Origin: an uncultured Nitrososphaerota archaeon
Lineage (GTDB): Archaea > Thermoproteota > Nitrososphaeria > Nitrososphaerales > Gagatemarchaeaceae
Direction of reading: 5' to 3'
DNA length: 64,000 bases
NCBI GenBank assembly: GCA_963703285.1
Contig: OY969807.1
Location: 1,056,001 to 1,120,000 of the forward strand
Shown: piece after piece, positions 1 to 64,000 of the stretch
Layout: every line of letters starts with the position of its first letter
Position numbering within the stretch: position 1 is the stretch's first letter
Made by a program: the position numbers and the translations under genes
Notes under the pieces: model-generated
The model's input: only the letters and a program-made list of their open reading frames with translations
Told to the model about the DNA's origin: nothing
Databases searched by the model: none

Positions 1-368
1 TGTGGCGGTTCGCCCTGGCGGGCGGGATGGTCGTCGGGGCCATCCTCCTTAGCGAGACCCTCGGACCGGTTGCTGGAGGAGCCTTCGCATCCTTCCCCGC
101 GATAGTATCGTCCACCATCTTCGTGGTCAGCCGCGTCGATGGGGTGGAGGCATCCAGAGGTCTGGCCACGCCCGTGATGTTCTCGACCATCCTTACGGTC
201 GTACCGTACGTGATCGTCGCTAGACTCGCCTTCCCGGCGCTGGGGGTCCTCGGGGGCACTCTAGCCGCATATGCAGCGGCGGCACCACTCTCGGTGTTCG
301 CGTACTTCCTACTTGGCAGGATGGGATCAAGTGGGACGACTGGAGACGGCCCTACGACCCAATCGTAG
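1..368 (+). CDS. Multi-pass membrane protein (DUF3147-like), 5'-truncated by window edge
   Basis: Hydrophobic ORF open from the window start; GGAFASFPAI motif resembles the DUF3147 family. Confidence 0.5.
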   Translation, partial: WRFALAGGMVVGAILLSETLGPVAGGAFASFPAIVSSTIFVVSRVDGVEASRGLATPVMFSTILTVVPYVIVARLAFPALGVLGGTLAAYAAAAPLSVFAYFLLGRMGSSGTTGDGPTTQS

Positions 369-457
369 GACGCGACGGCGACGCGATCGTGGTCATGAAA
401 GCTCAGCGGGGATTTCGGACCTCTTCCGCTTCCCGTTTCCAAGGTCCCGGAATCGAT

Positions 458-1027
458 CTATTCGGGGACCCGGGCGCCGCAAGCTCCGCAGAATATGGCG
501 CCTTCGCGAAGCCGCGAACCGCACTTTATGCAGTAGTTGAGCGGCCCGTGGCCAGCCCCAGAAGGGGCGTCCGCCGACGAAATCGGGGCGCTCTGGGGAC
601 CCAGCGTGACAGACCCGACGGGACCGAGCGGGACGACTATGTTTGACCTTGTTGCCTTGTATGTCAGCCCCATGTAACCGCCTATCGCCGTGAGGATGAA
701 ACCAATCAGGAGGCCGCCGAGCGCGGGCAGGGCGCCCAGGAACAGCATCACGACAGCCAGTATCCCTCCCGTCTTCCTCCGCGCAGGGATCTCCGACTTC
801 ATGAGGAACCCTCCGAGGGTTATCAAAATCCCTGAGGCAATGCCGAAACCCCCGACAAGCGAGACTGCTCCGCCAATCCCTGAGGTACTGCCCAGTCCCA
901 ATGCGCTCAAATCCAGGCTGTTCACGCTTGACGTTAAGGCGCCTGCGAAGCCAACGACCAGCGCGCCACCAATGATGTAGAACACGCCTCCTACCATCGT
1001 CAAGATGACAGCGGACGAGTTGCGCAA
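458..1027 (-). CDS. Membrane protein with C-terminal zinc ribbon
   Basis: About 4 hydrophobic segments followed by CIKCG...FCGACG; TATA-like box upstream at about 1060-1066. Confidence 0.75.
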   Translation of the reverse strand: MRNSSAVILTMVGGVFYIIGGALVVGFAGALTSSVNSLDLSALGLGSTSGIGGAVSLVGGFGIASGILITLGGFLMKSEIPARRKTGGILAVVMLFLGALPALGGLLIGFILTAIGGYMGLTYKATRSNIVVPLGPVGSVTLGPQSAPISSADAPSGAGHGPLNYCIKCGSRLREGAIFCGACGARVPE

Positions 1028-1121
1028 TTTGAGCCGCTTGAACTCTTGGTCGACGGTTCGTATTTAAGGGATAAACGCGCGACTCATCCTTCGGTTCCAC
1101 CTTCCCTTTGCTGAGCCCCGT

Positions 1122-1310
1122 AGCGGAGCGACCGCGACCATAACCACCCCCCAGGGCGCGGCTGGAGCCCAGGAGCTCAGCTTCGCACCGGCGGCGCTGC
1201 CCGGGGTATCTCCCAACCTCAAGCAGGGTTCGACGTTCACCGTGACACTCACCACGCCAGGGGCATACACCTACGTCTGCGACTACCACAGCTGGATGCT
1301 GGGACCATAT
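1122..1310 (+). pseudogene. Cupredoxin/plastocyanin-like remnant
   Basis: In-frame ...ITTPQGAAGAQELSFAP...FTVTLTTPGAYTYVCDYHSWMLG carries the C-x2-H-x2-M type-1 Cu motif; no start codon and the segment with the first His ligand is missing. Confidence 0.6.
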
Positions 1311-1401
1311 CCTTTACCGGATAGGGCAGGCAGTCCAAGCGCCCCCCGAGGTGTCGTCAAGTGGCCGAGTTTATTAGTCGAGGCTTTCTATCAGCCATGG
1401 G

Positions 1402-1680
1402 TTGGCGATAAGGGTCCACCTGGCTGGTTATCTGGGTGCCTACACTAACTCGAACCTTGACATCGACCTTGCCAAAGCTGGCGATGTCCTCGACGTCCTC
1501 TCGAGCCTCTCGGGGATGTTTCCCCATGTCAGGGAGAGAATTCTTGATGACCAGGAAAGGACGAGGCCGTACGTCAACATCTTTGTGAACGAGAATAACA
1601 TAAGGGACCTCCAGAGAGAAAGAACGAAGGTGAGCGACGGGGACCACGTGTACATACTGGCTGCCGTCGCCGGAGGTTAG
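1402..1680 (+). CDS. Ubiquitin-like MoaD/ThiS/SAMP family protein
   Basis: 92 aa beta-grasp pattern RPYVNIFVN...DGDHVYILAAVAGG with terminal Gly-Gly. Confidence 0.9.
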   Translation: MAIRVHLAGYLGAYTNSNLDIDLAKAGDVLDVLSSLSGMFPHVRERILDDQERTRPYVNIFVNENNIRDLQRERTKVSDGDHVYILAAVAGG

Positions 1681-1689
1681 GAACTAGCG

Positions 1690-2769
1690 ATGAACAACAA
1701 AACCACGGTGATGGTTGGGACGAAGAAGGGAGCGTTCGTCTTCGAGTCGGAGGACGACAGGAGGACGTGGAAGTCGTCGGGCCCCCACTTCAAGGGAACC
1801 GAGGTCTACCACGTCACCTACGACCCGAGGAACAAGACGATGTTGGCCGCCGTCGACAGCTTCGTCTGGGGGCCGACCGTAGCCAAGAGCACCGACATGG
1901 GGAGGAATTGGAAGGAGAGCAAGAAGGCTCCAAAGCTCCCGCGCGAGAGTAAGCTCTCGGTCGTCAGGATCTGGCACATTCAGCCTGCCAACGAAGATGA
2001 ACCCGACGTTGTGTACTGCGGGACGGACCCGGCGGAGCTCTTCAAGAGCAAGGATGGGGGCGAAAGCTGGACTCTCAACAAAGCCCTCTTCAAGGATGAG
2101 ACGCGGCCGAAGTGGCAGGCCGGGTTCGGCGGACTCTGTCTTCACTCGATACTAGTCCACCCCAAGGATCCCGATTCCCTCCTCGTGGCCATATCCGCCG
2201 TGGGCGTAATGAAGTCGACCGATGGCGGAGAGAGCTGGGCCTTCAGGAACAAGGACGTGCTCGCCGACTTTTTTCCCCCCAAGCGCCAGTATCCGGAATA
2301 CGGCCAATGCCCCCACCACCTGGTGCGTCACCCCTCTCGGCCAGACGTGATCTATCAGCAGAATCACTGCGGAGTCTACAGGAGTGACGACGGGGCGGAG
2401 ACCTGGGTTGACATAAGCAGGGGCCTGCCCTCGCGCTTTGGCTTCCCGGTAGCGGTCGACTCCAACGACCCTAGACGAATCTACGTGGGACCCGCCGCGT
2501 CGGGGGCCGCCAGAATACCGCCGAAGAACAGGTTCCTGGTGTGGGCATCGGACGACGCCGGCAAATCCTGGTCCTCGCTAGGCGCTGGTCTCCCGAAGAG
2601 ATCCTTCTACAACGTGTTGAGGGAGGGCATGGCTTCGGACACGGAAGACCCCTGCGGGGTCTACTTCGGGACCACCACGGGCCAGCTCTACGGTTCCAGG
2701 AACGGGGGAAGGAGGTGGGGGCTGATCGCGGACGGCTTGCCTCCGATCTACTCGGTAGTGGCCACCTGA
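1690..2769 (+). CDS. BNR/Asp-box repeat beta-propeller protein (sialidase/YCF48-like fold)
   Basis: Repeated SxDxGxxW boxes (STDMGRNW, SKDGGESW, STDGGESW, SDDGAETW, SDDAGKSW); 9 nt downstream of the MoaD gene. Confidence 0.85.
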   Translation: MNNKTTVMVGTKKGAFVFESEDDRRTWKSSGPHFKGTEVYHVTYDPRNKTMLAAVDSFVWGPTVAKSTDMGRNWKESKKAPKLPRESKLSVVRIWHIQPANEDEPDVVYCGTDPAELFKSKDGGESWTLNKALFKDETRPKWQAGFGGLCLHSILVHPKDPDSLLVAISAVGVMKSTDGGESWAFRNKDVLADFFPPKRQYPEYGQCPHHLVRHPSRPDVIYQQNHCGVYRSDDGAETWVDISRGLPSRFGFPVAVDSNDPRRIYVGPAASGAARIPPKNRFLVWASDDAGKSWSSLGAGLPKRSFYNVLREGMASDTEDPCGVYFGTTTGQLYGSRNGGRRWGLIADGLPPIYSVVAT

Positions 2770-2773
2770 GAAC

Positions 2774-3442
2774 TTAACCCGCCCCCTCAGGCGCCGTCTT
2801 TTCCGGGGGATTGTCCGGTCGCAGAGCCCTGCCGACCCAGTAGAAGGCGAGCGGAACGTACCAGATGAAGAGCCTGACGGGGGTCCCGAGGAACATCCAC
2901 TGCCAGAAGACAGGGACTATGGAAATCAGCATCAGGAGAGCCGAAACAATCATGCGGTCCCGACCATTGCGAAAGCCGCGTGCCACATCGGGTGCCACCA
3001 GCTTCTTCTCCTCCATGCTGATTACGTGGGCGAATAGCGCCAGTATCGTCAGGATGCCCGTCAGGTCTAGCGCGAACAGGGTCGAAGAGTAGTCCTTTAT
3101 CGCCGAAGCCTGCGAGGCGGTGAGAGAACCGTTGACGAGCGCGATGCTGTTGAGGAGGTAGGGGACGAGGGCCACCAGCAGGAGCAGAGCCACGTTGAGG
3201 AACGTCGCGGCGCGAGTCTCGATGGGTAACACCGACATCTGCGTCGTATAGATCATCCAGGCGGTGATGAGGATGAGGAACGTGAAGGCGAAGGCGAATA
3301 TGTGGTCATTGATTTGGCCGGAGTTGAGCGGCGAGTTCGCAATGAGGGCGATTGACCCGATAGAGAGCGAGAGGCCGAAGATGAGGTCTGCCAGCGCCTC
3401 CATCCTGGGACGCGGGCGCCCCTTGACTGGCTCTCTCTGCAT
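2774..3442 (-). CDS. TMEM175-family ion channel
   Basis: RMEALADLIFGLSLSI resembles the TM1 RxxxFSD motif; about 6 TM segments; start placed at MQREPVK. Confidence 0.7.
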   Translation of the reverse strand: MQREPVKGRPRPRMEALADLIFGLSLSIGSIALIANSPLNSGQINDHIFAFAFTFLILITAWMIYTTQMSVLPIETRAATFLNVALLLLVALVPYLLNSIALVNGSLTASQASAIKDYSSTLFALDLTGILTILALFAHVISMEEKKLVAPDVARGFRNGRDRMIVSALLMLISIVPVFWQWMFLGTPVRLFIWYVPLAFYWVGRALRPDNPPEKTAPEGAG

Positions 3443-3527
3443 CCTGACGCTATGGAGGGACCTCGGTATTTGGTCTTTTTTAACGGTTGGAGGACGCGGC
3501 GAATGTGGAGGGACGGCGGCGTGCGAG

Positions 3528-4010
3528 CTACTCAAGACTCAGGTAAAGGAAGACGACGTACGCGCACACCGTAAGCACGTCAGCCGAGGGACTGGAGAGA
3601 CCCGGTTCGAGAGAGACGGGCCCGTAGTATCCTATTATCAGAGGATAGGAGAGCAGGGACTGCACCAAGAGCGCGACCAGCATGACTACGAGTCCGAGGG
3701 AGAAGGCTGCCCTGGTCTCAGCGTACATCCGAATGTATATGACGAGCAGCGCCAGTAGAAGAGCCACCTCGACCGTGGTCAGCACCACGTGGAACTGGAG
3801 CACGGGGTCGGCCTGGAAGTGTGGAGGGAACCCGAACCTCCCGGGGGAAGGAAACTCTGGCGTGCTCATGCTGCCGTAGGAAATCGCTTCTCCGACCACG
3901 AGGCCTATGATGATCACCACAGGAACCCAGAGCTTCTGGATGTAGGAGCGTTTCTTCGACGGTTCGCTGGGTGCCGGGGCCGGTGGCACGCTGGGTTGGT
4001 CCTGGCTCAT
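3528..4010 (-). CDS. Hypothetical membrane protein (4 TM)
   Basis: ATG start, four hydrophobic helices. Confidence 0.7.
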   Translation of the reverse strand: MSQDQPSVPPAPAPSEPSKKRSYIQKLWVPVVIIIGLVVGEAISYGSMSTPEFPSPGRFGFPPHFQADPVLQFHVVLTTVEVALLLALLVIYIRMYAETRAAFSLGLVVMLVALLVQSLLSYPLIIGYYGPVSLEPGLSSPSADVLTVCAYVVFLYLSLE

Positions 4011-4140
4011 GGGGCGACCTTCCCTGTCGGCGGGGGCTTCTTCTTATTGATAGCCTCATGCGACTTCGAGAGGGATTCCATCGCTTCGGAGAATCGGTCC
4101 GCGGTGCGAGCTTTCATCATGAGACAGGACCCGAGCCACC

Positions 4141-5379
4141 CTAGGGGGGTGGCCTCTGTCCGATCGTCACGTTCACCGTGATGAGTTGCCCCGACCTTAT
4201 GACTCCGAGCTGAACCGTCTGCCCGACCGAGGTGTTCTGCTCCAGGTACGTGGAGAGCGCGTCGGTGTTCACGATTCTAGCGCCGTTGATCGACACTATG
4301 ATGTCTCCGCCCACCATGTACTCGGATCCGTCCACGGTCACCGTCTTGGTCCCTGCCCTCAGCCCTGCCTGGCTGGCCGGGCCTCCGGAGACGACGCTCT
4401 CGATGAGCACTCCGTAAGTGACGTTAGTGCCCGAAGCCTGGGCGAGCTGGTAGTTCATGTCCACGCCCCCTATTCCCAAGTAGGGGTGTGAGGTGTAAGC
4501 GCCCGTGTTTATGAGGGACTGGAGCTCCCTGGTTATGGTGTCTGACGGGATCGCGAACCCCACTCCCTGCGAACCGTTCACAGTGGCCGTCGTTATGCCG
4601 ATCACGTCTCCGGCCGCGTCCAGCAATGGCCCCCCGGAGTTCCCGGGGTTGATTGGAGCGCTGAACTGAATCACGCCGGAGATCGAGTAGTTGCCCGTAG
4701 TCGCTTCCTGGATGGTCCTCCCCAGCTGGCTAACGATGCCGAAGGTCATCGAGCTGGCGAGTCCGTAAGGATTCCCGATCACGACGACCGGCTCTCCGAT
4801 GACGACTCCGGAGGAGGAGACGATCTGCAGGGGCGTGTACTCGTTCGCAGGAGCCGTCGGGGCGCTGACGACAGCCAAGTCGCTGTAGGCGTCAGTACCC
4901 ACGACCTTGAGTGGGTATGCGTCGCCGTCTGAGAAGGTGACCGTTATGTTCGTGAACCCGTTTACCACGTGGTAGTTGGTGACGATGTAGTAGGCGCCAG
5001 AATACGAGATGACGAAACCCGAGCCGAGGACCGTCTCAACGGACGTGGATGGGCCGAGGAGAGTGTCCGTTGTCACGAGCGCGCTTCCCTGGATCGTGAC
5101 CACGCTCCTGTTGTCTGTTGCGTAGATCAGTTCAGGGTTTATCCCCGAGATGGAGGCGTTGACCGTCGAGGCGCTCAGACTTGCTATCTGCGACTGGAGC
5201 GCGCTGTTCGAGCTCTCGAGGCTCGAGATCGTGCTCTGGAGGGAGCTTATCGTCGAGCCGGTCGAGTCGCCCGCCTGTCCGAGCTCCTGAATATAGATGA
5301 GGCCCGATCCGACCAGCAGCACAAGGACAACTCCAAGGAGAAGGTTTCTGCGGGCGTGACTCTGCTTCTCGGGAACCAT
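4141..5379 (-). CDS. HtrA/DegP-like S1C serine protease with PDZ domain, membrane-anchored
   Basis: GSGF, TNYHVV, DLAV and INPGNSGGPL catalytic motifs; C-terminal PDZ (GPASQAGL..GDII); N-terminal TM helix and coiled coil. Confidence 0.93.
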   Translation of the reverse strand: MVPEKQSHARRNLLLGVVLVLLVGSGLIYIQELGQAGDSTGSTISSLQSTISSLESSNSALQSQIASLSASTVNASISGINPELIYATDNRSVVTIQGSALVTTDTLLGPSTSVETVLGSGFVISYSGAYYIVTNYHVVNGFTNITVTFSDGDAYPLKVVGTDAYSDLAVVSAPTAPANEYTPLQIVSSSGVVIGEPVVVIGNPYGLASSMTFGIVSQLGRTIQEATTGNYSISGVIQFSAPINPGNSGGPLLDAAGDVIGITTATVNGSQGVGFAIPSDTITRELQSLINTGAYTSHPYLGIGGVDMNYQLAQASGTNVTYGVLIESVVSGGPASQAGLRAGTKTVTVDGSEYMVGGDIIVSINGARIVNTDALSTYLEQNTSVGQTVQLGVIRSGQLITVNVTIGQRPPP

Positions 5380-5578
5380 TTTACGGCCGGGTTCCGCTCT
5401 GATTACTATTTAGCGGATTTCCTGAATCGTTCCATAATTCTTAGAGAATTTGTGCGGCGCAGGACCGTTGGATGTTCGAGTGCCGCGTGTTTCGAGAATG
5501 CCAGTCGGCGAGTTACTGCACGTCAGGTCCATCAATCGCCTTTTAGGCTAGGTCAGATTCGGCCGCCTCCGTTCGACC

Positions 5579-6178
5579 ATGGCGGGCCCATTCCTGGATG
5601 AGCTCCTGAGGGGCACCGTGGCCCTCCTGATCGTCGTCGACCCGGCCGGGTTGGTCCCGGTGGTCCTTGCGCTGACGAGGGGCATGACCAAAGTCAAGAG
5701 GACGAGCACCTTCCACATCGCTCTGATCACTGGGTCAGTCCTCCTCGTCACATTCGCCGTGGCGGGCACGGAGCTGCTCAATCTGTTTGGCATAACCATC
5801 TACAGCTTCATGATCGCGGGCGGCATCCTGCTGATGATCCTGGCCATGCAGATGATGTTCAGGGGAGGTCTTATCTCGACGGGGGGTTCGGAAGAGGACG
5901 TTGGCGTAGTCCCCATCGCGTTCCCCCTCCTCGTCGGCCCCGGTGCCATAACGACAACCATCGTGACCCTGCAGATCTCTGGAATCGTCGTGGCGCTCCT
6001 CTCGATTGCGATCGTGATGTCGGTGACCTGGCTCGTGCTAAGGTATCTCGACAGGATCGATTCCGTCCTCGGACGCCGTGGCACCGCCGTGCTCTCGACC
6101 CTGATGGCCGTCTTCATAGCTGCCATCGCGGTCCAGTTCATCCTCACCGGGATCCAGTTCTACTATCCGGCAGGCTAG
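5579..6178 (+). CDS. MarC family membrane protein
   Basis: IVVDPAG, FMIAGGILL and VVPIAFPLLVGPGAIT motifs. Confidence 0.93.
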   Translation: MAGPFLDELLRGTVALLIVVDPAGLVPVVLALTRGMTKVKRTSTFHIALITGSVLLVTFAVAGTELLNLFGITIYSFMIAGGILLMILAMQMMFRGGLISTGGSEEDVGVVPIAFPLLVGPGAITTTIVTLQISGIVVALLSIAIVMSVTWLVLRYLDRIDSVLGRRGTAVLSTLMAVFIAAIAVQFILTGIQFYYPAG

Positions 6179-6530
6179 GCGCAGCTTCGATTCGTGAAAC
6201 CGGGCGCACCCTAGGTCCACAACTCTCAATTCCGCTGTTTGCGCCGCCTGGTCTACGTCGCGATCCCGATCACGGTGGGCATCCTGACTTCCACAGCCCA
6301 CTAGGGTCAGCACCATCCACTGGATCTTATAGCTGGAGCACTGTACGCCCTCGTCCCCTGCCTCAGCAGAGCGGAAGATGATCTCTCCCTTTGGGACGAG
6401 CAGGTGTCTCCGGCGGCCGTCAGGCGACCTCAACCCCCGGCAGAATCCCGACCCAGCCAGATGATGGCAACCCTCGCATACGCTCTGGCCCATGCAGGGT
6501 CGTTGGGATAGATACCGAACTGAGGATGGC
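6175..6530 (-). pseudogene. Degenerate CoA-binding (YccU-like) gene remnant
   Basis: Fragments GIYPNDP..AYARVA / IIFRSAEA / AAQTAELRVVDLGCARFH across frames resemble YccU; interrupted by a stop and frameshifts. Confidence 0.35.
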
Positions 6531-6902
6531 TCATCTCGAGAGCGTCCGTCTTCGTCTTCGTATGGCCGTCTTGTGCTTCGGCTGGTAGAGCCCGAGGTCC
6601 CCGCCTCCAGGGAGCCTCATCGCAGTGACGTATCCAAAGCTCTCCTCCGAGACGGGCTTCGGGAACCTGATCCCTCTGGCCCGAAGGTCCTTCATCGTCG
6701 ACTTGGGGTCGTCGCACATGAGAAAGAGCTCGTGAACGTCGTTCTCATCCCCCGGATGGAGGCCCAACTCCGCAGGGGGGAGCGAGAAGATCAGCCAGCC
6801 GTCCCCAGTGTCGACGAACGAACGCTTCAGGACGTCCCTGAAGAACGCGCGGTCCTTCTCGGGATGCTTGCTGTATATGAGAGCGTGAACGCCCGTAATC
6901 AT
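6531..6902 (-). CDS. VOC/glyoxalase (extradiol dioxygenase-like) protein
   Basis: MITGVHALIYS..DRAFFRDVL, HELFLMCDD and LPGGGDLGLYQPKH. Confidence 0.85.
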   Translation of the reverse strand: MITGVHALIYSKHPEKDRAFFRDVLKRSFVDTGDGWLIFSLPPAELGLHPGDENDVHELFLMCDDPKSTMKDLRARGIRFPKPVSEESFGYVTAMRLPGGGDLGLYQPKHKTAIRRRRRTLSR

Positions 6903-6957
6903 GGTATCGCTTCCTGTCGCCGCCGCCAATAAACCTTCGAGGTCCGTTCGGCCGATG

Positions 6958-8230
6958 TCAGAGAGCGATCCTTGAGCCGCGCATGACCGCGAAGGGTATC
7001 GTCATCTCGTCCTCGTGGAGCCCTCCGTGGACCCCCTTCATCGCGGGCTAGGTCGGCCTCCGGGTGCCTGTACCAGACGCTTCGCGTCCCCGTCGGCAAG
7101 ATCAACAGGTTGCCGACCCGCCTTTCGAAGGTCGGCGCCGGCGCGCTCGTCCCGAAGAGCCCCGACCGGGTGACCTCCGAGGTCTTGAAGACACCGGCAC
7201 GGCCTGCCAGGGTCCCAGAGAGGTAGTCCTTCGTCTCCTCCAGCGACTCTGCCTTCACCTGAAGGTAAAGGTCCCTCGTACCACCCCAAGGGAGTATCTT
7301 CCTCCCGTTTCTGCTCTCGGCGAGGGATGCAGCCAAGCGGTCGTCACCGTCGAGCATGAGCGCTTCACCCGTCGGACTGTAGACCTGTCCGTGGTCGGCC
7401 GTCGCGAGGAAGAGGACCTTGGACATGACGGAGCCTTCCATTCGGCTGGCCAGACCCTCAGAGAGCAGGTGCGATATCGCGCTCGCTTCCAGTCTAGCCT
7501 CTTCGGTATTGGGGCCGAAAGTGTGCTCGACCGTATCAATCATGCTCCAGTAGACGTAGAAGAGGGCGGGGCCTTTGGAACTCGCGATGGTCCTTTGGAG
7601 AGAGGCGACCAGGTCGGAGCCGCTCGAGTAGGGTATGACATTGGTTCCTTCGTGGACCACGCTGGAATAGCCGCTGCGAGCTATCCTCCTGTTCAGGAAG
7701 CTGAATACCGGGATGCCTTCATCAGCGATGCGCCTGTAGACGGTCTCCCCCTCGAAGAGCATCCGCGGGTCGTTGGAGGGACGAAGCAGATCGCGGCCAT
7801 CCGCGCCCATGGGCGAGAACGGCAGCGTCTCTATGGTCATGTCGAGCTCGCTGAGATAGAGATACCACTCGATGAGGCCGTGCTCCTGCGGGGTCAGCCC
7901 AGTGGCCAGTGTTGTGAGAGCGGTCGATGTGGTCGACGGGAAGACGGTGGTTATTGGAGTGACGCGCCCCCTCTCGGTCATCTGCCCGAAGAACCCGGCA
8001 TTCTCCTGTCTCCTCCATTCCCTGTACCCCAGGCCGTCGAAGAGGAAGAGCACGACCTTCTCCACACCCGTCGTGTCGATGCCGTCGAAGGTATCGTCGG
8101 GAAGCCTCGGCCGGTCGCTCTGGATGCCCAAGAGATGGAGGACCGTCTGGGGGACCCCCGAGAGGCAGTACGACCCGTACTTCGGCAGAACGCTCCCTGG
8201 ATCGAAGCCGATGTCCCGAACCTGATTCAA
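6958..8230 (-). CDS. Alkaline phosphatase superfamily / nucleotide pyrophosphatase (frameshift near 7045)
   Basis: LFDGLG, VFPSTT, DTVEH and TADHG motifs; the conserved C-terminus KGVHGGLHEDEMTIP continues in another frame to TGA at 6958. Confidence 0.85.
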
Positions 8231-8298
8231 GACGCGCCGGCTTGGAAGACAGCCGGCGATTTAGGGATTTGCGCCTTGAAAGAGGGGAGGGCGTAAGG

Positions 8299-8330
8299 TT
8301 TATTAAGGTAGTATACCATCGGTGATATAC
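8299..8330 (+). promoter_or_regulatory. TATA box with downstream imperfect palindrome (candidate heat-shock operator)
   Basis: TTTATTAA at 8299-8306, then GTATACC-ATC-GGTGATATAC, upstream of hsp20 and the regulator. Confidence 0.45.
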
Positions 8331-8345
8331 AAGAAGTGATGTAGC

Positions 8346-8855
8346 ATGACAGAAAAGAACACGAAGGAAACGTCCCGAAAGCGGGATTCGACCGAGTCAA
8401 CGGCGCTCGCCCTACCAGGGTTCGGGCTCCCAAGGATCTTCGAAGAGTATATGAAGCCCTTCGATGATTTCATGGGTCCCCTATTCCCGAGTTCGATGAG
8501 TTCGCTGTGGACCGAGTTCGGACAGAAGGAGCCTAACATCGACGTACAGGACCGCGGAGATCACTTTCTGCTCACGGCGGAGCTTCCTGGCTTCGAGAAG
8601 AAGGACTTGGAGGTCCAGGTGAGTTCCAACGCCGTCGAGCTGAAGGCCGAGAAGAAGTCAGAGAAGCCCAAGAGCGGTGCCAACGGCAAGCAGGTGGAGA
8701 GGTCCTACTCCTACTTCCAGAGGTATCTGACGCTGCCCGAGCGGGTCCGATCCGGGTCGGTCGACGGGACGATGAAGAACGGCGTCCTCGAGCTGAAGCT
8801 CCCCAAGATGGAGCCGACCTCGAAGGAAGCCTCCAGAAGGGTGCACCTTAACTAG
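8346..8855 (+). CDS. Small heat-shock protein Hsp20
   Basis: AELPGFEKKDL, FQRYLTLPE and MKNGVLELKLPK alpha-crystallin motifs. Confidence 0.93.
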   Translation: MTEKNTKETSRKRDSTESTALALPGFGLPRIFEEYMKPFDDFMGPLFPSSMSSLWTEFGQKEPNIDVQDRGDHFLLTAELPGFEKKDLEVQVSSNAVELKAEKKSEKPKSGANGKQVERSYSYFQRYLTLPERVRSGSVDGTMKNGVLELKLPKMEPTSKEASRRVHLN

Positions 8856-8867
8856 GTGTACCCACCA

Positions 8868-8880
8868 ATTTTTTGTTTTA
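8868..8880 (+). terminator. Oligo-T archaeal terminator-like tract
   Basis: TTTTTTTGTTTT just after the hsp20 stop. Confidence 0.4.
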
Positions 8881-8891
8881 GATGATTTGAG

Positions 8892-9557
8892 ATGAACCAA
8901 GAAGAGCTCGACGCACTCTTGCAGGTGATTGAGAACCCCGTAAGACGCAGGATCATCAAGAGGCTCAGCCAGCAGCCGTCCTACGCGCTGCAGCTCTCCA
9001 AGGAGCTGGGCCTAGGGCAGCCGCTCGTCGCCAAGCACATGGGGCTGATGGAGAGCGCTGGTCTGGTGACGTCGACCGTGGAGAGCAGCCCTTCGGGCCC
9101 CCAGAGAAGGAGGTACTCGCTTGCGAAGAGCTTCTCGATCACCATGGACCTGGCGCCGAACCTCTTCCTAGAGAGGGGGATGGCCTTCGAGGCTCAGAGT
9201 TCCAAGGCGAGGAGGTCGCGCGCCACCGAGCCGCTGCGCAGACGGGTCGAGACCGCCGCGCAAGTCCAGAACGACAGGGAGAGGCTCTCGATACTCTCCC
9301 GGGTGCTGAACGACGTCGACACCAAGATGGGGGAGATTGACGCTGATCGCGCTGACCTCCTGAGCATCCGGGACGACGCGATGCGGGAGGCCGCGAAGAT
9401 CGCCAGCAAACTCGAGGGTCCGGACAAGAGGAGGGTGCTCTTCCACATACTCGACAGCCACGACATGCAGGTCGAGAGCATCTCGGAGTCCCTGAACATC
9501 AGGGAGCTCTCCGTGCGCACCATCCTGGAAGAGCTCGAGAGAGAGTACCTGGGATAG
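8892..9557 (+). CDS. ArsR-family wHTH regulator, Phr/HSR1 heat-shock repressor type
   Basis: ENPVRRRIIKRL..PSYALQLSKELG...GPQRRRYSL followed by a coiled coil; adjacent to hsp20. Confidence 0.8.
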   Translation: MNQEELDALLQVIENPVRRRIIKRLSQQPSYALQLSKELGLGQPLVAKHMGLMESAGLVTSTVESSPSGPQRRRYSLAKSFSITMDLAPNLFLERGMAFEAQSSKARRSRATEPLRRRVETAAQVQNDRERLSILSRVLNDVDTKMGEIDADRADLLSIRDDAMREAAKIASKLEGPDKRRVLFHILDSHDMQVESISESLNIRELSVRTILEELEREYLG

Positions 9558-9920
9558 CTATCGTCGGGTCAGCGCTCTGCGGCTGACCTGTTCTGCCCTC
9601 GCACCCTGGGGGGCGGCCACCTTGCCCAACGACTTCTGCGCTTCCTTCATCTCTGCGACCTCGTATCCCACACTGGCGAAGAACCTGACCGAGACATCGT
9701 TCGACGGATAGATCCAACCTCTCCGTCCGTCCCATGCCCCCATGGCTGTCCCGATTATCGTCCCGCTCTCCTCTGCGACAAGGAAGAGATGCCGGTCGCG
9801 CTTGAGTTTGCGGCGAATCCCTTCGGGGTCGTCGCCGGGTCTGAGTTTCAGTCCGGACTCGGTCCAGACCTCCCTCACCTGAGGGTAGTCTCTCATCGTG
9901 AAGCCCCTTATCTTGATCAA
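9558..9920 (-). pseudogene. GNAT acetyltransferase with internal deletion
   Basis: FLVAEESGTIIGTAMGAWDGRRGWIY joins directly to PSNDVSVRFFASVGY; acetyl-CoA-binding motif A (R..G.G) is absent. Confidence 0.65.
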
Positions 9921-10237
9921 TGGGGCCGCACATCGGGGAGTTCCTAAAAAAGGAGGGGCCGAATTGGGATTGGATCTTCTCGAGGGGCAGGACGATGAGC
10001 CCCCCGGGACCTCGGGCGGTCGTTAGCTGCAGGGGGGTTTCTTCTTCTTGGGCACCATAGGCAATCCTTTGGTGTATCTCGATTTAAGGCTGAAGGGGAC
10101 AGCGATGGACCGTGAATGAGGCACATCCTATCGAACCAGAAACCACATAACGACGCTTTGCGGACCGGTGGCTCGACTTCTCGCTGCCGTCCCTAGACCA
10201 GGTCAAGTCAGCCTTCTCACCCAGGATTAGCGCCAGC

Positions 10238-11053
10238 GTGCCGCCGACGGCCGAGGGGGTGAGGCTGCTATCGGGTCTCGGCCTGAAGTACGCCGAATTG
10301 GGTCCCTTCGAAGACAGCGGCCCCGCGAAGACCCTCGGCGTGGACGGCAGCGTCATTGCGGCCCTGAGAGAGGCTTTGCGGTCCTACGGCATCCGCGCGG
10401 CGTCGATGCACGCGCCCTTCATGGGCGAGTTCGACCTGGGCGACCTGGACGCGAGGAAGAGGGAGAAGACGATCGAGCTCCACCTCAGGCAGCTTCGCTA
10501 CTGCTCGGAGCTAGAGGTCCGGTACTACGTCGTGCATCCCGGAGGGCTGATCTACGCAGGATGGGACGACCAAAGAAAGTTGGGCATATGGTCTCACGAC
10601 CACTCGTTCGCGGAGAAGCTCTGGAAGATCAACGCGGAGGTCGTCTCGAGGCTCGCAAGGACGGGGAAGGACCTGGGTGTCGCTGTCTGCCTAGAGAACG
10701 GCTGGCTTAACGACCCCAGTTTCATGACCCGGGAGGACTTCATGGGGATCATCGAAGGGGCCAACAGCGACAACGTCGGAGCGTGCATAGATACGGGTCA
10801 CGCCAACATCGGCTCGGCGGTCAGACCCTCTGACGTGCTGAGGCGAATGGGCTCATCGGTGTGGGCGGTGCACATCTCTGACAACGACGGCTCGGGCGAC
10901 TTCCACCTGCCTCCTGGGAGGGGAAACATCGACTGGCCAGATGTAGTCAGCGCACTGGCGGAGATATCGTATGCGGGAACCCTGAACCTCGAGACGGACC
11001 CGGTCGAGGGCGTCCCCTTCCTGAGGCGACTTCTCGGCGAGCCGTCATCCTGA
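10238..11053 (+). CDS. Sugar phosphate isomerase/epimerase (AP endonuclease 2 TIM barrel); true start probably near 10117
   Basis: SMHAP, VVHPG, CLENG, CIDTGHA, HISDNDG and DFHLPPGRGNIDW; the frame stays open upstream of the called start. Confidence 0.85.
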   Translation: MPPTAEGVRLLSGLGLKYAELGPFEDSGPAKTLGVDGSVIAALREALRSYGIRAASMHAPFMGEFDLGDLDARKREKTIELHLRQLRYCSELEVRYYVVHPGGLIYAGWDDQRKLGIWSHDHSFAEKLWKINAEVVSRLARTGKDLGVAVCLENGWLNDPSFMTREDFMGIIEGANSDNVGACIDTGHANIGSAVRPSDVLRRMGSSVWAVHISDNDGSGDFHLPPGRGNIDWPDVVSALAEISYAGTLNLETDPVEGVPFLRRLLGEPSS

Positions 11054-11112
11054 GGTTCGAGCGCCCTTTCCACCGACCACAATACCGGCGCGGCCGAGTT
11101 CGGCGCAGGCTA

Positions 11113-12150
11113 TCATGAGGTCGCTCCGGGCTGCTGCTGGGTGATGCAGTGAATTCCCCCGAAGCCATAGACGAGCGCTTCGCAGTCTATCCCGACCACC
11201 CTCCTACCCGGAAACGCGCTCCCGATGGTCCCGAGCGCCGCGCCGTCGTTGACGTCGCGGAACGTGGGCACGAGGACGACGGAGTTCCCCACGAAGAAGT
11301 TAGCATAGCTGGCGGGGAGCCTTTCCGACCCTCCAACCTTCTTCCTAGGCATCGAGACGGGGATGACCTCCAGCCCCCTGCCGACCTCGTCCTTGGCAGC
11401 CCTCAAAAGCTCGATGTTCCTTTGCAGCGGTTCGTAGTTCGGGTCACCGGGATCCTCCTCCGCCATGCAGACGACCCTCCTGTCGCCCACGAACCGTGCG
11501 ATGTCGTCGATGTGGCCGTCAGTGTCGTCACCGGCGATCCCCTCCTTGAGCCAGACGAAGTTGGTGAAGCCGAGGTACCTCTCTAGCCTCTCCTGAATCT
11601 CTTCTCTCGACAGCTGCGGGTTGCGGTTCCTGTTGAGGAGGCACTGCTCGGTCGTGAGGCACGTCCCCCGCCCGTTCGAATCGATGGATCCTCCCTCCAG
11701 GACCATCGCGGGCTCGAGGATTGGCGCTCCCGCGTCCAGCGCGACCGCCATCCCGGTTTCGTCGTCTGCGAGCAGCTCGTCGTACTTGTTGCCCCAGGCG
11801 TTGAAAATCCACTTCGTCGCGGCGATTCGGCCGTCACGTCGGCGTACGAAGATCGGTCCGTAGTCCCGCATCCAGACGTCCGCGCTTCGTATCCTGACGA
11901 AGCGCACCCTGGTACTGCGTCCGATCAGTTGGGACGCCCTCCTCTCCATCGCATCGTCGTCCACGAGGACGTTCACCCGTTCGCCCAAAGAGAGTGAGGT
12001 CACCATGACGCGGTAGGTCTCCTCCACCTTCCCGATGATTTCCTCTGGGAAAGTCAGGGGGTCCTTCGGCCAGGCGACCCAGGTGGAGTCGTGACTCTCC
12101 CATTCGGCCGGCATCCTGTAATCTGTAGACGAACCCGGGGAGATGCTCAT
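11113..12150 (-). CDS. aguA: Agmatine deiminase
   Basis: RMPAEWE, DVWMRDYGP, LEGGSI, DDTDGHID, ASYANF and GGIHCITQQQP. Confidence 0.95.
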   Translation of the reverse strand: MSISPGSSTDYRMPAEWESHDSTWVAWPKDPLTFPEEIIGKVEETYRVMVTSLSLGERVNVLVDDDAMERRASQLIGRSTRVRFVRIRSADVWMRDYGPIFVRRRDGRIAATKWIFNAWGNKYDELLADDETGMAVALDAGAPILEPAMVLEGGSIDSNGRGTCLTTEQCLLNRNRNPQLSREEIQERLERYLGFTNFVWLKEGIAGDDTDGHIDDIARFVGDRRVVCMAEEDPGDPNYEPLQRNIELLRAAKDEVGRGLEVIPVSMPRKKVGGSERLPASYANFFVGNSVVLVPTFRDVNDGAALGTIGSAFPGRRVVGIDCEALVYGFGGIHCITQQQPGATS

Positions 12151-12986
12151 GGCGCTTCTGCAATGCCTTTGTACGTGGCTGTCCTCCTGTTCCGAAGGAA
12201 CCCCCACCCCTTCTCGATGTCTCTTCCCAGCTGCGTGTTGCACGATGCAAGGACGACCTGCTCGGTCTTGCCACCCCGGCGGAGGACCGTCCCGAACTGG
12301 TCGCAGACGAACGATCCGCCCCAGAAACGAGTTTCCTTCTCAACGCCCACCCTGTTTACGGCCGCTACCACCACGCTGTTGGCAATGGCGTGCCCCCGCT
12401 GCACCGTCTCCCAGGCCTCCTTCCAGTCGCCCTCGGTCTGTTCGATCCCTCTCACCGTCCCGATCGCCGTCGGGTAGAAGATGAAGTCTGCTCCCAGCAG
12501 CTTGTTCGCCCTAGCGGCTTCGGGATACCACTGGTCGAAGCAGATCAGGACCCCGAGCCTCCCGTACTTGGTCTCGAAGACCCTGTAGGCCCTCCCTGGG
12601 CTGAAGTAGTCTTGCTCGTAGAATCCCGGATCCTGCGGGATGTGGACCTTGCGGTAGGCTCCCAGTGTCTTCCCGCGTTCATCGAAGACGACGGCGGTGT
12701 TGTACGTCTTCCCCCTGAAGGCCTCGTAGAGGGACCCTCCTACAAGGACGACCTCGTTCCTCCTGGCCGCTTCTGAAAGCGCTTCCGTCGCTTCGTTCGG
12801 GAGCTTCTCGGGTCTTGTGTCAGATTCCTCTTCTTGAGGAAAGTACGGAACGTCGAAGAGTTCGGGAAGGCACACTATCTGGGCGCCCCCCTTCGCCGCC
12901 TCGCCGACCATGCGAGACGCCTTGCTGATGTTCTTCTGGCGGTCGTCCACCATCCTCATCTGGACGAGGCCGAGCTTCACTTCCAT
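12147..12986 (-). CDS. aguB: N-carbamoylputrescine amidohydrolase (nitrilase/CN hydrolase)
   Basis: CLPELF, YRKVHIP, ICFDQWYPEAAR and YPTAIG; ATGA overlap with aguA. Confidence 0.9.
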   Translation of the reverse strand: MEVKLGLVQMRMVDDRQKNISKASRMVGEAAKGGAQIVCLPELFDVPYFPQEEESDTRPEKLPNEATEALSEAARRNEVVLVGGSLYEAFRGKTYNTAVVFDERGKTLGAYRKVHIPQDPGFYEQDYFSPGRAYRVFETKYGRLGVLICFDQWYPEAARANKLLGADFIFYPTAIGTVRGIEQTEGDWKEAWETVQRGHAIANSVVVAAVNRVGVEKETRFWGGSFVCDQFGTVLRRGGKTEQVVLASCNTQLGRDIEKGWGFLRNRRTATYKGIAEAP

Positions 12987-13099
12987 GCGATTGCTTCCCA
13001 GCGATTCTCGTGGAAATTTAAACGTGCGCGGGCCGCTAGCCTCGGAATCGTACAGGGTGGGATCCGCGGAACTGAAGACCCCCCGGTTCGTCGATTGGC

Positions 13100-13546
13100 C
13101 TAGACGTTCGGCCGAGTCGCGGGGACCTCCGGCTTGACCGAGGGTGCGGGCGGGGATCGCCGCGCCACTATGATCGCCCCAATCCCTATCAGTACGAGGA
13201 CCACCTGAACCCCAAGGAGGGCCTTGAAGGCGGTGTCGCCAAGAAGATACTTCTGGAAGGAGGACTGTAACCCCACCGAACTCGTCCCAACGCTGGATCC
13301 TATGAAGAGGTCGGCCCCCATCGCACCGAACTGCACCAGACCCAGCAGGGTCAAGCCTATGATGGCCAGTTTCGGCTTCCACCAGAGGCCCCCGATAAGC
13401 CCCAGGTCCAAGACCACGAAGACGATCAGCCCCTCCGCGTGGGTCGGGGCCGCCGACCAGAGATATGAATCGGTGAGGAGTATGTATGTACCTATGGCAG
13501 CGGAGACCAGCAGGACCAACGCCGCCAGCACGTTGATGGTCTTCAA
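13100..13546 (-). CDS. Hypothetical membrane protein
   Basis: Four hydrophobic segments; TATA-like AT-rich tract upstream. Confidence 0.65.
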   Translation of the reverse strand: MKTINVLAALVLLVSAAIGTYILLTDSYLWSAAPTHAEGLIVFVVLDLGLIGGLWWKPKLAIIGLTLLGLVQFGAMGADLFIGSSVGTSSVGLQSSFQKYLLGDTAFKALLGVQVVLVLIGIGAIIVARRSPPAPSVKPEVPATRPNV

Positions 13547-13695
13547 GCAGAAACAACTCTCTCCATAGAATATATTTAACGCTTGTCTCGGAAATCACCG
13601 AAAAACTGTTATCGTCCGAGGCGGCGCGGATCCACCTGCCTCGCGGCGCAAGGGACAGTTAGGGTTTAAAAACCGAAGTTCGCATAGAAGAAAGC

Positions 13696-13962
13696 GTGAG
13701 ACCCCAGAAAGCGTTCGTGTTGGTTAAGACAGACCCGGGCAAGGAGAGAGACGTTGCGGATAGGCTCTACAAGATTCCGGAGGTCAGGGAGGTCCACCTC
13801 ATCACCGGCGAGTGGGACATCCTCGTCGTCATCGAGACCGAGAGGGAGATTGTCCTTCCTACGGACGAGAAGGTGCTGGAGCTTGTGATGGACAAGATTA
13901 CGACGCTTCCCTACCTTCGTGATACGAATACGATGATCCCGTCGTTCTCGAAGTACAAGTGA
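13696..13962 (+). CDS. Lrp/AsnC ligand-binding (RAM) domain protein, no HTH
   Basis: AFVLVK..PG.E..V..L..IPEVREVHLITGEWDI...DTNTMI. Confidence 0.88.
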   Translation: MRPQKAFVLVKTDPGKERDVADRLYKIPEVREVHLITGEWDILVVIETEREIVLPTDEKVLELVMDKITTLPYLRDTNTMIPSFSKYK

Positions 13963-13997
13963 TCGGGGTCGGGGAGTCCGGCCGCGCTCCCCACTAG

Positions 13998-15266
13998 TTA
14001 CTGCTTCTTGAGTTCGTCGACGATAGCCTTGGCTCTGTCGAACCTGATCATCTTCTCCTGGATCATCCTGTTAGCGACGATGTCGACCATCTCTCCGGTC
14101 GCCCCCGCGTTCGCCGCCACGTTCCGCGCATGGAGCTTCATGTGACCCTTCTGGATCCCCTCCGATGCCAGCGCCCTAAGCGCGGCGAAGTTCTGCGCCA
14201 GCCCGACCGCTCCCATCACCTCGGCGAGCTCTATCGCCGTCTTGACGCCGAGTATCTTGATGGCCGACTTCGCCGCCGGGTGTGTCTTGGCAGCCCCGCC
14301 AACGAGCCCCACGGCCATGGGCATCTCAAGCGTCCCGACGAGGTCCCCCTCAGCGTTCTTCTCCCACGTCGTGAGTGACCTGTATCCTCCGCGCGTCGCC
14401 GCATAGCTGTGCGCCCCCGCCTCGAGCGCCCTGATGTCCTGGCCGCAGGCTATGCCCACGGCGACGACGCCGTTCATGATCCCCTTGTTGTGGGTCGAGC
14501 ATCGGTAGGGGTCAGCCTCCGCGAAGGCGTACGCGTACACGATGCCGTCGACGGCAGCCTCACCTCCTATGGCCTCCTTATCGAAGGTCGCCGCGGCCCT
14601 GATCAGCCTCCTGTCGGCAAGGTTGGAGATGATTCTGAGGTACACCTTCCCACCCGTGACCCTCTCCACGATCGGAGCGACTGCCTCTGCCATCGTGTTG
14701 ACGGCGTTGCCCCCCATCGCGTCGCCGGTGCTCACGATCAGCTCGGCGATAACCATGGGCCCCTTGGTGGATGAGAGCACCTTGGCATTGAGGTCCTTGG
14801 CCCCGCCTCCCAGAGAGACGAGCATGGGGTCCTGTTCGTTGGCCTTGGCGAGGATCTCGGCCTTGTGGAGGAGGAGGTCCATCCTCGCCCTGTACGGGTC
14901 CTTCACGTCGACCGCCTGGATCTGTCCTATCATTACGGGACCTGTGTTGGTGACTCGGAAGCCGCCCTTCACCCTCGCCATCTTCGCCGCGTTGCTGGCT
15001 GCGGCCACTACCGACGGCTCCTCGATGGCCATCGGGACGAGGTAGTCCTTGCCGTTTATCATGAAGTTCGTGCCTATGCCCATCGGGATGGTTATGCCCC
15101 CGATTACGTTCTCGATCATCCTGTCCGCCACCTCCCCCGGCAGCCCGCCGGTGTTGCCCAGCGTCCTTGCCTCCTCCTCCGTGAGACCCGTGAGCCTCTG
15201 GACCAGCTTCAGCCTCTCGCCCATGGGGAGCTTGTAGAAGCCGGGTTGCTCTGAAGATTCCTCCAT
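13998..15266 (-). CDS. mvaA: Class II HMG-CoA reductase
   Basis: MIENVIG, EEPSVVAAAS, DAMGGN, THNKGIMNG and EGIQKGHMKLH. Confidence 0.95.
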   Translation of the reverse strand: MEESSEQPGFYKLPMGERLKLVQRLTGLTEEEARTLGNTGGLPGEVADRMIENVIGGITIPMGIGTNFMINGKDYLVPMAIEEPSVVAAASNAAKMARVKGGFRVTNTGPVMIGQIQAVDVKDPYRARMDLLLHKAEILAKANEQDPMLVSLGGGAKDLNAKVLSSTKGPMVIAELIVSTGDAMGGNAVNTMAEAVAPIVERVTGGKVYLRIISNLADRRLIRAAATFDKEAIGGEAAVDGIVYAYAFAEADPYRCSTHNKGIMNGVVAVGIACGQDIRALEAGAHSYAATRGGYRSLTTWEKNAEGDLVGTLEMPMAVGLVGGAAKTHPAAKSAIKILGVKTAIELAEVMGAVGLAQNFAALRALASEGIQKGHMKLHARNVAANAGATGEMVDIVANRMIQEKMIRFDRAKAIVDELKKQ

Positions 15267-15356
15267 TTTGTTGTCGGGGTGCTCCCGCCCCGTGGGCTAT
15301 TTAATTTGAGCGAAGCCGCGGGGGTCCTGAATCGGCAAGAGCCGAAGTGCGGTTCG

Positions 15357-16307
15357 CTACTTCTTCAGGAGCCGATGGAGCGTCTCTCTGTCCACCTTCA
15401 GGAGACCCACTTCTGGGAGCCTGGAGAGCAATGTCTTGAGGTCCTTGTTGGCCCTGAAGGCCGATCTAAGCACAGATTCTCCCTTCGAGGTCTCGCCGTG
15501 GTTCAGAAGCGTGACTCCCTGCCAGAACCCAAGCTCCGGGTTCTCGGGGGACAGCTCGGCCGATCTCTTGTACTCCTCAAGGGCCTTCGCGTTCTCGCCC
15601 TTCTCCATCAGGAGGTCTCCGTTGTCTGCGTGGGTGAACGCCTCGTGAATCCTGAGGAGCCTCCTCATCTCGACGAGGGGCTTGGGGTTGTCCTCGACGC
15701 GGAGGTCGACCACCCTGTCGTGCCATGGAGTACCGCTGCCCAAGACCTTGACTATCAGGATGGCGGCCGACTGCCTACCCCTGAGGTCGCCTCCCGCCTG
15801 CTCCGCGCTCTCGAGCGCGAGCATGAGCCTCTCTGCCAGGCTTCCCTTCGACCTCCTGAAGGAGGTGGCCATGGCCTTCCAGACCCGACGGTTGCGCATG
15901 ATGTTCGCCTGGGCGCTGAACCCTCGGCCCGACTCGTGCCCGGCCTCGGGCATGCACTTGCGCCCGGTATGTACCGCGACCCTTCCCCGGGAGTCGAGCA
16001 TCGCCACCTGCCTCACCTCAGGCCTCGGGTCGGTCGCCAGGAGCGACTTCAGCGCCTGCTGAGGAGTCTTCCCGCCCTTCATGAGGGCGAGCCCCAGCGG
16101 ACCGTAGCTCACCTCGACCGAAGCCTGGGTTGCGACCACCCCGACCCCGGCCTCCGCCCACGTCACCACCAATCCGACCGAGAACCAGTGCGACTGGACG
16201 GCGACGCCCATCTCCCCAGTCCTCCTGTCGATGGCCACGATGGAGTAGGTGTCAACCGGCCGCATGGGGGCCTGACCGGAGTAGTCTGGATAAAGCTCTT
16301 CTTCCAT
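15357..16307 (-). CDS. DUF1028 (Ntn-hydrolase-like) protein with C-terminal TPR
   Basis: TYSIVAID..TGEMGVAVQS, RQVAMLD, AGGDLRGRQSAA and DLRVED. Confidence 0.88.
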   Translation of the reverse strand: MEEELYPDYSGQAPMRPVDTYSIVAIDRRTGEMGVAVQSHWFSVGLVVTWAEAGVGVVATQASVEVSYGPLGLALMKGGKTPQQALKSLLATDPRPEVRQVAMLDSRGRVAVHTGRKCMPEAGHESGRGFSAQANIMRNRRVWKAMATSFRRSKGSLAERLMLALESAEQAGGDLRGRQSAAILIVKVLGSGTPWHDRVVDLRVEDNPKPLVEMRRLLRIHEAFTHADNGDLLMEKGENAKALEEYKRSAELSPENPELGFWQGVTLLNHGETSKGESVLRSAFRANKDLKTLLSRLPEVGLLKVDRETLHRLLKK

Positions 16308-16345
16308 GAAGGATAAAAGCCGCAAGTTTCAGGGCCGAACAACTA

Positions 16346-16453
16346 GGGCCGGTCGTCTAGCATGGTTAGGACGTCGCTCTGACACTCCAGAGCAGAAGAC
16401 GGCGAATGCAGGATCCGCCAAGGTCCCCGGTTCAATTCCGGGCCGGCCCACCA
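16346..16453 (+). tRNA. tRNA-Val(GAC) with two introns (about 16384-16398 and 16407-16421), CCA encoded
   Basis: Acceptor GGGCCGG/CCGGCCC-A-CCA; anticodon arm TCGCT-CTGACAC-GGCGA after splicing; T arm CCCGG-TTCAATT-CCGGG; BHB-like motifs at both inserts. Confidence 0.88.
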
Positions 16454-16476
16454 CCCTTTCCAACGGCTCCCGCCCC

Positions 16477-17253
16477 CTACTGAACGAGCCGTTTGACGAC
16501 GACGGATGCAAAGCTCACGAAGAAGACGGTTGACACCACCAACGCGAAAATGTCCAGGGGAAGCCCGGAGTAGTCGCCCGTCAGCAGGAGCGACCTCAGG
16601 GCGTCGACGACGTAGCTGAGTGGGTTGACATATGCAACGTACTTGAGCCACTGGGGCATGAGCGAAATGGGGTAGATCGCGCTGCTCGCGAAGAAGAGCG
16701 GCATGGTCAGCACCTGTCCGATGCCCATCATTCTGTCCCTAGTCTTCAGGAACGACGCCAGTATCATCGAGAAGCTCGAGAAGCACATGGAGAGCATCAC
16801 GACGATCCCGAAGACGCCTAGTACGTTCAGCACGTCGAGCCTGAGGCTCACACCGATGATCAGCGAGAGCACGATGATGACGATGGCCTGGAAGAACCCT
16901 CGAACGGCCGAGGCGAGCGCCTTGCCGATGACGATCGAGGACCGGGGCGAGGGGGTGGAAAGAAGCTTGGTCAGGAGGCCGACGTCCCTCTCCCAGACAA
17001 TCGTAATCCCGTAGAAGATTGCCACGAACAGAACGGATTGCGCCAAGACACCTGGAGCTATGTACTGGATGTACGTGTAGCCCGCTGGAGCGAGCACCTT
17101 CACCGAGTTCAGGACCTCCCCGAAGATGAGGAGCCAGAGAGCCGGCTGGACGGATCGCATCCAAAGCTCCGTCGAGTCGTGCCTTATCTTCCGCGCCTCC
17201 ATCTCGGCCACGGTGAGGACGCTGGATATGGACCTCGGAATGCTCAGGCTCAT
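16477..17253 (-). CDS. ABC-2 type transporter permease
   Basis: QPALWL, YIAPGVL, WERDVG, PLFFASSAIYP and NPLSYVVDALR. Confidence 0.92.
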   Translation of the reverse strand: MSLSIPRSISSVLTVAEMEARKIRHDSTELWMRSVQPALWLLIFGEVLNSVKVLAPAGYTYIQYIAPGVLAQSVLFVAIFYGITIVWERDVGLLTKLLSTPSPRSSIVIGKALASAVRGFFQAIVIIVLSLIIGVSLRLDVLNVLGVFGIVVMLSMCFSSFSMILASFLKTRDRMMGIGQVLTMPLFFASSAIYPISLMPQWLKYVAYVNPLSYVVDALRSLLLTGDYSGLPLDIFALVVSTVFFVSFASVVVKRLVQ

Positions 17254-18245
17254 CTCCCCCGCCTCGTAAACGTCCTTCTCTCCGAACGAGCCTCGACGTA
17301 GCGGCCCTGGTCGACTCGCGAACCTGCGTACTTGATGAAGACGTCGTCGAGGGTCGGCTTCGCCAGCGAGATGGAGTCGATGACCATCCCCTTCGACTCG
17401 AGGAAGTCGATTATCCTCGGAATCTTCTGCTCCCCGTTCTCGGTAAGGATCCTCATCTCGCCCCCCTCGTACCCGAGCAGCCGCCCAGCGTCGCTTGGAA
17501 GCGAGGTAACGATTCCGCCCTGGGATGTCTTTGCTGTGATGATGTCTCCGCCCACAGATTCCTTGAGGCGCGTCGGCGTGTCGATGACGGCTATCTGACC
17601 GCCGTTCATGATGGCGACCCTGTCGCACATCTCGTCGGCTTCGGTCATGTCGTGGGTCGTGACGAGCATGGTCATCTTGAGCTCCTTGTTTAGCTCCTTC
17701 ACCCTGTCCTTGACCTGGTTCTTCGAGAACGGGTCGAGCCCTATGCTTGGCTCGTCGAGGAAGAGTATCTTGGGCCTGTTCACGAGCGCCTGCGCTATCT
17801 CGAGTCTCCTCATCATGCCTCCGGAGTAGTGCTTCACGAGGTCGTCAGCGCGCCCCGCCAGGTCCATGAACTCCAGGGCCTCGGAGATTCGCTCCTCCCT
17901 CTCCTTCCTCTCGACGTAGAAGAGCTTCGAGAAGATAAGAAGGTTCTCGTATCCGCTCAGGTCGCCGTCGACCGAGATAGCCTGGGGGACGTAGCCGAGC
18001 ATCTGCCTGACCTGCTTCGGGTACCTGAGGACGTCGACGCCAAAGACTCGCGCCGTCCCGCTCGTGGGCTTGATCAGGGTCGTAACGACCTTGATGGTCG
18101 TCGTCTTCCCGGCGCCGTTGGGGCCCAGCAGCCCGAAGATCTCACCCTCGTCCACCGAGAAGCTGACGTCGTCCACGGCCTTGGTCTCCTTGCCGTACAC
18201 CTTGGTCAGGTTCTCGACCTCGATTGCCTTCAATGAGTTGCTCAA
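17250..18245 (-). CDS. ABC transporter ATP-binding protein (DrrA-like)
   Basis: Walker A GPNGAGKT, signature YSGGM, Walker B LFLDEP. Confidence 0.95.
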   Translation of the reverse strand: MSNSLKAIEVENLTKVYGKETKAVDDVSFSVDEGEIFGLLGPNGAGKTTTIKVVTTLIKPTSGTARVFGVDVLRYPKQVRQMLGYVPQAISVDGDLSGYENLLIFSKLFYVERKEREERISEALEFMDLAGRADDLVKHYSGGMMRRLEIAQALVNRPKILFLDEPSIGLDPFSKNQVKDRVKELNKELKMTMLVTTHDMTEADEMCDRVAIMNGGQIAVIDTPTRLKESVGGDIITAKTSQGGIVTSLPSDAGRLLGYEGGEMRILTENGEQKIPRIIDFLESKGMVIDSISLAKPTLDDVFIKYAGSRVDQGRYVEARSERRTFTRRGR

Positions 18246-18385
18246 TTTTGATTGAAAGGGCCCGGGGGCCACCCTCGACTCCTCTGTTATTGCATAGGGA
18301 TATTTGCTTTTATCGCGGCGTTGGGCGCTCCAACATAACCTTCATCAGACACCCATGGCGGAGTTGTTAGGTTGAGGTTGGTACC

Positions 18386-18991
18386 ATGAACGTCGGACGC
18401 GAGGTGAAGATCCTGCTCCTGAACAACAGGGGAATCTCGCTGGACGCTCTGGAAGAACAGTTGAGGGGCCTTGGAGCTCGCGTAGACCTAGTCGAACCAG
18501 AGTCCACTGACGGGCCTCTCCCGGTCAGCGGGTACGACGGGGTCGTAGCATCGGGCGGCTACTTGAAGTCAGATGTCCGGAGCGACACCCTTCGAAAGTA
18601 TTCGGCGTTCTTCGATGGACTTTCGGCTCCCTTCCTCGGGATATGCCTCGGGATGAAGATACTGGGCTACTGCTACGGGGCGAGGATCGCGAGGACGTCT
18701 CCGGTGGTCGGAGTTCGTCGGGTCGCCCTAAGCGGATTCCCGCTGTTTCCGGGGTTCCAAGAGTTCGCGGTACATCAGAACCACAGGTACGAGCTAGTCC
18801 GCCCGCTACCAAGCGCCCTGCAGGATTTCACAGCCGACGGAGGACCCGTTCAGGCGATAGGCGTCAAGGGGAAGAGGCAGTATGCGGTGCAGTTCCATCC
18901 CGAGGTGGGAAGGATGCACGCGCGGGTCATCCTCGAGAACTTCGTCTCTCTCTCCTCACAGGGTGCACAGGTCGGCGCTCAGGGGACGTAG
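18386..18991 (+). CDS. Class I glutamine amidotransferase (GuaA N-domain-like)
   Basis: PFLGICLG and VQFHPEV catalytic motifs. Confidence 0.85.
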   Translation: MNVGREVKILLLNNRGISLDALEEQLRGLGARVDLVEPESTDGPLPVSGYDGVVASGGYLKSDVRSDTLRKYSAFFDGLSAPFLGICLGMKILGYCYGARIARTSPVVGVRRVALSGFPLFPGFQEFAVHQNHRYELVRPLPSALQDFTADGGPVQAIGVKGKRQYAVQFHPEVGRMHARVILENFVSLSSQGAQVGAQGT

Positions 18992-19866
18992 ACGCCTATC
19001 TCTTCGCCTATCTTCCTTAACCGCTCGATGCGGTGTTCGGTGGAGGGATGGGTCGAGAAGAGCTCCATCATCGAAGAGCCCCGGAACGGGTTCACTATCC
19101 AGAGGGATGCGGTTGCTGGCGAGGGGGCGCCAGTGCTGTTGGCCCCCGGCTGACCTGCCATGGGGCGAGTCTTCGCCTTGACGCTAATCTTCTGGAGCGC
19201 CGACGCCAGCGCGCCCGGGTTGTGGGTAAGCTTGGCCCCGTACTCGTCCGCATTGTACTCCACGCTCCTCGATATCCCCAGCTTCACGAAGGTGGCCCCC
19301 AGCGGGACGAGCACAATCGCAGCTATAGCGAGCAGCGGGTTTCCTCCGTTCCTACCGTTTCCGCCGTACCCACCGCCCAGCATCATGGAGAAGAGCGCGA
19401 TGTAGGAGATGACCCCCGCCATCGTGGCGGCGACGCTGGACATCAGAACGTCTCTGTGCACGACGTGCCCGATCTCGTGGCCAATTACGGCCTGGAGCTC
19501 GCTGGGAGTGAGGGTGGAGAGGATGCTAGAGGTGGCCACTACGACGGCCTTGTTCGGTCCCCGGCCGGTGGCGAAGGCGTTGGGCTGTGGCGAGTTCACT
19601 ATCCCGACCTTGGGCATCGGGATTCCAGCCTGCTGCGCGACCGTCCTGACGACCCCGTAGAGTGTCGGGTTGTCGCTCTCCTGTATGAGCTTCGCACCGC
19701 TCATCCTGAGGACGATGCTGTCGCTCTCGAAGTAGGAGTAGAAGTTCACGGCCACCGACACCAGCAACGCGAAGCCCACGAACAAGAGAGGGGCGTTGAA
19801 GTATAGCCCCACGGCGTAGCCCACGAGCATCACCATCGCGGTCAGAACGAAAAAGAGCAGCGTCAT
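18979..19866 (-). CDS. htpX: HtpX-like M48 zinc metalloprotease
   Basis: PNAFATGR, HEIGH, EYNAD and FSTHPSTEHRIERL. Confidence 0.93.
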   Translation of the reverse strand: MTLLFFVLTAMVMLVGYAVGLYFNAPLLFVGFALLVSVAVNFYSYFESDSIVLRMSGAKLIQESDNPTLYGVVRTVAQQAGIPMPKVGIVNSPQPNAFATGRGPNKAVVVATSSILSTLTPSELQAVIGHEIGHVVHRDVLMSSVAATMAGVISYIALFSMMLGGGYGGNGRNGGNPLLAIAAIVLVPLGATFVKLGISRSVEYNADEYGAKLTHNPGALASALQKISVKAKTRPMAGQPGANSTGAPSPATASLWIVNPFRGSSMMELFSTHPSTEHRIERLRKIGEEIGVYVP

Positions 19867-19982
19867 CCTCAGATAGAATGCCAGAACCGTATCACCTTGA
19901 AATCGGCGGCTCCGAACACACGTAAAAACTTTTGCGTGAAAAGGTTATTACATTTCAGCGCTCGGACGACGACCGAGAAGAC

Positions 19983-20567
19983 ATGTCGGAAGACGACAAT
20001 TGGCAGAACAGATGGAGAAGGATGATGCCATTCGGCCCGTGGTCCTTCCCGGACATCGACGAGATGATGAAGGAGATGGAGAAGGAGTTCATGCAGTTCA
20101 AGGACATAGAGAAGCAGGTCCCCAAGGACCTGGTCAGGGAGCGCACCTCTCCCGACGGGAGCGTGAGGAAGGAAATCGGGCCGATAGTCTACGGCTACTC
20201 GATGACGATAGGCCCGGACGGCAAGCCGGTCATCAGGGAGTTCGGCAACGTGAAGAGGAGCGACGATCCCCTGAGGGGCATCACGGACAAGAGGGAGCCG
20301 CTGACGGACGTCGTGGACGGCGAGAAACAGGTCCGCATAATCGCAGAGATCCCAGGCGTGAAGAAGGAAGACATCGAGATGTCCGTCAGGGACAGGACCC
20401 TGACCATCTCGGTCGATACGCCCGAGAGGAAGTACCAGAAGGTCCTCCAGCTGCCGGAGACGGCGGAGGTCGAGGGGGCGAAGTCCAGCTTCAACAACGG
20501 GATTCTCGAGGTCACCTTCCCCAAGAGGCAGGGGGGAAGCACCGGCGTGAGGCTCAAGGTAGAGTAG
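19983..20567 (+). CDS. Archaeal heat-shock protein Hsp20
   Basis: GPIVYGYSMTIGPDGKPVIREFGN, AEIPGVKKEDI and FNNGILEV. Confidence 0.95.
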   Translation: MSEDDNWQNRWRRMMPFGPWSFPDIDEMMKEMEKEFMQFKDIEKQVPKDLVRERTSPDGSVRKEIGPIVYGYSMTIGPDGKPVIREFGNVKRSDDPLRGITDKREPLTDVVDGEKQVRIIAEIPGVKKEDIEMSVRDRTLTISVDTPERKYQKVLQLPETAEVEGAKSSFNNGILEVTFPKRQGGSTGVRLKVE

Positions 20568-20678
20568 GGCCGACCCGGAAGGGCGTGGCGCACCCTCCGT
20601 GCGCATTCCTGATGGGACTGCCGACGAGTGCGCTCCTTTCAGGAATCCTTATTACCCCGGAGACTCATTTATTCCACC

Positions 20679-20834
20679 ATGGCCAAGATGATGTCGTGCG
20701 AATGCGGATGGACCTTGATTACCCCCATGGGTGAGGCCGACCTCAAGAAGCACGCGATGATGCACGTCGCGGACGCCCATCCGGGAATGCACATGACAGA
20801 CGCAGACATGATGAAGATGATGAAGACGGTCTAG
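20679..20834 (+). CDS. Small DUF1059-like metal-binding protein, Met/His-rich
   Basis: MAKMMSCECGW...KHAMMHVADAHPGM; followed by a T-rich tract. Confidence 0.7.
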   Translation: MAKMMSCECGWTLITPMGEADLKKHAMMHVADAHPGMHMTDADMMKMMKTV

Positions 20835-20925
20835 TCATCTTCACCTCTTTTTCTTAACCGGAGGTTCAGCGTGTGCCGCCAGCAAGAGATTAATCCCCAC
20901 GCAGGCGGAAACCACGCGGCTGCAC

Positions 20926-22068
20926 ATGACGCTTCTGCGAGGAATCACCTGGGACCACGCGAGGGGATCAGGGGGGCTCGATGCGACTGCGAGGGCATAC
21001 AACGAGTCGCACGAAGCAACGCAGGTGAAGTGGGAGCGGATTCCCCTACCGGAGCTGAAGGGCAGGAATCTGGAGGACCTCGCCGGGTTCTACGACCTCA
21101 TCATGATCGACCACACCGAGGTCGGCTCGGCGGAGAGGAACGGCTCGCTGCTTCCCTTCGACGCGGTCGTCCCCCGCGAGGTCCTCGAGCTGCTGCACGA
21201 ACAGTCTGCGGGGCCGAGCCATCGGTCCTACGAGTACGCGGGCCACCAGTGGGCTCTCGCTGCCGACGCGTCCTCCCTGGTCTCGGCCTACCGCCCTGAT
21301 CTCCTGGGGTCGCCCCCAGGCGACTGGGAATCCGTCACGGACCTGGCCCTCCGTCGCGGGACCAGCGTCGCGATCCCGCTCCTCCCCGCGGATTCGTTCG
21401 CCTCCTTCCTCACCCTGTGCGCGAATGGGGGCGAGCCCCCCTTCTCCCACGAGGACAAGGTGGCCCCGAGGGAGACGGCGCTTCGCGCGCTCACCCTCCT
21501 CGGGAGGCTCGCCGGCCTCGTCAACCGGGCTTCCCTGACGCTCGACGCGACGGGCGTTCTCGAGATGATGTCGACGGGCGACGAGATAGCATACTCGCCC
21601 CTCCTCGACGGTCACTCCAACTACTCGAGGTCTGGCTTCAGGAGGAGCGCGGTCCGCTTCGCCGATATCCCATCGTCGGGGGAAGGTCCCACGGGAAGCC
21701 TGCTCGGCGGCAGGGGGATTGCCATCTCCTCCAGATGCCCAGACCCGAAGGTTGCTGCCGAATACTCCGTCTGGGTCTGTCAGCCCGAGGTCCAGAGGGG
21801 CCTGTACTTCGATTCGGGGGGACAGCCCGGCAACAGGGCGGCGTGGCTCGACGAGGGCGTCAACCGCGCGTCGGACGATTTCTTCAGGCGCACCCTAGCT
21901 ACGCTCTCTGGCGCGTATCTGGGCCCCCGATACGATGGGTACCTGGAGGTGGAGGCCGCCTGCGGGGCGCTCATCCACAACTGGTTGGTAAACGGGGGGG
22001 ATGCAGAGAAGCTCTACGGGGAGCTCAACGCCCGCTATGCGGGCACCAGGAGGGACTCCAAAGCGTGA
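20926..22068 (+). CDS. Carbohydrate-type solute-binding protein fold without signal peptide
   Basis: LRGITWDHARG, YDLIMIDH, SYEYAGHQWAL, LLGGRGIAIS and GGQPG; no N-terminal hydrophobic leader. Confidence 0.8.
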   Translation: MTLLRGITWDHARGSGGLDATARAYNESHEATQVKWERIPLPELKGRNLEDLAGFYDLIMIDHTEVGSAERNGSLLPFDAVVPREVLELLHEQSAGPSHRSYEYAGHQWALAADASSLVSAYRPDLLGSPPGDWESVTDLALRRGTSVAIPLLPADSFASFLTLCANGGEPPFSHEDKVAPRETALRALTLLGRLAGLVNRASLTLDATGVLEMMSTGDEIAYSPLLDGHSNYSRSGFRRSAVRFADIPSSGEGPTGSLLGGRGIAISSRCPDPKVAAEYSVWVCQPEVQRGLYFDSGGQPGNRAAWLDEGVNRASDDFFRRTLATLSGAYLGPRYDGYLEVEAACGALIHNWLVNGGDAEKLYGELNARYAGTRRDSKA

Positions 22069-22080
22069 ACCCGCCGGATC

Positions 22081-22809
22081 CTATGGGCTGCGGGCCGGCT
22101 TCGCCGACATCACGTGCCGCTTGAGGAGCTGTATGCCGAGGGACGGGTCGACCCCCTTGGGGCACACTTCAGAGCAGCTGCCGGAGAAGTGGCAGCGCCA
22201 GATGCCATGCTGCCTGTCGACGAGCTCCAGCCTCTCGGGCCCGGCCTCGTCTCTCTTGTCCGCCGAGTAGCGGTAAGCCTGCGTCAGGGCCTGGGGGCCG
22301 AGAAAGAGACTGTCGGTTGCCACCGTGGGGCAGGCCGATGCGCAGAGCCCGCACTTTATGCAGTAAGTGAACTGGGAGATCGCGTCTAGGTCCGCCGGCT
22401 TCATGAGGTACTCGCCCGTCGGATTCTCCTGCTCGGCTGCGTCCTTCCTCTCTAGACGGGGGAGGATTTCCCGGTGGTGGGTGAAGAACCCCTCCAGGTC
22501 CACCACGAGGTCCCTCACTATGGGGAAGTTGTCCATCGGCTGGATGGTGAGGTAGTCCCACCCGAGTGCGGAGATCTGGGTCTCGCACGCGAGCGAGGGG
22601 CGCCCGTTGATTTTCATTCCGCAGGACCCGCACGACGACATCCTGCAAGAGCACCTGACGGCGAGCGAGTGGTCCAGGTAGCTCTTCGCGTACAGCAGGG
22701 CGTCGAGCACCGACGTCGCGTCGCCGGTGGGGACGATGTAGTTCCTGAACTCCGGCCTCTCATCCCTTGATGGGTCGAATCTCTGGATCCTCAGCCTAAC
22801 CTCGCCCAC
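22081..22809 (-). CDS. sdhB: Succinate dehydrogenase iron-sulfur subunit
   Basis: SCRMSSCGSC, CIKCGLCASACP and CHFSGSCSEVCP. Confidence 0.95.
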   Translation of the reverse strand: MGEVRLRIQRFDPSRDERPEFRNYIVPTGDATSVLDALLYAKSYLDHSLAVRCSCRMSSCGSCGMKINGRPSLACETQISALGWDYLTIQPMDNFPIVRDLVVDLEGFFTHHREILPRLERKDAAEQENPTGEYLMKPADLDAISQFTYCIKCGLCASACPTVATDSLFLGPQALTQAYRYSADKRDEAGPERLELVDRQHGIWRCHFSGSCSEVCPKGVDPSLGIQLLKRHVMSAKPARSP

Positions 22810-23169
22810 CTAGGACGGCACCCCCGTCACGGCGAGGATCACGGTCCTCGTGCCGTAGCCCATCACGGCGACGGCTATCACGAGCGTGCCCCAGTTGACG
22901 CCCCTGCTCCACGAAAGACCCTGCCTCCACTCCAGCAGTATGACCCGCAGACCGTTGAACCCGTGTGCGACGACGACGATGAGCAGCATCTCCAGCAGCG
23001 AGAGGTCGACCCAGCTTCGGTAGACTGAGAGGACGTGCTGGAAGTCGATGGCCTTGTAGTAGGGGACGAGCACACCCTGCATCAGCAGATGGATCGAGAC
23101 GAGGACGAGAGCGGCCACCGCGGTCGCGTACTGTATGAGCATGAGCCTCGATTCTCTCAACGCTATCAC
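22810..23169 (-). CDS. sdhD: Succinate dehydrogenase membrane anchor subunit
   Basis: 3 TM segments, HGFNGLRVIL; GTG start overlaps the sdhC stop. Confidence 0.85.
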   Translation of the reverse strand: MIALRESRLMLIQYATAVAALVLVSIHLLMQGVLVPYYKAIDFQHVLSVYRSWVDLSLLEMLLIVVVAHGFNGLRVILLEWRQGLSWSRGVNWGTLVIAVAVMGYGTRTVILAVTGVPS

Positions 23170-23660
23170 ACCTGAAGTATCGACCACGCCCAGAGCGACG
23201 CCACGATTGCGGCCGCGATGGCGATCCATATCATGTGCCTTTGAAGAGCCCTGTGCGACTTCGCTCTGTACGGGAAGTCTGGTCTCGAGGGCTTCTGGAA
23301 GATGATTCCGTACTCCGAGAGTATCAGCCTGATCCCGTTGATCCCGTGGAAGACCACCACGAGCACGGTCAGGCTCAGGACGAGGTTCCCGAGGAGGTTC
23401 TCGGTGGCGGCGATGTCTCCCGCCCAGCTCGCTTGGCTAGGGGCGCTGCCGAAGGGCCCGCCGACGAAGAAGCTGGTGTCGCCAATGTGGCCGAGGACGT
23501 ACAGCAGGATGAGGACGCCCGTCAGCCTCTGGAAGGTGTACGCCCAGCGTTCGAGGCCGTAACCTGCCGGGTTGAACCAGGCGACCACCCCTCGCTTGTT
23601 CTGGACCTTCTTCTCGGCCGCCACAGGGTCCACCTCGGCTCCCTCCGTCGTGCCACCCAT
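23166..23660 (-). CDS. sdhC: Succinate dehydrogenase cytochrome b subunit
   Basis: ERWAYTFQRLTG and FHGINGIRLIL; start overlaps the sdhA stop. Confidence 0.85.
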   Translation of the reverse strand: MGGTTEGAEVDPVAAEKKVQNKRGVVAWFNPAGYGLERWAYTFQRLTGVLILLYVLGHIGDTSFFVGGPFGSAPSQASWAGDIAATENLLGNLVLSLTVLVVVFHGINGIRLILSEYGIIFQKPSRPDFPYRAKSHRALQRHMIWIAIAAAIVASLWAWSILQV

Positions 23661-25369
23661 CAGTAGGTCCTCTCCGCGGGCTGGTACCTCGTTATCCTGA
23701 CCGGAGAGTAGTCCAGCCTGATTCCCTCTTCGCTCTGGTACGCGAGGGTGTGCTTCAGCCAGTTCACGTCGTCCCGCCTGGGGTAGTCGCGCCTCGCGTG
23801 CGCCCCCCTGGATTCGGTCCTGGCGACCGCTCCGACGAGGAACGCCTCGGCCGCCAGCAGCATGCTCTCCACCTCGAGGACGTTGGTGAGATTCGTGTTG
23901 TATCGCCTGCTGGTGTCGTCGCAGTGGAGGTAGTCTTCCGACTTGAGCCCCCTCACCACCTTGATGGCCTCGGCAAGCCCCTCGCCTGTGCGATAGACGT
24001 AGGCGTTCTTGTCCATCGCCGCCTGCAGCCGGTCCCTCACCTCGTAGGGGTTCGTCCCACCCCTGCCATGGAAGATCTCGTCGAAGATGCGCTTCTCCTC
24101 CTTCGCCACCCGGGCCTCGGCCGGCGGGACCTCCGATCGTTGAAGGGCGTACTTGGCCGCCGCCTCCCCCGTGATACGGCCCCACACGAGGCACTCGGCG
24201 GTGGAGTTTGCGCCAAGGCGGTTCGCGCCGTTTATGCTGACGCACGCCGCCTCGCCCGCTGCCCAGAGCCCCTTCACCTTCGTGGCGCCGTCGATGTCCA
24301 CGTCGATGCCGCCCATCGTGTAGTGGCAGACGGGCTTCACCGGAAGCGGGGTCTCGATGGGATCGATGGCCCTGAACTTCATCGCAATCTCCCTTATCCC
24401 CCCGAGCCTCTCCTTTATCTTCGCCGCACCGATTCCGGTCAGGTCGAGGTTCAGATACGCCTGGCCCTTGTCATCGGTGAATCCCCTCCCTTCGTCCATC
24501 TCGGTTATCATGGCCCTGGAGACCACGTCCCTCGAGGCGAGCTCCAGCTTTCCCGGAGCGTATCTCTCCATGAACCGCTCGCCGTCTCTGTTCAGGAGAA
24601 TCCCTCCCTCCGCTCTGGCCCCCTCGGTTATGAGTATCCCGGAGGGGATCAGGCCCGAGGGATGGAACTGGAAGAACTCCATGTCCTTCAGGGGAAGGCC
24701 TGCCCTCAGGGCGAGCGACATCCCGTCGGGAGTCGAGCTGTACCCATAGGTTGCGAAGCTGAAGAGCCTGCCCGCCCCGCCGGTCGCGACTATGCAGGCC
24801 TTGGCGGCGATCGCCGCGAATGCCCCCGTCTTCATCTCGATTGCCGTTATCCCGCGGAACCCGCCCTGGTCGACGAGCAGCGAGGTGGCGTACCACTCCT
24901 GGTAGAAGCTGATGTTCGGACACCTGGTGCAGGTGTCGTAGAGCGTCTGCATCTGGTGGAAGCCCACCTTGTCCTCGGCGAAGGTAGCCCTCGGGTACGA
25001 GTAGCCCCCGAAGTCCCTCTGCGCGAGGCGTCCGTCCTCCCGCCTAGACCAGGGCATCCCCCAGTGCTCGAGCTGGTAGACCTCGAGGGGGACCATCTTG
25101 GCGAACCTCTCGACCGCGTCTTGGTCGGCGAGGTAGTCCGACCCCTTCACCGTGTCGAAGATGTGCGACTCGATCGAGTCCCCAAGTTCGGGGTAGAGGA
25201 CAGCCGCCGTCCCTCCCTCGGCGCTCACGGAGTGCGACCTCATCGCCTGGACCTTCGTGACGACGCCGATGCGGATCTTCTGGCTGACCCTTGACGCCTC
25301 GATGGCGGCCCTGAGTCCGGCTATGCCCGAGCCGATGATAAGGAGGTCCTGACTGAGCCGCTCTGCCAT
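23660..25369 (-). CDS. sdhA: Succinate dehydrogenase flavoprotein subunit
   Basis: IIGSGIAG, RSHSVSAEGG, QFHPSG, HYTMGG, GANRLGANS and RTESRGAH. Confidence 0.96.
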   Translation of the reverse strand: MAERLSQDLLIIGSGIAGLRAAIEASRVSQKIRIGVVTKVQAMRSHSVSAEGGTAAVLYPELGDSIESHIFDTVKGSDYLADQDAVERFAKMVPLEVYQLEHWGMPWSRREDGRLAQRDFGGYSYPRATFAEDKVGFHQMQTLYDTCTRCPNISFYQEWYATSLLVDQGGFRGITAIEMKTGAFAAIAAKACIVATGGAGRLFSFATYGYSSTPDGMSLALRAGLPLKDMEFFQFHPSGLIPSGILITEGARAEGGILLNRDGERFMERYAPGKLELASRDVVSRAMITEMDEGRGFTDDKGQAYLNLDLTGIGAAKIKERLGGIREIAMKFRAIDPIETPLPVKPVCHYTMGGIDVDIDGATKVKGLWAAGEAACVSINGANRLGANSTAECLVWGRITGEAAAKYALQRSEVPPAEARVAKEEKRIFDEIFHGRGGTNPYEVRDRLQAAMDKNAYVYRTGEGLAEAIKVVRGLKSEDYLHCDDTSRRYNTNLTNVLEVESMLLAAEAFLVGAVARTESRGAHARRDYPRRDDVNWLKHTLAYQSEEGIRLDYSPVRITRYQPAERTY

Positions 25370-25443
25370 CTTGGCGCTCCCCCTAGACGTTCCCCTTAAA
25401 ACTTGACGAAACGGGTTGCAGCAGTCTGCAAGCCCTCCTCTCC

Positions 25444-26439
25444 TTACTTGAATATTCCGAGGACGGCGTCATCGGCGAGCGCGACCGCGTAGCCGGCGAT
25501 CCCCCTGACGTCCCTCAAGATCAGCGTAAGGTGATAGGCGTCCTTGGCGCCTCCCTTCATCGGGAGCGTGTACCCGTCCTCGTAGAGCTGCCGTACCTGG
25601 GGCATCTTCCTGAAGACGGAGTCCGCTGCGGCGATGTCCTTGGACATGAGGGCCTTCACGGAGAGCGTCAGCATCTCCTCCGTGATGTCGGTCATCCGCC
25701 TTATGATCGAGACGAGGGCGGGCTCGGGCCTTGCTGTGAGCTCCTTCACGTGCCTGGCCGTCCACATGGAGTAGTAGGCTATCCTTCCGAGCTCCCTGGT
25801 CGCGATGGCTAGGACTATCACGCTGTTGACGTCGGGGATGTTCATGTGCTCCCTCAGCTTCCTGTTCCTGGCTGCCTCGAAGGCCAGGCGCATCATGAAG
25901 CTGTAGAGCTTCGCACCCTCCGCGCCCCTCAGGTCGGCGTCCTTGGCGAGGTTAGAGTCCCCGGCTTCGAGGGCCTTCGCAGCGTCCACCAAGACCGCGA
26001 GCGACGCCGCGGAGAACCGCTCGACCATCTCCGGCAGGCTGAACTTCCAGGGGTCGATCAGGTTGAGGAGCGAGATGTGGTCGGCGTAGTCCTCGGTTAT
26101 CTCCACCCCCATGAGACCGTCGAGGACCTCGCGGATCCACTCTTTGTGGTAAGCCTGCATCTTGTTGCCGGGGGAGTATATCCTGGTGACGTCGTGGCCG
26201 AGGATGTAGGAAGCTGTGATGTTGAGCTCCAGGAGCCTCTGGTCCTTGAGCTTGTCGACGTCGATGGTCCTAGCCTCGCCCGCGTGCCTCGCCTCCGTTG
26301 GAGCGATCACCAGGCTGTCCCCTTCGGTCTCGGTCGAGAGCAGGTCGCCCTTCTTCAGCTTGAGCTTCTCGACCCACTCCTTGGGGAGGGTCACTATGTA
26401 CGTGCCTCCCGCGGTCGTCTGCAGCTTCCTGACTTGCAC
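25444..26439 (-). CDS. AbrB-PhoU family transcriptional regulator
   Basis: RKLQTTAGGTYIVTLPKEWV AbrB-type N-terminus, YILGHD, helical PhoU repeats. Confidence 0.88.
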   Translation of the reverse strand: MQVRKLQTTAGGTYIVTLPKEWVEKLKLKKGDLLSTETEGDSLVIAPTEARHAGEARTIDVDKLKDQRLLELNITASYILGHDVTRIYSPGNKMQAYHKEWIREVLDGLMGVEITEDYADHISLLNLIDPWKFSLPEMVERFSAASLAVLVDAAKALEAGDSNLAKDADLRGAEGAKLYSFMMRLAFEAARNRKLREHMNIPDVNSVIVLAIATRELGRIAYYSMWTARHVKELTARPEPALVSIIRRMTDITEEMLTLSVKALMSKDIAAADSVFRKMPQVRQLYEDGYTLPMKGGAKDAYHLTLILRDVRGIAGYAVALADDAVLGIFK

Positions 26440-26478
26440 GTAGGCCGAGTCGGCGCCTTCTCGTAATAAGCGTTGCCA

Positions 26479-26542
26479 AGATTTACGTATAATATGTATT
26501 AGTTGCAGTCTACCGATAAGTCGTAGAGAATATACGTAATCT
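26479..26542. promoter_or_regulatory. AT-rich divergent promoter region with inverted repeat
   Basis: TTACGTATA (26483-26491) and TATACGTAA (26531-26539) form a perfect 9-bp inverted repeat. Confidence 0.5.
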
Positions 26543-26579
26543 ACGCATATCCTTAAAACGTCTCGATTCCGCGAAGGCC

Positions 26580-27914
26580 GTGTCAGCGATGGATTCCCCG
26601 TACGCCGCCGAGACGGTCGACGAGATCGAGAGGTCATGGCAATCGGAAAGGTGGGCCGGGATAAAGAGGGCGTACTCGGCCGAGGACGTCTTCGCTCTGA
26701 GGGGCTCTATCAGGATACAGCACACGGTAGCGGAAGCCGCCGCCGAGAAGTTGTGGAGGGTCCTCCACTCCGATCCGTACATCCAGACCCTCGGAACCCT
26801 TACGGGGAACCAGGCCGTCCAGCTGGTGAAGGCGGGGCTGAAGGCCATCTACTTGAGCGGCTGGCAGATAGCGGCCGACGCGAACCTTGCGGGCCAGACC
26901 TATCCCGACATGAGCCTCTATCCCTCGAACAGCGCTCCGGCCCTCGTGAGGCGCCTCAATCAGGCCCTCCTCAGGGCTGACCAGATAGAGCACATGGGGG
27001 CTGACGCGGCGACCGACTGGCTCTGCCCAATCGTCGCTGACGGCGAGGCCGGGTTCGGGGGGCCCCTGAACGTCTTCGAGCTGACGAAGGGCTTGATTGA
27101 GGCGGGCGCGGCGGGTGCTCACTTCGAAGACCAGCTCGCCTCCGACAAGAAGTGCGGGCACATGGGAGGGAAGGTGCTGGTTCCCACGAGCCACTTCATC
27201 AGGACGCTTACGGCGGCGCGACTGGCATCGGACGTGATGGGCGCGCCCACGATAATAGTCGCCAGGACGGACGCGAAGGACGCGAGCCTGATCACCAGCG
27301 ACATCGACCCGCACGACAGGCAGTTCATGCTGGGCGAGAGGACCCCGGAGGGCCTCTTCAGGATGCGGAGCGGGCTGGAGACGGCCATCGCCAGGGGGCT
27401 CGCGTACTCGCCCTATGCCGACCTGCTCTGGTTCGAGACACAGAAGCCCGACCTGGACGAGGCGAAGCGCTTCGCTAACGCCATACACGCGGTCTACCCG
27501 GACAAGCTCATGGCCTACAACCTCTCCCCGTCGTTCAACTGGGACAAGGCCCTGACAGCCCTGGAGCAGGCGGATTTCCAGAGAAAGCTCGGGGAGCTCG
27601 GGTACCGCTTCCAGTTCATAACCCTCGCGGGGTTCCATTCGCTGAATCACGGCATGTTCGACCTGGCGAAGGGATTCGCGGAGAGGGGCCTCCCCGCGTA
27701 CGTCGAGCTGCAGCGGAAGGAGTTCGAGAGCGAAGCGAGGGGCTACACCGCGACCAGGCACCAGAGCTTCGTGGGAGCGAGCTACTTCGACGAGGTGCTC
27801 AGGGTCGTCTCGGGGGGAGTCGCATCGACCACCGCCATGGAAGGCTCGACCGAAGAGGGGCAGTTCATCTCCAACCGGGACAAGGTCGGCAAGCCCGTTA
27901 GCGGCTCGGGCTGA
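26580..27914 (+). CDS. aceA: Isocitrate lyase
   Basis: [43 protein letters not shown] and FITLAGFH. Confidence 0.96.
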
Positions 27915-27993
27915 GAGAGCCGCCCTTCGCCTGCGGGGCGGGGTCGCAGAAGTCTTTTAGCGCCAAGAGCTGCGGCCGGGGCTCGGCGGGAAA

Positions 27994-29077
27994 ATGCATT
28001 ACTTCGTCATCCTGACCAAGGAATGCAACCTCTTCTGCAGCTACTGCGGGGGAGGCAGCGACACCCCTCCAAGGGAGATCGAGTACTCGATCCAGGACCT
28101 CAGGTCGTTCCTCTCCCTCGACGAGGCACCCGTCATAGAGTTCTACGGAGGCGAGCCGCTCCTCCGGATGAGGACGATGAAGAGCATCATGGACTCGGTC
28201 CCAGGCAGATTCGTCATCCAGACGAACGGCATCTTCCTGGACAGGATTGAACCCGAGTATCTCTCGAGGTTCCACTCGATCCTCGTCTCGATCGACGGGA
28301 CGAAGGAGGTCACGGACAGGGAGCGTGGGAAGAGGGTCTACGAGCGCGTCATACGAAACGCGGGAGCTAGTCAGGACCAAGGGCTTCTCCGGGGACCTTG
28401 TGGCCAGGATGACCGTCGAGGAGGGGACGGACATCTACGAGAACGTGAGCCATCTACTCGGCACGGGGCTCTTCGACCACGTCCACTGGCAGCTTAGCTT
28501 CAGCATGTTCTGGAAGGGGGCGCAGGATTCGGAGGTCGGTCTCTCGAGTTGGATAGAATCGTACAACTCGGGCGTCACATCTCTCGTCGACGCCTGGACC
28601 GGCGAGATGTCTCGCACCGGCCGGGTCCCTGGTATAGTCCCCTTCGTCGCGCTGATGGATTCCCTCCTATCTGGGAGGGCGTCGCGCCTCCGCTGCGGTT
28701 CTGGCATAGACTTCTTCTCCGTCACGCCGGACGGGAAGATCTCGGCCTGCCCGGTCTCCATCGATTATGACTTCTCGCTGGTCGGCTCGATATTCGACAG
28801 CAGCCCCGGTTCGATCCGCGAGGTTGCAACGATCGGAGAGCCGTGCCTCTCCTGCGACATCTACGGTGTCTGCGGGGGGAGGTGTCTCTTCGTAAACAGG
28901 ATGCAGGAGCTCCTTCGCGAGGATGGCTTCAAGTACATCTGCTCCACCGTCAAGCACCTGGTGAGCGAGCTGAAGAGGTCGCAGCCCGCGGTCGAGGCCC
29001 TGATCAGGCAGGGGACGGTAAAGAGATCCGACTTCGAGTACCCCGAACTCAACAACGGCTGCGAGATCATCCCGTGA
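27994..29077 (+). CDS. Radical SAM/SPASM protein, AF0577/TIGR04084-like (frameshift about 28363)
   Basis: CNLFCSYC, FYGGEPL, QTNG and SIDG; SPASM CGSG...CP...CLSC..CGGRC and terminal NGCEIIP; one extra G splits the ORF. Confidence 0.85.
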
Positions 29078-29099
29078 GTCGGCCGTCTTCTGCTGCTAC

Positions 29100-29390
29100 C
29101 CTTCCCTGAGCGCGGGGATGAACGCGACGATATCGCCGACGTTTGTGGTCGCCCAAGTCTTGAGTTCCGCCACGATCCCCCCATGGGACGCGCGCAGCCT
29201 CTCGACCCTCGATCCGAACGAATCCTCGTCTCAGCGACGACATCCCCCTTCGAGACGAGCTGTCCAAGGGAGACCTTCAGCTTGAGGTATCCGGACCTGC
29301 TCGCTCGAATGTGACCCAGGATAACTGAGCTTCGCCGGTTCAGGCTGAGACTCTCGAACTGGAGCAAGGCTTCAGCGACAAAACCGGGAG
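29100..29390 (-). pseudogene. C-terminal remnant of succinylglutamate desuccinylase/aspartoacylase-type gene
   Basis: HIRASRSGYLKLKVSLGQLVSKGDVVAE, then after a frameshift DSFG...LRASHGGIV...VGDIVAFI; no N-terminal catalytic domain. Confidence 0.5.
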
Positions 29391-29407
29391 CCACATTAAT
29401 GGATAGG

Positions 29408-29502
29408 TGGACCGGGGGGGAATCGGACCCCCGACCTAGGGAAGCTCTCGGGGCTTTCTCCCGCGTGCAAGGCGGGCGTTCGTACCGCTGAACTACCGGC
29501 CC
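29408..29502 (-). tRNA. tRNA-Ala(TGC) with a 22-nt intron in the variable region
   Basis: GGGCCGG/CCGGTCC-A; anticodon arm CCCGC-CTTGCAC-GCGGG; insert AAAGCCCCGAGAGCTTCCCTAG before GTC; T-loop reads TCCGATT. Confidence 0.85.
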
Positions 29503-29653
29503 ACGAGGGAGCCAGAGATGAGTAGCTTCTTATCTTCTTCCCGTTTTCTCAACCTTTCGCGTGGCCTGACAGGCTCTTGACCCCAGGTGGTTTCCGAAAC
29601 GTCATGTGAGATGGGTCACGCTTATAGCGGAACACTTCCGCCCCGCTCTCGCT

Positions 29654-29750
29654 GGGCCGGTAGCTCAGAGCTCCAAAAAGGGGCGGGCAGCTTAGCTAGA
29701 GCACTCGACTGATAATCGAGAGGTCGAGGGTTCGAATCCCTTCCGGCCCA
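29654..29750 (+). tRNA. tRNA-Ile(GAT) with a D-loop intron (29669-29690)
   Basis: GGGCCGG/CCGGCCC-A; CTCGA-CTGATAA-TCGAG; GAGGG-TTCGAAT-CCCTT; BHB-like GCTC-AGA-GCTCC..GGGGC-GGGC-AGC. Confidence 0.88.
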
Positions 29751-29838
29751 TTTATTCAAACTAGCTTAGGAGGGACTCCGCGCTAGTCCGTAGCATATGG
29801 CGAAGAAATCAGCGGCCTTGAACACGACTGTTCTTACA

Positions 29839-30855
29839 TCAGCTTGCGTCCTCAACTCTCTTCAAGACTCGAAGAGCAGTGAGCGTAATCCATTTGCTCG
29901 GTTTGCTCGGCTCTTCCAACACGAAGGGCCTGAGCTTCTTCACCCTCTTCACGAGGTCGTCGTTCGCGCCTGCGTCCACGTCAGGGTGCACCTTGTCCAG
30001 TGGCCAGGTTCCGTCGATTCGGCGCTTGTCATTGAGGATTTTGAGGGCTGGCTTGAGTCGCCTGTCGTCTGCATATCCCAGCTTCGTAATCACGTCCAGC
30101 CCGATCAATACGTCATAGAAGTAGTGAACGGGATAGTGGAATCTAAACCAGGGCGGGTATCTCGCTTCGCCCTCCTCGAACAGTTTTCGCTCTAGGTAGA
30201 ATTCAGCTCCCCGCGAGATGGACTGCTGAATCCTCCTCGACCTCTTCGACTTCGGCAGGGCGGCGAAGGCGGCCAAGGCTTCCCAGCTGTCCAGAGTACC
30301 GTGCTCGTTCTTATTGTCACAGTTCCAGCCGCCGTCTTCCTTCTGGTCCTCGAGCAACCTGTCATACAGTTTCCTCACCCTGTGGTCGTCGCCGTAGCCG
30401 AAGTGCACCATCATGCGGGCTGTATTCCCTACGATGCACATCTCCTCGGTGAAGAAGTTGACCGGCGTCCCCAGCTGAAGCTTGTACTCGAAGAGGAGTT
30501 CCGCAATCCTTCCAATCCTCGGGTCTTCAGAGGTGAGTCCCAGGTCTGAGAGAACCAAGGCCCGCCAAATCGTGGAACGGTACTCAGGGAACTGCAGAAA
30601 TCTCAGCCAGCTGCGGACGCTCTTGGGCTCTCGTGGTTCAAAGTATCCCTTTGGCTTCTGGAGCCTCAGGATGTCGTTCGCCCAGCCTTTCTCAGGGATC
30701 ATTGAACGGGCTTCTCTTGCTTCCGGATCGTTTTCCTTGCGCCCGAGAATGTCAACCAGTGTGAAGTACCGGACCGAGGGCTGAGTCTCATCGAGCAACC
30801 AGCCTAGGACACGCTGGTTCAGTTCGCTGGACCCTGAATTAGCAAGCTGGCTCAA
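29839..30855 (-). CDS. Prenyltransferase/squalene-cyclase-like alpha-alpha barrel protein
   Basis: WLLDETQPSVRY, DQKEDGGWNC QW-like repeat, RFHYPVHYFYD and GEPSKWIT-like C-terminus. Confidence 0.75.
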   Translation of the reverse strand: MSQLANSGSSELNQRVLGWLLDETQPSVRYFTLVDILGRKENDPEAREARSMIPEKGWANDILRLQKPKGYFEPREPKSVRSWLRFLQFPEYRSTIWRALVLSDLGLTSEDPRIGRIAELLFEYKLQLGTPVNFFTEEMCIVGNTARMMVHFGYGDDHRVRKLYDRLLEDQKEDGGWNCDNKNEHGTLDSWEALAAFAALPKSKRSRRIQQSISRGAEFYLERKLFEEGEARYPPWFRFHYPVHYFYDVLIGLDVITKLGYADDRRLKPALKILNDKRRIDGTWPLDKVHPDVDAGANDDLVKRVKKLRPFVLEEPSKPSKWITLTALRVLKRVEDAS

Positions 30856-30918
30856 TGACTGGTATCAGGCCCAATTGGTCCTGACTTCGGGGATTTTTAA
30901 CCTAACTCGGTGTGCGAA

Positions 30919-31054
30919 TCGGCGACCGCCCATTGGACCTCGATTCAAAGGATGAGATATGCCTGCGCAAGCGCAATGAGCCTGAGGCGCGCCCCCCTCC
31001 CGGCGAATCTGAATGGGTTTTCCAATGCGCAGCGGTTGATTTGGCGGTCGCCGA
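30919..31054. repeat. Nested inverted-repeat element (candidate structured RNA or MITE)
   Basis: TCGGCGACCGCC/GGCGGTCGCCGA perfect 12-bp ends; inner CATTGGA/TCCAATG and GATTC/GAATC. Confidence 0.6.
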
Positions 31055-31196
31055 CCACTCTTCGGGTTCCCCATCATCGTGACCCGCCATTTTGGGGCGG
31101 TCTGGAGGACTCTCACACTTTCAATGACCCCTCCTCCGACCAAATAAGGAACTTCGGTTAGAGGATTAAATAGCCCGAACCAAACGAGAGTCTGCC

Positions 31197-31895
31197 TTGA
31201 CAGAGTTCGTCCTAGTGCCGGGAGCATGGCTCGGGTCGTGGGCGTGGAGGAAGGTCGTTCCCCTGTTGGAGGAGAAAGGTCACTCTGCCTACCCTGTTAC
31301 GTTGACGGGGATGGGCGAGCGGGTCCACCTCGCTTCGAAGGATTTCGGCATTGAAACCGCCATACAGGACGTCCTGAACATCGTCAAGTACAACGACCTC
31401 GACGATTTCGTGCTAGTGGGCCACAGTTTCGCTGGCAAGGTCGTGGCAGCCGTGGCGGACCGCGAGCCTAAGAGGGTTAAGAAGCTCCTCTACGTCGACG
31501 CGTTCCGGCCCGGGAAGGTCAGAACGCCGCAGGGTGCTTTCAACCCGACGGAGTTCGGGCCAATTCCCCCCGAGAGCTGGACTATCCCCTTCACAGAGGA
31601 GATTCTGGAGAGTATCGGAAAGGACGTGATCGGCCAAGACCGAACGTGGATGCTGTCCAAAGCCACGCCGTGGCCGTTGAGACTCGCCGGAGAACCGGTG
31701 ACCCTCTCCGGGAGCTTTGACAGCGTGAAGAGCGCGTACATATTCTGCACGGGCGGCGGGGACTCCGTCGAAGAAATCCTGAGCGGAAAGTGGGGGAAGC
31801 TGGAGGGTCCTTACAGAGTCATAGAGTCAGGGCACTGGCCGATGATAACGAAGCCGGACGAGCTGGTCAATGACATGCTCGATTTGTCCCGTTGA
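31197..31895 (+). CDS. Alpha/beta hydrolase (esterase-like)
   Basis: FVLVPGAW, LVGHSFAG nucleophile motif and SGHWPMI. Confidence 0.9.
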   Translation: MTEFVLVPGAWLGSWAWRKVVPLLEEKGHSAYPVTLTGMGERVHLASKDFGIETAIQDVLNIVKYNDLDDFVLVGHSFAGKVVAAVADREPKRVKKLLYVDAFRPGKVRTPQGAFNPTEFGPIPPESWTIPFTEEILESIGKDVIGQDRTWMLSKATPWPLRLAGEPVTLSGSFDSVKSAYIFCTGGGDSVEEILSGKWGKLEGPYRVIESGHWPMITKPDELVNDMLDLSR

Positions 31896-31943
31896 GTTCG
31901 ATTCGGCAACGCTGAAGACTTGCTTCCACGAGAGCGGGAGAAA

Positions 31944-32928
31944 GTGGCTTTGAAGAGTTCAGTCACTGATTGGCTCCTTGAGGAAAAACAACCTTCCATC
32001 AGGTATCTTACTCTGACTGATTTGCTCGGGAGATCAGAGAAGGACCCCCAGGTGAGGTCTGCCAGGGGGAGCATCACAAGCGTCGGCTGGGCCAAGGACA
32101 TACTTGAGAGACTCCCCCCCAAGCGAGCAGTTGGTTGACGAGCGGAGTCTCTATCAGCCAAAGTACGTGGCGACCAACTGGATGCTCTTGATCCTGTCCG
32201 ACCTTGGAGTCACGAAGGAAGAACCCAAAGTAGAAAACGCCTGCCAGAGATGGATGGACCTCTTTGGGACGAAGGACGGTGGATTCAGCGCCTTCAGCAA
32301 GAGGGAAGGCCACCTCTGCATCACGGGCAACACCGCTCGGGCGTTGGTCAAGTTCGGATACGCGGATCATCCTAGGGTGACGAGAGCCTTTCGGTGGTTT
32401 GTCGAAAACCAGTCACCGCTGGGCGGATGGTCCTGCTGGAACTTCGGCGGCCGCCACAGCGGAAGAAACCTAGACTCTTGGGAGCCTCTCAGCGCCTTCG
32501 CGGTCTATCCTCGTCAGAAGTGGACTGGGAGCATGAAACTAGCCGCTGAAAGGGGGGCAGAGTTCTTCCTGGAGCGCGAACTCCACAAGCAGGGAGACCG
32601 CTATGAGCCGTGGTAACGCTTTCACTATCCCATCCACTATTACTACGATCTTCTTGTGGGCCTCGATTTCATGACCGCGCTGGGCTATTCCAGCGATAAG
32701 AGACTCGGATATGCCATCTCATTGCTTGAGAAAAAGAGGAGGTCAGACGGAAGATGGAATCTTGACGGCGTTAATCCGGACGCTGGCAGCCCACAGGGTA
32801 AGTGGAACAGGGATCATCCAAAGCGGGCCTCGATCCCCTTTGCACTTGAGGAGCCCGGGGAGCCCAGCAAGATGATAACGTTGAACGCGTTGAGAGTTCT
32901 GAGCCGTCTTGAAGTGGCTAATCGCTAG
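31944..32928 (+). pseudogene. Second prenyltransferase-like alpha-barrel paralogue, broken by a frameshift (about 32115) and TAA at 32614
   Basis: Collinear with 29839-30855: WLLEEKQPSIRY, CITGNTAR, GAEFFLER, W*RFHYPIHYYYD and GEPSKMIT. Confidence 0.75.
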
Positions 32929-32988
32929 CTCCTAAGACTCGCGGACCGGCCTCAATCCAGCGTTGCGCATTTTCTTCTGACGAGTCGC

Positions 32989-33573
32989 TCAAAAGACGAA
33001 GGGGATGATTTTGCGAGTTCTCCGCTGATACTGGACGTAGTCGTTTCCCAGCTCCTGTACTAGCATGCTCTCCTCAGCCCGAATCCTGTAAAGATAGACC
33101 GATACGAACATCACGGCAAAGATGAGCATCACCAACAGATTGCCCGAGAGCACACCGAACCCCGCCCAAAGAAGCATGTCGCCCAGATAGCCGGGGTGTC
33201 TCACCCGGGCATAGGGACCAGAGGTCACCACCTTGTGGTCCTCAGCTATCATGAGAGTCGTGGTGTAGAACTTCCCCAGGGTGAGGGCCGCCCAGATTCG
33301 GACTCCGAGGCCAATCATCATGACTGCAAGGGCGACCAACCCTTCGAGAAGATTGATCGGGAATGTGAATGCGCCCGAAACATCCGCCAATACGGGCAGC
33401 CAGAGTCCTATCCCGGTCGCCGAACCGATGAGTAGCATGTTACCCCTGTCGAAGGGCCCTCCATGGAACGACTTCGCGCCTTTGGTCGGGCGCAATAGCC
33501 TCTGGATGATGAAGAAGGCCACTATCACGGCGTAACCGGCGAAGATGAACCAAAGACCGAGCGTTGAAATCAA
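32989..33573 (-). CDS. Isoprenylcysteine carboxyl methyltransferase (ICMT/Ste14) family membrane protein
   Basis: HKVVTSGPYARVRHPGY, RIRAEE and YQRRTRKIIP. Confidence 0.88.
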   Translation of the reverse strand: MISTLGLWFIFAGYAVIVAFFIIQRLLRPTKGAKSFHGGPFDRGNMLLIGSATGIGLWLPVLADVSGAFTFPINLLEGLVALAVMMIGLGVRIWAALTLGKFYTTTLMIAEDHKVVTSGPYARVRHPGYLGDMLLWAGFGVLSGNLLVMLIFAVMFVSVYLYRIRAEESMLVQELGNDYVQYQRRTRKIIPFVF

Positions 33574-33717
33574 GGGATTACACTTGGCGCTGTTCTAGGC
33601 TGGCCTTGGCCTCGAGTTTGGTAATCAGTCTTTCCTCGGCTACCCGGCCGTCTCTGGCCCAAGTTCAATTTCCCCCTAGACACGCTAATTAGACGATAGA
33701 TAGCCGAAGACGGACCG

Positions 33718-34119
33718 ATGGGGAGCATGGAGACGGTCAAGCGGTTCGTGGACGCAATCAACAGCCATGATGTGAAGGGACTGGTCGGACTCATGACAGG
33801 AGACCACGCATTCGTGGACTCGCTCGGGGACGAGTACACTCGTCCAGCCATCGAGACCGGCTGGGCCGAGTACTTCGATATGGTGCCGGACTACTTTGTC
33901 GAGATAGACAAGACTGCTATCCTCGACGATGATTCTTTGATCCTGGTAGGGAGGGCGGGAGGAACCTACGCTCCCGGTGGCGCACCCCTCATGAAAGAGA
34001 ACGGATGGCAATCGCCGGCTGTGTGGATCGCGAAGGTGCATGGTAGTAGGGTGTCAGAGTGGAGGAAATACTCGGACAACGAGGCGATCAGAGCGAGGAT
34101 GAGGGCGAACAACCGGTGA
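33718..34119 (+). CDS. SnoaL/NTF2-like protein
   Basis: VKRFVDAINSHD...FVDSLG...PAVWIAKV..RVSEWR. Confidence 0.8.
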   Translation: MGSMETVKRFVDAINSHDVKGLVGLMTGDHAFVDSLGDEYTRPAIETGWAEYFDMVPDYFVEIDKTAILDDDSLILVGRAGGTYAPGGAPLMKENGWQSPAVWIAKVHGSRVSEWRKYSDNEAIRARMRANNR

Positions 34120-34212
34120 ATCGAGTTCGACCAAATCGGGAAGACCTCGAATTTGAGAGTCCGAGAGTGAAGGAAAGCTTTTCTTTTGTTATTCTAGCAC
34201 TCCGCAACTCGG

Positions 34213-34932
34213 GTGACCTCGACGGTTCACGTGGGCGTCTCGGGCTTCAGCTATCCCAGCTGGAAGGGGGCGTTCTACGGCGAGGGCACGAAGAGCGAGG
34301 AATTCCTCAACGAGTACTCCCGACGTTTACGAAGTGTCGAAATCAACAGCACGTTCTACGCGTTCCCAACATCGGCCACGATGAAGAGCTGGTCGACGAA
34401 GACCGACGAGGAGTTCAGGTTCTCCTTCAAAGCGCCGAGGCAGATCACACACGTCCTGAAGATAGGGAAGGGGTCCTTCGAGCTCGCGGAGATGCTCTCG
34501 AAGACGGTTGACCTGTTGGGGACTCGGCGCGGCCCAGTACTGTTCCAGCTTCCTCCCTATCTCAGGAAGGACACGGAACTCCTCGAGGAGTTCCTGTCAC
34601 AAACCTCCGATATCGGAAACCGCGTCTTCGAGTTCAGGCACGAGTCTTGGTTCGAAGATACGACATACCAGCTGCTTGACGAGTACGGCGCGGGCTTCTG
34701 CATAGCAGAGAGCGAAGATTTCCGACCGGTCTTTCAGGTCACCGGTGACCTTGCGTACTTCAGGCTCAGGAACGAGTCATACAACGAAAAGGAGATTGAC
34801 CAGTGGGCCGAGAAGATTAGCAAGACCATCAAGGGGGTGGGCGAATCCTTCGCGTACCTAAGGCATGACGAGACCGGCGAAAACGCTCTGCTGGCCCAGA
34901 GGCTCTCCGAGAAGCTGCGGGACTCGGAATGA
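34213..34932 (+). CDS. DUF72 family protein
   Basis: GVSGFSYPSWKG.FY, VEINSTFY, LFQLPP and FEFRHESW. Confidence 0.92.
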   Translation: MTSTVHVGVSGFSYPSWKGAFYGEGTKSEEFLNEYSRRLRSVEINSTFYAFPTSATMKSWSTKTDEEFRFSFKAPRQITHVLKIGKGSFELAEMLSKTVDLLGTRRGPVLFQLPPYLRKDTELLEEFLSQTSDIGNRVFEFRHESWFEDTTYQLLDEYGAGFCIAESEDFRPVFQVTGDLAYFRLRNESYNEKEIDQWAEKISKTIKGVGESFAYLRHDETGENALLAQRLSEKLRDSE

Positions 34933-35019
34933 CGGGGCGGAAGGAACTACCGCGCATCGCTGCAAATGAACGCACTAGTCTTAAATTATGAATGACGTGG
35001 ACTTGAAAAGACGCCTGAA

Positions 35020-35919
35020 GTGCGACACGCCATCTGGATCAAGGAAGTCAGGGTGCCCTTCCTGCTTCTCCCAGTTGTCTTCGTCCCGGTGGGCCTTGCG
35101 ATCGCCTGGGACTCCGGGAGCCTCAACCTCTTCACGGCTCTGCTCACGTTCATAGGTGCCCTAAGCCTCCATGCGAGCGTCAACGTCCTCAACGACTATT
35201 TTGATTTCCGCAGCGGCCTCGACTTGGCGACCACGCCGACGCCCTTCAGCGGAGGAAGCCGGGTTCTCCCCGCCAACGAGATGGCCCCAAGCACCGTGCT
35301 CTACGGCGGAATACTCTTCCTGGCCGTCGGAGTTGGCATCGGCTCGTACTTCCTGTACGTCACCGCTCTCAGTCCGATACTCGTCGGCATCCTAGCAGTC
35401 GTTGTGGTCTCCGTGGTCGGCTACTCCACAGTGATTTCGCGCTTGGGTCTGGGCGAGTTCGCTGCGGGTCTGAACTTCGGGCCGCTCTTGATTGTCGGGA
35501 CTTACTACATCCAGACTGGGACGCTCGCGCTGCAGGCTCTCCTGGTCGGGACGACTCTCGGAATTCTGGTCGCTGGGATACTGTACATCAACGAGTTCCC
35601 GGACACGGCGGCCGACGCGAAGACGGGACGCCGCCACCTCGTGATAAGGTGGGGAAAAGAGAGGGCCGCGTCCAGGTTCCGGGTATTGGTCGTCGGCGCC
35701 TACGCCGTGACGGTGGCCGGGGTGGTCCTGGGTGTTGTCACGCCGTTCGCGCTGATCTCTCTGCTCGCCTTCCCGAAGGCTTGGTCGGGAGCGTCCGTCC
35801 TCACCAAGAACTATGACGGGACGATGGAGCTCGTTCCTGGAATGGCTTCCATAGTCATGGCGACCTTGTTGACGGGAGCCCTCATGCTCGTTGCCTTTCT
35901 GTTATTGCACTTCATCTAG
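35020..35919 (+). CDS. UbiA/MenA-family prenyltransferase
   Basis: NVLNDYFDFRSGLD, FSGGSR and INEFPD..AD..TGRR Asp-rich motifs. Confidence 0.88.
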   Translation: MRHAIWIKEVRVPFLLLPVVFVPVGLAIAWDSGSLNLFTALLTFIGALSLHASVNVLNDYFDFRSGLDLATTPTPFSGGSRVLPANEMAPSTVLYGGILFLAVGVGIGSYFLYVTALSPILVGILAVVVVSVVGYSTVISRLGLGEFAAGLNFGPLLIVGTYYIQTGTLALQALLVGTTLGILVAGILYINEFPDTAADAKTGRRHLVIRWGKERAASRFRVLVVGAYAVTVAGVVLGVVTPFALISLLAFPKAWSGASVLTKNYDGTMELVPGMASIVMATLLTGALMLVAFLLLHFI

Positions 35920-35931
35920 CTACCAATACGG

Positions 35932-36303
35932 TCATGAACCCGACGTGGAAGTCCCTGGTTTCCCGTCATCGGGGCGCCTGAGGTCCCGTAGCATCTGCCT
36001 GAACTGTTCCTTGGTTATCTCTCCCCTCGCATACCTCTGGCGCAGGATGCGCACGGATTCGTTCCCCTCCCATCGCTGCTGCAGGTATCTCCTCCTCGAC
36101 CTCCGGAATGCCATTCGTGCGACCAACATCACGGCGAGGATCGCAATCACGAGGAGGAGGAACTCCCCGGGATAGTAGGCGCCCCTGAGCGCGAAGAAGT
36201 AGATCAGGACTAGGACGACGATGAGACCGACCGGCAGCATAAGGAGGGTTCCGACTATTCGATAACGGGCCGGAGCGCGCCCGGGTTGGTCGGGGCTAGA
36301 CAT
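35932..36303 (-). CDS. SHOCT-domain membrane protein
   Basis: 2 TM segments then ILRQRYARGEITKEQF. Confidence 0.85.
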   Translation of the reverse strand: MSSPDQPGRAPARYRIVGTLLMLPVGLIVVLVLIYFFALRGAYYPGEFLLLVIAILAVMLVARMAFRRSRRRYLQQRWEGNESVRILRQRYARGEITKEQFRQMLRDLRRPDDGKPGTSTSGS

Positions 36304-36415
36304 TCGCTCGGCGCCGTCGCCCGCTCTGGCTCAAATCTCTTTCTGGCTGAGGGAGTGAGTGTCTGGCGAGGCGAGGACCACGGCGCGAGCGGCGCGGCCA
36401 GCAAACTGACAGGCT

Positions 36416-37099
36416 CTAGAACTCATCGAGAGCCGCTATCGTAGCCAACACCATCAGCCTGGAAAACCCGGGGTCGTCGAGGTTGATGGTGTAGAGCCTG
36501 TGCCCTAACTGCTTCAAAGTCTGACCTATGTCCGGCCCCAACGCGTAGGACGCCTCGAAGAGTGTAGACCCGTCAGGGCCCTGTGCAGTGAACGTCGCGA
36601 CCCCGGCGGAGAACACGAGGGTGGCGAGCCTGTTTCCGCTTGCGTCCTCGAGCCAGCAGTTCGGGGTGGACCTGCTCCTCTGGAGGTTGCCAACCTGCAC
36701 TACACCCACCACATTGTGGCCGGCGTCCTTTACGGGGCGAGTCCTTTGGGTCAGGTGGGTCTCCTGCGAGAAGAACCCCACGGTTGACCCGTCGCCATCC
36801 TCCACGGTGTAGTCGTGATTGAGAAGCGATTGCCTCCTGGCGACCAGGACGAGTTTGCCGGTCGAGTCTTTGAGATAGACGTCGGTCAGGAGGTGTTTGT
36901 AAGAGCCGGTCCCCATCTCGGCGGTGAAGACCGGCGGCGACTGGGATTCAGGGGGGACCGGGGCCTCGGTGACCGTGGGGGCGATCGGTTCCTCGGGGGG
37001 AGCTGGTGCGCCCTGCTCGGGGAACTTCTTACCGCAAGCGGAGCAATAGAGCGCGTCGTCCTCGTTTTCCGCACCGCACTGCGCGCAGTTCTTTGTCAC
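36416..37099 (-). CDS. Zinc-ribbon protein with LURP-one/tubby-like C-terminal domain
   Basis: CAQCG..N...A.YCSACG, Pro-rich linker, beta-rich domain ending MVLATIAALD. Confidence 0.6.
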   Translation of the reverse strand: MTKNCAQCGAENEDDALYCSACGKKFPEQGAPAPPEEPIAPTVTEAPVPPESQSPPVFTAEMGTGSYKHLLTDVYLKDSTGKLVLVARRQSLLNHDYTVEDGDGSTVGFFSQETHLTQRTRPVKDAGHNVVGVVQVGNLQRSRSTPNCWLEDASGNRLATLVFSAGVATFTAQGPDGSTLFEASYALGPDIGQTLKQLGHRLYTINLDDPGFSRLMVLATIAALDEF

Positions 37100-37155
37100 G
37101 GCCGTTCTGCCCGGGACAGCCGGCCCTATTTCAGTCGCGCGCCCTTCGATTGGTC

Positions 37156-37465
37156 CTAGAGCTCGCTCTGAAGAAGAGAAAGGATCTCCGAGTGAGCGAC
37201 CGACGTAGGAGCGTCGGAGCCGGGCGAGTAGTACGAGAAGTACACCCAGTTCATCCCCGTTGGAGTTGCAGAAGACGAGCGTCGACCGCGTGTCAGCTCG
37301 CCAGTTGGGGTCGAGGGAGATTTTGGTTCCTGTGCACCCTGCCTCGAAGGCGTCGAATTCGCCCATCCACACGGGTGCACGCCATCGCTCAGCGTTGTCA
37401 AAGAACGCTGTCACGTACTGCCGGGCGGTCACCCAGCTGGCTCCGAGTAGTTGACTCGGACCCAC
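37156..37465 (-). pseudogene. GH5-like glycoside hydrolase C-terminal remnant
   Basis: APVWMGEF nucleophile-type motif and NG(M)NWVYFSY after a frameshift; no N-terminal half. Confidence 0.55.
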
Positions 37466-37503
37466 TAGAACGATTTAAAAAATGAGAGATGGGCGGAGAG
37501 CAG

Positions 37504-38361
37504 ATGCCCGCAATCGACGCTGGCGGAGTGAGCCTGTATTACGAGGACGCCGGTACGGGCAAAGCAATCGTCTTCTGCCATGGAATACCCACCGATTACC
37601 GCGCTTGGAGCGCCCAGACGGGTCCTTTCTCCAAGGGCAGCAGGGTGATCTCGTACAGCAGACGCTATGCCTACCCGAACAAGCGCCAGGGGGACGTCTC
37701 CGACAGCACGATCGAGAACAACGCGGCCGATCTCAAGGGTTTCATCGAGAAGCTGGGCGTGGGACCGGTCGACGTCGTGGGCCACTCCTACGGAGGCTTC
37801 ATCGCGGCCCACCTTGCGGCGGACCATCCCGACCTAGTACGCTCTCTCGTCCTTGTCGAACCCGCGATCTCAACCCTTCTCGTCGAAAACGAGAAGAGCG
37901 GCGCCCAGATGGTCTCCCTCCTCCTTCGCAGTCCCTCAGTCGCACTATCGGCAAGGAAGTTCCAAAACGGTTCTCTGTACCCTTCGCTCAAGGCCCTTGA
38001 TGCGGGACAGAACGACGCGGCCGCGAGGCTGAACGTGGACGGCGTCCAGGACCTCCCCGGGGCGTTCGCAAGCCTGACCGAAGCGCAGCGGCAGATGATG
38101 GTCGACAACGCCAAGACGATCGCTGAGCTCAGGACCCGGTTCCCGCCCTTCAAGGAGAAGATTGGGAAGATCACGTGCCGGGCCCTGGTGGTCAACGGAG
38201 AAGTGAGCGCACTCTGGCTCAGGCGGATTGGCCAACTGACCGCCGCCTCGATCCCGAAAGCTCAGGCCCTGAAGGTGTCCAAGTCTAGGCACTTCCCGCA
38301 CATGGAGAACCCTTCCGAGTTCAACGAGGCGGTCATGAGGTTCCTATCAGGGAACGCCTGA
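37504..38361 (+). CDS. Alpha/beta hydrolase
   Basis: VFCHG, VGHSYGG, LVEP and HFPHMENP. Confidence 0.9.
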   Translation: MPAIDAGGVSLYYEDAGTGKAIVFCHGIPTDYRAWSAQTGPFSKGSRVISYSRRYAYPNKRQGDVSDSTIENNAADLKGFIEKLGVGPVDVVGHSYGGFIAAHLAADHPDLVRSLVLVEPAISTLLVENEKSGAQMVSLLLRSPSVALSARKFQNGSLYPSLKALDAGQNDAAARLNVDGVQDLPGAFASLTEAQRQMMVDNAKTIAELRTRFPPFKEKIGKITCRALVVNGEVSALWLRRIGQLTAASIPKAQALKVSKSRHFPHMENPSEFNEAVMRFLSGNA

Positions 38362-38452
38362 GTGGCCCGATTCAGGACTGCTGTCGCCATTCATCCGATA
38401 GCTCAAATAAGGCAGCCGGCGTATCGTCCCTCAGGAGCGAGGTAGACTCGAT

Positions 38453-39967
38453 TTGACACCAGAAGGGACGCCAGGGGGCGCGACCAAGAGGGTCACGATC
38501 GGAGAGTCGATTCCGCCCGCAGCGCTGAAGGGCGTGGCCAAGTTCATGGAGACGTACTACCTCACGCCGAATCTTCGCTACTTCAGCCCCCCATCCTACC
38601 AGCAGTCCGAGTCGGGCGGCGGTGAGAGCTTGGAGTTCTCCTGGAAGATAGACCTCACGAAGATCGGCGAGCCCGTCATCGCAAACCCGCCGACGCTCTC
38701 CGTCTCGCTCACGTTGTCTTCGACAGGGGCGACCGTCGACTTCCACGATTACGATGCAGGGGCCCCGAGGATGGGCCAGATCTGCGCCCGGGTGTCGGAT
38801 GACGTAGAAGCGGTAATCGTCGCCTGCCTGACCAATGCGAAGAGGACGAGCCTCCACTTCGTGTTCTCGCTCGGAAGGGAAGAGAAGATGGAAGCCCCCA
38901 GCCAGGCTTCGCCCAACTATCGCAGGGAGGTCATCAAGAGGATTTTCGCCGGGAACACGATCAACCTCCTCCTGGTGCTGGTCCTGGTGAGCTTCGTCTT
39001 CATCTTCTTCCTCGGGGACAACGCGCTGGTCGCCATACTGGCCGTCCAGGTCATAGCGCTCGTCTTCTCGGACAAGCTAGTGATGGGTGCGGGGGTCGTC
39101 CGCCCGACGAAGGACCAGCCGGAGGTGACGGTCGTCACCGTCTTGTCGACACCCGAGGCCATCAGGTCACTCTCGAAACAGACGAAGGTGGTGATGCAGA
39201 AGATGAAGGAGTACTTCGAAGCGTCCGTCTCGTCGGTCAACGCGGAGAGCCCCGAGACGAAGCTCGCCCTCCACAGGATTCTAGTACAGGCGGGCGTCAA
39301 CTGCAGCCTGGACGACATCCAGGTAAGGACTAGGAATCCCTACGAGCTGGTCAAGACCGCGAGCGAGACGTTCCACCTCCCAATGCCCAAGATCGCCGTT
39401 GTCAACACTCCTATCGACAACGCGGCCGCGACGGGCATCTCCCAGGGAAGGTCGTCGATGACCATCACGGCGGGCGCCCTGGAGGACCTGAGCGACGGAG
39501 AGCTGCTCTCGGTCATCGGACACGAGCTCGGACACATAAAGGGCCGGGATCCCTTGATTCTGTTCGGGGTGATCAGCGTGATGTACATCGGAGGGCTCTA
39601 CGTCTGGTTCCCGCTCTTCGAGACGCTGGGCCTCTTCTACCTGATCCTGGTCTTCGCCGTGATGTACGTCGTCGGCAAGTTCCTTGAGACCCGAGCGGAT
39701 ACGGCCTCGGTCGTCGTGCTAGGGAAGCCAGGCCTTCTAGCCTCGGCCCTGACCCAGATAGGCTTCAGGCAGCTCTACTACGAGAAGTACTCGCCGAGGG
39801 CGAAGATCATCGACTGGCTGAGGTTCGACCCGCATCCGCCAATCTACTTCAGGGTCAAGCGACTGTCGGCGATTTCCTCCAGGGGAGGGGATATCCACCA
39901 CATCCTCCTCCTCTCGGTCAAGGACGTCATATCGGGATTCTTCAACGCGCTCGCGGGCCGGTCCTGA
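38453..39967 (+). CDS. M48 zinc metalloprotease with long N-terminal extension
   Basis: NAAATG, GHELGH, ETRAD and DPHPPIYFRV. Confidence 0.85.
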   Translation: MTPEGTPGGATKRVTIGESIPPAALKGVAKFMETYYLTPNLRYFSPPSYQQSESGGGESLEFSWKIDLTKIGEPVIANPPTLSVSLTLSSTGATVDFHDYDAGAPRMGQICARVSDDVEAVIVACLTNAKRTSLHFVFSLGREEKMEAPSQASPNYRREVIKRIFAGNTINLLLVLVLVSFVFIFFLGDNALVAILAVQVIALVFSDKLVMGAGVVRPTKDQPEVTVVTVLSTPEAIRSLSKQTKVVMQKMKEYFEASVSSVNAESPETKLALHRILVQAGVNCSLDDIQVRTRNPYELVKTASETFHLPMPKIAVVNTPIDNAAATGISQGRSSMTITAGALEDLSDGELLSVIGHELGHIKGRDPLILFGVISVMYIGGLYVWFPLFETLGLFYLILVFAVMYVVGKFLETRADTASVVVLGKPGLLASALTQIGFRQLYYEKYSPRAKIIDWLRFDPHPPIYFRVKRLSAISSRGGDIHHILLLSVKDVISGFFNALAGRS

Positions 39968-40068
39968 GCCACACACAGATAGCAAGGTCTCCGGATGAGC
40001 ATGACCCCCTGAGGAGCCGAATGCCAAGCTTAACTATCCCGCCCTCCCCGCGGGGGTGGTCTCGAACA

Positions 40069-41169
40069 ATGTCGGAACCTTCCGCCGGCGCGAAGCTGTT
40101 CTTCAACGATCTTGTAGACGCGGTGAGGTACTCGCAGTCCTGGGCCCAGTCCATCGAGGAGCAGAAGGCCCATGCAGAGCGCGCAGAGCACGAGCTGCGC
40201 GAGCTGGACAAGCTCGCCTCGAGGATATCGGCCGATTTCGACGGACTGCAGCTGGACGAAGAGGTCGTCGGTCACCTCTCGAAGGTCATCAATGAATTCT
40301 CCGTCGCCGCCATCCGGCAGCAGAAGGAGAAGCTAAACACCAACGCCAAGAGGTGGGTGGAAGAGTCGTCCTCGGCTTCGGAAGCCGAGCGCCTCAAGGC
40401 GGTGAGGTCCCTCGAGTCCTATCTGGCGGGCACGCCACTCCCCGTCCTCGACCAGGAGATAGTCCTCGAGCTCTCGGACAGCTCCTACACGGCCAGCGCG
40501 GAGTACAAGTGCGCCGGGAAGATAGAGTATGAGTTTCTACTCAACACGGCAAACTCCCAGCTGTTCCGGAGCGAGTTCGCCCTCTCTGCGCTTCGCAAGG
40601 GCATCAAGCTCCCGGTGAGGCTCGGGAAAGCTTGGCTCCGGAAGGAAGCCGTCCCCGATTTCGAGAAGCTCGACGACTACGTCCTCTCGACGGCACGGGC
40701 CTCTAGCAACCACCTCGTCTCGAGCTTCGTGTTGAGGGAGACCGGCGCGGAGGTCGCAATCGTCTTCTCGAGGTCCGAGAAGGGATCCTTCGTCACGGCC
40801 GAGTACTCGGACGGGAAGGGAAAGGTGGACGTCACTGGCGAGCCTGCCCTCAGCAAGTACCTCGATCTGGTCTCTTTGAAGGCAACCATGAGCCAGCTCC
40901 TGGACGCGATATCTCGCGTGGAGAGGGAGAAGCTCAAGCTCAACCGGCTCGAAGCCCAGGGGAAGGACGTCCTTGCTTCGCTGGACTTCCTGGGGTTCAT
41001 GCAGCAGGTCTCGGCCCTGATTGTACAGTCCAACGAAGTGATCGCGGAGATGCGTAAGCTCGATCCCAAGATAGCGAGCGAGAGGCTCAAGATGCTTGGG
41101 CCCGGAGGTACCGCCATAATGGACGCGCTCGGAATCTCCCTCCGACCCGCGAAGCCGAAGCAGACCTAG
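40069..41169 (+). CDS. Hypothetical protein with N-terminal coiled coil
   Basis: Long ORF with host-like codon usage; charged heptads in the first 110 aa. Confidence 0.75.
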   Translation: MSEPSAGAKLFFNDLVDAVRYSQSWAQSIEEQKAHAERAEHELRELDKLASRISADFDGLQLDEEVVGHLSKVINEFSVAAIRQQKEKLNTNAKRWVEESSSASEAERLKAVRSLESYLAGTPLPVLDQEIVLELSDSSYTASAEYKCAGKIEYEFLLNTANSQLFRSEFALSALRKGIKLPVRLGKAWLRKEAVPDFEKLDDYVLSTARASSNHLVSSFVLRETGAEVAIVFSRSEKGSFVTAEYSDGKGKVDVTGEPALSKYLDLVSLKATMSQLLDAISRVEREKLKLNRLEAQGKDVLASLDFLGFMQQVSALIVQSNEVIAEMRKLDPKIASERLKMLGPGGTAIMDALGISLRPAKPKQT

Positions 41170-41182
41170 CCCCAGCCGGGAG

Positions 41183-43006
41183 TTATCGCGCCCGCCGCAG
41201 GACCTGGGCGTCTACGTAGACGTTTGCGAGGAGAAGGAGTGGTGCTACCGCGAGCATCCAGATCAGAACCTCCTGTGCTCCGGCCGCAGAGATGGGCAGC
41301 AGCGAGAGGATTACGCCCTTCGGGTGCACGGCGTAGGGGAGGACTGCCAAGAGGGCGAGGCTGGACAGGCTGAAGAACGAGAGGAAGAGCTGCGTTCCAA
41401 GATGCCCCAGCTCGAGTATGTCGAAGAAAAGGTAGGCGGAGAGGATGGCCAGGGTCCCGAAGACGACCACCGATGGAGTGAGAAGGTACACGGCGCCCCC
41501 GGCGACGAAGCAGCTGGCTCCCACGAGGACCGGAAGGGCGTCCGCTCCCGAGCGCGGCATCCCCCGGGAGCTCCTCAGCCAGACCGAGGAGAGCACGATG
41601 ATACCGAGGCTCGCCAGAACCATGAAATCGGTGATGTCCACTAGGAAGTTCTCGTTTCCTTCGGCGAGCAGGAAGATGGAGACTAGGGTGAAGATCCATG
41701 ATCCGCTTGCGATGGACTGCGGCAGGTACCCGTCGTCAGCCAGCGCAGACAGGTGCCTGGTGGCCGCGAGGAAGGCTGGCACGAAGGTTGTGACGGTCGC
41801 AATGAGGAAGGCAATCGCCATCAGGAGTTCCTGAGTAGTGCCGAGGAAGGTGCTCGAGAGGTAGAGTGCCGGTATCTGGGCCGCGAGTAGGGCCGCCTTG
41901 TCGGGGTGGGCTGCGAAGACCGCGACGCCGTAGAGGATGTTTATCGTGGCTGCAATAATGACTGTCAAGATCATCGCGACTCCCAAGAACTTACCCTTGC
42001 CCATCGTGTACCCCTTCCTAATCCACGAGACGACCGGAACCCTAGTGCGCTCGACGGCGTCCTGTTCTAGGGACTGGATTTCCTGAAAACCGAAAAAGAG
42101 CAGATAGAGGTAGCCCGTGTTGATTATCAGCGCCACAGGCCAGCTCCCGCTCCCCGTGAAAGTCAGGATCCCCGAGAGGCTCCACGATCCCTTCGAACCA
42201 AGGAGCGTGCTGTCATAGACGAGGATGGCCACGAGGAGGCCCGTGAGGAAGATCTGGAGCACGCCGGTTGCCCGCAGGAGCTTGGTCTCAAACAGGACGT
42301 CCAGCACGGTCCACCCAATCAGCCCGATCGCTAGGGCGTAGACGATGAGCGACCCGGGCGTCCCCGTGACCCCGAAATCCGCGAGAATCTTCGGAAGGTA
42401 CGTGAAGTCAAAAATCAGGAAGACTATCTTCGAGTAGGCCGCGAGCGCTGTGTTCGCTATCCACATGGACATTCTGGAGACGAAGTACCTCACGCTCCTC
42501 ACGCCGACGGCAACCCTCGCGAAGGAAGGCCCGCCGACGGCCGGCAGCCCCATCCGTCTCATCTCGGCGTACATGTTCGCGTAGACCTTGGCCATCAGCA
42601 CCGAGAGCACGGCCGCGAGGGCCAGGGACCCTAGGGAGACGAACTCGTACTGCAGGATGTTCTGTGGTATCAGGATGAAGAGCGGGGACCCGAGGGTGGC
42701 GCCTACGCCTATCGCGACCATCGTGCCGAGCCCGTACACGGGCTTGGGGACTTTCACCCTCCGCGGCCTGCTGAACCTTGCCCTCACTGACTGGGGCAGG
42801 GACGCGATTAGCGAGACCCCGGCGAGCGCGAGGCTGACCGCCGCGACTGCCACAACGACGTCGCCCAGCGAGAGGCTGCCCTGCTGGGAGAGGTAGCTGA
42901 GATCGTCGTACAGGTAGCCCGTCGCGAAGGCAGCCGCCCCTAGGCCGAAGACTAGCGCGGCCACCTTCACAGCGAGCGCGCCGAGCTGTCCTTTCGGGAT
43001 GGCCAC
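41183..43006 (-). CDS. APC-superfamily permease with extra TM segments
   Basis: AIGVGATLGSPLF, GGPSF and FFGFQEI; more than 14 hydrophobic segments. Confidence 0.75.
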   Translation of the reverse strand: MAIPKGQLGALAVKVAALVFGLGAAAFATGYLYDDLSYLSQQGSLSLGDVVVAVAAVSLALAGVSLIASLPQSVRARFSRPRRVKVPKPVYGLGTMVAIGVGATLGSPLFILIPQNILQYEFVSLGSLALAAVLSVLMAKVYANMYAEMRRMGLPAVGGPSFARVAVGVRSVRYFVSRMSMWIANTALAAYSKIVFLIFDFTYLPKILADFGVTGTPGSLIVYALAIGLIGWTVLDVLFETKLLRATGVLQIFLTGLLVAILVYDSTLLGSKGSWSLSGILTFTGSGSWPVALIINTGYLYLLFFGFQEIQSLEQDAVERTRVPVVSWIRKGYTMGKGKFLGVAMILTVIIAATINILYGVAVFAAHPDKAALLAAQIPALYLSSTFLGTTQELLMAIAFLIATVTTFVPAFLAATRHLSALADDGYLPQSIASGSWIFTLVSIFLLAEGNENFLVDITDFMVLASLGIIVLSSVWLRSSRGMPRSGADALPVLVGASCFVAGGAVYLLTPSVVVFGTLAILSAYLFFDILELGHLGTQLFLSFFSLSSLALLAVLPYAVHPKGVILSLLPISAAGAQEVLIWMLAVAPLLLLANVYVDAQVLRRAR

Positions 43007-43487
43007 TAGCGGACACTCGTCTCAAGCATCAGGTCCGATTCTCTGATATTCCGGGACGCCTGCCTCAGGGTGTAGAAGGCGCAGAGCATTAGAATGGAGG
43101 CGAGGACGAAGTCGAGCGCAGGGGCGCCGACGTATAGCGGTCCCGAGCTGAACGACGGCGCGAGGGCGTTCGAGAAGTAGTCGAGGAACTGGTGCGGGGT
43201 GAGTAGTCCGATCAGCACGGGAACGAAGGCTGAAATGCCGATGATTGTAAGAAAGGAGGCCAAGATTAGCTCCCCGAGGGAGATGAGTATAGTCCCGCCC
43301 CTGCTCTGCTTCCTCTTCGTCTGGAGCAGGCCGAGGAACCTCAGCATCTCCGCGTCCCCCGAGTTCGCGAACGCCCCGTCGAGTACCCCCTTCAGCGCGG
43401 CGTCCGAGTCGTAAAGGAGGGTGAGAGCTTTCACGTCGAGTTTCAGCTTGGAGACCAGGTCGCCGCCCTGGCCCTCGTCTAGGCTCA
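43006..43487 (-). CDS. Hypothetical membrane protein, translationally coupled to the permease
   Basis: 2 TM segments; stop overlaps the GTG of the downstream gene. Confidence 0.65.
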
Positions 43488-43679
43488 TGAGGGTGGCTTG
43501 GAGGGCCGCTTCGGTATTTTTCGGTTGCGTCTGTTTGCTCCGGAGCCCGCCGCGGGGACTGATATGCTTAAATAACACGCCAACGGAGTTCAAGATTGCT
43601 GCAAGTCGCAGTCTTGTTGATTCAGGACGATTACGCTCTGATTCTCTGACGTCGATTTTGCCGTGGAAAACAAAAGAAA

Positions 43680-44933
43680 ATGAACAGTTTCGAAGAAATG
43701 GACTTGGACCCTGAACTATTGAAGGGTGTAAGGGCAGCTGGATACGAGAAGCCTTTCCCGATCCAGCAACTCGCTATTGGCCCCCTTTTATCAGGCCGAA
43801 ACGTGATAGGACAGGCGAAGACGGGTAGCGGTAAGACGGCGGCCTTCGGGCTCCCGCTTCTGAATATGGTGAACCCCGACAAGTGGGAGGTGCAGGCGCT
43901 GGTCCTGGCGCCGACCAGGGAGCTCGCCCAGCAGATAACCGCCGAGCTGAAGAGGCTCGCTATCTACACTCGCACACGGATGGTCACCATCTATGGCGGC
44001 CACTCGATAAACGTCGAGTTTGAGGCGCTCGACAAGGGAGTCCACGTCGTCGTGGGAACGCCCGGTCGCATCATGGACCACATCAAGCGGGGCAGTCTCG
44101 ACCTCAGCAGGGTCAAGTACGTGATCCTCGACGAGGCGGACACCATGCTCGACATGGGATTCATCGAGGACATCGAGTTCATCCTCGACTCGATCCCCGA
44201 GCCGAGGCAGATGGGCCTCTTCTCGGCGACCATGCCGAGGAGGATCATCGACGTCGCAAACAAGTACATGCACAACCCCGAGAAGATCCTGGTCTCCGCG
44301 GACAATCCGACGGTCGAGACTCTGGAGCAGTTCTACGCCGTCGTAGAAGCGAAGGACAAGCTCGACGTCCTCGTAGGGATTCTCGAGAAGGAGAAGCCCG
44401 AGAGCACGATAATCTTCTGCAGGACGAAGTACGGAGCCCACAAGCTCGCCCGGGAGCTCGAGAGACGCTACTTCAACGCGGTGCCACTGCACGGCGACCT
44501 GAGCCAGCACCAGCGGGACCATTCCATGGGCGCCTTCAGGTCGGGACACGCCGATGTCCTCGTTGCCACTGACGTGGCCAGCAGGGGGATAGACATCTCC
44601 CAGGTGGACTGCGTCATCAACTACGACGTCCCCGAGGACCCTGTTCTCTACTTCCACAGGGTGGGGAGGACGGCTCGCGCAGGCGACACGGGAAGGGCAT
44701 TCACGCTGGTCTCCTACGAGGAGGACACCGACTTCGCAAGGATCATGGGCCTGACGACGGCCGTGATCAAGCCCATGAGGCCCGAGGACGCTGAGCACAA
44801 CTTCTACGTCACCAACAGGGGCACCATCACGGAGCTCCAGAACCAGAGGCGTGGAGGAGGCAGGAGGTACTCAAGTTATAGGGGAGGACGGAGAGGCGGT
44901 AGTGGCGGCAGTTGGAGAGGGTCGAGATGGTGA
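43680..44933 (+). CDS. DEAD-box RNA helicase
   Basis: AKTGSGKT, PTRELA, DEAD, SAT and HRVGRTAR; RG-rich tail. Confidence 0.96.
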   Translation: MNSFEEMDLDPELLKGVRAAGYEKPFPIQQLAIGPLLSGRNVIGQAKTGSGKTAAFGLPLLNMVNPDKWEVQALVLAPTRELAQQITAELKRLAIYTRTRMVTIYGGHSINVEFEALDKGVHVVVGTPGRIMDHIKRGSLDLSRVKYVILDEADTMLDMGFIEDIEFILDSIPEPRQMGLFSATMPRRIIDVANKYMHNPEKILVSADNPTVETLEQFYAVVEAKDKLDVLVGILEKEKPESTIIFCRTKYGAHKLARELERRYFNAVPLHGDLSQHQRDHSMGAFRSGHADVLVATDVASRGIDISQVDCVINYDVPEDPVLYFHRVGRTARAGDTGRAFTLVSYEEDTDFARIMGLTTAVIKPMRPEDAEHNFYVTNRGTITELQNQRRGGGRRYSSYRGGRRGGSGGSWRGSRW

Positions 44934-45106
44934 AGTGCTATAACTGCAACTCGGTAGCCAAGGTCCAGTGCGCCGAGTGCCATCGCTGGGTATGCCGTTC
45001 GCACTCGAGCGTCATCTTCAATGAGGACTCCAGAACGTTCAAGAGCCTCTGCGGCGCATGCTACTCGCAAGTGAGGAGATTGAGTTGGGTAAGAGAAAGG
45101 TCCTAA
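44927..45106 (+). CDS. Small Cys/His zinc-finger protein
   Basis: CYNC..CAEC..CRSH..CGAC; overlaps the helicase stop and the aIF-1A start. Confidence 0.7.
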   Translation: MVKCYNCNSVAKVQCAECHRWVCRSHSSVIFNEDSRTFKSLCGACYSQVRRLSWVRERS

Positions 45107-45498
45107 ACGAAGCGCATCTCAAGGAGCTCGTGCTCCCCCAGCAGGGAGAAATCCTTGGTCGCGTAGTCAAGATTTCCGGAGGAAACCAGGTCATTGTGGC
45201 CTGCGTCGACGGGCAGACGAGGCTAAGCAGGATCAGGGGCAAGATGAAGCGCCGAATGTGGATACGGGAGAGGGACATCGTCCTCGTCTCACCCTGGGAC
45301 TTCGACAACAAGCGCGCCGACATCATCTGGCGATACATCAAGGACCATGCAGATTGGCTCGAGAACAACGGGTATATGAACAAGCCCGAAGCGAAGCCCG
45401 CAGCCGCTCCCGCGGCCCCCGCACCAGCACCAGCGGTAGCACCGGCACCCAAGCCGGCGACCGAGACGCCGCCCCCTCAGCAAGAAATCCCGCAGTAG
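45085..45498 (+). CDS. eif1a: Translation initiation factor aIF-1A with Pro/Ala-rich tail
   Basis: RIRGKMKRRMWIRERDIVLVSPWDF..ADIIWRY. Confidence 0.93.
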   Translation: MGKRKVLNEAHLKELVLPQQGEILGRVVKISGGNQVIVACVDGQTRLSRIRGKMKRRMWIRERDIVLVSPWDFDNKRADIIWRYIKDHADWLENNGYMNKPEAKPAAAPAAPAPAPAVAPAPKPATETPPPQQEIPQ

Positions 45499-45511
45499 GA
45501 AACGGACGCGC

Positions 45512-46237
45512 CTAGAGGAGGGGTGTCCACCCCGGCCTCTTCGACCAAGTGGCGACCGCGTCGTGGGCGTGAATCGACTCGAAGCACCTCGCCGTGATGT
45601 AGAGCGAGTTCGGGAACCTGCTGGCGCACTCCCTCACCAGGTCCTCCGCGAACCTTCCGTTCTCCTGCGCCTCCAGGATCTTCCTCGCCTCCTCGACCCT
45701 CTTCATCTTCTCTGTCGGCATCGCCGAGAAGCACTCCTCCATCTTCCCGATCGTCTCAATCAGGTCGAGCTGCCCCCTCCTGTCGACGACCATGGTCAGC
45801 TCCGCCCTCTGCATGTGGCCTATGCCTATCATCCTCTTGCTGCAGGGACAGGCCGTCATCCCCCTGGCGTTGAGCTGGTATCTAACGGCCCCCTTCTCCG
45901 TCGTCCTTATCGCGACGGGGATGAACTGATCAGAGTAAGGGATCTCGAACCTGCAGGTGACCCACGATCCGGGCTGGGTCCTGTTCACGTCTCGACAGAT
46001 CGCCTTGAGCCACCCCTCGATCCCGAGCCCCTCCCTCGCCGAGGCGGCGTGGACGAGCCTGCTCATGTGGACGCCCCTGTGCAGCCCCGTGGAGGTCTGG
46101 ATATCGAGGAAGACGGGAATCGAGGTCTTCCCATTGAGGTAGAGTATCTGGAGGTTGGCGACGCCCGCGTCTACAGCCACCTCGGCGGGTTCGCTCTGGG
46201 TATCGGCCAAGATGTCAATCAACTCCGTCCTGGCCAT
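45512..46237 (-). CDS. GTP cyclohydrolase FolE2/MptA family
   Basis: DTQ, RGVHMSR, GMTACPCS, HMQR, FAEDLVR and FESIHAHDA. Confidence 0.85.
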   Translation of the reverse strand: MARTELIDILADTQSEPAEVAVDAGVANLQILYLNGKTSIPVFLDIQTSTGLHRGVHMSRLVHAASAREGLGIEGWLKAICRDVNRTQPGSWVTCRFEIPYSDQFIPVAIRTTEKGAVRYQLNARGMTACPCSKRMIGIGHMQRAELTMVVDRRGQLDLIETIGKMEECFSAMPTEKMKRVEEARKILEAQENGRFAEDLVRECASRFPNSLYITARCFESIHAHDAVATWSKRPGWTPLL

Positions 46238-46247
46238 CTGTTCCGTG

Positions 46248-46946
46248 TTATCCTTGCCACGACGCACGAATCCGGCCGGTTGCCACCCGTTTTAGACCCT
46301 TTCGGTCACCGCGACCCCTGAGCGGGTCCTCGACCCCCGCCAGACGGAAGGCCGACTCTCGCTTCCGGCACCCATCACACTCCCAGCAGTGCGTCGTCCC
46401 TGCGCGGTGGCAGGACCAAGTAAGCTCGAGGGGCACGGACAGCTTCGAGGCGAGCCCGACGACCTCCGCCTTGCTCATGGCCGAGAGCGGCCGCCATATC
46501 CTAAGGTCCAGCTCTCTCAGCCTGGCCGAGGCGGCTCTCAGGGATCTCTCCGTCGACTGGAAGAACTCCTCGCTCGTGTCCTCAAAGACGCCCCTGTCGT
46601 CGGCGTTGTGCCCTCCGACGATAAGGGCCGCGCCCGCCTCCTCCGCATAGGCAGCCGCGACGCTGTAGAAGATCGAGTTCTTCATGGGGATGTACGTGGG
46701 CGGCAGGTGCGCGAGTCGCCTCGCGCCGGAGTCCCCGGCCTCCATCAGGTCCGGCATCGTGAAGACCCGGTGCTCAACCGCGCCGGAGGCTGCGGCTAGC
46801 CGCCCCGCGGCGACGAGCTCCCCCCTCGCCGTCCCGTGTATCCTCATCGTGAGGGCCCTGTTGGTGAAACCCCTCTGTTTGGACAGATAGAGGCACGTCG
46901 CCGAGTCTATCCCACCCGAGAGCAGGACTATCGCTTGCGTGGCCGT
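46248..46946 (-). CDS. queC: 7-cyano-7-deazaguanine synthase (no canonical start codon; N-terminus overlaps queD)
   Basis: In-frame upstream AIVLLSGGIDSATC; TYIPMKNSIF; TWSC..HCWECDGC. Confidence 0.88.
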   Translation of the reverse strand, partial: TATQAIVLLSGGIDSATCLYLSKQRGFTNRALTMRIHGTARGELVAAGRLAAASGAVEHRVFTMPDLMEAGDSGARRLAHLPPTYIPMKNSIFYSVAAAYAEEAGAALIVGGHNADDRGVFEDTSEEFFQSTERSLRAASARLRELDLRIWRPLSAMSKAEVVGLASKLSVPLELTWSCHRAGTTHCWECDGCRKRESAFRLAGVEDPLRGRGDRKGLKRVATGRIRASWQG

Positions 46947-47794
46947 CCGGCCTCTCTGGAGTGGATCCTCGCGAGGAGGTGCGTCCCCTTGTTGAGCCCC
47001 TCGTAGACGTAGACGCCGACCGCCTCGACGTTGTCGGGCATGCCGGGTGCGATCCTGCGGACGAGCTCCTGCGCCAGGTTCTCCACGGTCGCCTCCTCCT
47101 CGAGGAGGACGGTGGTCCTGGCGGGGACCTTCATCTCGAACCTTCCGTGAACCGTGTCGAACCCGATGCTGACGCTCGACCCCTCCCTTCCCAAGACGTA
47201 CCGTTCGCTGATGAAGAGCTTGTGATCCAGCCCCCTCACGGCGTCCCTGATGAGCGGCTTGGCGTCGTTGAAGTCGACAACCATGCCGTCCTTCGGCGTC
47301 CCGGCCAGCTCAACCAAGACCGAGGACGTGTGTCCGTGCATCACCGAGCACTTCTCCGTCTTCGGGAGGATGTGGGCGTAGTCGAAGTTGAACGATGGGT
47401 CGTCGAGGAAGATGGTTTGGAGCCTCAGCCCCTTGGCGTCGCCGGAACGCACGACACGTATCCCCGCGTCGAGGATGTCGCTCAGCGAATCGCTCTCGGA
47501 AATCAGGAAGCACTCCCTTCCCTCGGCGGTTGCCCTCTGCCTCTCCGCCACAGTCAAATCTTCGCCGATGAGCAGGAGGTTGTCACCGACAGCGAAGTCG
47601 GCCCTCCTGGCGGCCCCGGGGTAAACCCGGACGTCCGTACGGTACACGGCTCCCGCCGCGTCGAGGATCTTGCTCACGAGCGCGTGCAGGCTGGAAGGGT
47701 ATCTCCTCCCCCTGCTCCTGTAGACCCTTGCGTAGCCTCCCCTGTCGAGCTCCTTGACCCTAGCCGAGATACCCTCTAGGAGGTCCTTTTGCAC
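46928..47794 (-). CDS. queD: 6-carboxytetrahydropterin synthase with about 120-aa N-terminal extension
   Basis: FDYAH, CSVMHGH, GMVVDF, LDHK, TVENLA and VYEG. Confidence 0.85.
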   Translation of the reverse strand: MQKDLLEGISARVKELDRGGYARVYRSRGRRYPSSLHALVSKILDAAGAVYRTDVRVYPGAARRADFAVGDNLLLIGEDLTVAERQRATAEGRECFLISESDSLSDILDAGIRVVRSGDAKGLRLQTIFLDDPSFNFDYAHILPKTEKCSVMHGHTSSVLVELAGTPKDGMVVDFNDAKPLIRDAVRGLDHKLFISERYVLGREGSSVSIGFDTVHGRFEMKVPARTTVLLEEEATVENLAQELVRRIAPGMPDNVEAVGVYVYEGLNKGTHLLARIHSREAGRPRKR

Positions 47795-47968
47795 GATGGC
47801 GCGCCGGCAGAATTCAACTTATAGCGTTTACTCGAGAACCCTCCTCTCTCGCCATCTTGGCACGAGTAAGGGCCCCGTCGACCTGTGGAGGCATCCAGCC
47901 GGAATCACGATACTCGTGCCAAAGTCCAGAATCTGATTTATACCCACCCGATAGTCCTCCGAGGCCGT

Positions 47969-48079
47969 GCGGCCGTGATCCAGTGGTTAGGATGCGGGCT
48001 TCCCAATCCGCCAGAGAGGAGAGAGCCTGCCGCCCGGGTTCGAAATCGACTCGTGTCGACGAGGGTCCCGGCGGCCGCA
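47969..48079 (+). tRNA. tRNA-Gly(CCC) with two introns (48006-48023 at 37/38; 48045-48065 at 59/60)
   Basis: GCGGCCG/CGGCCGC-A; CGGGC-TTCCCAA-GCCTG; T-loop BHB TTCG-AAA-TCGAC..GTCGA-CGAG-GGT. Confidence 0.9.
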
Positions 48080-48254
48080 CACATTGCCGGGTGAAATCAC
48101 TCGAGCAAGAATCCTCCTTTTGCTGCGGTGATAATCAGAAGGAGGAGTGAGGTGCACGGCATCTACGGCTACGCTACCGCCGCCTTTCGAACGCGCCCCC
48201 TCTGGTCGACAGGTCAGGAGGGATCGAGGCCTCGCGAACTGCTTCTCCGGATCG

Positions 48255-49757
48255 TCACGTCGACGGCGCCATCCCCATGACCTGCTCCGTGCGCGCAGGG
48301 GCCTTTCGGAAGGTGTAGTTCCTTACGAAGAGGCTCATGATGCCTATCCCAACCATCAGGGCGATGGCTATCCAGAAGATGAGGTTGAACGCGTAGGAGC
48401 TGGGTAGCTCTCCCACCGTGACGGGAACCCCTCCGACGGGTACGATTAGTGGGGTCGTATATGTGGTCATGATGGTCGTGGCTAGGACGGGACCTATCGC
48501 ACCTCCCACGTTCCTAAGCATGGTGTTCATCCCAAGCCCGACCGCCACGTTCTCCCGTGGAACCGAGATGGAAATCATGTTCACAATCGGAATCATTATG
48601 GAGACCATGCCGATGAACGAGACGGTGGCGTCCTCCGTGAGGTCGGTGGTGGTCCCACGGTGCCCAAGGAAGAGAGCGACGCCGAGGGCCGTGACCACTG
48701 CGCCGAAGAGCAACATCGGCTTCGGGCCTATCCTGGTCATCGTCCTCCCCAGTATCGGCCCGACGACCAGCATGACGAGCGTCGCAGGAGCGAGCACGAG
48801 GCCTGCCGATACAATGTCCAGTCCGAGGCCGAAGGGCGTGGGCAGTTCGGCGTAGTAGATGACTGCGAAGAAGAGCAAGAACATAGCCATGCCAGAGGCC
48901 ACTCCGACGATGTTGGAGATGAAGACGTCGCGGATTTTGAGAAGGCTCATTTGGATGAGAGGGTGCGACCTCTTGGACTCGTATACGAAGAAGAACGCCG
49001 TCAGGATGGCGCCAGGGACGAACATTACCATCTCCTCGAGAGAGTACCATCCGAGCGTCGGCCCCTCGGTAAGATAGACAAGCAACAGCGTAATTCCCGC
49101 GATAAGAATCGCAGCCCCGGTGTAGTCCACGCGCGACTTCTGCGCCGGATTGTCCCTCTTGATCACCCTGGCGACCGCAGCAAAGAGGATGAGGCTGAGG
49201 ACGAAAGCAGTGTGGAACGCCCACTGCCATCCCAAATCCTGGACGATATACGAACCAATTATCAACCCAGCGGAGGCGCCTATGGCGAACGTCCCGCTGA
49301 TAACACCCTGAGCCGTCGCGACCCGCTCCTTCGGAAATACGTCTGTGATAATAGCGATGGCTAGCGGCATTATTGCGAAACCGACGCCTTGCACTGCCCT
49401 CGCGACTATCAGGAAGTAGATGTTGGGAGCGAAGCCTGCTATCCCGACTCCTGCGATGTAGAATGTCATGGCCGTGAGGAACATCCTTTTCTTTCCGTGT
49501 GTGTCGCCGAGCTTCCCGAATAGCGGCGCGACGGCGCTGCCAACAATGAGAAGCGCCGATGTGACCCATGACGTCACGCTCGACGTGGTCGAAAAGTCCT
49601 TCTGGATTGTCGGCAGGCCAGGTATGACCATCGTCTCCACGTAAGTGACAATAAGGGCGACGCTCGTCAGCGTAATCAGCACCCTCGTTGCGTGACGCCT
49701 CTCCTCGATCACTGCGGCGTCGATGACGGGGATTCCGTTTCCGATGGCCCGCGCCAT
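48255..49757 (-). CDS. MFS transporter, 14-TM DHA2-like
   Basis: GKLGDTHGKKR motif A, ARAVQGVG and GWQWAF. Confidence 0.92.
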   Translation of the reverse strand: MARAIGNGIPVIDAAVIEERRHATRVLITLTSVALIVTYVETMVIPGLPTIQKDFSTTSSVTSWVTSALLIVGSAVAPLFGKLGDTHGKKRMFLTAMTFYIAGVGIAGFAPNIYFLIVARAVQGVGFAIMPLAIAIITDVFPKERVATAQGVISGTFAIGASAGLIIGSYIVQDLGWQWAFHTAFVLSLILFAAVARVIKRDNPAQKSRVDYTGAAILIAGITLLLVYLTEGPTLGWYSLEEMVMFVPGAILTAFFFVYESKRSHPLIQMSLLKIRDVFISNIVGVASGMAMFLLFFAVIYYAELPTPFGLGLDIVSAGLVLAPATLVMLVVGPILGRTMTRIGPKPMLLFGAVVTALGVALFLGHRGTTTDLTEDATVSFIGMVSIMIPIVNMISISVPRENVAVGLGMNTMLRNVGGAIGPVLATTIMTTYTTPLIVPVGGVPVTVGELPSSYAFNLIFWIAIALMVGIGIMSLFVRNYTFRKAPARTEQVMGMAPST

Positions 49758-49955
49758 GAATCGTTGCCCCGACACGCGCCGCAGGTCGAGAGGTATAAAA
49801 TGTTCAGAAGAACGAGAGGTTACAACCCACGCATTAGGATACGAATCGAATGCTGGGTTACCCCTCTCTCGTCACGGATTTGACCCCGCAGCCTCTCATC
49901 ACCCTTGAATCCCTCAGAGCTCTCCGTCGCCCCTAGGCGCCCCTGCGCTGTCGTT

Positions 49956-50867
49956 CTACCCCTCGTACAGGCCGGTCGAGAGGTACCTCTCGCCGCCATC
50001 GGGAAGCACAGCGACGATGGTTCTACCGCTCCCGATCTCCTTAGCTTTGCTCAGCGCGACGTAGAGAATCGCCCCCGAGCTCATCCCGACGAGAAGGCCC
50101 TCCCTGCTTGCGGCCTCCCGAGCGACCTTGAAAGTGGCTTCCTTCTCCTCTTTCCCTATCTCCACGACTTCGTTGAACCACTCCCGCCTGAACAACTGCG
50201 TGGGGAAGGGCTCCGCCGGGTTTCTGAGCCCCTGGATACTGACCCCGAGCTGGGGCGTGACGCCGATTATCTTCACGTCGGGCTTCTGTTCCCTTATGCG
50301 CATGGAAATCCCGACCCCCGTCCCCGCCGTTCCGACGCCCACCACAACCGAGTCGAGCCGTCCTTGGGTCTGTTCGAGTATCTCCCTGCCCGTGGTCAGG
50401 TAGTGGCCCAGGATGTTCGCCGGGTCGCTGAACTGATCTATGTCGATGTACCTCTCCGGGCTCTCCCTCAGGAGCTCCTGTTTGCGCTCTATTGCTCCTG
50501 CGGTCCCCTTCGCGCCCGGCGTAAGGACGAGTTCGGCCCCGTAGGCCCTGATTATCTTCCTCCTCTCTACGCTCACCGATTCCGGCATGACGAGAGACAC
50601 CTTGTACCCCTTGGCCGCGGCTATCATCGCGAGAGCTATCCCCGTGTTTCCTGATGTGGCCTCGAGAATCACCCTGTCCCCCGTCAGCCTTCCGGCTGTC
50701 TTCGCATACTCGAGGATGTAGAGTCCCAGCCTGTCCTTGACGGACCCCCCGATGTTGAACCACTCTAATTTCGCATATATCGTCGCGTCTTCCGGACCTG
50801 TCAGCCTGTTTATCCGGACCATTGGAGTGTCTCCTATCAATTCGGTGATGTCGTTCGCGATTTTCAC
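49956..50867 (-). CDS. Cysteine synthase family PLP enzyme
   Basis: IGDTP, AKLE..N.GGSVKDR, EATSGNTG, GVGTAGT and PDGGERYLST. Confidence 0.93.
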   Translation of the reverse strand: MKIANDITELIGDTPMVRINRLTGPEDATIYAKLEWFNIGGSVKDRLGLYILEYAKTAGRLTGDRVILEATSGNTGIALAMIAAAKGYKVSLVMPESVSVERRKIIRAYGAELVLTPGAKGTAGAIERKQELLRESPERYIDIDQFSDPANILGHYLTTGREILEQTQGRLDSVVVGVGTAGTGVGISMRIREQKPDVKIIGVTPQLGVSIQGLRNPAEPFPTQLFRREWFNEVVEIGKEEKEATFKVAREAASREGLLVGMSSGAILYVALSKAKEIGSGRTIVAVLPDGGERYLSTGLYEG

Positions 50868-51066
50868 GCTGCCCCCCGGAGATCCGACGATTACTTTGGT
50901 TAATAATCTTGCATGTTATAATAGGAATAACGGAATACGCAAGAGAGCGGCATGGCGCGCAGGCGTCACCAGATCTCTGCAGACAGACTCAGGAGTGCAA
51001 TCGCCGAGCGCCCCGGCTTGCGATGCACCATCATATTCATAAGTTGGAGCAGACGCCGGGAGAGTT

Positions 51067-51522
51067 ATGGGCTCGTTCAAGGGCATCCTTGTGGCGGTCG
51101 ACGGCTCACCCAACTCCATGAGGGCCGCGGAAGCTGCGATCGACCTCGCGGTCAGGGAGGGCGCGCATCTGTACGTGCTCAGCGTGATCCCCACACCGGT
51201 CTACGCTGCCACGGGCGCTCCGGGCGCGGTCGGATCTGGGTCGGCCTCGGCAGAGTTCTTCGACAGGGCGAAGAAGGACGCGGAGGGCATCATCGGCGGA
51301 ATCGTATCCAAGGGCGAGGCTCAGGGGATCAAGGTCCGCGGCGAGATAACCGAGAACGTGCCCTCTGTGGTCGAGGCGATATCGGACTACGCCCAGGAAT
51401 GGAGGGTCGACCTCATCGTCGTCGGGACCCGCGGGCTGAGCGGGTTCAAGAAGTTGCTCCTCGGAAGCGTCTCCGGGGCGCTCGTCTCTCACGCCCCCTG
51501 CAGCGTGCTAGTGATCAGGTAG
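51067..51522 (+). CDS. Universal stress protein
   Basis: ILVAVDGS, DLIVVGTRG and LLGSVS..HAPCSVLVIR. Confidence 0.93.
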   Translation: MGSFKGILVAVDGSPNSMRAAEAAIDLAVREGAHLYVLSVIPTPVYAATGAPGAVGSGSASAEFFDRAKKDAEGIIGGIVSKGEAQGIKVRGEITENVPSVVEAISDYAQEWRVDLIVVGTRGLSGFKKLLLGSVSGALVSHAPCSVLVIR

Positions 51523-51988
51523 TCTTCGGGGTCTCTTGCACGGCCTTCAGCGCGCCCAGAGCCTCCCTGATGTGTTTGGTCGGCCTCAGCTGAGAGGAGA
51601 ACACGTGACGGATCACTCCCTCCTTGTCTATGACGAAGGTCACGCGGCCGGAGAGGCCGAAGGTGGAAGAGACGCCGTAGAGCTCGCGCACGTGCTTGCT
51701 GGCGTCGCTTAGCAGGTTGAATGGAAGACTGCAGTGCTCCGAGAAGCGCTTGTGGGTCTCCACGCTGTCTGAGCTCACGCCGATGACCTCGGTCTGGCTG
51801 TCGTTGAATTCCTGGTAGCTCTCCCTGAACGCCCGCGCCTCCGCGGTGCACCCCGAGGTGAAGTCCTTGGGGTAGAAGTAGAGCACGACGTTCTTCTTAC
51901 CGATGTAGTCGCTCAGTTTGACGACGTCGCCGCTCTGGGATTGAAGCGAAAATTCTGGTGCCCGGTCACCCGCCCGTAACTCTGGCAT
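51515..51988 (-). CDS. bcp: Peroxiredoxin, BCP/PrxQ type
   Basis: LYFYPKDFTSGCTAEA and RVTFVIDKEG. Confidence 0.92.
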   Translation of the reverse strand: MPELRAGDRAPEFSLQSQSGDVVKLSDYIGKKNVVLYFYPKDFTSGCTAEARAFRESYQEFNDSQTEVIGVSSDSVETHKRFSEHCSLPFNLLSDASKHVRELYGVSSTFGLSGRVTFVIDKEGVIRHVFSSQLRPTKHIREALGALKAVQETPKTT

Positions 51989-52050
51989 GCGGAGTTACCG
52001 GGCCTCCCGATATAATTCGTTTTCTCCAAGTCGGGGGGCTACGCTGCGCC

Positions 52051-52383
52051 CTAGATGCCTTCGATCGACTTCTTCAGGGTGAGGGCGCCGTTCTTGATCT
52101 CGAGGTCGTAGATGTCATTCACGTCGAGCCTCAACCCGAACATGTCGTACTCGCTCTCGGTCAGGACCATCGTTATCTTGGGGAAGACCATCTCCCGTAT
52201 CTGGGGGACCAGGCCCATCGACTGCAGCTGGTTGACCATGCTCTGGACCATCCTCCCCTCGTCACCCCCGCCGTAGGCCTGGGCGCCTCTCTGCTTGACC
52301 TCGACGAGCTCAATCTGCTTGGCCGGCATACCTGTGAGAGGTTCGGTTACGCTGCTGATTCTGTTGACTCGGACCTGAACCAT
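52051..52383 (-). CDS. Arcadin-1 homologue
   Basis: PKITMVLTESEYDMFG.RLDVNDIYDLEIKNGALTLK resembles the recalled Pyrobaculum arcadin-1 C-terminal half. Confidence 0.75.
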   Translation of the reverse strand: MVQVRVNRISSVTEPLTGMPAKQIELVEVKQRGAQAYGGGDEGRMVQSMVNQLQSMGLVPQIREMVFPKITMVLTESEYDMFGLRLDVNDIYDLEIKNGALTLKKSIEGI

Positions 52384-52424
52384 GGGGCGATGAGAACCCG
52401 CCGGTATTAAAACAGGTCGAAGCG

Positions 52425-52957
52425 TTACTCGGTATCGTCGTCCTGCTGCTGGGTTCCCTCGGGTTCCACGCCAAGAAGCTCCGCCGCTGTCTCGCCCTCG
52501 TCCGGGAGGGCGTCCTCCTGGCCGGATGCTCCCGGCTCGCTGACGCGCTGTTCCATCGGTTGCTGGATGCCCGCCGCCGCGTTGCTGATAATCTCCTCTA
52601 CCTCCTGCGGCGTGATTATCCTAGCCATCGAGAGGTTGACCAGGCTGTTCGAGCTAGCTTCCCCGTCAGCCTCCCTATCGGTCCCCTCGCCTGCCGCCAC
52701 TTCAGCTTGGTGTTCCCGCTCTTTGAGGTGTAGATGATGCCCAGTATGTCCTGTGCGTTGATGAAGGTGATGTCCCTTATCTTCTTCAGGTCGACCTTGT
52801 CCGCGGCCTCGATGTAGATCGAACCTGGATCCATCTCCTTCTCGGGGAAGACCTCAGGGTCCCTCAGATAAGACTCGGGTATGAAGCTCCGGCAGGTGCT
52901 GTTGATCAGGAACCTCCGGAAGCCCTCAAGATGGCACGTCAAGTCGATCTCCACCAT
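52425..52957 (-). CDS. Conserved archaeal protein, possibly arcadin-2 (frameshift about 52662)
   Basis: GFRRFLINS.CRSFIPE..EVFPE, LGIIYTSKSGNTKLKWR; continues as GEASSNSLVNL if one G is restored in a G4 run. Confidence 0.55.
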
Positions 52958-53151
52958 CCGCGACACCTAGCAACTCGGGAGCGCTTTCCGCCCGTATTTG
53001 AACATAGGGTCGCCGGTCACTTCGCTTAGAAAGGATGATATGCCGGGGCGGCGGTCTTCACGGCAGGCGGGCTGTGACGACATAAGCCCTGGTGAGTTAT
53101 GATCCACGATCTTGAGTTCCGAGCCCGTCATCCAACGAAGGCCGGTTCCGC

Positions 53152-53712
53152 ATGAGGTTCCTCGTCAGGCTCGTTCCCCTGGAGCCCGACCGGGCCGCCT
53201 CCCTCGCCACGTTTAGAAGCATCGCGGCGAACCTGGGAGAGAGGGCGGCAAACCCGAAGTGGACGTCCCGCGGCACGCTCGAGGTCGATGTCTTCGCGCC
53301 CTCGCGCCAGGACTTCCAGCTGTTCTTGGCGGCGGTGGCCCCCCTCGCCAATATCGAGTTCGCGAAGGACCTCCAGGAGGCTCCCCCTTTCCTGACGAAG
53401 GAAGGCGCGGTCAAGGAGGCGGCGGCGCTCTTCAACCAGGAGAGGTTCTGGGAGGCCCACGAGGTTCTCGAGTCGAAGTGGAGGGTAGCGGGCGGCGAGG
53501 AGAAGAGGCTGCTCCAGGGGCTGATTCTCGTCTGCGCGGCGTTCGTGCACCACCAGAAGGACGAGGATGGTGTCGCCCTGGGGATAGCCAAGCGGTCCCT
53601 GCCTCTGCTCGCCTGGCCGGAAAGGGTCTACCTGGGCGTCGACGTGGAGCGGGTCAGGGACAGGATATCCACGATGGTCGAAGCCGGAAGGCTCTCGGTC
53701 TTCGAGCTCTAG
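53152..53712 (+). CDS. DUF309 family protein with N-terminal extension
   Basis: LFNQERFWEAHEVLESKW and LQGLILVCAAFVH. Confidence 0.88.
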   Translation: MRFLVRLVPLEPDRAASLATFRSIAANLGERAANPKWTSRGTLEVDVFAPSRQDFQLFLAAVAPLANIEFAKDLQEAPPFLTKEGAVKEAAALFNQERFWEAHEVLESKWRVAGGEEKRLLQGLILVCAAFVHHQKDEDGVALGIAKRSLPLLAWPERVYLGVDVERVRDRISTMVEAGRLSVFEL

Positions 53713-54086
53713 CCGAACACAGGTAGGTTCAGAGGGTGGTCCTCCTCCGGCACGAACGTCTTCTTCCTGGTCCCAAAGAAGGCGAGGGCGATGGTTGCTG
53801 CCGCCAGCAGGGCTGAGATTGCGAAGTCTGCGCCGGTGTCGGTTCCGAAGACGGCTATCCCGAGGATCTCGATCAGCGAGAAGGCGGCCGGCGCGTAGAG
53901 AGCATCGGGCGGCCCTATGAGGCTCGCCACCGAGGAAATCAAGATCAGGAGCCCGAGCGCCACCAGGGCCGCGTTGGGACCGCCCGGGGCGCCGAAGAAC
54001 TGCGTCCAGTACACCCCGGCGACGGCGGCCCACGCGCCGTTGACGACCCCGACCGCGACCGCGACCGCGACCGTGCTCAGCTTCAA
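53709..54086 (-). CDS. Hypothetical membrane protein
   Basis: 4 TM segments, C-terminal EEDHPLNLPVFG; abuts the upstream gene. Confidence 0.7.
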   Translation of the reverse strand: MKLSTVAVAVAVGVVNGAWAAVAGVYWTQFFGAPGGPNAALVALGLLILISSVASLIGPPDALYAPAAFSLIEILGIAVFGTDTGADFAISALLAAATIALAFFGTRKKTFVPEEDHPLNLPVFG

Positions 54087-54515
54087 CTACTTCAGCATCC
54101 GCAGCTTGTAGAATCCCGCCTCGATGTTGCTGTTGATGTGGTCCTTGACCATGAACAGCCTGTGCACCGAATCGCCGTCGTCCTGCGCGATCGTCCAGTC
54201 TTCCAGGACCACGAACTCGTGTTGGGAGCCGTCCTTGCACGTGTGGGGTATCTTCTTTCCGGGTTCCACTCCCAGGCTCATCATGTAGACCTCTCTGATG
54301 TTCGTGCAGGTGAGGATGGCCCACTGCTCGTTCGGACCTATCTCCTCGAACCCCACGCTCGGGCGGAGCGGCTCGCCGTAGCGCTTGTCGTCGCAGAAGA
54401 GCTTCCGGCAGGACCGGCATCTCCAGACATCGACGGTCCCCTGCAGGTAGTTGTCCCTGTTGACGTTGACCATGCCCACCATTACTATCTCGTGCTCGTG
54501 CGGCTGCTGGCTCAA
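54087..54515 (-). CDS. Hypothetical Cys/His-rich putative metal-binding protein
   Basis: HEHE, CRSC..FC and HTC..H. Confidence 0.75.
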   Translation of the reverse strand: MSQQPHEHEIVMVGMVNVNRDNYLQGTVDVWRCRSCRKLFCDDKRYGEPLRPSVGFEEIGPNEQWAILTCTNIREVYMMSLGVEPGKKIPHTCKDGSQHEFVVLEDWTIAQDDGDSVHRLFMVKDHINSNIEAGFYKLRMLK

Positions 54516-54841
54516 TCTCTGGCTCTCCTAGCTTCATAAGCCGGAATGAGCTCCAAGGTAAGCTTGTCGGCCATCCTGCGCCTCTGCCTCATCTCCGCCG
54601 ATGACCTGTCCGGGAAAGACCTGAACAAGTTCGATATGGCGAGCCTCGGATGCACCGGAAGATAGACCTTGTCGTCTGACGACCTGATCAGCATCCCCCT
54701 GGCCAGGAGGGGACGGGTCTGCTCCTCGCCCGTGCCAATTGAGCCCTCCTTCAACGCCCTGAGATAGGTCTCGGCCTCCGACCGGGCCAGCCCGAGCTCG
54801 CCCGTGAGCCTCAGAAGGATGGATTCCTCGTCCCTAATCAA
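54512..54841 (-). CDS. TrmB N-terminal-like winged-helix protein
   Basis: LGLARSEAETYLRAL...LLARGML...YLPVHPRLAI. Confidence 0.6.
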   Translation of the reverse strand: MIRDEESILLRLTGELGLARSEAETYLRALKEGSIGTGEEQTRPLLARGMLIRSSDDKVYLPVHPRLAISNLFRSFPDRSSAEMRQRRRMADKLTLELIPAYEARRARD

Positions 54842-54851
54842 GCGACGCGTA

Positions 54852-55619
54852 CTATCTCCTCTTGGCCGTCTCGGGCGAGTCCCACAGTATCTGGAAGTAG
54901 TCCTTCGCAAAGCCCGCGAGGCCGATGTGCTCGGCCCAGATTGCGAGCGCCGAGCTCGCGGTCTCCCCGCCCCCCAGGAGCAGCACCACCTGTTTCGAGT
55001 CTGCGATGACGCCCCCGCCATAGAGCATCTTCCGCGTCCTTAGCTCGGCCACGGAGCGGAAGACCCCCTGAGTGACTTCCGGGAGGTCCCCCGAGGCGAG
55101 GATGTCGATCTTCACCCCCCTCTCCTTCAGCGCGGCTAGTATCCCGGCTATCTCCTCGGCGTAGGGTGCGATGACGGTGGGAAGGGCGATGAGCAGCTCG
55201 TTCCTAGTGTCGAGCACCATCGCCCTGAGCCTGGACAGGATCTCCGCCGTCCCTCTCAGGATCCAAATCTCCGGCCTCTCCTGCTCGCTCTTCTTCTCGT
55301 AGATCCCCGTGAGCTCCTTCAGGACGAGCTGCTCCTTCTCCCTCCTCTCGGCGTCCCGCCTCGAGTTCATCTCCTCGAGGGCGGTCGAAGGCGACTTGGC
55401 GGTGTAGATTATGGGCCTGCTCTTCTGCTCCTCTATCCACCCGCTCCCGTGAAGGCCCTCGAGGGCCTCGTAGACCTTGGAGTAGGGGATCCTCGCCGCC
55501 CTGCTGACCTCGCTAGCGGTCATCGCCCCCCTCTCGATGAGAGCGACGTAGGCCTTGACCTGGGTCTTCGTCAGCCCCAGGGCCTCGAGGGCAGAACCGG
55601 CCTTATCGCTGAGGCTCAA
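54852..55619 (-). CDS. TrmB family transcriptional regulator
   Basis: LGLTKTQVKAYVAL..TASEVS..IPYSKVYEAL..RPIIY. Confidence 0.9.
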   Translation of the reverse strand: MSLSDKAGSALEALGLTKTQVKAYVALIERGAMTASEVSRAARIPYSKVYEALEGLHGSGWIEEQKSRPIIYTAKSPSTALEEMNSRRDAERREKEQLVLKELTGIYEKKSEQERPEIWILRGTAEILSRLRAMVLDTRNELLIALPTVIAPYAEEIAGILAALKERGVKIDILASGDLPEVTQGVFRSVAELRTRKMLYGGGVIADSKQVVLLLGGGETASSALAIWAEHIGLAGFAKDYFQILWDSPETAKRR

Positions 55620-55660
55620 CGCGAGCGTCCTGAGTCTTCCTGCGCGCCAATCGCAGAGCG

Positions 55661-56002
55661 CTAGGCGGTGCCCTTGCTCAACCAGAAGACGTTCCCGTCG
55701 GGGTCGTCGAACTTGCTTATCTCGCCCCAGTCCGTCTTCGTGTAGTCCAGGGAGAAGCTCACCCCCTTCTTCTTGAGGGCGGAGACCTCCTTCTCGAGGT
55801 CCTCGACGTAGAAGCCTATGCCGGTGTTCCCCGGTTCGAGCTTGCCCTCGCAGAGGTGTAGCTTCCATGTCGTCCCCTTCCGCCAGACGGTGACCCAGTG
55901 CCCTTCGACCGACGCCTCGAAGCCGAGCTTGGTTTTGTACCACTTCGCTGACTTCTTCGCGTCGGAGACCATCACGGCCACGCTGAAGCTCTTTGAGAAC
56001 AT
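55661..56002 (-). CDS. VOC/glyoxalase family protein
   Basis: VAVMVSD...WY..KLGF, IGFYVEDL and WG...FDDPDGN. Confidence 0.88.
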   Translation of the reverse strand: MFSKSFSVAVMVSDAKKSAKWYKTKLGFEASVEGHWVTVWRKGTTWKLHLCEGKLEPGNTGIGFYVEDLEKEVSALKKKGVSFSLDYTKTDWGEISKFDDPDGNVFWLSKGTA

Positions 56003-56113
56003 GGCGATAGCCGGGAAAGAGCTTCCTTTTCGCTCTTTCTCTTTTGGAGACCGGGAGAGGGCGCCTTCCCGACCGTGGAAGGGCCCTCCCGACCCCGCTA
56101 AACCTTATCTCTG

Positions 56114-56761
56114 ATGGGTGAACCGCACCCCTCCGGTGCTCGCAAGGTGGCCCCGATCTGGACAATACTCGTTATCGGTCCGCCCACATCGGGGAAGAGC
56201 TTCCTCTCCAGGCGGCTGCTGCAGACCGTGAAGGACTCTGTGAGAATCAACCCCGACGAGGTTAGGCTGATGCTGTTCAACGACCTGGTTCCTGCGCACG
56301 ACGAAGACCTGGTCTACAGGGAGCTCACCAGCCTTCGCGACAACTCGCTCTCCTACGGACACTCGGTCATCATCGACGCCACCGCGCCCCGGCACCTCAC
56401 CCGGGAATACCTGCTGAGCGGGAACAACAAGTGCAGGCACCTCATCGTGGCGATGGACGTCGACAAGAAGATACTCGAGGAGAGGGCCCGCAAAGCGAAC
56501 AAACTCGGGCCCCTCAGGGCCTACGAGGCGGTCTGGCAGGAGCCGCATCAGAGCTACCCCCTCTTCAAGTTCAAGAACGACAACAAGGATCAGTTCGAGA
56601 CGAGCTTCTACCTGCTCATGGAGTACATCAACCACGAGTACGCCCAGCACAGCAGCATCATCGGAGCCATCTTCCGCAGGGGAAGGAAGGAAGAGCCGAT
56701 ACCCGATCCGGGCGCGTCGAGGCTCCGGGGTTCCGCGCCGAACCTCGCTTTCGATCCCTAG
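56114..56761 (+). CDS. P-loop kinase (AAA_33-like)
   Basis: GPPTSGKS, INPDEVR and VIIDAT. Confidence 0.8.
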   Translation: MGEPHPSGARKVAPIWTILVIGPPTSGKSFLSRRLLQTVKDSVRINPDEVRLMLFNDLVPAHDEDLVYRELTSLRDNSLSYGHSVIIDATAPRHLTREYLLSGNNKCRHLIVAMDVDKKILEERARKANKLGPLRAYEAVWQEPHQSYPLFKFKNDNKDQFETSFYLLMEYINHEYAQHSSIIGAIFRRGRKEEPIPDPGASRLRGSAPNLAFDP

Positions 56762-57258
56762 AGCGTCGCGCCTGCGACCATGAATATGGTCACGAGGACC
56801 AAGATGGCCAGACCCGCAATCGAGGTGACCCTCAGCCGCTGGGAGGCGGCCATCAGCTCGGGGGGTGGAGGGCCGGGGGTCTTCGTCAGGCCTTCGCTGA
56901 TTGAAATGAGCTTTCGCGCCGTTGGCACCAGTACCGCCATGGCCAACCCTATGGCCACCACTGCTAGGACCGCGCCTATCGAGATGTACAAGCCGAGGGG
57001 GGTGGAGAGGGAGAACTCTGAGAGATCGCCGTTGAAGAGCGCAGCGATCGCTAGGAGGCCGAAGATTACAGTGAGGATGGAGAAAGCCTCGATGTAGCGG
57101 AGGAACTTCGGGAGGACCTTGATGACGAACTCGAGCCTGGTCTGGGGGGAGAGGGTTTGTAGGGACGGCCCGATCACGAGTGCGAACACCATTGCGGCAC
57201 CGAGCCAGCCGATGGCGCCGATTATGTGAACCCACAGGACGACGGTGAACGTTATCAA
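56758..57258 (-). CDS. CopD/DUF2269-like 4-TM membrane protein
   Basis: WVHIIGAIGWLG N-terminal motif; terminal IFMV. Confidence 0.65.
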   Translation of the reverse strand: MITFTVVLWVHIIGAIGWLGAAMVFALVIGPSLQTLSPQTRLEFVIKVLPKFLRYIEAFSILTVIFGLLAIAALFNGDLSEFSLSTPLGLYISIGAVLAVVAIGLAMAVLVPTARKLISISEGLTKTPGPPPPELMAASQRLRVTSIAGLAILVLVTIFMVAGATL

Positions 57259-57407
57259 CCGGGCGGGGAATTCGCGGGTTCCGTTAATATGCGCTCCCCC
57301 CGGAGTGCTGCGACCGCCTCGCTACCGTTGACGGCTGTCGCGGCGTCCTGGGGGAAGTATAAGGCCGCCCGCGAGGCTGACCTCCATTCTTGGAAGGGTG
57401 CGAGGGC

Positions 57408-58463
57408 CTAGCTGCGCCGGACTCCGATCTCCTTCAGGAATTTCTTGTACTCTGGGGGCGTCATCCAGAAGGCGGGCAGTCTCAGGTGCTGGAGTATCTC
57501 TTTCTCCGTCTGCCCCATACGTCTCGCCTCCTTCACCATGTCTGAATATGCTCGGAGCATGAAGGGGCTGCCCCACAGCCCTCGCTCTCCTCCTAGAGAC
57601 TTGCCAGAGCCGGAGATGCCCTTCAGCAGGCTCAGGCTGAAGAAGACGTCGAGGTAGATTGACGCGACTCTTCCCGTCCGGAAGTAGTCGTTCGCGACGA
57701 GGAGGTGACCGTCCTCCTCGCTGGGGAAAATTGAAGGGAAGGGGCTGTCGATGAACTCGACCCTGAGTTTTCCGATCAGGTCCTCACAAGAGTCTCCGAG
57801 GAGTTCCCTCACCGCCGGGGCCCTCTCGAACCCGAGGAAGTAGACCGTGAACGGGTGGAGCGAGGGAGAGGTGTCCCTCCTGATCTTGACCGGGAGCTTC
57901 TTTACGCGCCGTGCGGGGGGTGACCTTCCCAGCTTCATCTCCTTCAGGAAGCTGCGCCAGACCTTGGGAGGCGCCTCACCCATCTTGAGGTACTCTAGTA
58001 TCTCCTCGGGCGCCATGCCGATGCGCTCGGCCTCCCTGACCGTGTGTTCGTACGCGGGGACCTCTATGGGACTCGCGTAGTAAAGACCCCTGTCCTTCAT
58101 GAACTTCATGTGCTCGGCGTGGAAGTACTTCTTGTCCGACAACCACTGGTTGATGTGGAAGAGTTCGTGCACGACGTCGAGGTAGAGCGTCCTGGTGGGG
58201 CCGGTTTTGAGGTGGTAGCTGCCGACGGCGATGTTGCCGTCGTCGTCCCTAATGCCCATGTACATCCCCCTGTTCGGTATGAACCCTATCCGCAACCTCC
58301 CAAGCACCTCCTCGGTCCTATCGCCGAAAACCGAACGGACCGCACCGACCTTCTCGAACCCCTGGAAGTAATCCTGGAAGGGGTGGAGCAAGGGCGCCGG
58401 GGACCTTCTGTTCAGCCTCACGGCGAGACGGCGACGACGGTCGTTCTGGCTCACGTCTGGCAT
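57408..58463 (-). CDS. Protein of two tandem zincin-like repeats (HExxH only in the first)
   Basis: LHPFQDYFQGFEK versus LHPFTVYFLGFER; HELFH and a downstream E in repeat 1. Confidence 0.75.
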   Translation of the reverse strand: MPDVSQNDRRRRLAVRLNRRSPAPLLHPFQDYFQGFEKVGAVRSVFGDRTEEVLGRLRIGFIPNRGMYMGIRDDDGNIAVGSYHLKTGPTRTLYLDVVHELFHINQWLSDKKYFHAEHMKFMKDRGLYYASPIEVPAYEHTVREAERIGMAPEEILEYLKMGEAPPKVWRSFLKEMKLGRSPPARRVKKLPVKIRRDTSPSLHPFTVYFLGFERAPAVRELLGDSCEDLIGKLRVEFIDSPFPSIFPSEEDGHLLVANDYFRTGRVASIYLDVFFSLSLLKGISGSGKSLGGERGLWGSPFMLRAYSDMVKEARRMGQTEKEILQHLRLPAFWMTPPEYKKFLKEIGVRRS

Positions 58464-58514
58464 TCTGGCGATTCAGGCTCTAATAAGCGTGAGGGGGTTC
58501 AAAAATGATAGGCT

Positions 58515-59159
58515 TCAGGAGACCTTGAAGTAGGCGGTGACTAGCTGACCCCAGCCGTCGGCTGCGACGACAGTGTACAGTCCGGGTGGCAGGGGCTGCA
58601 GGCTTGCGCCATTGAGCCAGGCTTGGCTGACGTCCATGTTCAGCCCTGCCGTCAAGTCCACCGGGACAGCGCCCGGAGAGGCCGGCCCGGTGAAGTTGTC
58701 GCTCTCAGGTTGAAACACGTAGTAGGCGAGGTCACCTTCCTCGACTGCACAGACGTGCATACTCGGCCCCTGCAGGTTCAGGGCGGTCCCCGAAGTGTAG
58801 TTCTCGAGCGAGTAGCGCCCCTGAAGCAGCTCGACGGAGATCGGAGCCAGGCTGCAGATTGGGCCGCGGGCCACTCCGCCGTACTCGCCCAGTCCCGTGA
58901 CGTTGTTCGTCCTGGCCAGGATGTTCGTGACGGTCACGATCGCCCCGAAGGCCGTCCCCGACGGTCCCTCCCCCGGCGTGATGACGAGGCTCAGCCTGAG
59001 CCCCAGGGTCGAGTTGGTCGCCGTCCCGGTCGTGCCCCAGCTCTGGCCCGGAGCTGAGGCGAGGGCCAACTCCACCGTCCCGATGCCAACTATCACCATC
59101 GCGACCACGGCCACGAAGACAGTCGCGCTGGCGCCCTGGCGAGGCTCGTCCGTCTGCAT
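58515..59159 (-). CDS. Secreted or membrane-anchored hypothetical protein
   Basis: N-terminal hydrophobic helix; PGLYTVVAADGWGQ C-terminus. Confidence 0.7.
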   Translation of the reverse strand: MQTDEPRQGASATVFVAVVAMVIVGIGTVELALASAPGQSWGTTGTATNSTLGLRLSLVITPGEGPSGTAFGAIVTVTNILARTNNVTGLGEYGGVARGPICSLAPISVELLQGRYSLENYTSGTALNLQGPSMHVCAVEEGDLAYYVFQPESDNFTGPASPGAVPVDLTAGLNMDVSQAWLNGASLQPLPPGLYTVVAADGWGQLVTAYFKVS

Positions 59160-59352
59160 GGCGTCGCGGTGGAGCGACGACGCAGATAATCCCAGGCTTT
59201 AGAACAGCCACGCGACCCTCGTCCCGGCGCTCGAGGCCTCCGAGAGGTGGCATTCATCTGGTTTGAACGCCCGAACCGGAGCCGTTCTGGTCTCCGGACG
59301 GTTGTTCTGAAGCTTAGGATTATCCCTGCTCGTAGGCATCCATCAAGCGATA

Positions 59353-60165
59353 ATGATGCAAAGCACAGCTCACAGCCAAAGAAGAAGAACGATACTGGTG
59401 GCAGGGGCGATCTTGGCGCTCGCCGTCCTGTCCGTCCAGAGCTACGGACTCATCGCTGGTCTGGGGTCGGATTCGGTCGGGATTCACGCCGCAAGCGCGA
59501 GCACGGACCCACAGACCAACAGCACTGTCACGGTCTCGGGCACCGGCGCCGTCGAAATCCAGCCCGACATAGCCATCATAACCATCGGGGTCACCACCCA
59601 AGACACATCGGCCCAGACCGCAGCGCAGGAGAACGCGGTCACGATGAACAACGTCATAGCCGCCCTCGGGGCGATTGGCATCAACCAGAGCAGCATCCAG
59701 ACGACCTCGTACAGCATCAACCCAGAGACCAACTACAACGGCAACGATGGTGTGACCACCATAGCCGGATACCAGGTGACGAACGAGGTCCAGGTCACCA
59801 TCCAAGTGTCTGGCTCCTCGCTGTCGGCCCTCGGCGCTAAGGTGGGTCAGGCGATCGACGCGGCAGCAGGCTCGGGAGCCAACGAGATCTCCGGGATCGA
59901 GTTCACCGCGACGAACACAGCCATCCAGCAGGCAACCAACGAAGCTCTCCAGCTAGCGGTCCAGGACGCAGCCGGCCAGGCCAAGGTCGTCGCGCAGGCC
60001 CTAGGCGAGACTGTGGTCGGAGCCGTCTCCGTGGATGCGATCCCAAGCTACCAGGCGCCGTACGTCGTCAATGCTGGCACCGAAAGTGCTGTGTCAACAC
60101 CTGTGGTCCCGCCCCAGTCCCTACAGATCACAGCCTCTGTCCAAGCCGTCTACTCGATAAGCTGA
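59353..60165 (+). CDS. SIMPL (DUF541) domain protein
   Basis: TVTVSGTG..PDIA, IQTTSYSINP and GANEISGIEF. Confidence 0.9.
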   Translation: MMQSTAHSQRRRTILVAGAILALAVLSVQSYGLIAGLGSDSVGIHAASASTDPQTNSTVTVSGTGAVEIQPDIAIITIGVTTQDTSAQTAAQENAVTMNNVIAALGAIGINQSSIQTTSYSINPETNYNGNDGVTTIAGYQVTNEVQVTIQVSGSSLSALGAKVGQAIDAAAGSGANEISGIEFTATNTAIQQATNEALQLAVQDAAGQAKVVAQALGETVVGAVSVDAIPSYQAPYVVNAGTESAVSTPVVPPQSLQITASVQAVYSIS

Positions 60166-60197
60166 GCACCCGCGCCCCAAATGCCGGCCGTTGGGCT

Positions 60198-60503
60198 CTA
60201 GCGGTGGAAGGCCTTCGTATCGGCCGCGCCTTCCAGGACCTCCACCGATTCCTCCTGCCACTTGTGATGGCAGTGTACGCATTCGAAGGTGGTCTCGAAC
60301 GTCTCCGTCTCCACAGGAACCTCTGTCTCGATCGGTGATGGGGTGGGGTTCTGGAGACTGCCGTCGGCTACCAGACCGGCCCTCTCGGCCGCCTGCTCCA
60401 GGACGACGCGCTCGGTGTGGTGCTCGGTGTTCACGAGCTCTTTCCCCTTCTTCTCGACCGAGAAGCGCTTCCCGCATTTGGGACATTTCTTCAGCAGCTT
60501 CAA
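60198..60503 (-). CDS. Small protein with split CxxC...CxxC zinc ribbon
   Basis: CPKCGKRF...FECVHCHHKW. Confidence 0.75.
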   Translation of the reverse strand: MKLLKKCPKCGKRFSVEKKGKELVNTEHHTERVVLEQAAERAGLVADGSLQNPTPSPIETEVPVETETFETTFECVHCHHKWQEESVEVLEGAADTKAFHR

Positions 60504-60594
60504 GGTTGCTATCCATGCCTTCTCGGTTCCGCCCCCGTTATAACCAAGATGGTCGTCTCGGGACGCCAGGACAGTAAGCGGCCGCAGGCTCTGC

Positions 60595-61014
60595 CTAGAG
60601 AGCCCTCATCCTGTTGTTCTTCGGGTTGTGCTCGACCTCGGCGAGGCCGTTCGCCTCGAGGACGGGCGGGACGTACATCGCGAACCTCCCTCGGAGCCCC
60701 TTCTTCGTTCCGTACCACCCGCCGACGGGGTTCGAGGGCGAACGCCCCCACGCCTCGACGGTGCCTTCCGCGGCGGGCTTCATCTCGTCAGCGCTTCCGA
60801 GGAGCATCCAGTCGCCTCGCTTCTTGAGCATCTCGTGAAGATCGTCGATCGCCCGGAGATGGTAGCGGAGCTGCGTCTTCCCGACCTGGACGACGAGGGT
60901 AGGAGGGTTGCTCGTCTCGTCCCTGTAGGCCTCGAACTCTGAGGTCCCGGGCGGTGTCTTCAGAATCCAGGGTGAAGCCTTCGTGCCTTTGCCCTTCACG
61001 GTTTCCTTTGGCAT
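60595..61014 (-). CDS. Conserved hypothetical protein
   Basis: PWILKTPPG, LGSADE.KPA..GTVEAWGRS..NPVGGWYG..KGLRGRF; host-like codon usage. Confidence 0.8.
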   Translation of the reverse strand: MPKETVKGKGTKASPWILKTPPGTSEFEAYRDETSNPPTLVVQVGKTQLRYHLRAIDDLHEMLKKRGDWMLLGSADEMKPAAEGTVEAWGRSPSNPVGGWYGTKKGLRGRFAMYVPPVLEANGLAEVEHNPKNNRMRAL

Positions 61015-61283
61015 TTATCTCTGGAATCCCACCCACGGGATATAACGTCTCCGACCTCCGTTTGACCCTCAGTTGCTAATTCTGGGCCCGATCGCGCTCC
61101 ACGATTTCGTCCTAGAACGGGGTGGAGAAGCGGACTGGTGAAACCGGGGTTTTCATGGAGTGTTGCGCGCTGCTTGATCGCCGGGTCCCCGACCCTGCCA
61201 TGGCTACCGTTGGTCCGAGCTTGAAGCAAGGGGTGACCGTGGGCTGCTAGCGAAGTCTCCTTCGGCACAGTGGGGCGGGTCTT

Positions 61284-62168
61284 CTAAGGCGTCTCGGCGG
61301 TCTCGGCGAGGGGCTGCGGAGCGCTCCCTGTCCCTCGTTCCGCTGCGTCGCCGACCACGTGAGTCTTCTCGGGCTTCTCGAGGAGGTGCTGGAGCCGCAG
61401 TGGACCGAGAGTGCCTCCCCTTCGCGCGTGGATCACCTCGGCCATTATGCTCACGGCAATCTCGGCAGGAGATATCGCGCCTATGTCTAGGCCCACGGGG
61501 GCGTAGACCTTGAGAATCCTCTCGACTGGTACGCCCTGATCCTTGAGCTGCTTGAAGGTGCTGTTCACCCTGTTCTTGCTGCCAATCATCCCGATGTACC
61601 TCGCGTTCGAGTCGATGACGGCTGAAAGAGCCTCGAAGTCGTACCGGTGGTCGGTCAGCATCAGTATGCTGTCGAACTGGTTGATCGGTATCTCCTTGAT
61701 CTTGTGCAGGATACCCTGGGTGTATACCTCGCACCCGGGAAAGACCTCTTTGTCGGCGAAAGGGTCGAGCACTATCACGTCGTAGTCGAGCATCTTGGCG
61801 ATCTGGCAGACCGCTCTTGCGACCCACCCCGAGCCGAAGACTATCAGCCTCTCACGCGGTTCAATAAGTTGCATCATCATCTTCATCTTGCCCCCGCAGG
61901 ACATCCCGATCCCCGACCAGCTGTTGTCCCCGAGATTGAACTCCTCAATCCTTGTCTTGCCGTCCTCGAACACCCTCCTGGCGGCCTTGACGACATACCT
62001 CTCAATGCAGCCGCCTCCGATGGTCCCGCACGTGGGTCCGTCCTGGAGAATCGCCATCTGCGCCCCGCCTCCCTGCGGGGCAGAGCCCTCAGCGTCGATT
62101 ACGGTCGCGATGACGATCTTGTTCCCCTCGGCCAGCTTCCTTCCAACGAAACTGTAGAACTCATCCAT
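61284..62168 (-). CDS. xdhC: XdhC/CoxI family molybdenum-hydroxylase maturation factor
   Basis: GSAPQ, GTIGGGCIE, GMSCGG, YIGMIGSKNR and APVGLDIGAISPAEIAVSI. Confidence 0.92.
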   Translation of the reverse strand: MDEFYSFVGRKLAEGNKIVIATVIDAEGSAPQGGGAQMAILQDGPTCGTIGGGCIERYVVKAARRVFEDGKTRIEEFNLGDNSWSGIGMSCGGKMKMMMQLIEPRERLIVFGSGWVARAVCQIAKMLDYDVIVLDPFADKEVFPGCEVYTQGILHKIKEIPINQFDSILMLTDHRYDFEALSAVIDSNARYIGMIGSKNRVNSTFKQLKDQGVPVERILKVYAPVGLDIGAISPAEIAVSIMAEVIHARRGGTLGPLRLQHLLEKPEKTHVVGDAAERGTGSAPQPLAETAETP

Positions 62169-62197
62169 GGCTGTTCCACCACTCTCGACGCGGCGGC

Positions 62198-62554
62198 CTA
62201 GTCCCACCTTGCGCCGCAGGGACCGATCACGGGCATCGGCTTCTCCACCCTGACCTCTGGCGACTTCTTGACAAAGATGTGGAAGTCGGGACCGTCTTCG
62301 TAGGACCTGGAGACCTCCTGCCCGTGGTTCCAGCAGTACTTCAGGACGTTCTCCTTGGAGACGTGCTCGTTGACTATCACTTCAAGCGTCTGGCTTAGCT
62401 GAGCGTCGGACAGCGCCTTCTTGACCATGAGAATCGGCTTGGGGCAGAGCTGGTCTCTGCAGTCTACGACGTTCGCCACCTTCCCCTCAGGTCCTGTGGA
62501 TACCGCCGAGGACGCCGCGGGCTCGACTGTTTGCAGCGAAATCGTCTTCTCCAT
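62198..62554 (-). CDS. TusA/SirA family sulfur carrier
   Basis: VDCRDQLCPKPIL CPxP motif; extra C-terminal PCG. Confidence 0.85.
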   Translation of the reverse strand: MEKTISLQTVEPAASSAVSTGPEGKVANVVDCRDQLCPKPILMVKKALSDAQLSQTLEVIVNEHVSKENVLKYCWNHGQEVSRSYEDGPDFHIFVKKSPEVRVEKPMPVIGPCGARWD

Positions 62555-62632
62555 AACCGGAACGAGCGGCAAGTCCGATATTTATGGGAAGCGGTATAGC
62601 TTACCCACCGCCGCACCGCCCGTGGCGGACGG

Positions 62633-63505
62633 TCACCACTCGTCCAGGGCCTTCTTCAGAGCTTCCTCTATGTGGTCGACGATCTCGAAGACCTTCGTGG
62701 CGGGCGTGGGGTGGCTCAGCTCTCCCGCGAGTCGGTTCGCCTTCGACGCTATCAGGCAGGCCCTCACCGGTTCTAACCCTCCCGCCACCAGCGCGGAGAC
62801 GATTCCGGTTATCGTGTCTCCCGTCCCCCCGATGGGCTCCAGGACGGGAATGTTCGGCTCTGAGACCGTGTGGACTATCTTGCCGCTGTCGACTATGAAG
62901 TCAGTGGGGCCCTTCACCAGGAGATAGCGAGGGGAGTTCTTCTCGGAGTAGGCCTGGGAGATCAGTCTCGGGACATCGGTCGTGTCGACCTCGAAGAGCG
63001 CTGCCTTGACGTAGGCGGGGTGCCCGGCATCCGAGTCGGCGAGGAAGGAGATCTCCCCTGCGTCGGGCGTGAAGAGGTCGAACTTCTCGCAGACCCTCGT
63101 CGCCTTGGCGATCAGGAGCGCGCCAGCGTCGGCTATCATGAAGGGCTTCTTCGCCCAGTAGTCCGACATCTCGACGAAGGAGAGGAACTCGTTCCTCAGC
63201 GGCAGGATGTAGTGGAGCGTCACCGTCGAGGGGCCGAGGCCCCCCGCATCCTCGGTGAGGAACTTGTAGACGAGCTTCGAGCCCGCTCCCTCGCCAAGGT
63301 CCCCGGCGACGACGCTCATGGGAGGCTCGGTGCCCAGCGCCTGGGTGGTCTTCAGGGCGGCGGCCATCATCGCCGTTGCCCCGATGGAGAGCATCTCCTT
63401 CGGCACCTCCATCTCGCCGATGTGCATGGTCTCGCCGTCGTACTTCACCTGCCCCACCGTGACGGATTCGGTCGTAAGGGGGAGAGTCCCGGAAAGCAGG
63501 AGCAT
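62633..63505 (-). CDS. Ribokinase-fold (PfkB / NAD(P)HX-dehydratase-like) protein of unknown function
   Basis: IADAGA, FTPDAGEI.FLAD..HPAY, LLVKG..D and IGGTGDTITG anion-hole motif. Confidence 0.8.
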   Translation of the reverse strand: MLLLSGTLPLTTESVTVGQVKYDGETMHIGEMEVPKEMLSIGATAMMAAALKTTQALGTEPPMSVVAGDLGEGAGSKLVYKFLTEDAGGLGPSTVTLHYILPLRNEFLSFVEMSDYWAKKPFMIADAGALLIAKATRVCEKFDLFTPDAGEISFLADSDAGHPAYVKAALFEVDTTDVPRLISQAYSEKNSPRYLLVKGPTDFIVDSGKIVHTVSEPNIPVLEPIGGTGDTITGIVSALVAGGLEPVRACLIASKANRLAGELSHPTPATKVFEIVDHIEEALKKALDEW

Positions 63506-64000
63506 CTACTTACCCTTCCACTGCTTCAGCGCGACCTCGTAGGCCTTCTGGAGGGTGTAGGCGCAGAGCGTGAAGCCGATCTGGGCAGGCGCGACGGTGT
63601 CCTCGAGCGTCTTCCCGACCATCTTGACGGCGAGCAGCGGGATGTCCGGGCACCCGCCGCCCGAGACGTTCACGACCGTTCCCGTCTTCTTCTCGTAGGT
63701 CAGCTTCATGTTCCCGACCCTGACCATCATGTAGTCGCCGAAGTCCACCCGCTTGACGAGCTTGCTGATCTGCAGCTCCGGGAGGTCGCCGGTGAACTTG
63801 AAGATGACGTCAAAGACGTTGATCCCCTGCACCCTGAGGATCTCCTCGGCCGCCATAGCCTCGCTGGTGGGGACGGAGACCGAGAGGTCGCAGCCCGTCC
63901 TCACGTCCGGCGGAGGGGAACCCGAGCGGGTGTGGAACCCGGCGCTGATGAGCATGTCCTCGGCCCTCATGCCGTCCCTGAAGTGCTCGAAGAGGAAGAC
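63506..64000 (-). CDS. DUF3343 (putative Se/S carrier) domain protein, 5'-truncated
   Basis: F.H....MRAE..L..AG...PPPDVRTGCDL plus C-terminal NVSGGGCPDIP and GFTLCAY. Confidence 0.78.
   Translation of the reverse strand, partial: VFLFEHFRDGMRAEDMLISAGFHTRSGSPPPDVRTGCDLSVSVPTSEAMAAEEILRVQGINVFDVIFKFTGDLPELQISKLVKRVDFGDYMMVRVGNMKLTYEKKTGTVVNVSGGGCPDIPLLAVKMVGKTLEDTVAPAQIGFTLCAYTLQKAYEVALKQWKGK

What the first reader, a model, noticed from the sequence alone, without database searches (positions are those of the whole stretch)
61284..64000. Candidate chalcogen (S/Se) relay feeding molybdenum-hydroxylase maturation: DUF3343 - ribokinase-fold - TusA - XdhC
Seen: four co-oriented minus-strand genes. 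The DUF3343-like stop abuts the kinase ATG and TusA ends about 30 nt before XdhC. Motif cysteines occur in DUF3343 (GCDL, GGGCPD, LCAY), TusA (CPKP plus a terminal PCG) and XdhC (GGGC, MSCGG). Knowledge: XdhC chaperones insertion of sulfurated Moco into xanthine-oxidase-family enzymes; TusA carries persulfide; DUF3343 and SirA-like genes co-occur with selenium-utilisation genes in anaerobes. Inference: the uncharacterised GGTGD ribokinase-fold enzyme may ATP-activate a chalcogen or cofactor intermediate, giving an undescribed S/Se delivery route to Moco in this archaeal lineage. The cluster continues past the window edge.
Basis: partly seen in the sequence, partly recalled or inferred. Interest (0 to 1): 0.78.

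Follow-up and report, generated by a model that had tools for sequence, protein, structure and literature searches.

The report
Sulfur relay genes beside molybdenum-cofactor chaperone
Four co-oriented archaeal genes join a widespread but uncharacterised pair (a three-cysteine carrier and a kinase-fold enzyme predicted to grip its key cysteine loop) to a sulfur-carrier protein and a molybdenum-cofactor chaperone, so they most likely feed sulfur, not selenium, into molybdenum enzymes.

Summary
Four minus-strand genes (DUF3343+DUF8182 carrier, divergent NnrD-like kinase-fold protein, TusA, XdhC) are real and tightly packed. The first gene runs 42 nt past the window, and a divergent DsrE/DsrH/DsrE-like trio follows.

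The kinase is not the housekeeping NAD(P)HX dehydratase, which lies elsewhere. The genome has 9 xanthine-oxidase-family large subunits.

- **Conserved core:** the carrier gene directly precedes 55 of 56 assessable kinase genes. Six natural fusions exist. A complex model scores 0.87 against a best control of 0.00.
- **Selenocysteine:** the carrier's GGGCPD cysteine is a TGA codon in 12 Dehalococcoidia loci, and all 5 of those genomes that I checked have SelD.
- **XdhC linkage:** it is lineage-specific (13 of 14 Nitrososphaerota loci, 0 of 34 others). There it goes with a special TusA bearing a GPCGxRWD tail. Of 31 assessable metagenome loci with that tail, 24 have XdhC next to it.
- **Sulfur rather than selenium:** this genome has no SelD, YqeB, YqeC, YedE, DsrC or tRNA-Sec. 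Its second XdhC sits beside a NifS-like gene.

Best reading: an ATP-assisted sulfur relay to XdhC-bound Moco. The kinase's chemistry remains unknown. This scan has noted the same pair before on other DNA.

The parts
63506..64000 (-). Carrier gene: DUF3343 (Se_S_carrier, PF11823) N-domain plus DUF8182 (PF26554) C-domain, 178 aa. It continues to 64042, 42 nt beyond the window. Invariant cysteines: C51 (63890-63892), C131 in GGGCPD (63650-63652), C160 (63563-63565).
   Evidence: 42.8 bits; PF26554 = DUF8182, precomputed label; invariant Cys; coordinates. C131 aligns with in-frame TGA in 12 Dehalococcoidia loci.
62633..63505 (-). Divergent ribokinase-fold (NnrD/ThiM-like) enzyme, 290 aa. GGTGD anion-hole motif at 62816-62830. 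Family-specific motifs KFDLFTPDxGE and HPAYV.
   Evidence: Carb_kinase 36.9 bits; TIGR00196 36.7 vs 129.85; invariant columns; pLDDT 91.2; Foldseek top hit Nnr TM0922, E 6.7e-08, TMq 0.60; hhalign 97.1% over residues 121-284 only.
62198..62572 (-). TusA-family sulfur carrier with CPKP cysteine (C43, 62444-62446) and a lineage-specific C-terminal tail KPMPVIGPCGARWD (C119, 62216-62218). Probable start at Met7 (62552-62554).
   Evidence: 61.3 bits; YedF TIGR03527 51.4 vs cut-off 110, N-terminal part only; tail in 13 of 13 Nitrososphaerota loci, absent from 5 other TusA.
61284..62207 (-). XdhC-family Moco chaperone (XdhC_CoxI + XdhC_C Rossmann domain). Probable start at Met14 (62166-62168). Invariant C67 (62007-62009) and C104 (61896-61898).
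   Evidence: NF045664 214 vs 350; TIGR02964 108.5 vs 161.6; one of two XdhC in the genome.

Best explanation
The cluster is a sulfur relay that ends at a molybdenum-cofactor chaperone.

**Core module.** The core is a two-protein module of unknown chemistry. One protein is a three-cysteine carrier (DUF3343+DUF8182). The other is a divergent NnrD-like ribokinase-fold enzyme. The enzyme is predicted to hold the carrier's glycine-rich GGG-Cys/Sec-PD loop in its nucleotide-site cleft.

**Other lineages.** In bacteria and Bathyarchaeia the module is wired to a YedE/YeeE channel, TusA/YedF and sometimes SelD, which suggests chalcogen uptake.

**This lineage.** In Nitrososphaerota the module is wired to a TusA with a cysteine-bearing C-terminal arm and to XdhC. 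A DsrE/DsrH/DsrE-like trio lies alongside.

**Inferred flow.** Sulfane sulfur is loaded or activated on the carrier in a nucleotide-dependent step. It passes through the DsrE-like proteins and/or TusA. The TusA tail hands it to Moco held by XdhC, forming the Mo=S ligand that xanthine-oxidase-family enzymes need. The genome has 9 such enzymes.

**Shown:** gene content, conservation of the pair, the Sec/Cys equivalence, natural fusions, and absence of selenium-trait markers in this genome.

**Inferred:** binding (model only), ATP use, the direction of transfer, and Moco as the acceptor.
For: **Pair conservation**
- The carrier gene lies directly upstream of 55 of 56 kinase genes that have at least 450 nt of upstream sequence. 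These come from 48 loci holding 60 kinase genes.
- Six of six long homologues (514-588 aa) carry Se_S_carrier plus Carb_kinase in one chain.

**Complex model**
- ipSAE 0.87, best of 3 controls 0.00. That mark was reached by 116 of 157 solved complexes and 2 of 215 mismatched pairs.
- The runs agree in at least 89% of contacts, and the partner's pLDDT is at least 80.
- The interface holds 22 of 43 invariant kinase residues (7.1 expected), including GGTGD. It holds 12 of 24 invariant carrier residues (4.6 expected), including C131.

**Reactive cysteine**
- C131 is TGA in 12 of 13 split Dehalococcoidia copies examined.
- SelD at 362-377 bits is present in 5 of 5 of those genomes checked.
- A GGCUC-GGUCU-GAGCC hairpin lies about 14 nt after the UGA.

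**Link to Moco**
- TusA-XdhC follows the pair in 13 of 14 Nitrososphaerota loci.
- In a 201-genome class sample, the tail-bearing TusA was found only in the own genome and 5 others. All 6 also hold the kinase.
- Of 34 true tail-TusA metagenome loci, 24 of 31 assessable have XdhC directly downstream. Two of the other seven (L072, L096) have CoxS/CoxL-like or CoxM-like genes adjacent.
- The genome's other XdhC sits in NifS-like/XdhC/CoxM-like, next to MocA-like, MoeA and MoaA genes. There the slot beside XdhC is held by a known kind of sulfur donor.

**Sulfur rather than selenium**
- No SelD over cut-off: best 65.3 bits against 125.
- No YqeC or YqeB.
- No tRNA-Sec among 42 tRNAs.
- SelD over cut-off in 0 of 5 related kinase-bearing genomes.
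Against: - The pair occurs without any XdhC in 34 of 34 non-Nitrososphaerota loci. It also occurs without XdhC in 2 of 2 genomes of family f9. XdhC is therefore at most one of several acceptors.
- In one archaeal architecture (L013, L014, L016-L018) about 3 kb lie between the kinase and TusA-XdhC. In L016 that stretch holds YedE and opposite-strand genes.
- Seven of 31 tail-TusA loci lack an adjacent XdhC.
- No Mo-hydroxylase gene lies near the window cluster. The nearest of the 9 is about 97 kb away.
- A NifS-like/XdhC pair already exists in the genome, so a second route is not obviously needed.
- Nothing shows ATP binding, catalysis or any sulfur transfer.
- One kinase fragment (L043) lacks the carrier gene.
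Confidence: 0.5

Rival explanations
1. General sulfur/selenium trafficking hub with no special tie to Moco. On this reading the carrier-kinase pair, DsrE/H/E-like trio and TusA serve other acceptors, such as thiolated tRNA, Fe-S or thio-cofactor synthesis, or thiosulfate assimilation. XdhC would be a lineage-specific neighbour.
For: - The pair is linked to YedE/YeeE in 36 of 48 loci and to XdhC in only 13 of 48.
- Family f9 genomes have the kinase but no XdhC (0 of 2).
- DsrE/TusA relays are known to serve several acceptors (established knowledge; abstracts of PMC11094781 and PMC11073785 seen in the listing).
Against: - The tail-bearing TusA is tied to XdhC or Mo-hydroxylase subunit genes in at least 26 of 31 assessable metagenome loci.
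- In the class sample it occurs only in genomes that also have the kinase.
- No DsrC/TusE acceptor was found in the genome.
- This genome has no YedE.
Confidence: 0.22
2. Selenium delivery to selenium-dependent molybdenum hydroxylases. This is the selenium half of the first reader's idea: the cluster would install a labile Se ligand on Moco.
For: - The carrier is a selenoprotein in Dehalococcoidia.
- DUF3343, YedE and YedF are associated with selenium use (Lin et al. 2015, PMC5322559, passages read).
- SelD is adjacent to the pair in 3 of 48 loci.
Against: - The own genome has no SelD over cut-off, no YqeC or YqeB, no YedE and no tRNA-Sec.
- SelD is over cut-off in 0 of 5 related archaeal genomes that hold the kinase.
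- The window copy has Cys, not Sec.
Confidence: 0.05
3. The kinase-fold enzyme acts on a small molecule rather than on the carrier's cysteine. The substrate could be a damaged or intermediate nucleotide cofactor such as NAD(P)HX, or a pterin or dinucleotide form of Moco. The carrier would be only a redox or regulatory partner.
For: - All characterised relatives act on small molecules: NnrD, ThiM, ThiD and PdxK are the top structure matches.
- The C-terminal nucleotide-binding half is homologous to NnrD.
Against: - A canonical NnrD is encoded elsewhere.
- The N-terminal, substrate-side half does not align with NnrD.
- The family's invariant residues map onto the predicted interface with the carrier loop.
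- The pair is linked to chalcogen transport and carrier genes rather than to cofactor-synthesis genes in most loci.
Confidence: 0.12
4. ATP-dependent repair or reduction of an oxidised Cys/Sec or of a bound oxyanion adduct, in the manner of sulfiredoxin. The kinase would phosphorylate an oxygen on a Cys-S(O)x or Cys-S-SO3/SeO2 adduct so that a second cysteine can resolve it.
For: - The carrier has three invariant cysteines.
- The pair is frequently linked to YedE/YeeE channels. From recalled literature, these channels import thiosulfate or selenium oxyanions.
- NnrD chemistry is phosphorylation of a hydroxyl followed by elimination (established knowledge, recalled).
Against: - This genome has no YedE channel.
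- There is no direct evidence for any oxidised adduct.
- This is a mechanism variant compatible with the best explanation, not a separate biological role.
Confidence: 0.08

Closest known systems
XdhC with a NifS-like cysteine desulfurase (Moco sulfuration and insertion for xanthine dehydrogenase, Rhodobacter capsulatus XdhC/NifS4; recalled from the literature, not read here)
   Same: An XdhC-family chaperone (PF02625+PF13478, invariant GGGC and SCGG cysteines) is encoded next to a sulfur-supplying protein. The genome's second XdhC shows the classical NifS-like/XdhC arrangement.
   Different: The neighbour here is a tail-bearing TusA plus a carrier/kinase pair and DsrE-like proteins, not a PLP desulfurase. 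The XdhC scores below the equivalog cut-offs of TIGR02964 and NF045664.
TusA-DsrEFH/TusBCD sulfur relays (tRNA thiolation in E. coli, cytoplasmic sulfur oxidation; recalled, plus abstracts listed)
   Same: A TusA with a CPxP cysteine and a DsrE/DsrH/DsrE-like trio are encoded together.
   Different: No DsrC/TusE acceptor was found in the genome. This TusA has an extra C-terminal GPCGxRWD arm. The relay is joined to XdhC and to an ATP-fold enzyme.
YedE/YedF/DUF3343 selenium-associated neighbourhood (Lin et al. 2015, PMC5322559; passages read)
   Same: It has the DUF3343 domain with its conserved cysteine. In relatives it is linked to YedE, YedF-like TusA and SelD.
   Different: That paper describes DUF3343 as a small 80-100 aa protein, and I found no kinase-fold partner named in it: the only 'kinase' in its text is the tRNA-Sec kinase and 'YjeF' does not occur. 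Here DUF3343 is fused to DUF8182 and always paired with the kinase. This genome lacks SelD and YedE.
NAD(P)HX dehydratase NnrD / YjeF C-terminal domain (PF01256, TIGR00196)
   Same: It shares the ribokinase-like fold, the GGxGD anion-hole motif and a homologous C-terminal half.
   Different: The score is far below the TIGR00196 cut-off. The N-terminal half is unalignable. It has a family-specific HPAYV insert. A separate canonical NnrD exists in the genome.
Selenophosphate synthetase SelD (analogy of logic only; the motif is recalled)
   Same: Both combine a flexible glycine-rich loop, bearing a Cys that is Sec in some organisms, with an ATP-using active site.
   Different: The fold is unrelated (SelD is AIRS/PurM-like). 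Here loop and nucleotide site are on two polypeptides. SelD is encoded beside the pair in some loci, so the pair does not simply replace it.

Membership tests
NAD(P)HX dehydratase (NnrD, TIGR00196 / PF01256) | Score over the curated equivalog-domain cut-off of TIGR00196 | tested here: not met
   36.7 bits against a cut-off of 129.85. The looser Pfam gathering score is passed: 36.9 against 27.
NAD(P)HX dehydratase (NnrD, TIGR00196 / PF01256) | Full-length homology to bona fide NnrD, including the substrate-side half | tested here: not met
   hhalign against the genome's own NnrD aligns only residues 121-284 (probability 97.1%). The PDB profile search aligns 101-285 of the kinase with TM0922.
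NAD(P)HX dehydratase (NnrD, TIGR00196 / PF01256) | It is the genome's NnrD (no other copy) | tested here: not met
   A 286-aa Carb_kinase protein scoring 165 bits lies at G000:C1:672799-673659.
NAD(P)HX dehydratase (NnrD, TIGR00196 / PF01256) | ADP/ATP-dependent dehydration of NAD(P)HX | not testable with these tools
   Needs an enzyme assay.
Ribokinase-like superfamily | Ribokinase-like fold with GxGD anion-hole motif | tested here: met
   Model pLDDT 91.2. Foldseek found 277 PDB matches at E <= 0.001, led by Nnr, ThiM, PdxK and ThiD. GGTGD is invariant in 30 of 30 sequences.
DUF3343 / Se_S_carrier (PF11823) | Pfam score over the gathering cut-off, and the conserved cysteine | tested here: met
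   42.8 bits against 25. C51 is invariant in 31 of 31.
DUF8182 (PF26554) | Match to the Pfam model | tested here: inconclusive
   The model is not in the local library (error). The label comes from precomputed annotations of this protein and its homologues, and its name from the Atlas listing.
TusA (PF01206) | Pfam score over cut-off and the CPxP cysteine | tested here: met
   61.3 bits against 28.6. LCPKP at residues 42-46.
YedF selenium-metabolism protein (TIGR03527) | Score over cut-off and the two-domain, roughly 194-aa architecture | tested here: not met
   51.4 bits against 110. Only profile positions 1-75 of 194 are matched.
XdhC family (PF02625 + PF13478) | Both domains over cut-off, with conserved cysteines | tested here: met
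   77.2 and 117.3 bits. C67 and C104 are Cys in 32 of 32 orthologues.
Xanthine dehydrogenase accessory protein XdhC (TIGR02964) / AOR maturation factor (NF045664) | Score over the equivalog cut-off | tested here: not met
   108.5 against 161.6 for TIGR02964, and 214.1 against 350 for NF045664.
Selenium-dependent molybdenum hydroxylase maturation set (SelD + YqeB + YqeC) | All three markers present in the genome | tested here: not met
   The best SelD-model match is 65.3 bits against 125. TIGR03172 and TIGR03309 gave no match. Genome completeness is 95.98%.
DsrEFH / TusBCD relay | DsrE-like, DsrH-like and second DsrE/F-like genes together | tested here: met
   73.3, 35.3 and 34.7 bits for L001:4105-4494, 4507-4767 and 4817-5131.
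DsrEFH / TusBCD relay | DsrC/TusE acceptor protein in the genome | tested here: not met
   PF04358 gave no match in the own genome.
Selenoprotein (Sec at the GGG-U-PD position) | In-frame TGA at the conserved Cys in a Sec-decoding organism | tested here: not met
   The window copy has TGC/TGT-type Cys, and the genome lacks SelD and tRNA-Sec. The feature is met only in 12 Dehalococcoidia relatives.

The most novel reading that the evidence does not exclude
The carrier-kinase pair is a previously unrecognised, nucleotide-dependent enzyme system that works directly on a protein-bound chalcogen. On this reading the ribokinase-fold subunit phosphorylates or otherwise activates the sulfane sulfur or selenium held on the GGG-Cys/Sec-PD loop of its partner. 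That would be a split functional analogue of the Sec/Cys-loop-plus-ATP logic of SelD. In non-ammonia-oxidising Nitrososphaerota the system would have been rewired, through a TusA with a swinging C-terminal cysteine arm, into a cysteine-desulfurase-independent route for putting the Mo=S ligand on Moco.
Probability: 0.2. Interest if true: 0.85.

Novelty: new variant of a known kind. Interest (0 to 1): 0.68.

Why it matters
Xanthine-oxidase-family enzymes are inactive without the terminal sulfido ligand on Moco. The only documented prokaryotic donor route is a NifS-type desulfurase working with XdhC.

- **A possible second route.** A route built from TusA, DsrE-like proteins and an ATP-fold enzyme would show how organisms with many such enzymes (9 here) provision them.
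- **First functional context for two unknown proteins.** The cluster places a domain of unknown function (DUF8182) and a mis-annotated 'NAD(P)H-hydrate dehydratase/sugar kinase' family in a testable setting.
- **Relevance to selenium biology.** The same pair sits in YedE/YedF/SelD selenium operons and is a selenoprotein in Dehalococcoidia. Solving its chemistry would therefore also bear on the open question of how selenium is handled between uptake and SelD.
- **Annotation.** The work corrects a systematic mis-annotation.

Tried and rejected
- **Canonical NnrD:** rejected.
- **Selenium trait in this genome:** rejected for lack of SelD, YqeB, YqeC, YedE and tRNA-Sec. The first aragorn run without the intron option found only 16 tRNAs and was repeated.
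- **Solved structures by sequence:** only remote Nnr and ThiM matches for the kinase, and none for the carrier at E <= 1.
- **Fold search of the carrier:**
  - Foldseek gave no PDB match at E <= 0.001.
  - VIA-align gave only common ferredoxin-like matches for residues 5-85 (best Z 8.4, rmsd 2.5, 69 aligned).
  - The C-domain was barely tested because the N-domain filled the list. No claim of a new fold is made.
- **Rfam on the region after the UGA in L048:** only chance-level hits. The hairpin rests alone, where sequence conservation is confounded with coding constraint. Only 2 of 14 pairs show double changes.
- **PF26554 by accession:** the lookup failed because it is not in the library.
- **Sequencing runs:** no RNA holder is listed. 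Four DNA runs of one soil-metagenome study hold the stretch. Read laying was not used, so co-transcription is untested.
- **Promoter/terminator scan:** not run, because the tool covers bacterial sigma-70 sites only.
- **Literature:**
  - 'DUF3343' gave 7 papers.
  - 'YedE+YedF+dehydratase+selenium' gave 1 paper.
  - 'XdhC+TusA' gave 3 papers, none about a gene linkage judging by titles and abstracts.
  - The Gagatemarchaeaceae paper PMC10640624 has no occurrence of molybd-, xanthine, DsrE or selen-.
  - I found no description of the kinase partner, of DUF8182 or of a tail-bearing TusA in these searches. Supplements were not read.
- **Chance pattern matches:** seven of the 41 metagenome pattern matches (L069, L071, L080, L089, L095, L101, L102) had no TusA and were dropped before the counts.
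- **L029:** it has a TGA in a shifted, X-containing reading and was not counted among the 12 Sec copies.

Full report
**1. The observation**

The window (G000:C1:1056001-1120000) ends in four co-oriented minus-strand ORFs.

| Gene | Window position | Length | Pfam result |
|---|---|---|---|
| Carrier | 63506 to beyond the edge | 178 aa | Se_S_carrier/DUF3343, 42.8 bits on the full protein |
| Kinase-fold protein | 62633-63505 | 290 aa | Carb_kinase, 36.9 bits (cut-off 27) |
| TusA | 62198-62572 | 124 aa | TusA, 61.3 bits |
| XdhC | 61284-62207 | 307 aa | XdhC_CoxI 77.2 + XdhC_C 117.3 bits |

- The carrier's TAG stop touches the kinase ATG. TusA ends 29 nt before Met14 of XdhC.
  - C51, C131 and C160 of the carrier are invariant in 31 of 31 homologues.
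  - XdhC C67 and C104 are Cys in 32 of 32 orthologues.
  - The TusA terminal GPCGxRWD is present in 13 of 13 Nitrososphaerota loci.
- I read the contig beyond the window (L001).
  - The carrier gene ends 42 nt past the edge.
  - A divergently transcribed DsrE-like, DsrH-like and DsrE/F-like trio follows (73, 35 and 35 bits).
  - After that come unrelated genes: YtfJ/DUF2953, LysE, a radical-SAM HMPTM-like gene, and a GmrSD/methylase/helicase island.
  - None of YedE, SelD, YqeB/C, a desulfurase or CoxLMS lies beside the cluster.

**2. The kinase-fold protein**

- It is not the housekeeping NAD(P)HX dehydratase.
  - It scores 36.7 bits against the 129.85-bit cut-off of TIGR00196.
  - A 286-aa canonical NnrD (165 bits) lies elsewhere in the genome.
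  - hhalign against that NnrD aligns only residues 121-284 (97.1%).
- The AlphaFold model is confident (pLDDT 91.2) and has a ribokinase-like fold.
  - The top PDB match is Nnr TM0922 (E 6.7e-08, TMq 0.60).
  - ThiM, PdxK and ThiD follow.
- The family is tightly conserved, with its own motifs (KFDLFTPDxGE, HPAYV, IGGTGDT).
- It is widespread: 1888 proteins at E <= 0.001 among 7396 candidates. Sources label them 'sugar kinase' or 'NAD(P)H-hydrate dehydratase' in Nitrososphaerota, Conexivisphaerales, Chloroflexota and Dehalococcoidia.

**3. The conserved core is the carrier-kinase pair**

- I examined 48 loci: the genome's own plus 47 from species-representative genomes. They hold 60 kinase genes.
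  - 56 of these have at least 450 nt of upstream sequence, and 55 of the 56 are directly preceded by a DUF3343+C-domain gene.
  - The exception is a kinase fragment in L043.
- The C-domain carries the precomputed label PF26554, named DUF8182 in the Atlas listing. I could not test that model locally.
- A profile of the C-domain finds only 110 representatives at E <= 0.001 (79 at 1e-10) among 1.84 billion.
  - In most of them the match lies in the C-terminal half of proteins of about 170-200 aa.
  - Five are 514-588 aa long.
  - Those five plus P0241 all carry Se_S_carrier and Carb_kinase in one chain: 6 of 6.
- The complex model supports binding.
  - Score 0.87, best of 3 controls 0.00.
  - That mark was reached by 116 of 157 solved complexes and 2 of 215 mismatched pairs.
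  - The runs agree in at least 89% of contacts, and the partner's pLDDT is at least 80.
  - This is a model's confidence, not a measurement.
- The interface is telling.
  - It contains 22 of the kinase's 43 invariant residues (7.1 expected), including GGTGD.
  - It contains 12 of the carrier's 24 invariant residues (4.6 expected), including the SGGGCPD loop with C131.

**4. C131 is a Sec/Cys position**

- In 12 Dehalococcoidia loci the carrier ORF is interrupted by one in-frame TGA exactly at GGG-x-PD.
- All 5 of those genomes that I checked encode SelD at 362-377 bits, itself with one TGA.
- A small GGCUC-GGUCU-GAGCC hairpin lies about 14 nt after the UGA. This is weak support, because the stretch is also coding.
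- The cysteine is therefore a reactive, chalcogen-handling residue.
- I found no description of this selenoprotein, of the kinase partner or of DUF8182 in the searches.
- Lin et al. 2015 (PMC5322559, passages read) describe DUF3343 only as an 80-100 aa putative Se/S chaperone.

**5. What the pair is wired to**

Counts by locus group:

| Feature near the pair | Non-Nitrososphaerota loci (34) | Nitrososphaerota loci (14) |
|---|---|---|
| YedE/YeeE | 30 | 6 |
| TusA or YedF-like | 18 | 13 |
| SelD | 3 | 0 |
| XdhC | 0 | 13 |
| DsrE-like | 1 | 11 |

- In a 201-genome sample of the class, the kinase is in 10 genomes: the own genome, family f6 (5 of 9) and family f9 (4 of 10).
- XdhC is present in 3 of 3 f6 genomes checked and 0 of 2 f9 genomes.
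- The kinase is therefore not a Moco-specific enzyme. XdhC is a lineage-specific attachment.

**6. The TusA-XdhC link**

- The XdhC-linked TusA has an extra tail, KPxPxxGPCGxRWD-stop. The tail is absent from 5 bacterial and Bathyarchaeial TusA proteins encoded near the pair.
- In the class sample this TusA was found only in the own genome and 5 f6 genomes. All 6 also hold the kinase.
- A back-translated pattern of the tail found 41 metagenome stretches.
  - 34 are true tail-TusA genes and 7 are chance matches, which I dropped.
  - XdhC lies directly downstream in 24 of 31 loci with at least 300 nt of downstream sequence.
  - The kinase lies upstream in 14 of 22 loci with at least 600 nt of upstream sequence.
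- I scanned six of the seven XdhC-less loci with Pfam; L079 was not scanned.
  - L072 has divergent CoxS-like and CoxL-like genes.
  - L096 has a CoxM-like gene next to the TusA.
  - L094 has a split YedE.
  - L079 and L092 share ORF sizes and order with L072. L092's partial upstream ORF gave no hit.
- The tail-TusA is thus tied to Mo-hydroxylase genes independently of the carrier-kinase pair.

**7. Genome context points to sulfur**

- The genome (95.98% complete) has 9 PF02738 large subunits and two XdhC genes.
- The second XdhC lies in NifS-like (Aminotran_5)/XdhC/CoxM-like, with MocA-like, MoeA and MoaA genes beside it. That is the classical donor-plus-chaperone arrangement.
- I found no SelD over cut-off (65.3 against 125), no YqeC or YqeB, no YedE, no DsrC/TusE and no tRNA-Sec among 42 tRNAs.
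- SelD is over cut-off in 0 of 5 related kinase-bearing archaeal genomes.

**8. How it most likely works**

- The proposal has four steps.
  1. A nucleotide-dependent step occurs on the carrier's Cys loop.
  2. Sulfur passes through the DsrE-like proteins and/or TusA.
  3. The TusA tail cysteine delivers it.
  4. XdhC-held Moco accepts it, giving Mo=S.
- The gene facts, the conservation, the Sec/Cys equivalence and the fusions are shown.
- Binding is predicted only.
- ATP use, the direction of transfer and the acceptor are inferred.
- I put 0.5 on this reading. The rivals are a general trafficking hub (0.22), a small-molecule substrate for the kinase (0.12), sulfiredoxin-like repair (0.08) and selenium delivery (0.05).

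**9. Verdict**

- The idea must be narrowed to sulfur. The kinase must be seen as part of a general carrier-enzyme module rather than a Moco enzyme.
- Earlier notes of this scan describe the same pair on other DNA. One of them (e1-2488847) describes the same XdhC/TusA/kinase/DUF3343/DsrE architecture. I re-derived the main points independently here.
- I class it as a new variant of a known kind (sulfur relay / Moco sulfuration) with an uncharacterised enzymatic core.

Noticed in passing
G000:C1:694317-699132 (L065:6317-11132), outside the window: A second, classical Moco maturation cluster: NifS-like aminotransferase class V, XdhC and a CoxM-like flavoprotein subunit on one strand, with MocA/MobA-like NTP transferase, MoeA and (further on) MoaA genes beside them.
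   Followed up: partly
L024, L028, L032, L034, L038, L040, L041, L042, L044, L045, L046, L048 (positions): Dehalococcoidia carry two paralogous carrier-kinase pairs. One carrier has Cys and the other has in-frame TGA (Sec) at GGG-x-PD. SelD in five of these genomes also has one in-frame TGA.
   Followed up: partly
L016:1155-4853 and L020:1372-5482: In some Nitrososphaerota a [NiFe]-hydrogenase gene set lies directly upstream of the carrier-kinase pair on the same strand. It comprises a small subunit, a large subunit and two Fe-S proteins, plus a HycI-like protease in L020. L020 also has a CoxM-like gene there.
   Followed up: no
L048:8378-10252: Downstream of the pair and split YedE in a Chloroflexota locus lie DUF134, a Nitro_FeMo-Co (NifX/NifB-like) protein and an Mrp/NUBPL-type P-loop NTPase. 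This may be a metal-cluster carrier set.
   Followed up: no
window 60595-61014 (-) and 60198-60503 (-): Just downstream of XdhC lie a DUF6855 protein (227 bits) and a 101-aa protein with two CxxC pairs (weak zinc-ribbon hits). This neighbour is not conserved in L010.
   Followed up: no
L001:12791-18447 (window 72791-78447, beyond the edge): A defence-like island: GmrSD N and C domains as two ORFs, a D12 N6-adenine methyltransferase, DUF7226 and a ResIII/helicase protein.
   Followed up: no
G060:C40:7104-7379: A TusA paralogue with one in-frame TGA in a Nitrososphaeria genome that has no SelD over cut-off. It could be a pseudogene, an assembly error or something else.
   Followed up: no
G013:C131:94-852: A SelD-model match of 101.9 bits, below the 125-bit cut-off but well above the other AIRS paralogues, in a kinase-bearing f9 genome. 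It may be a SelD-like protein worth checking.
   Followed up: no
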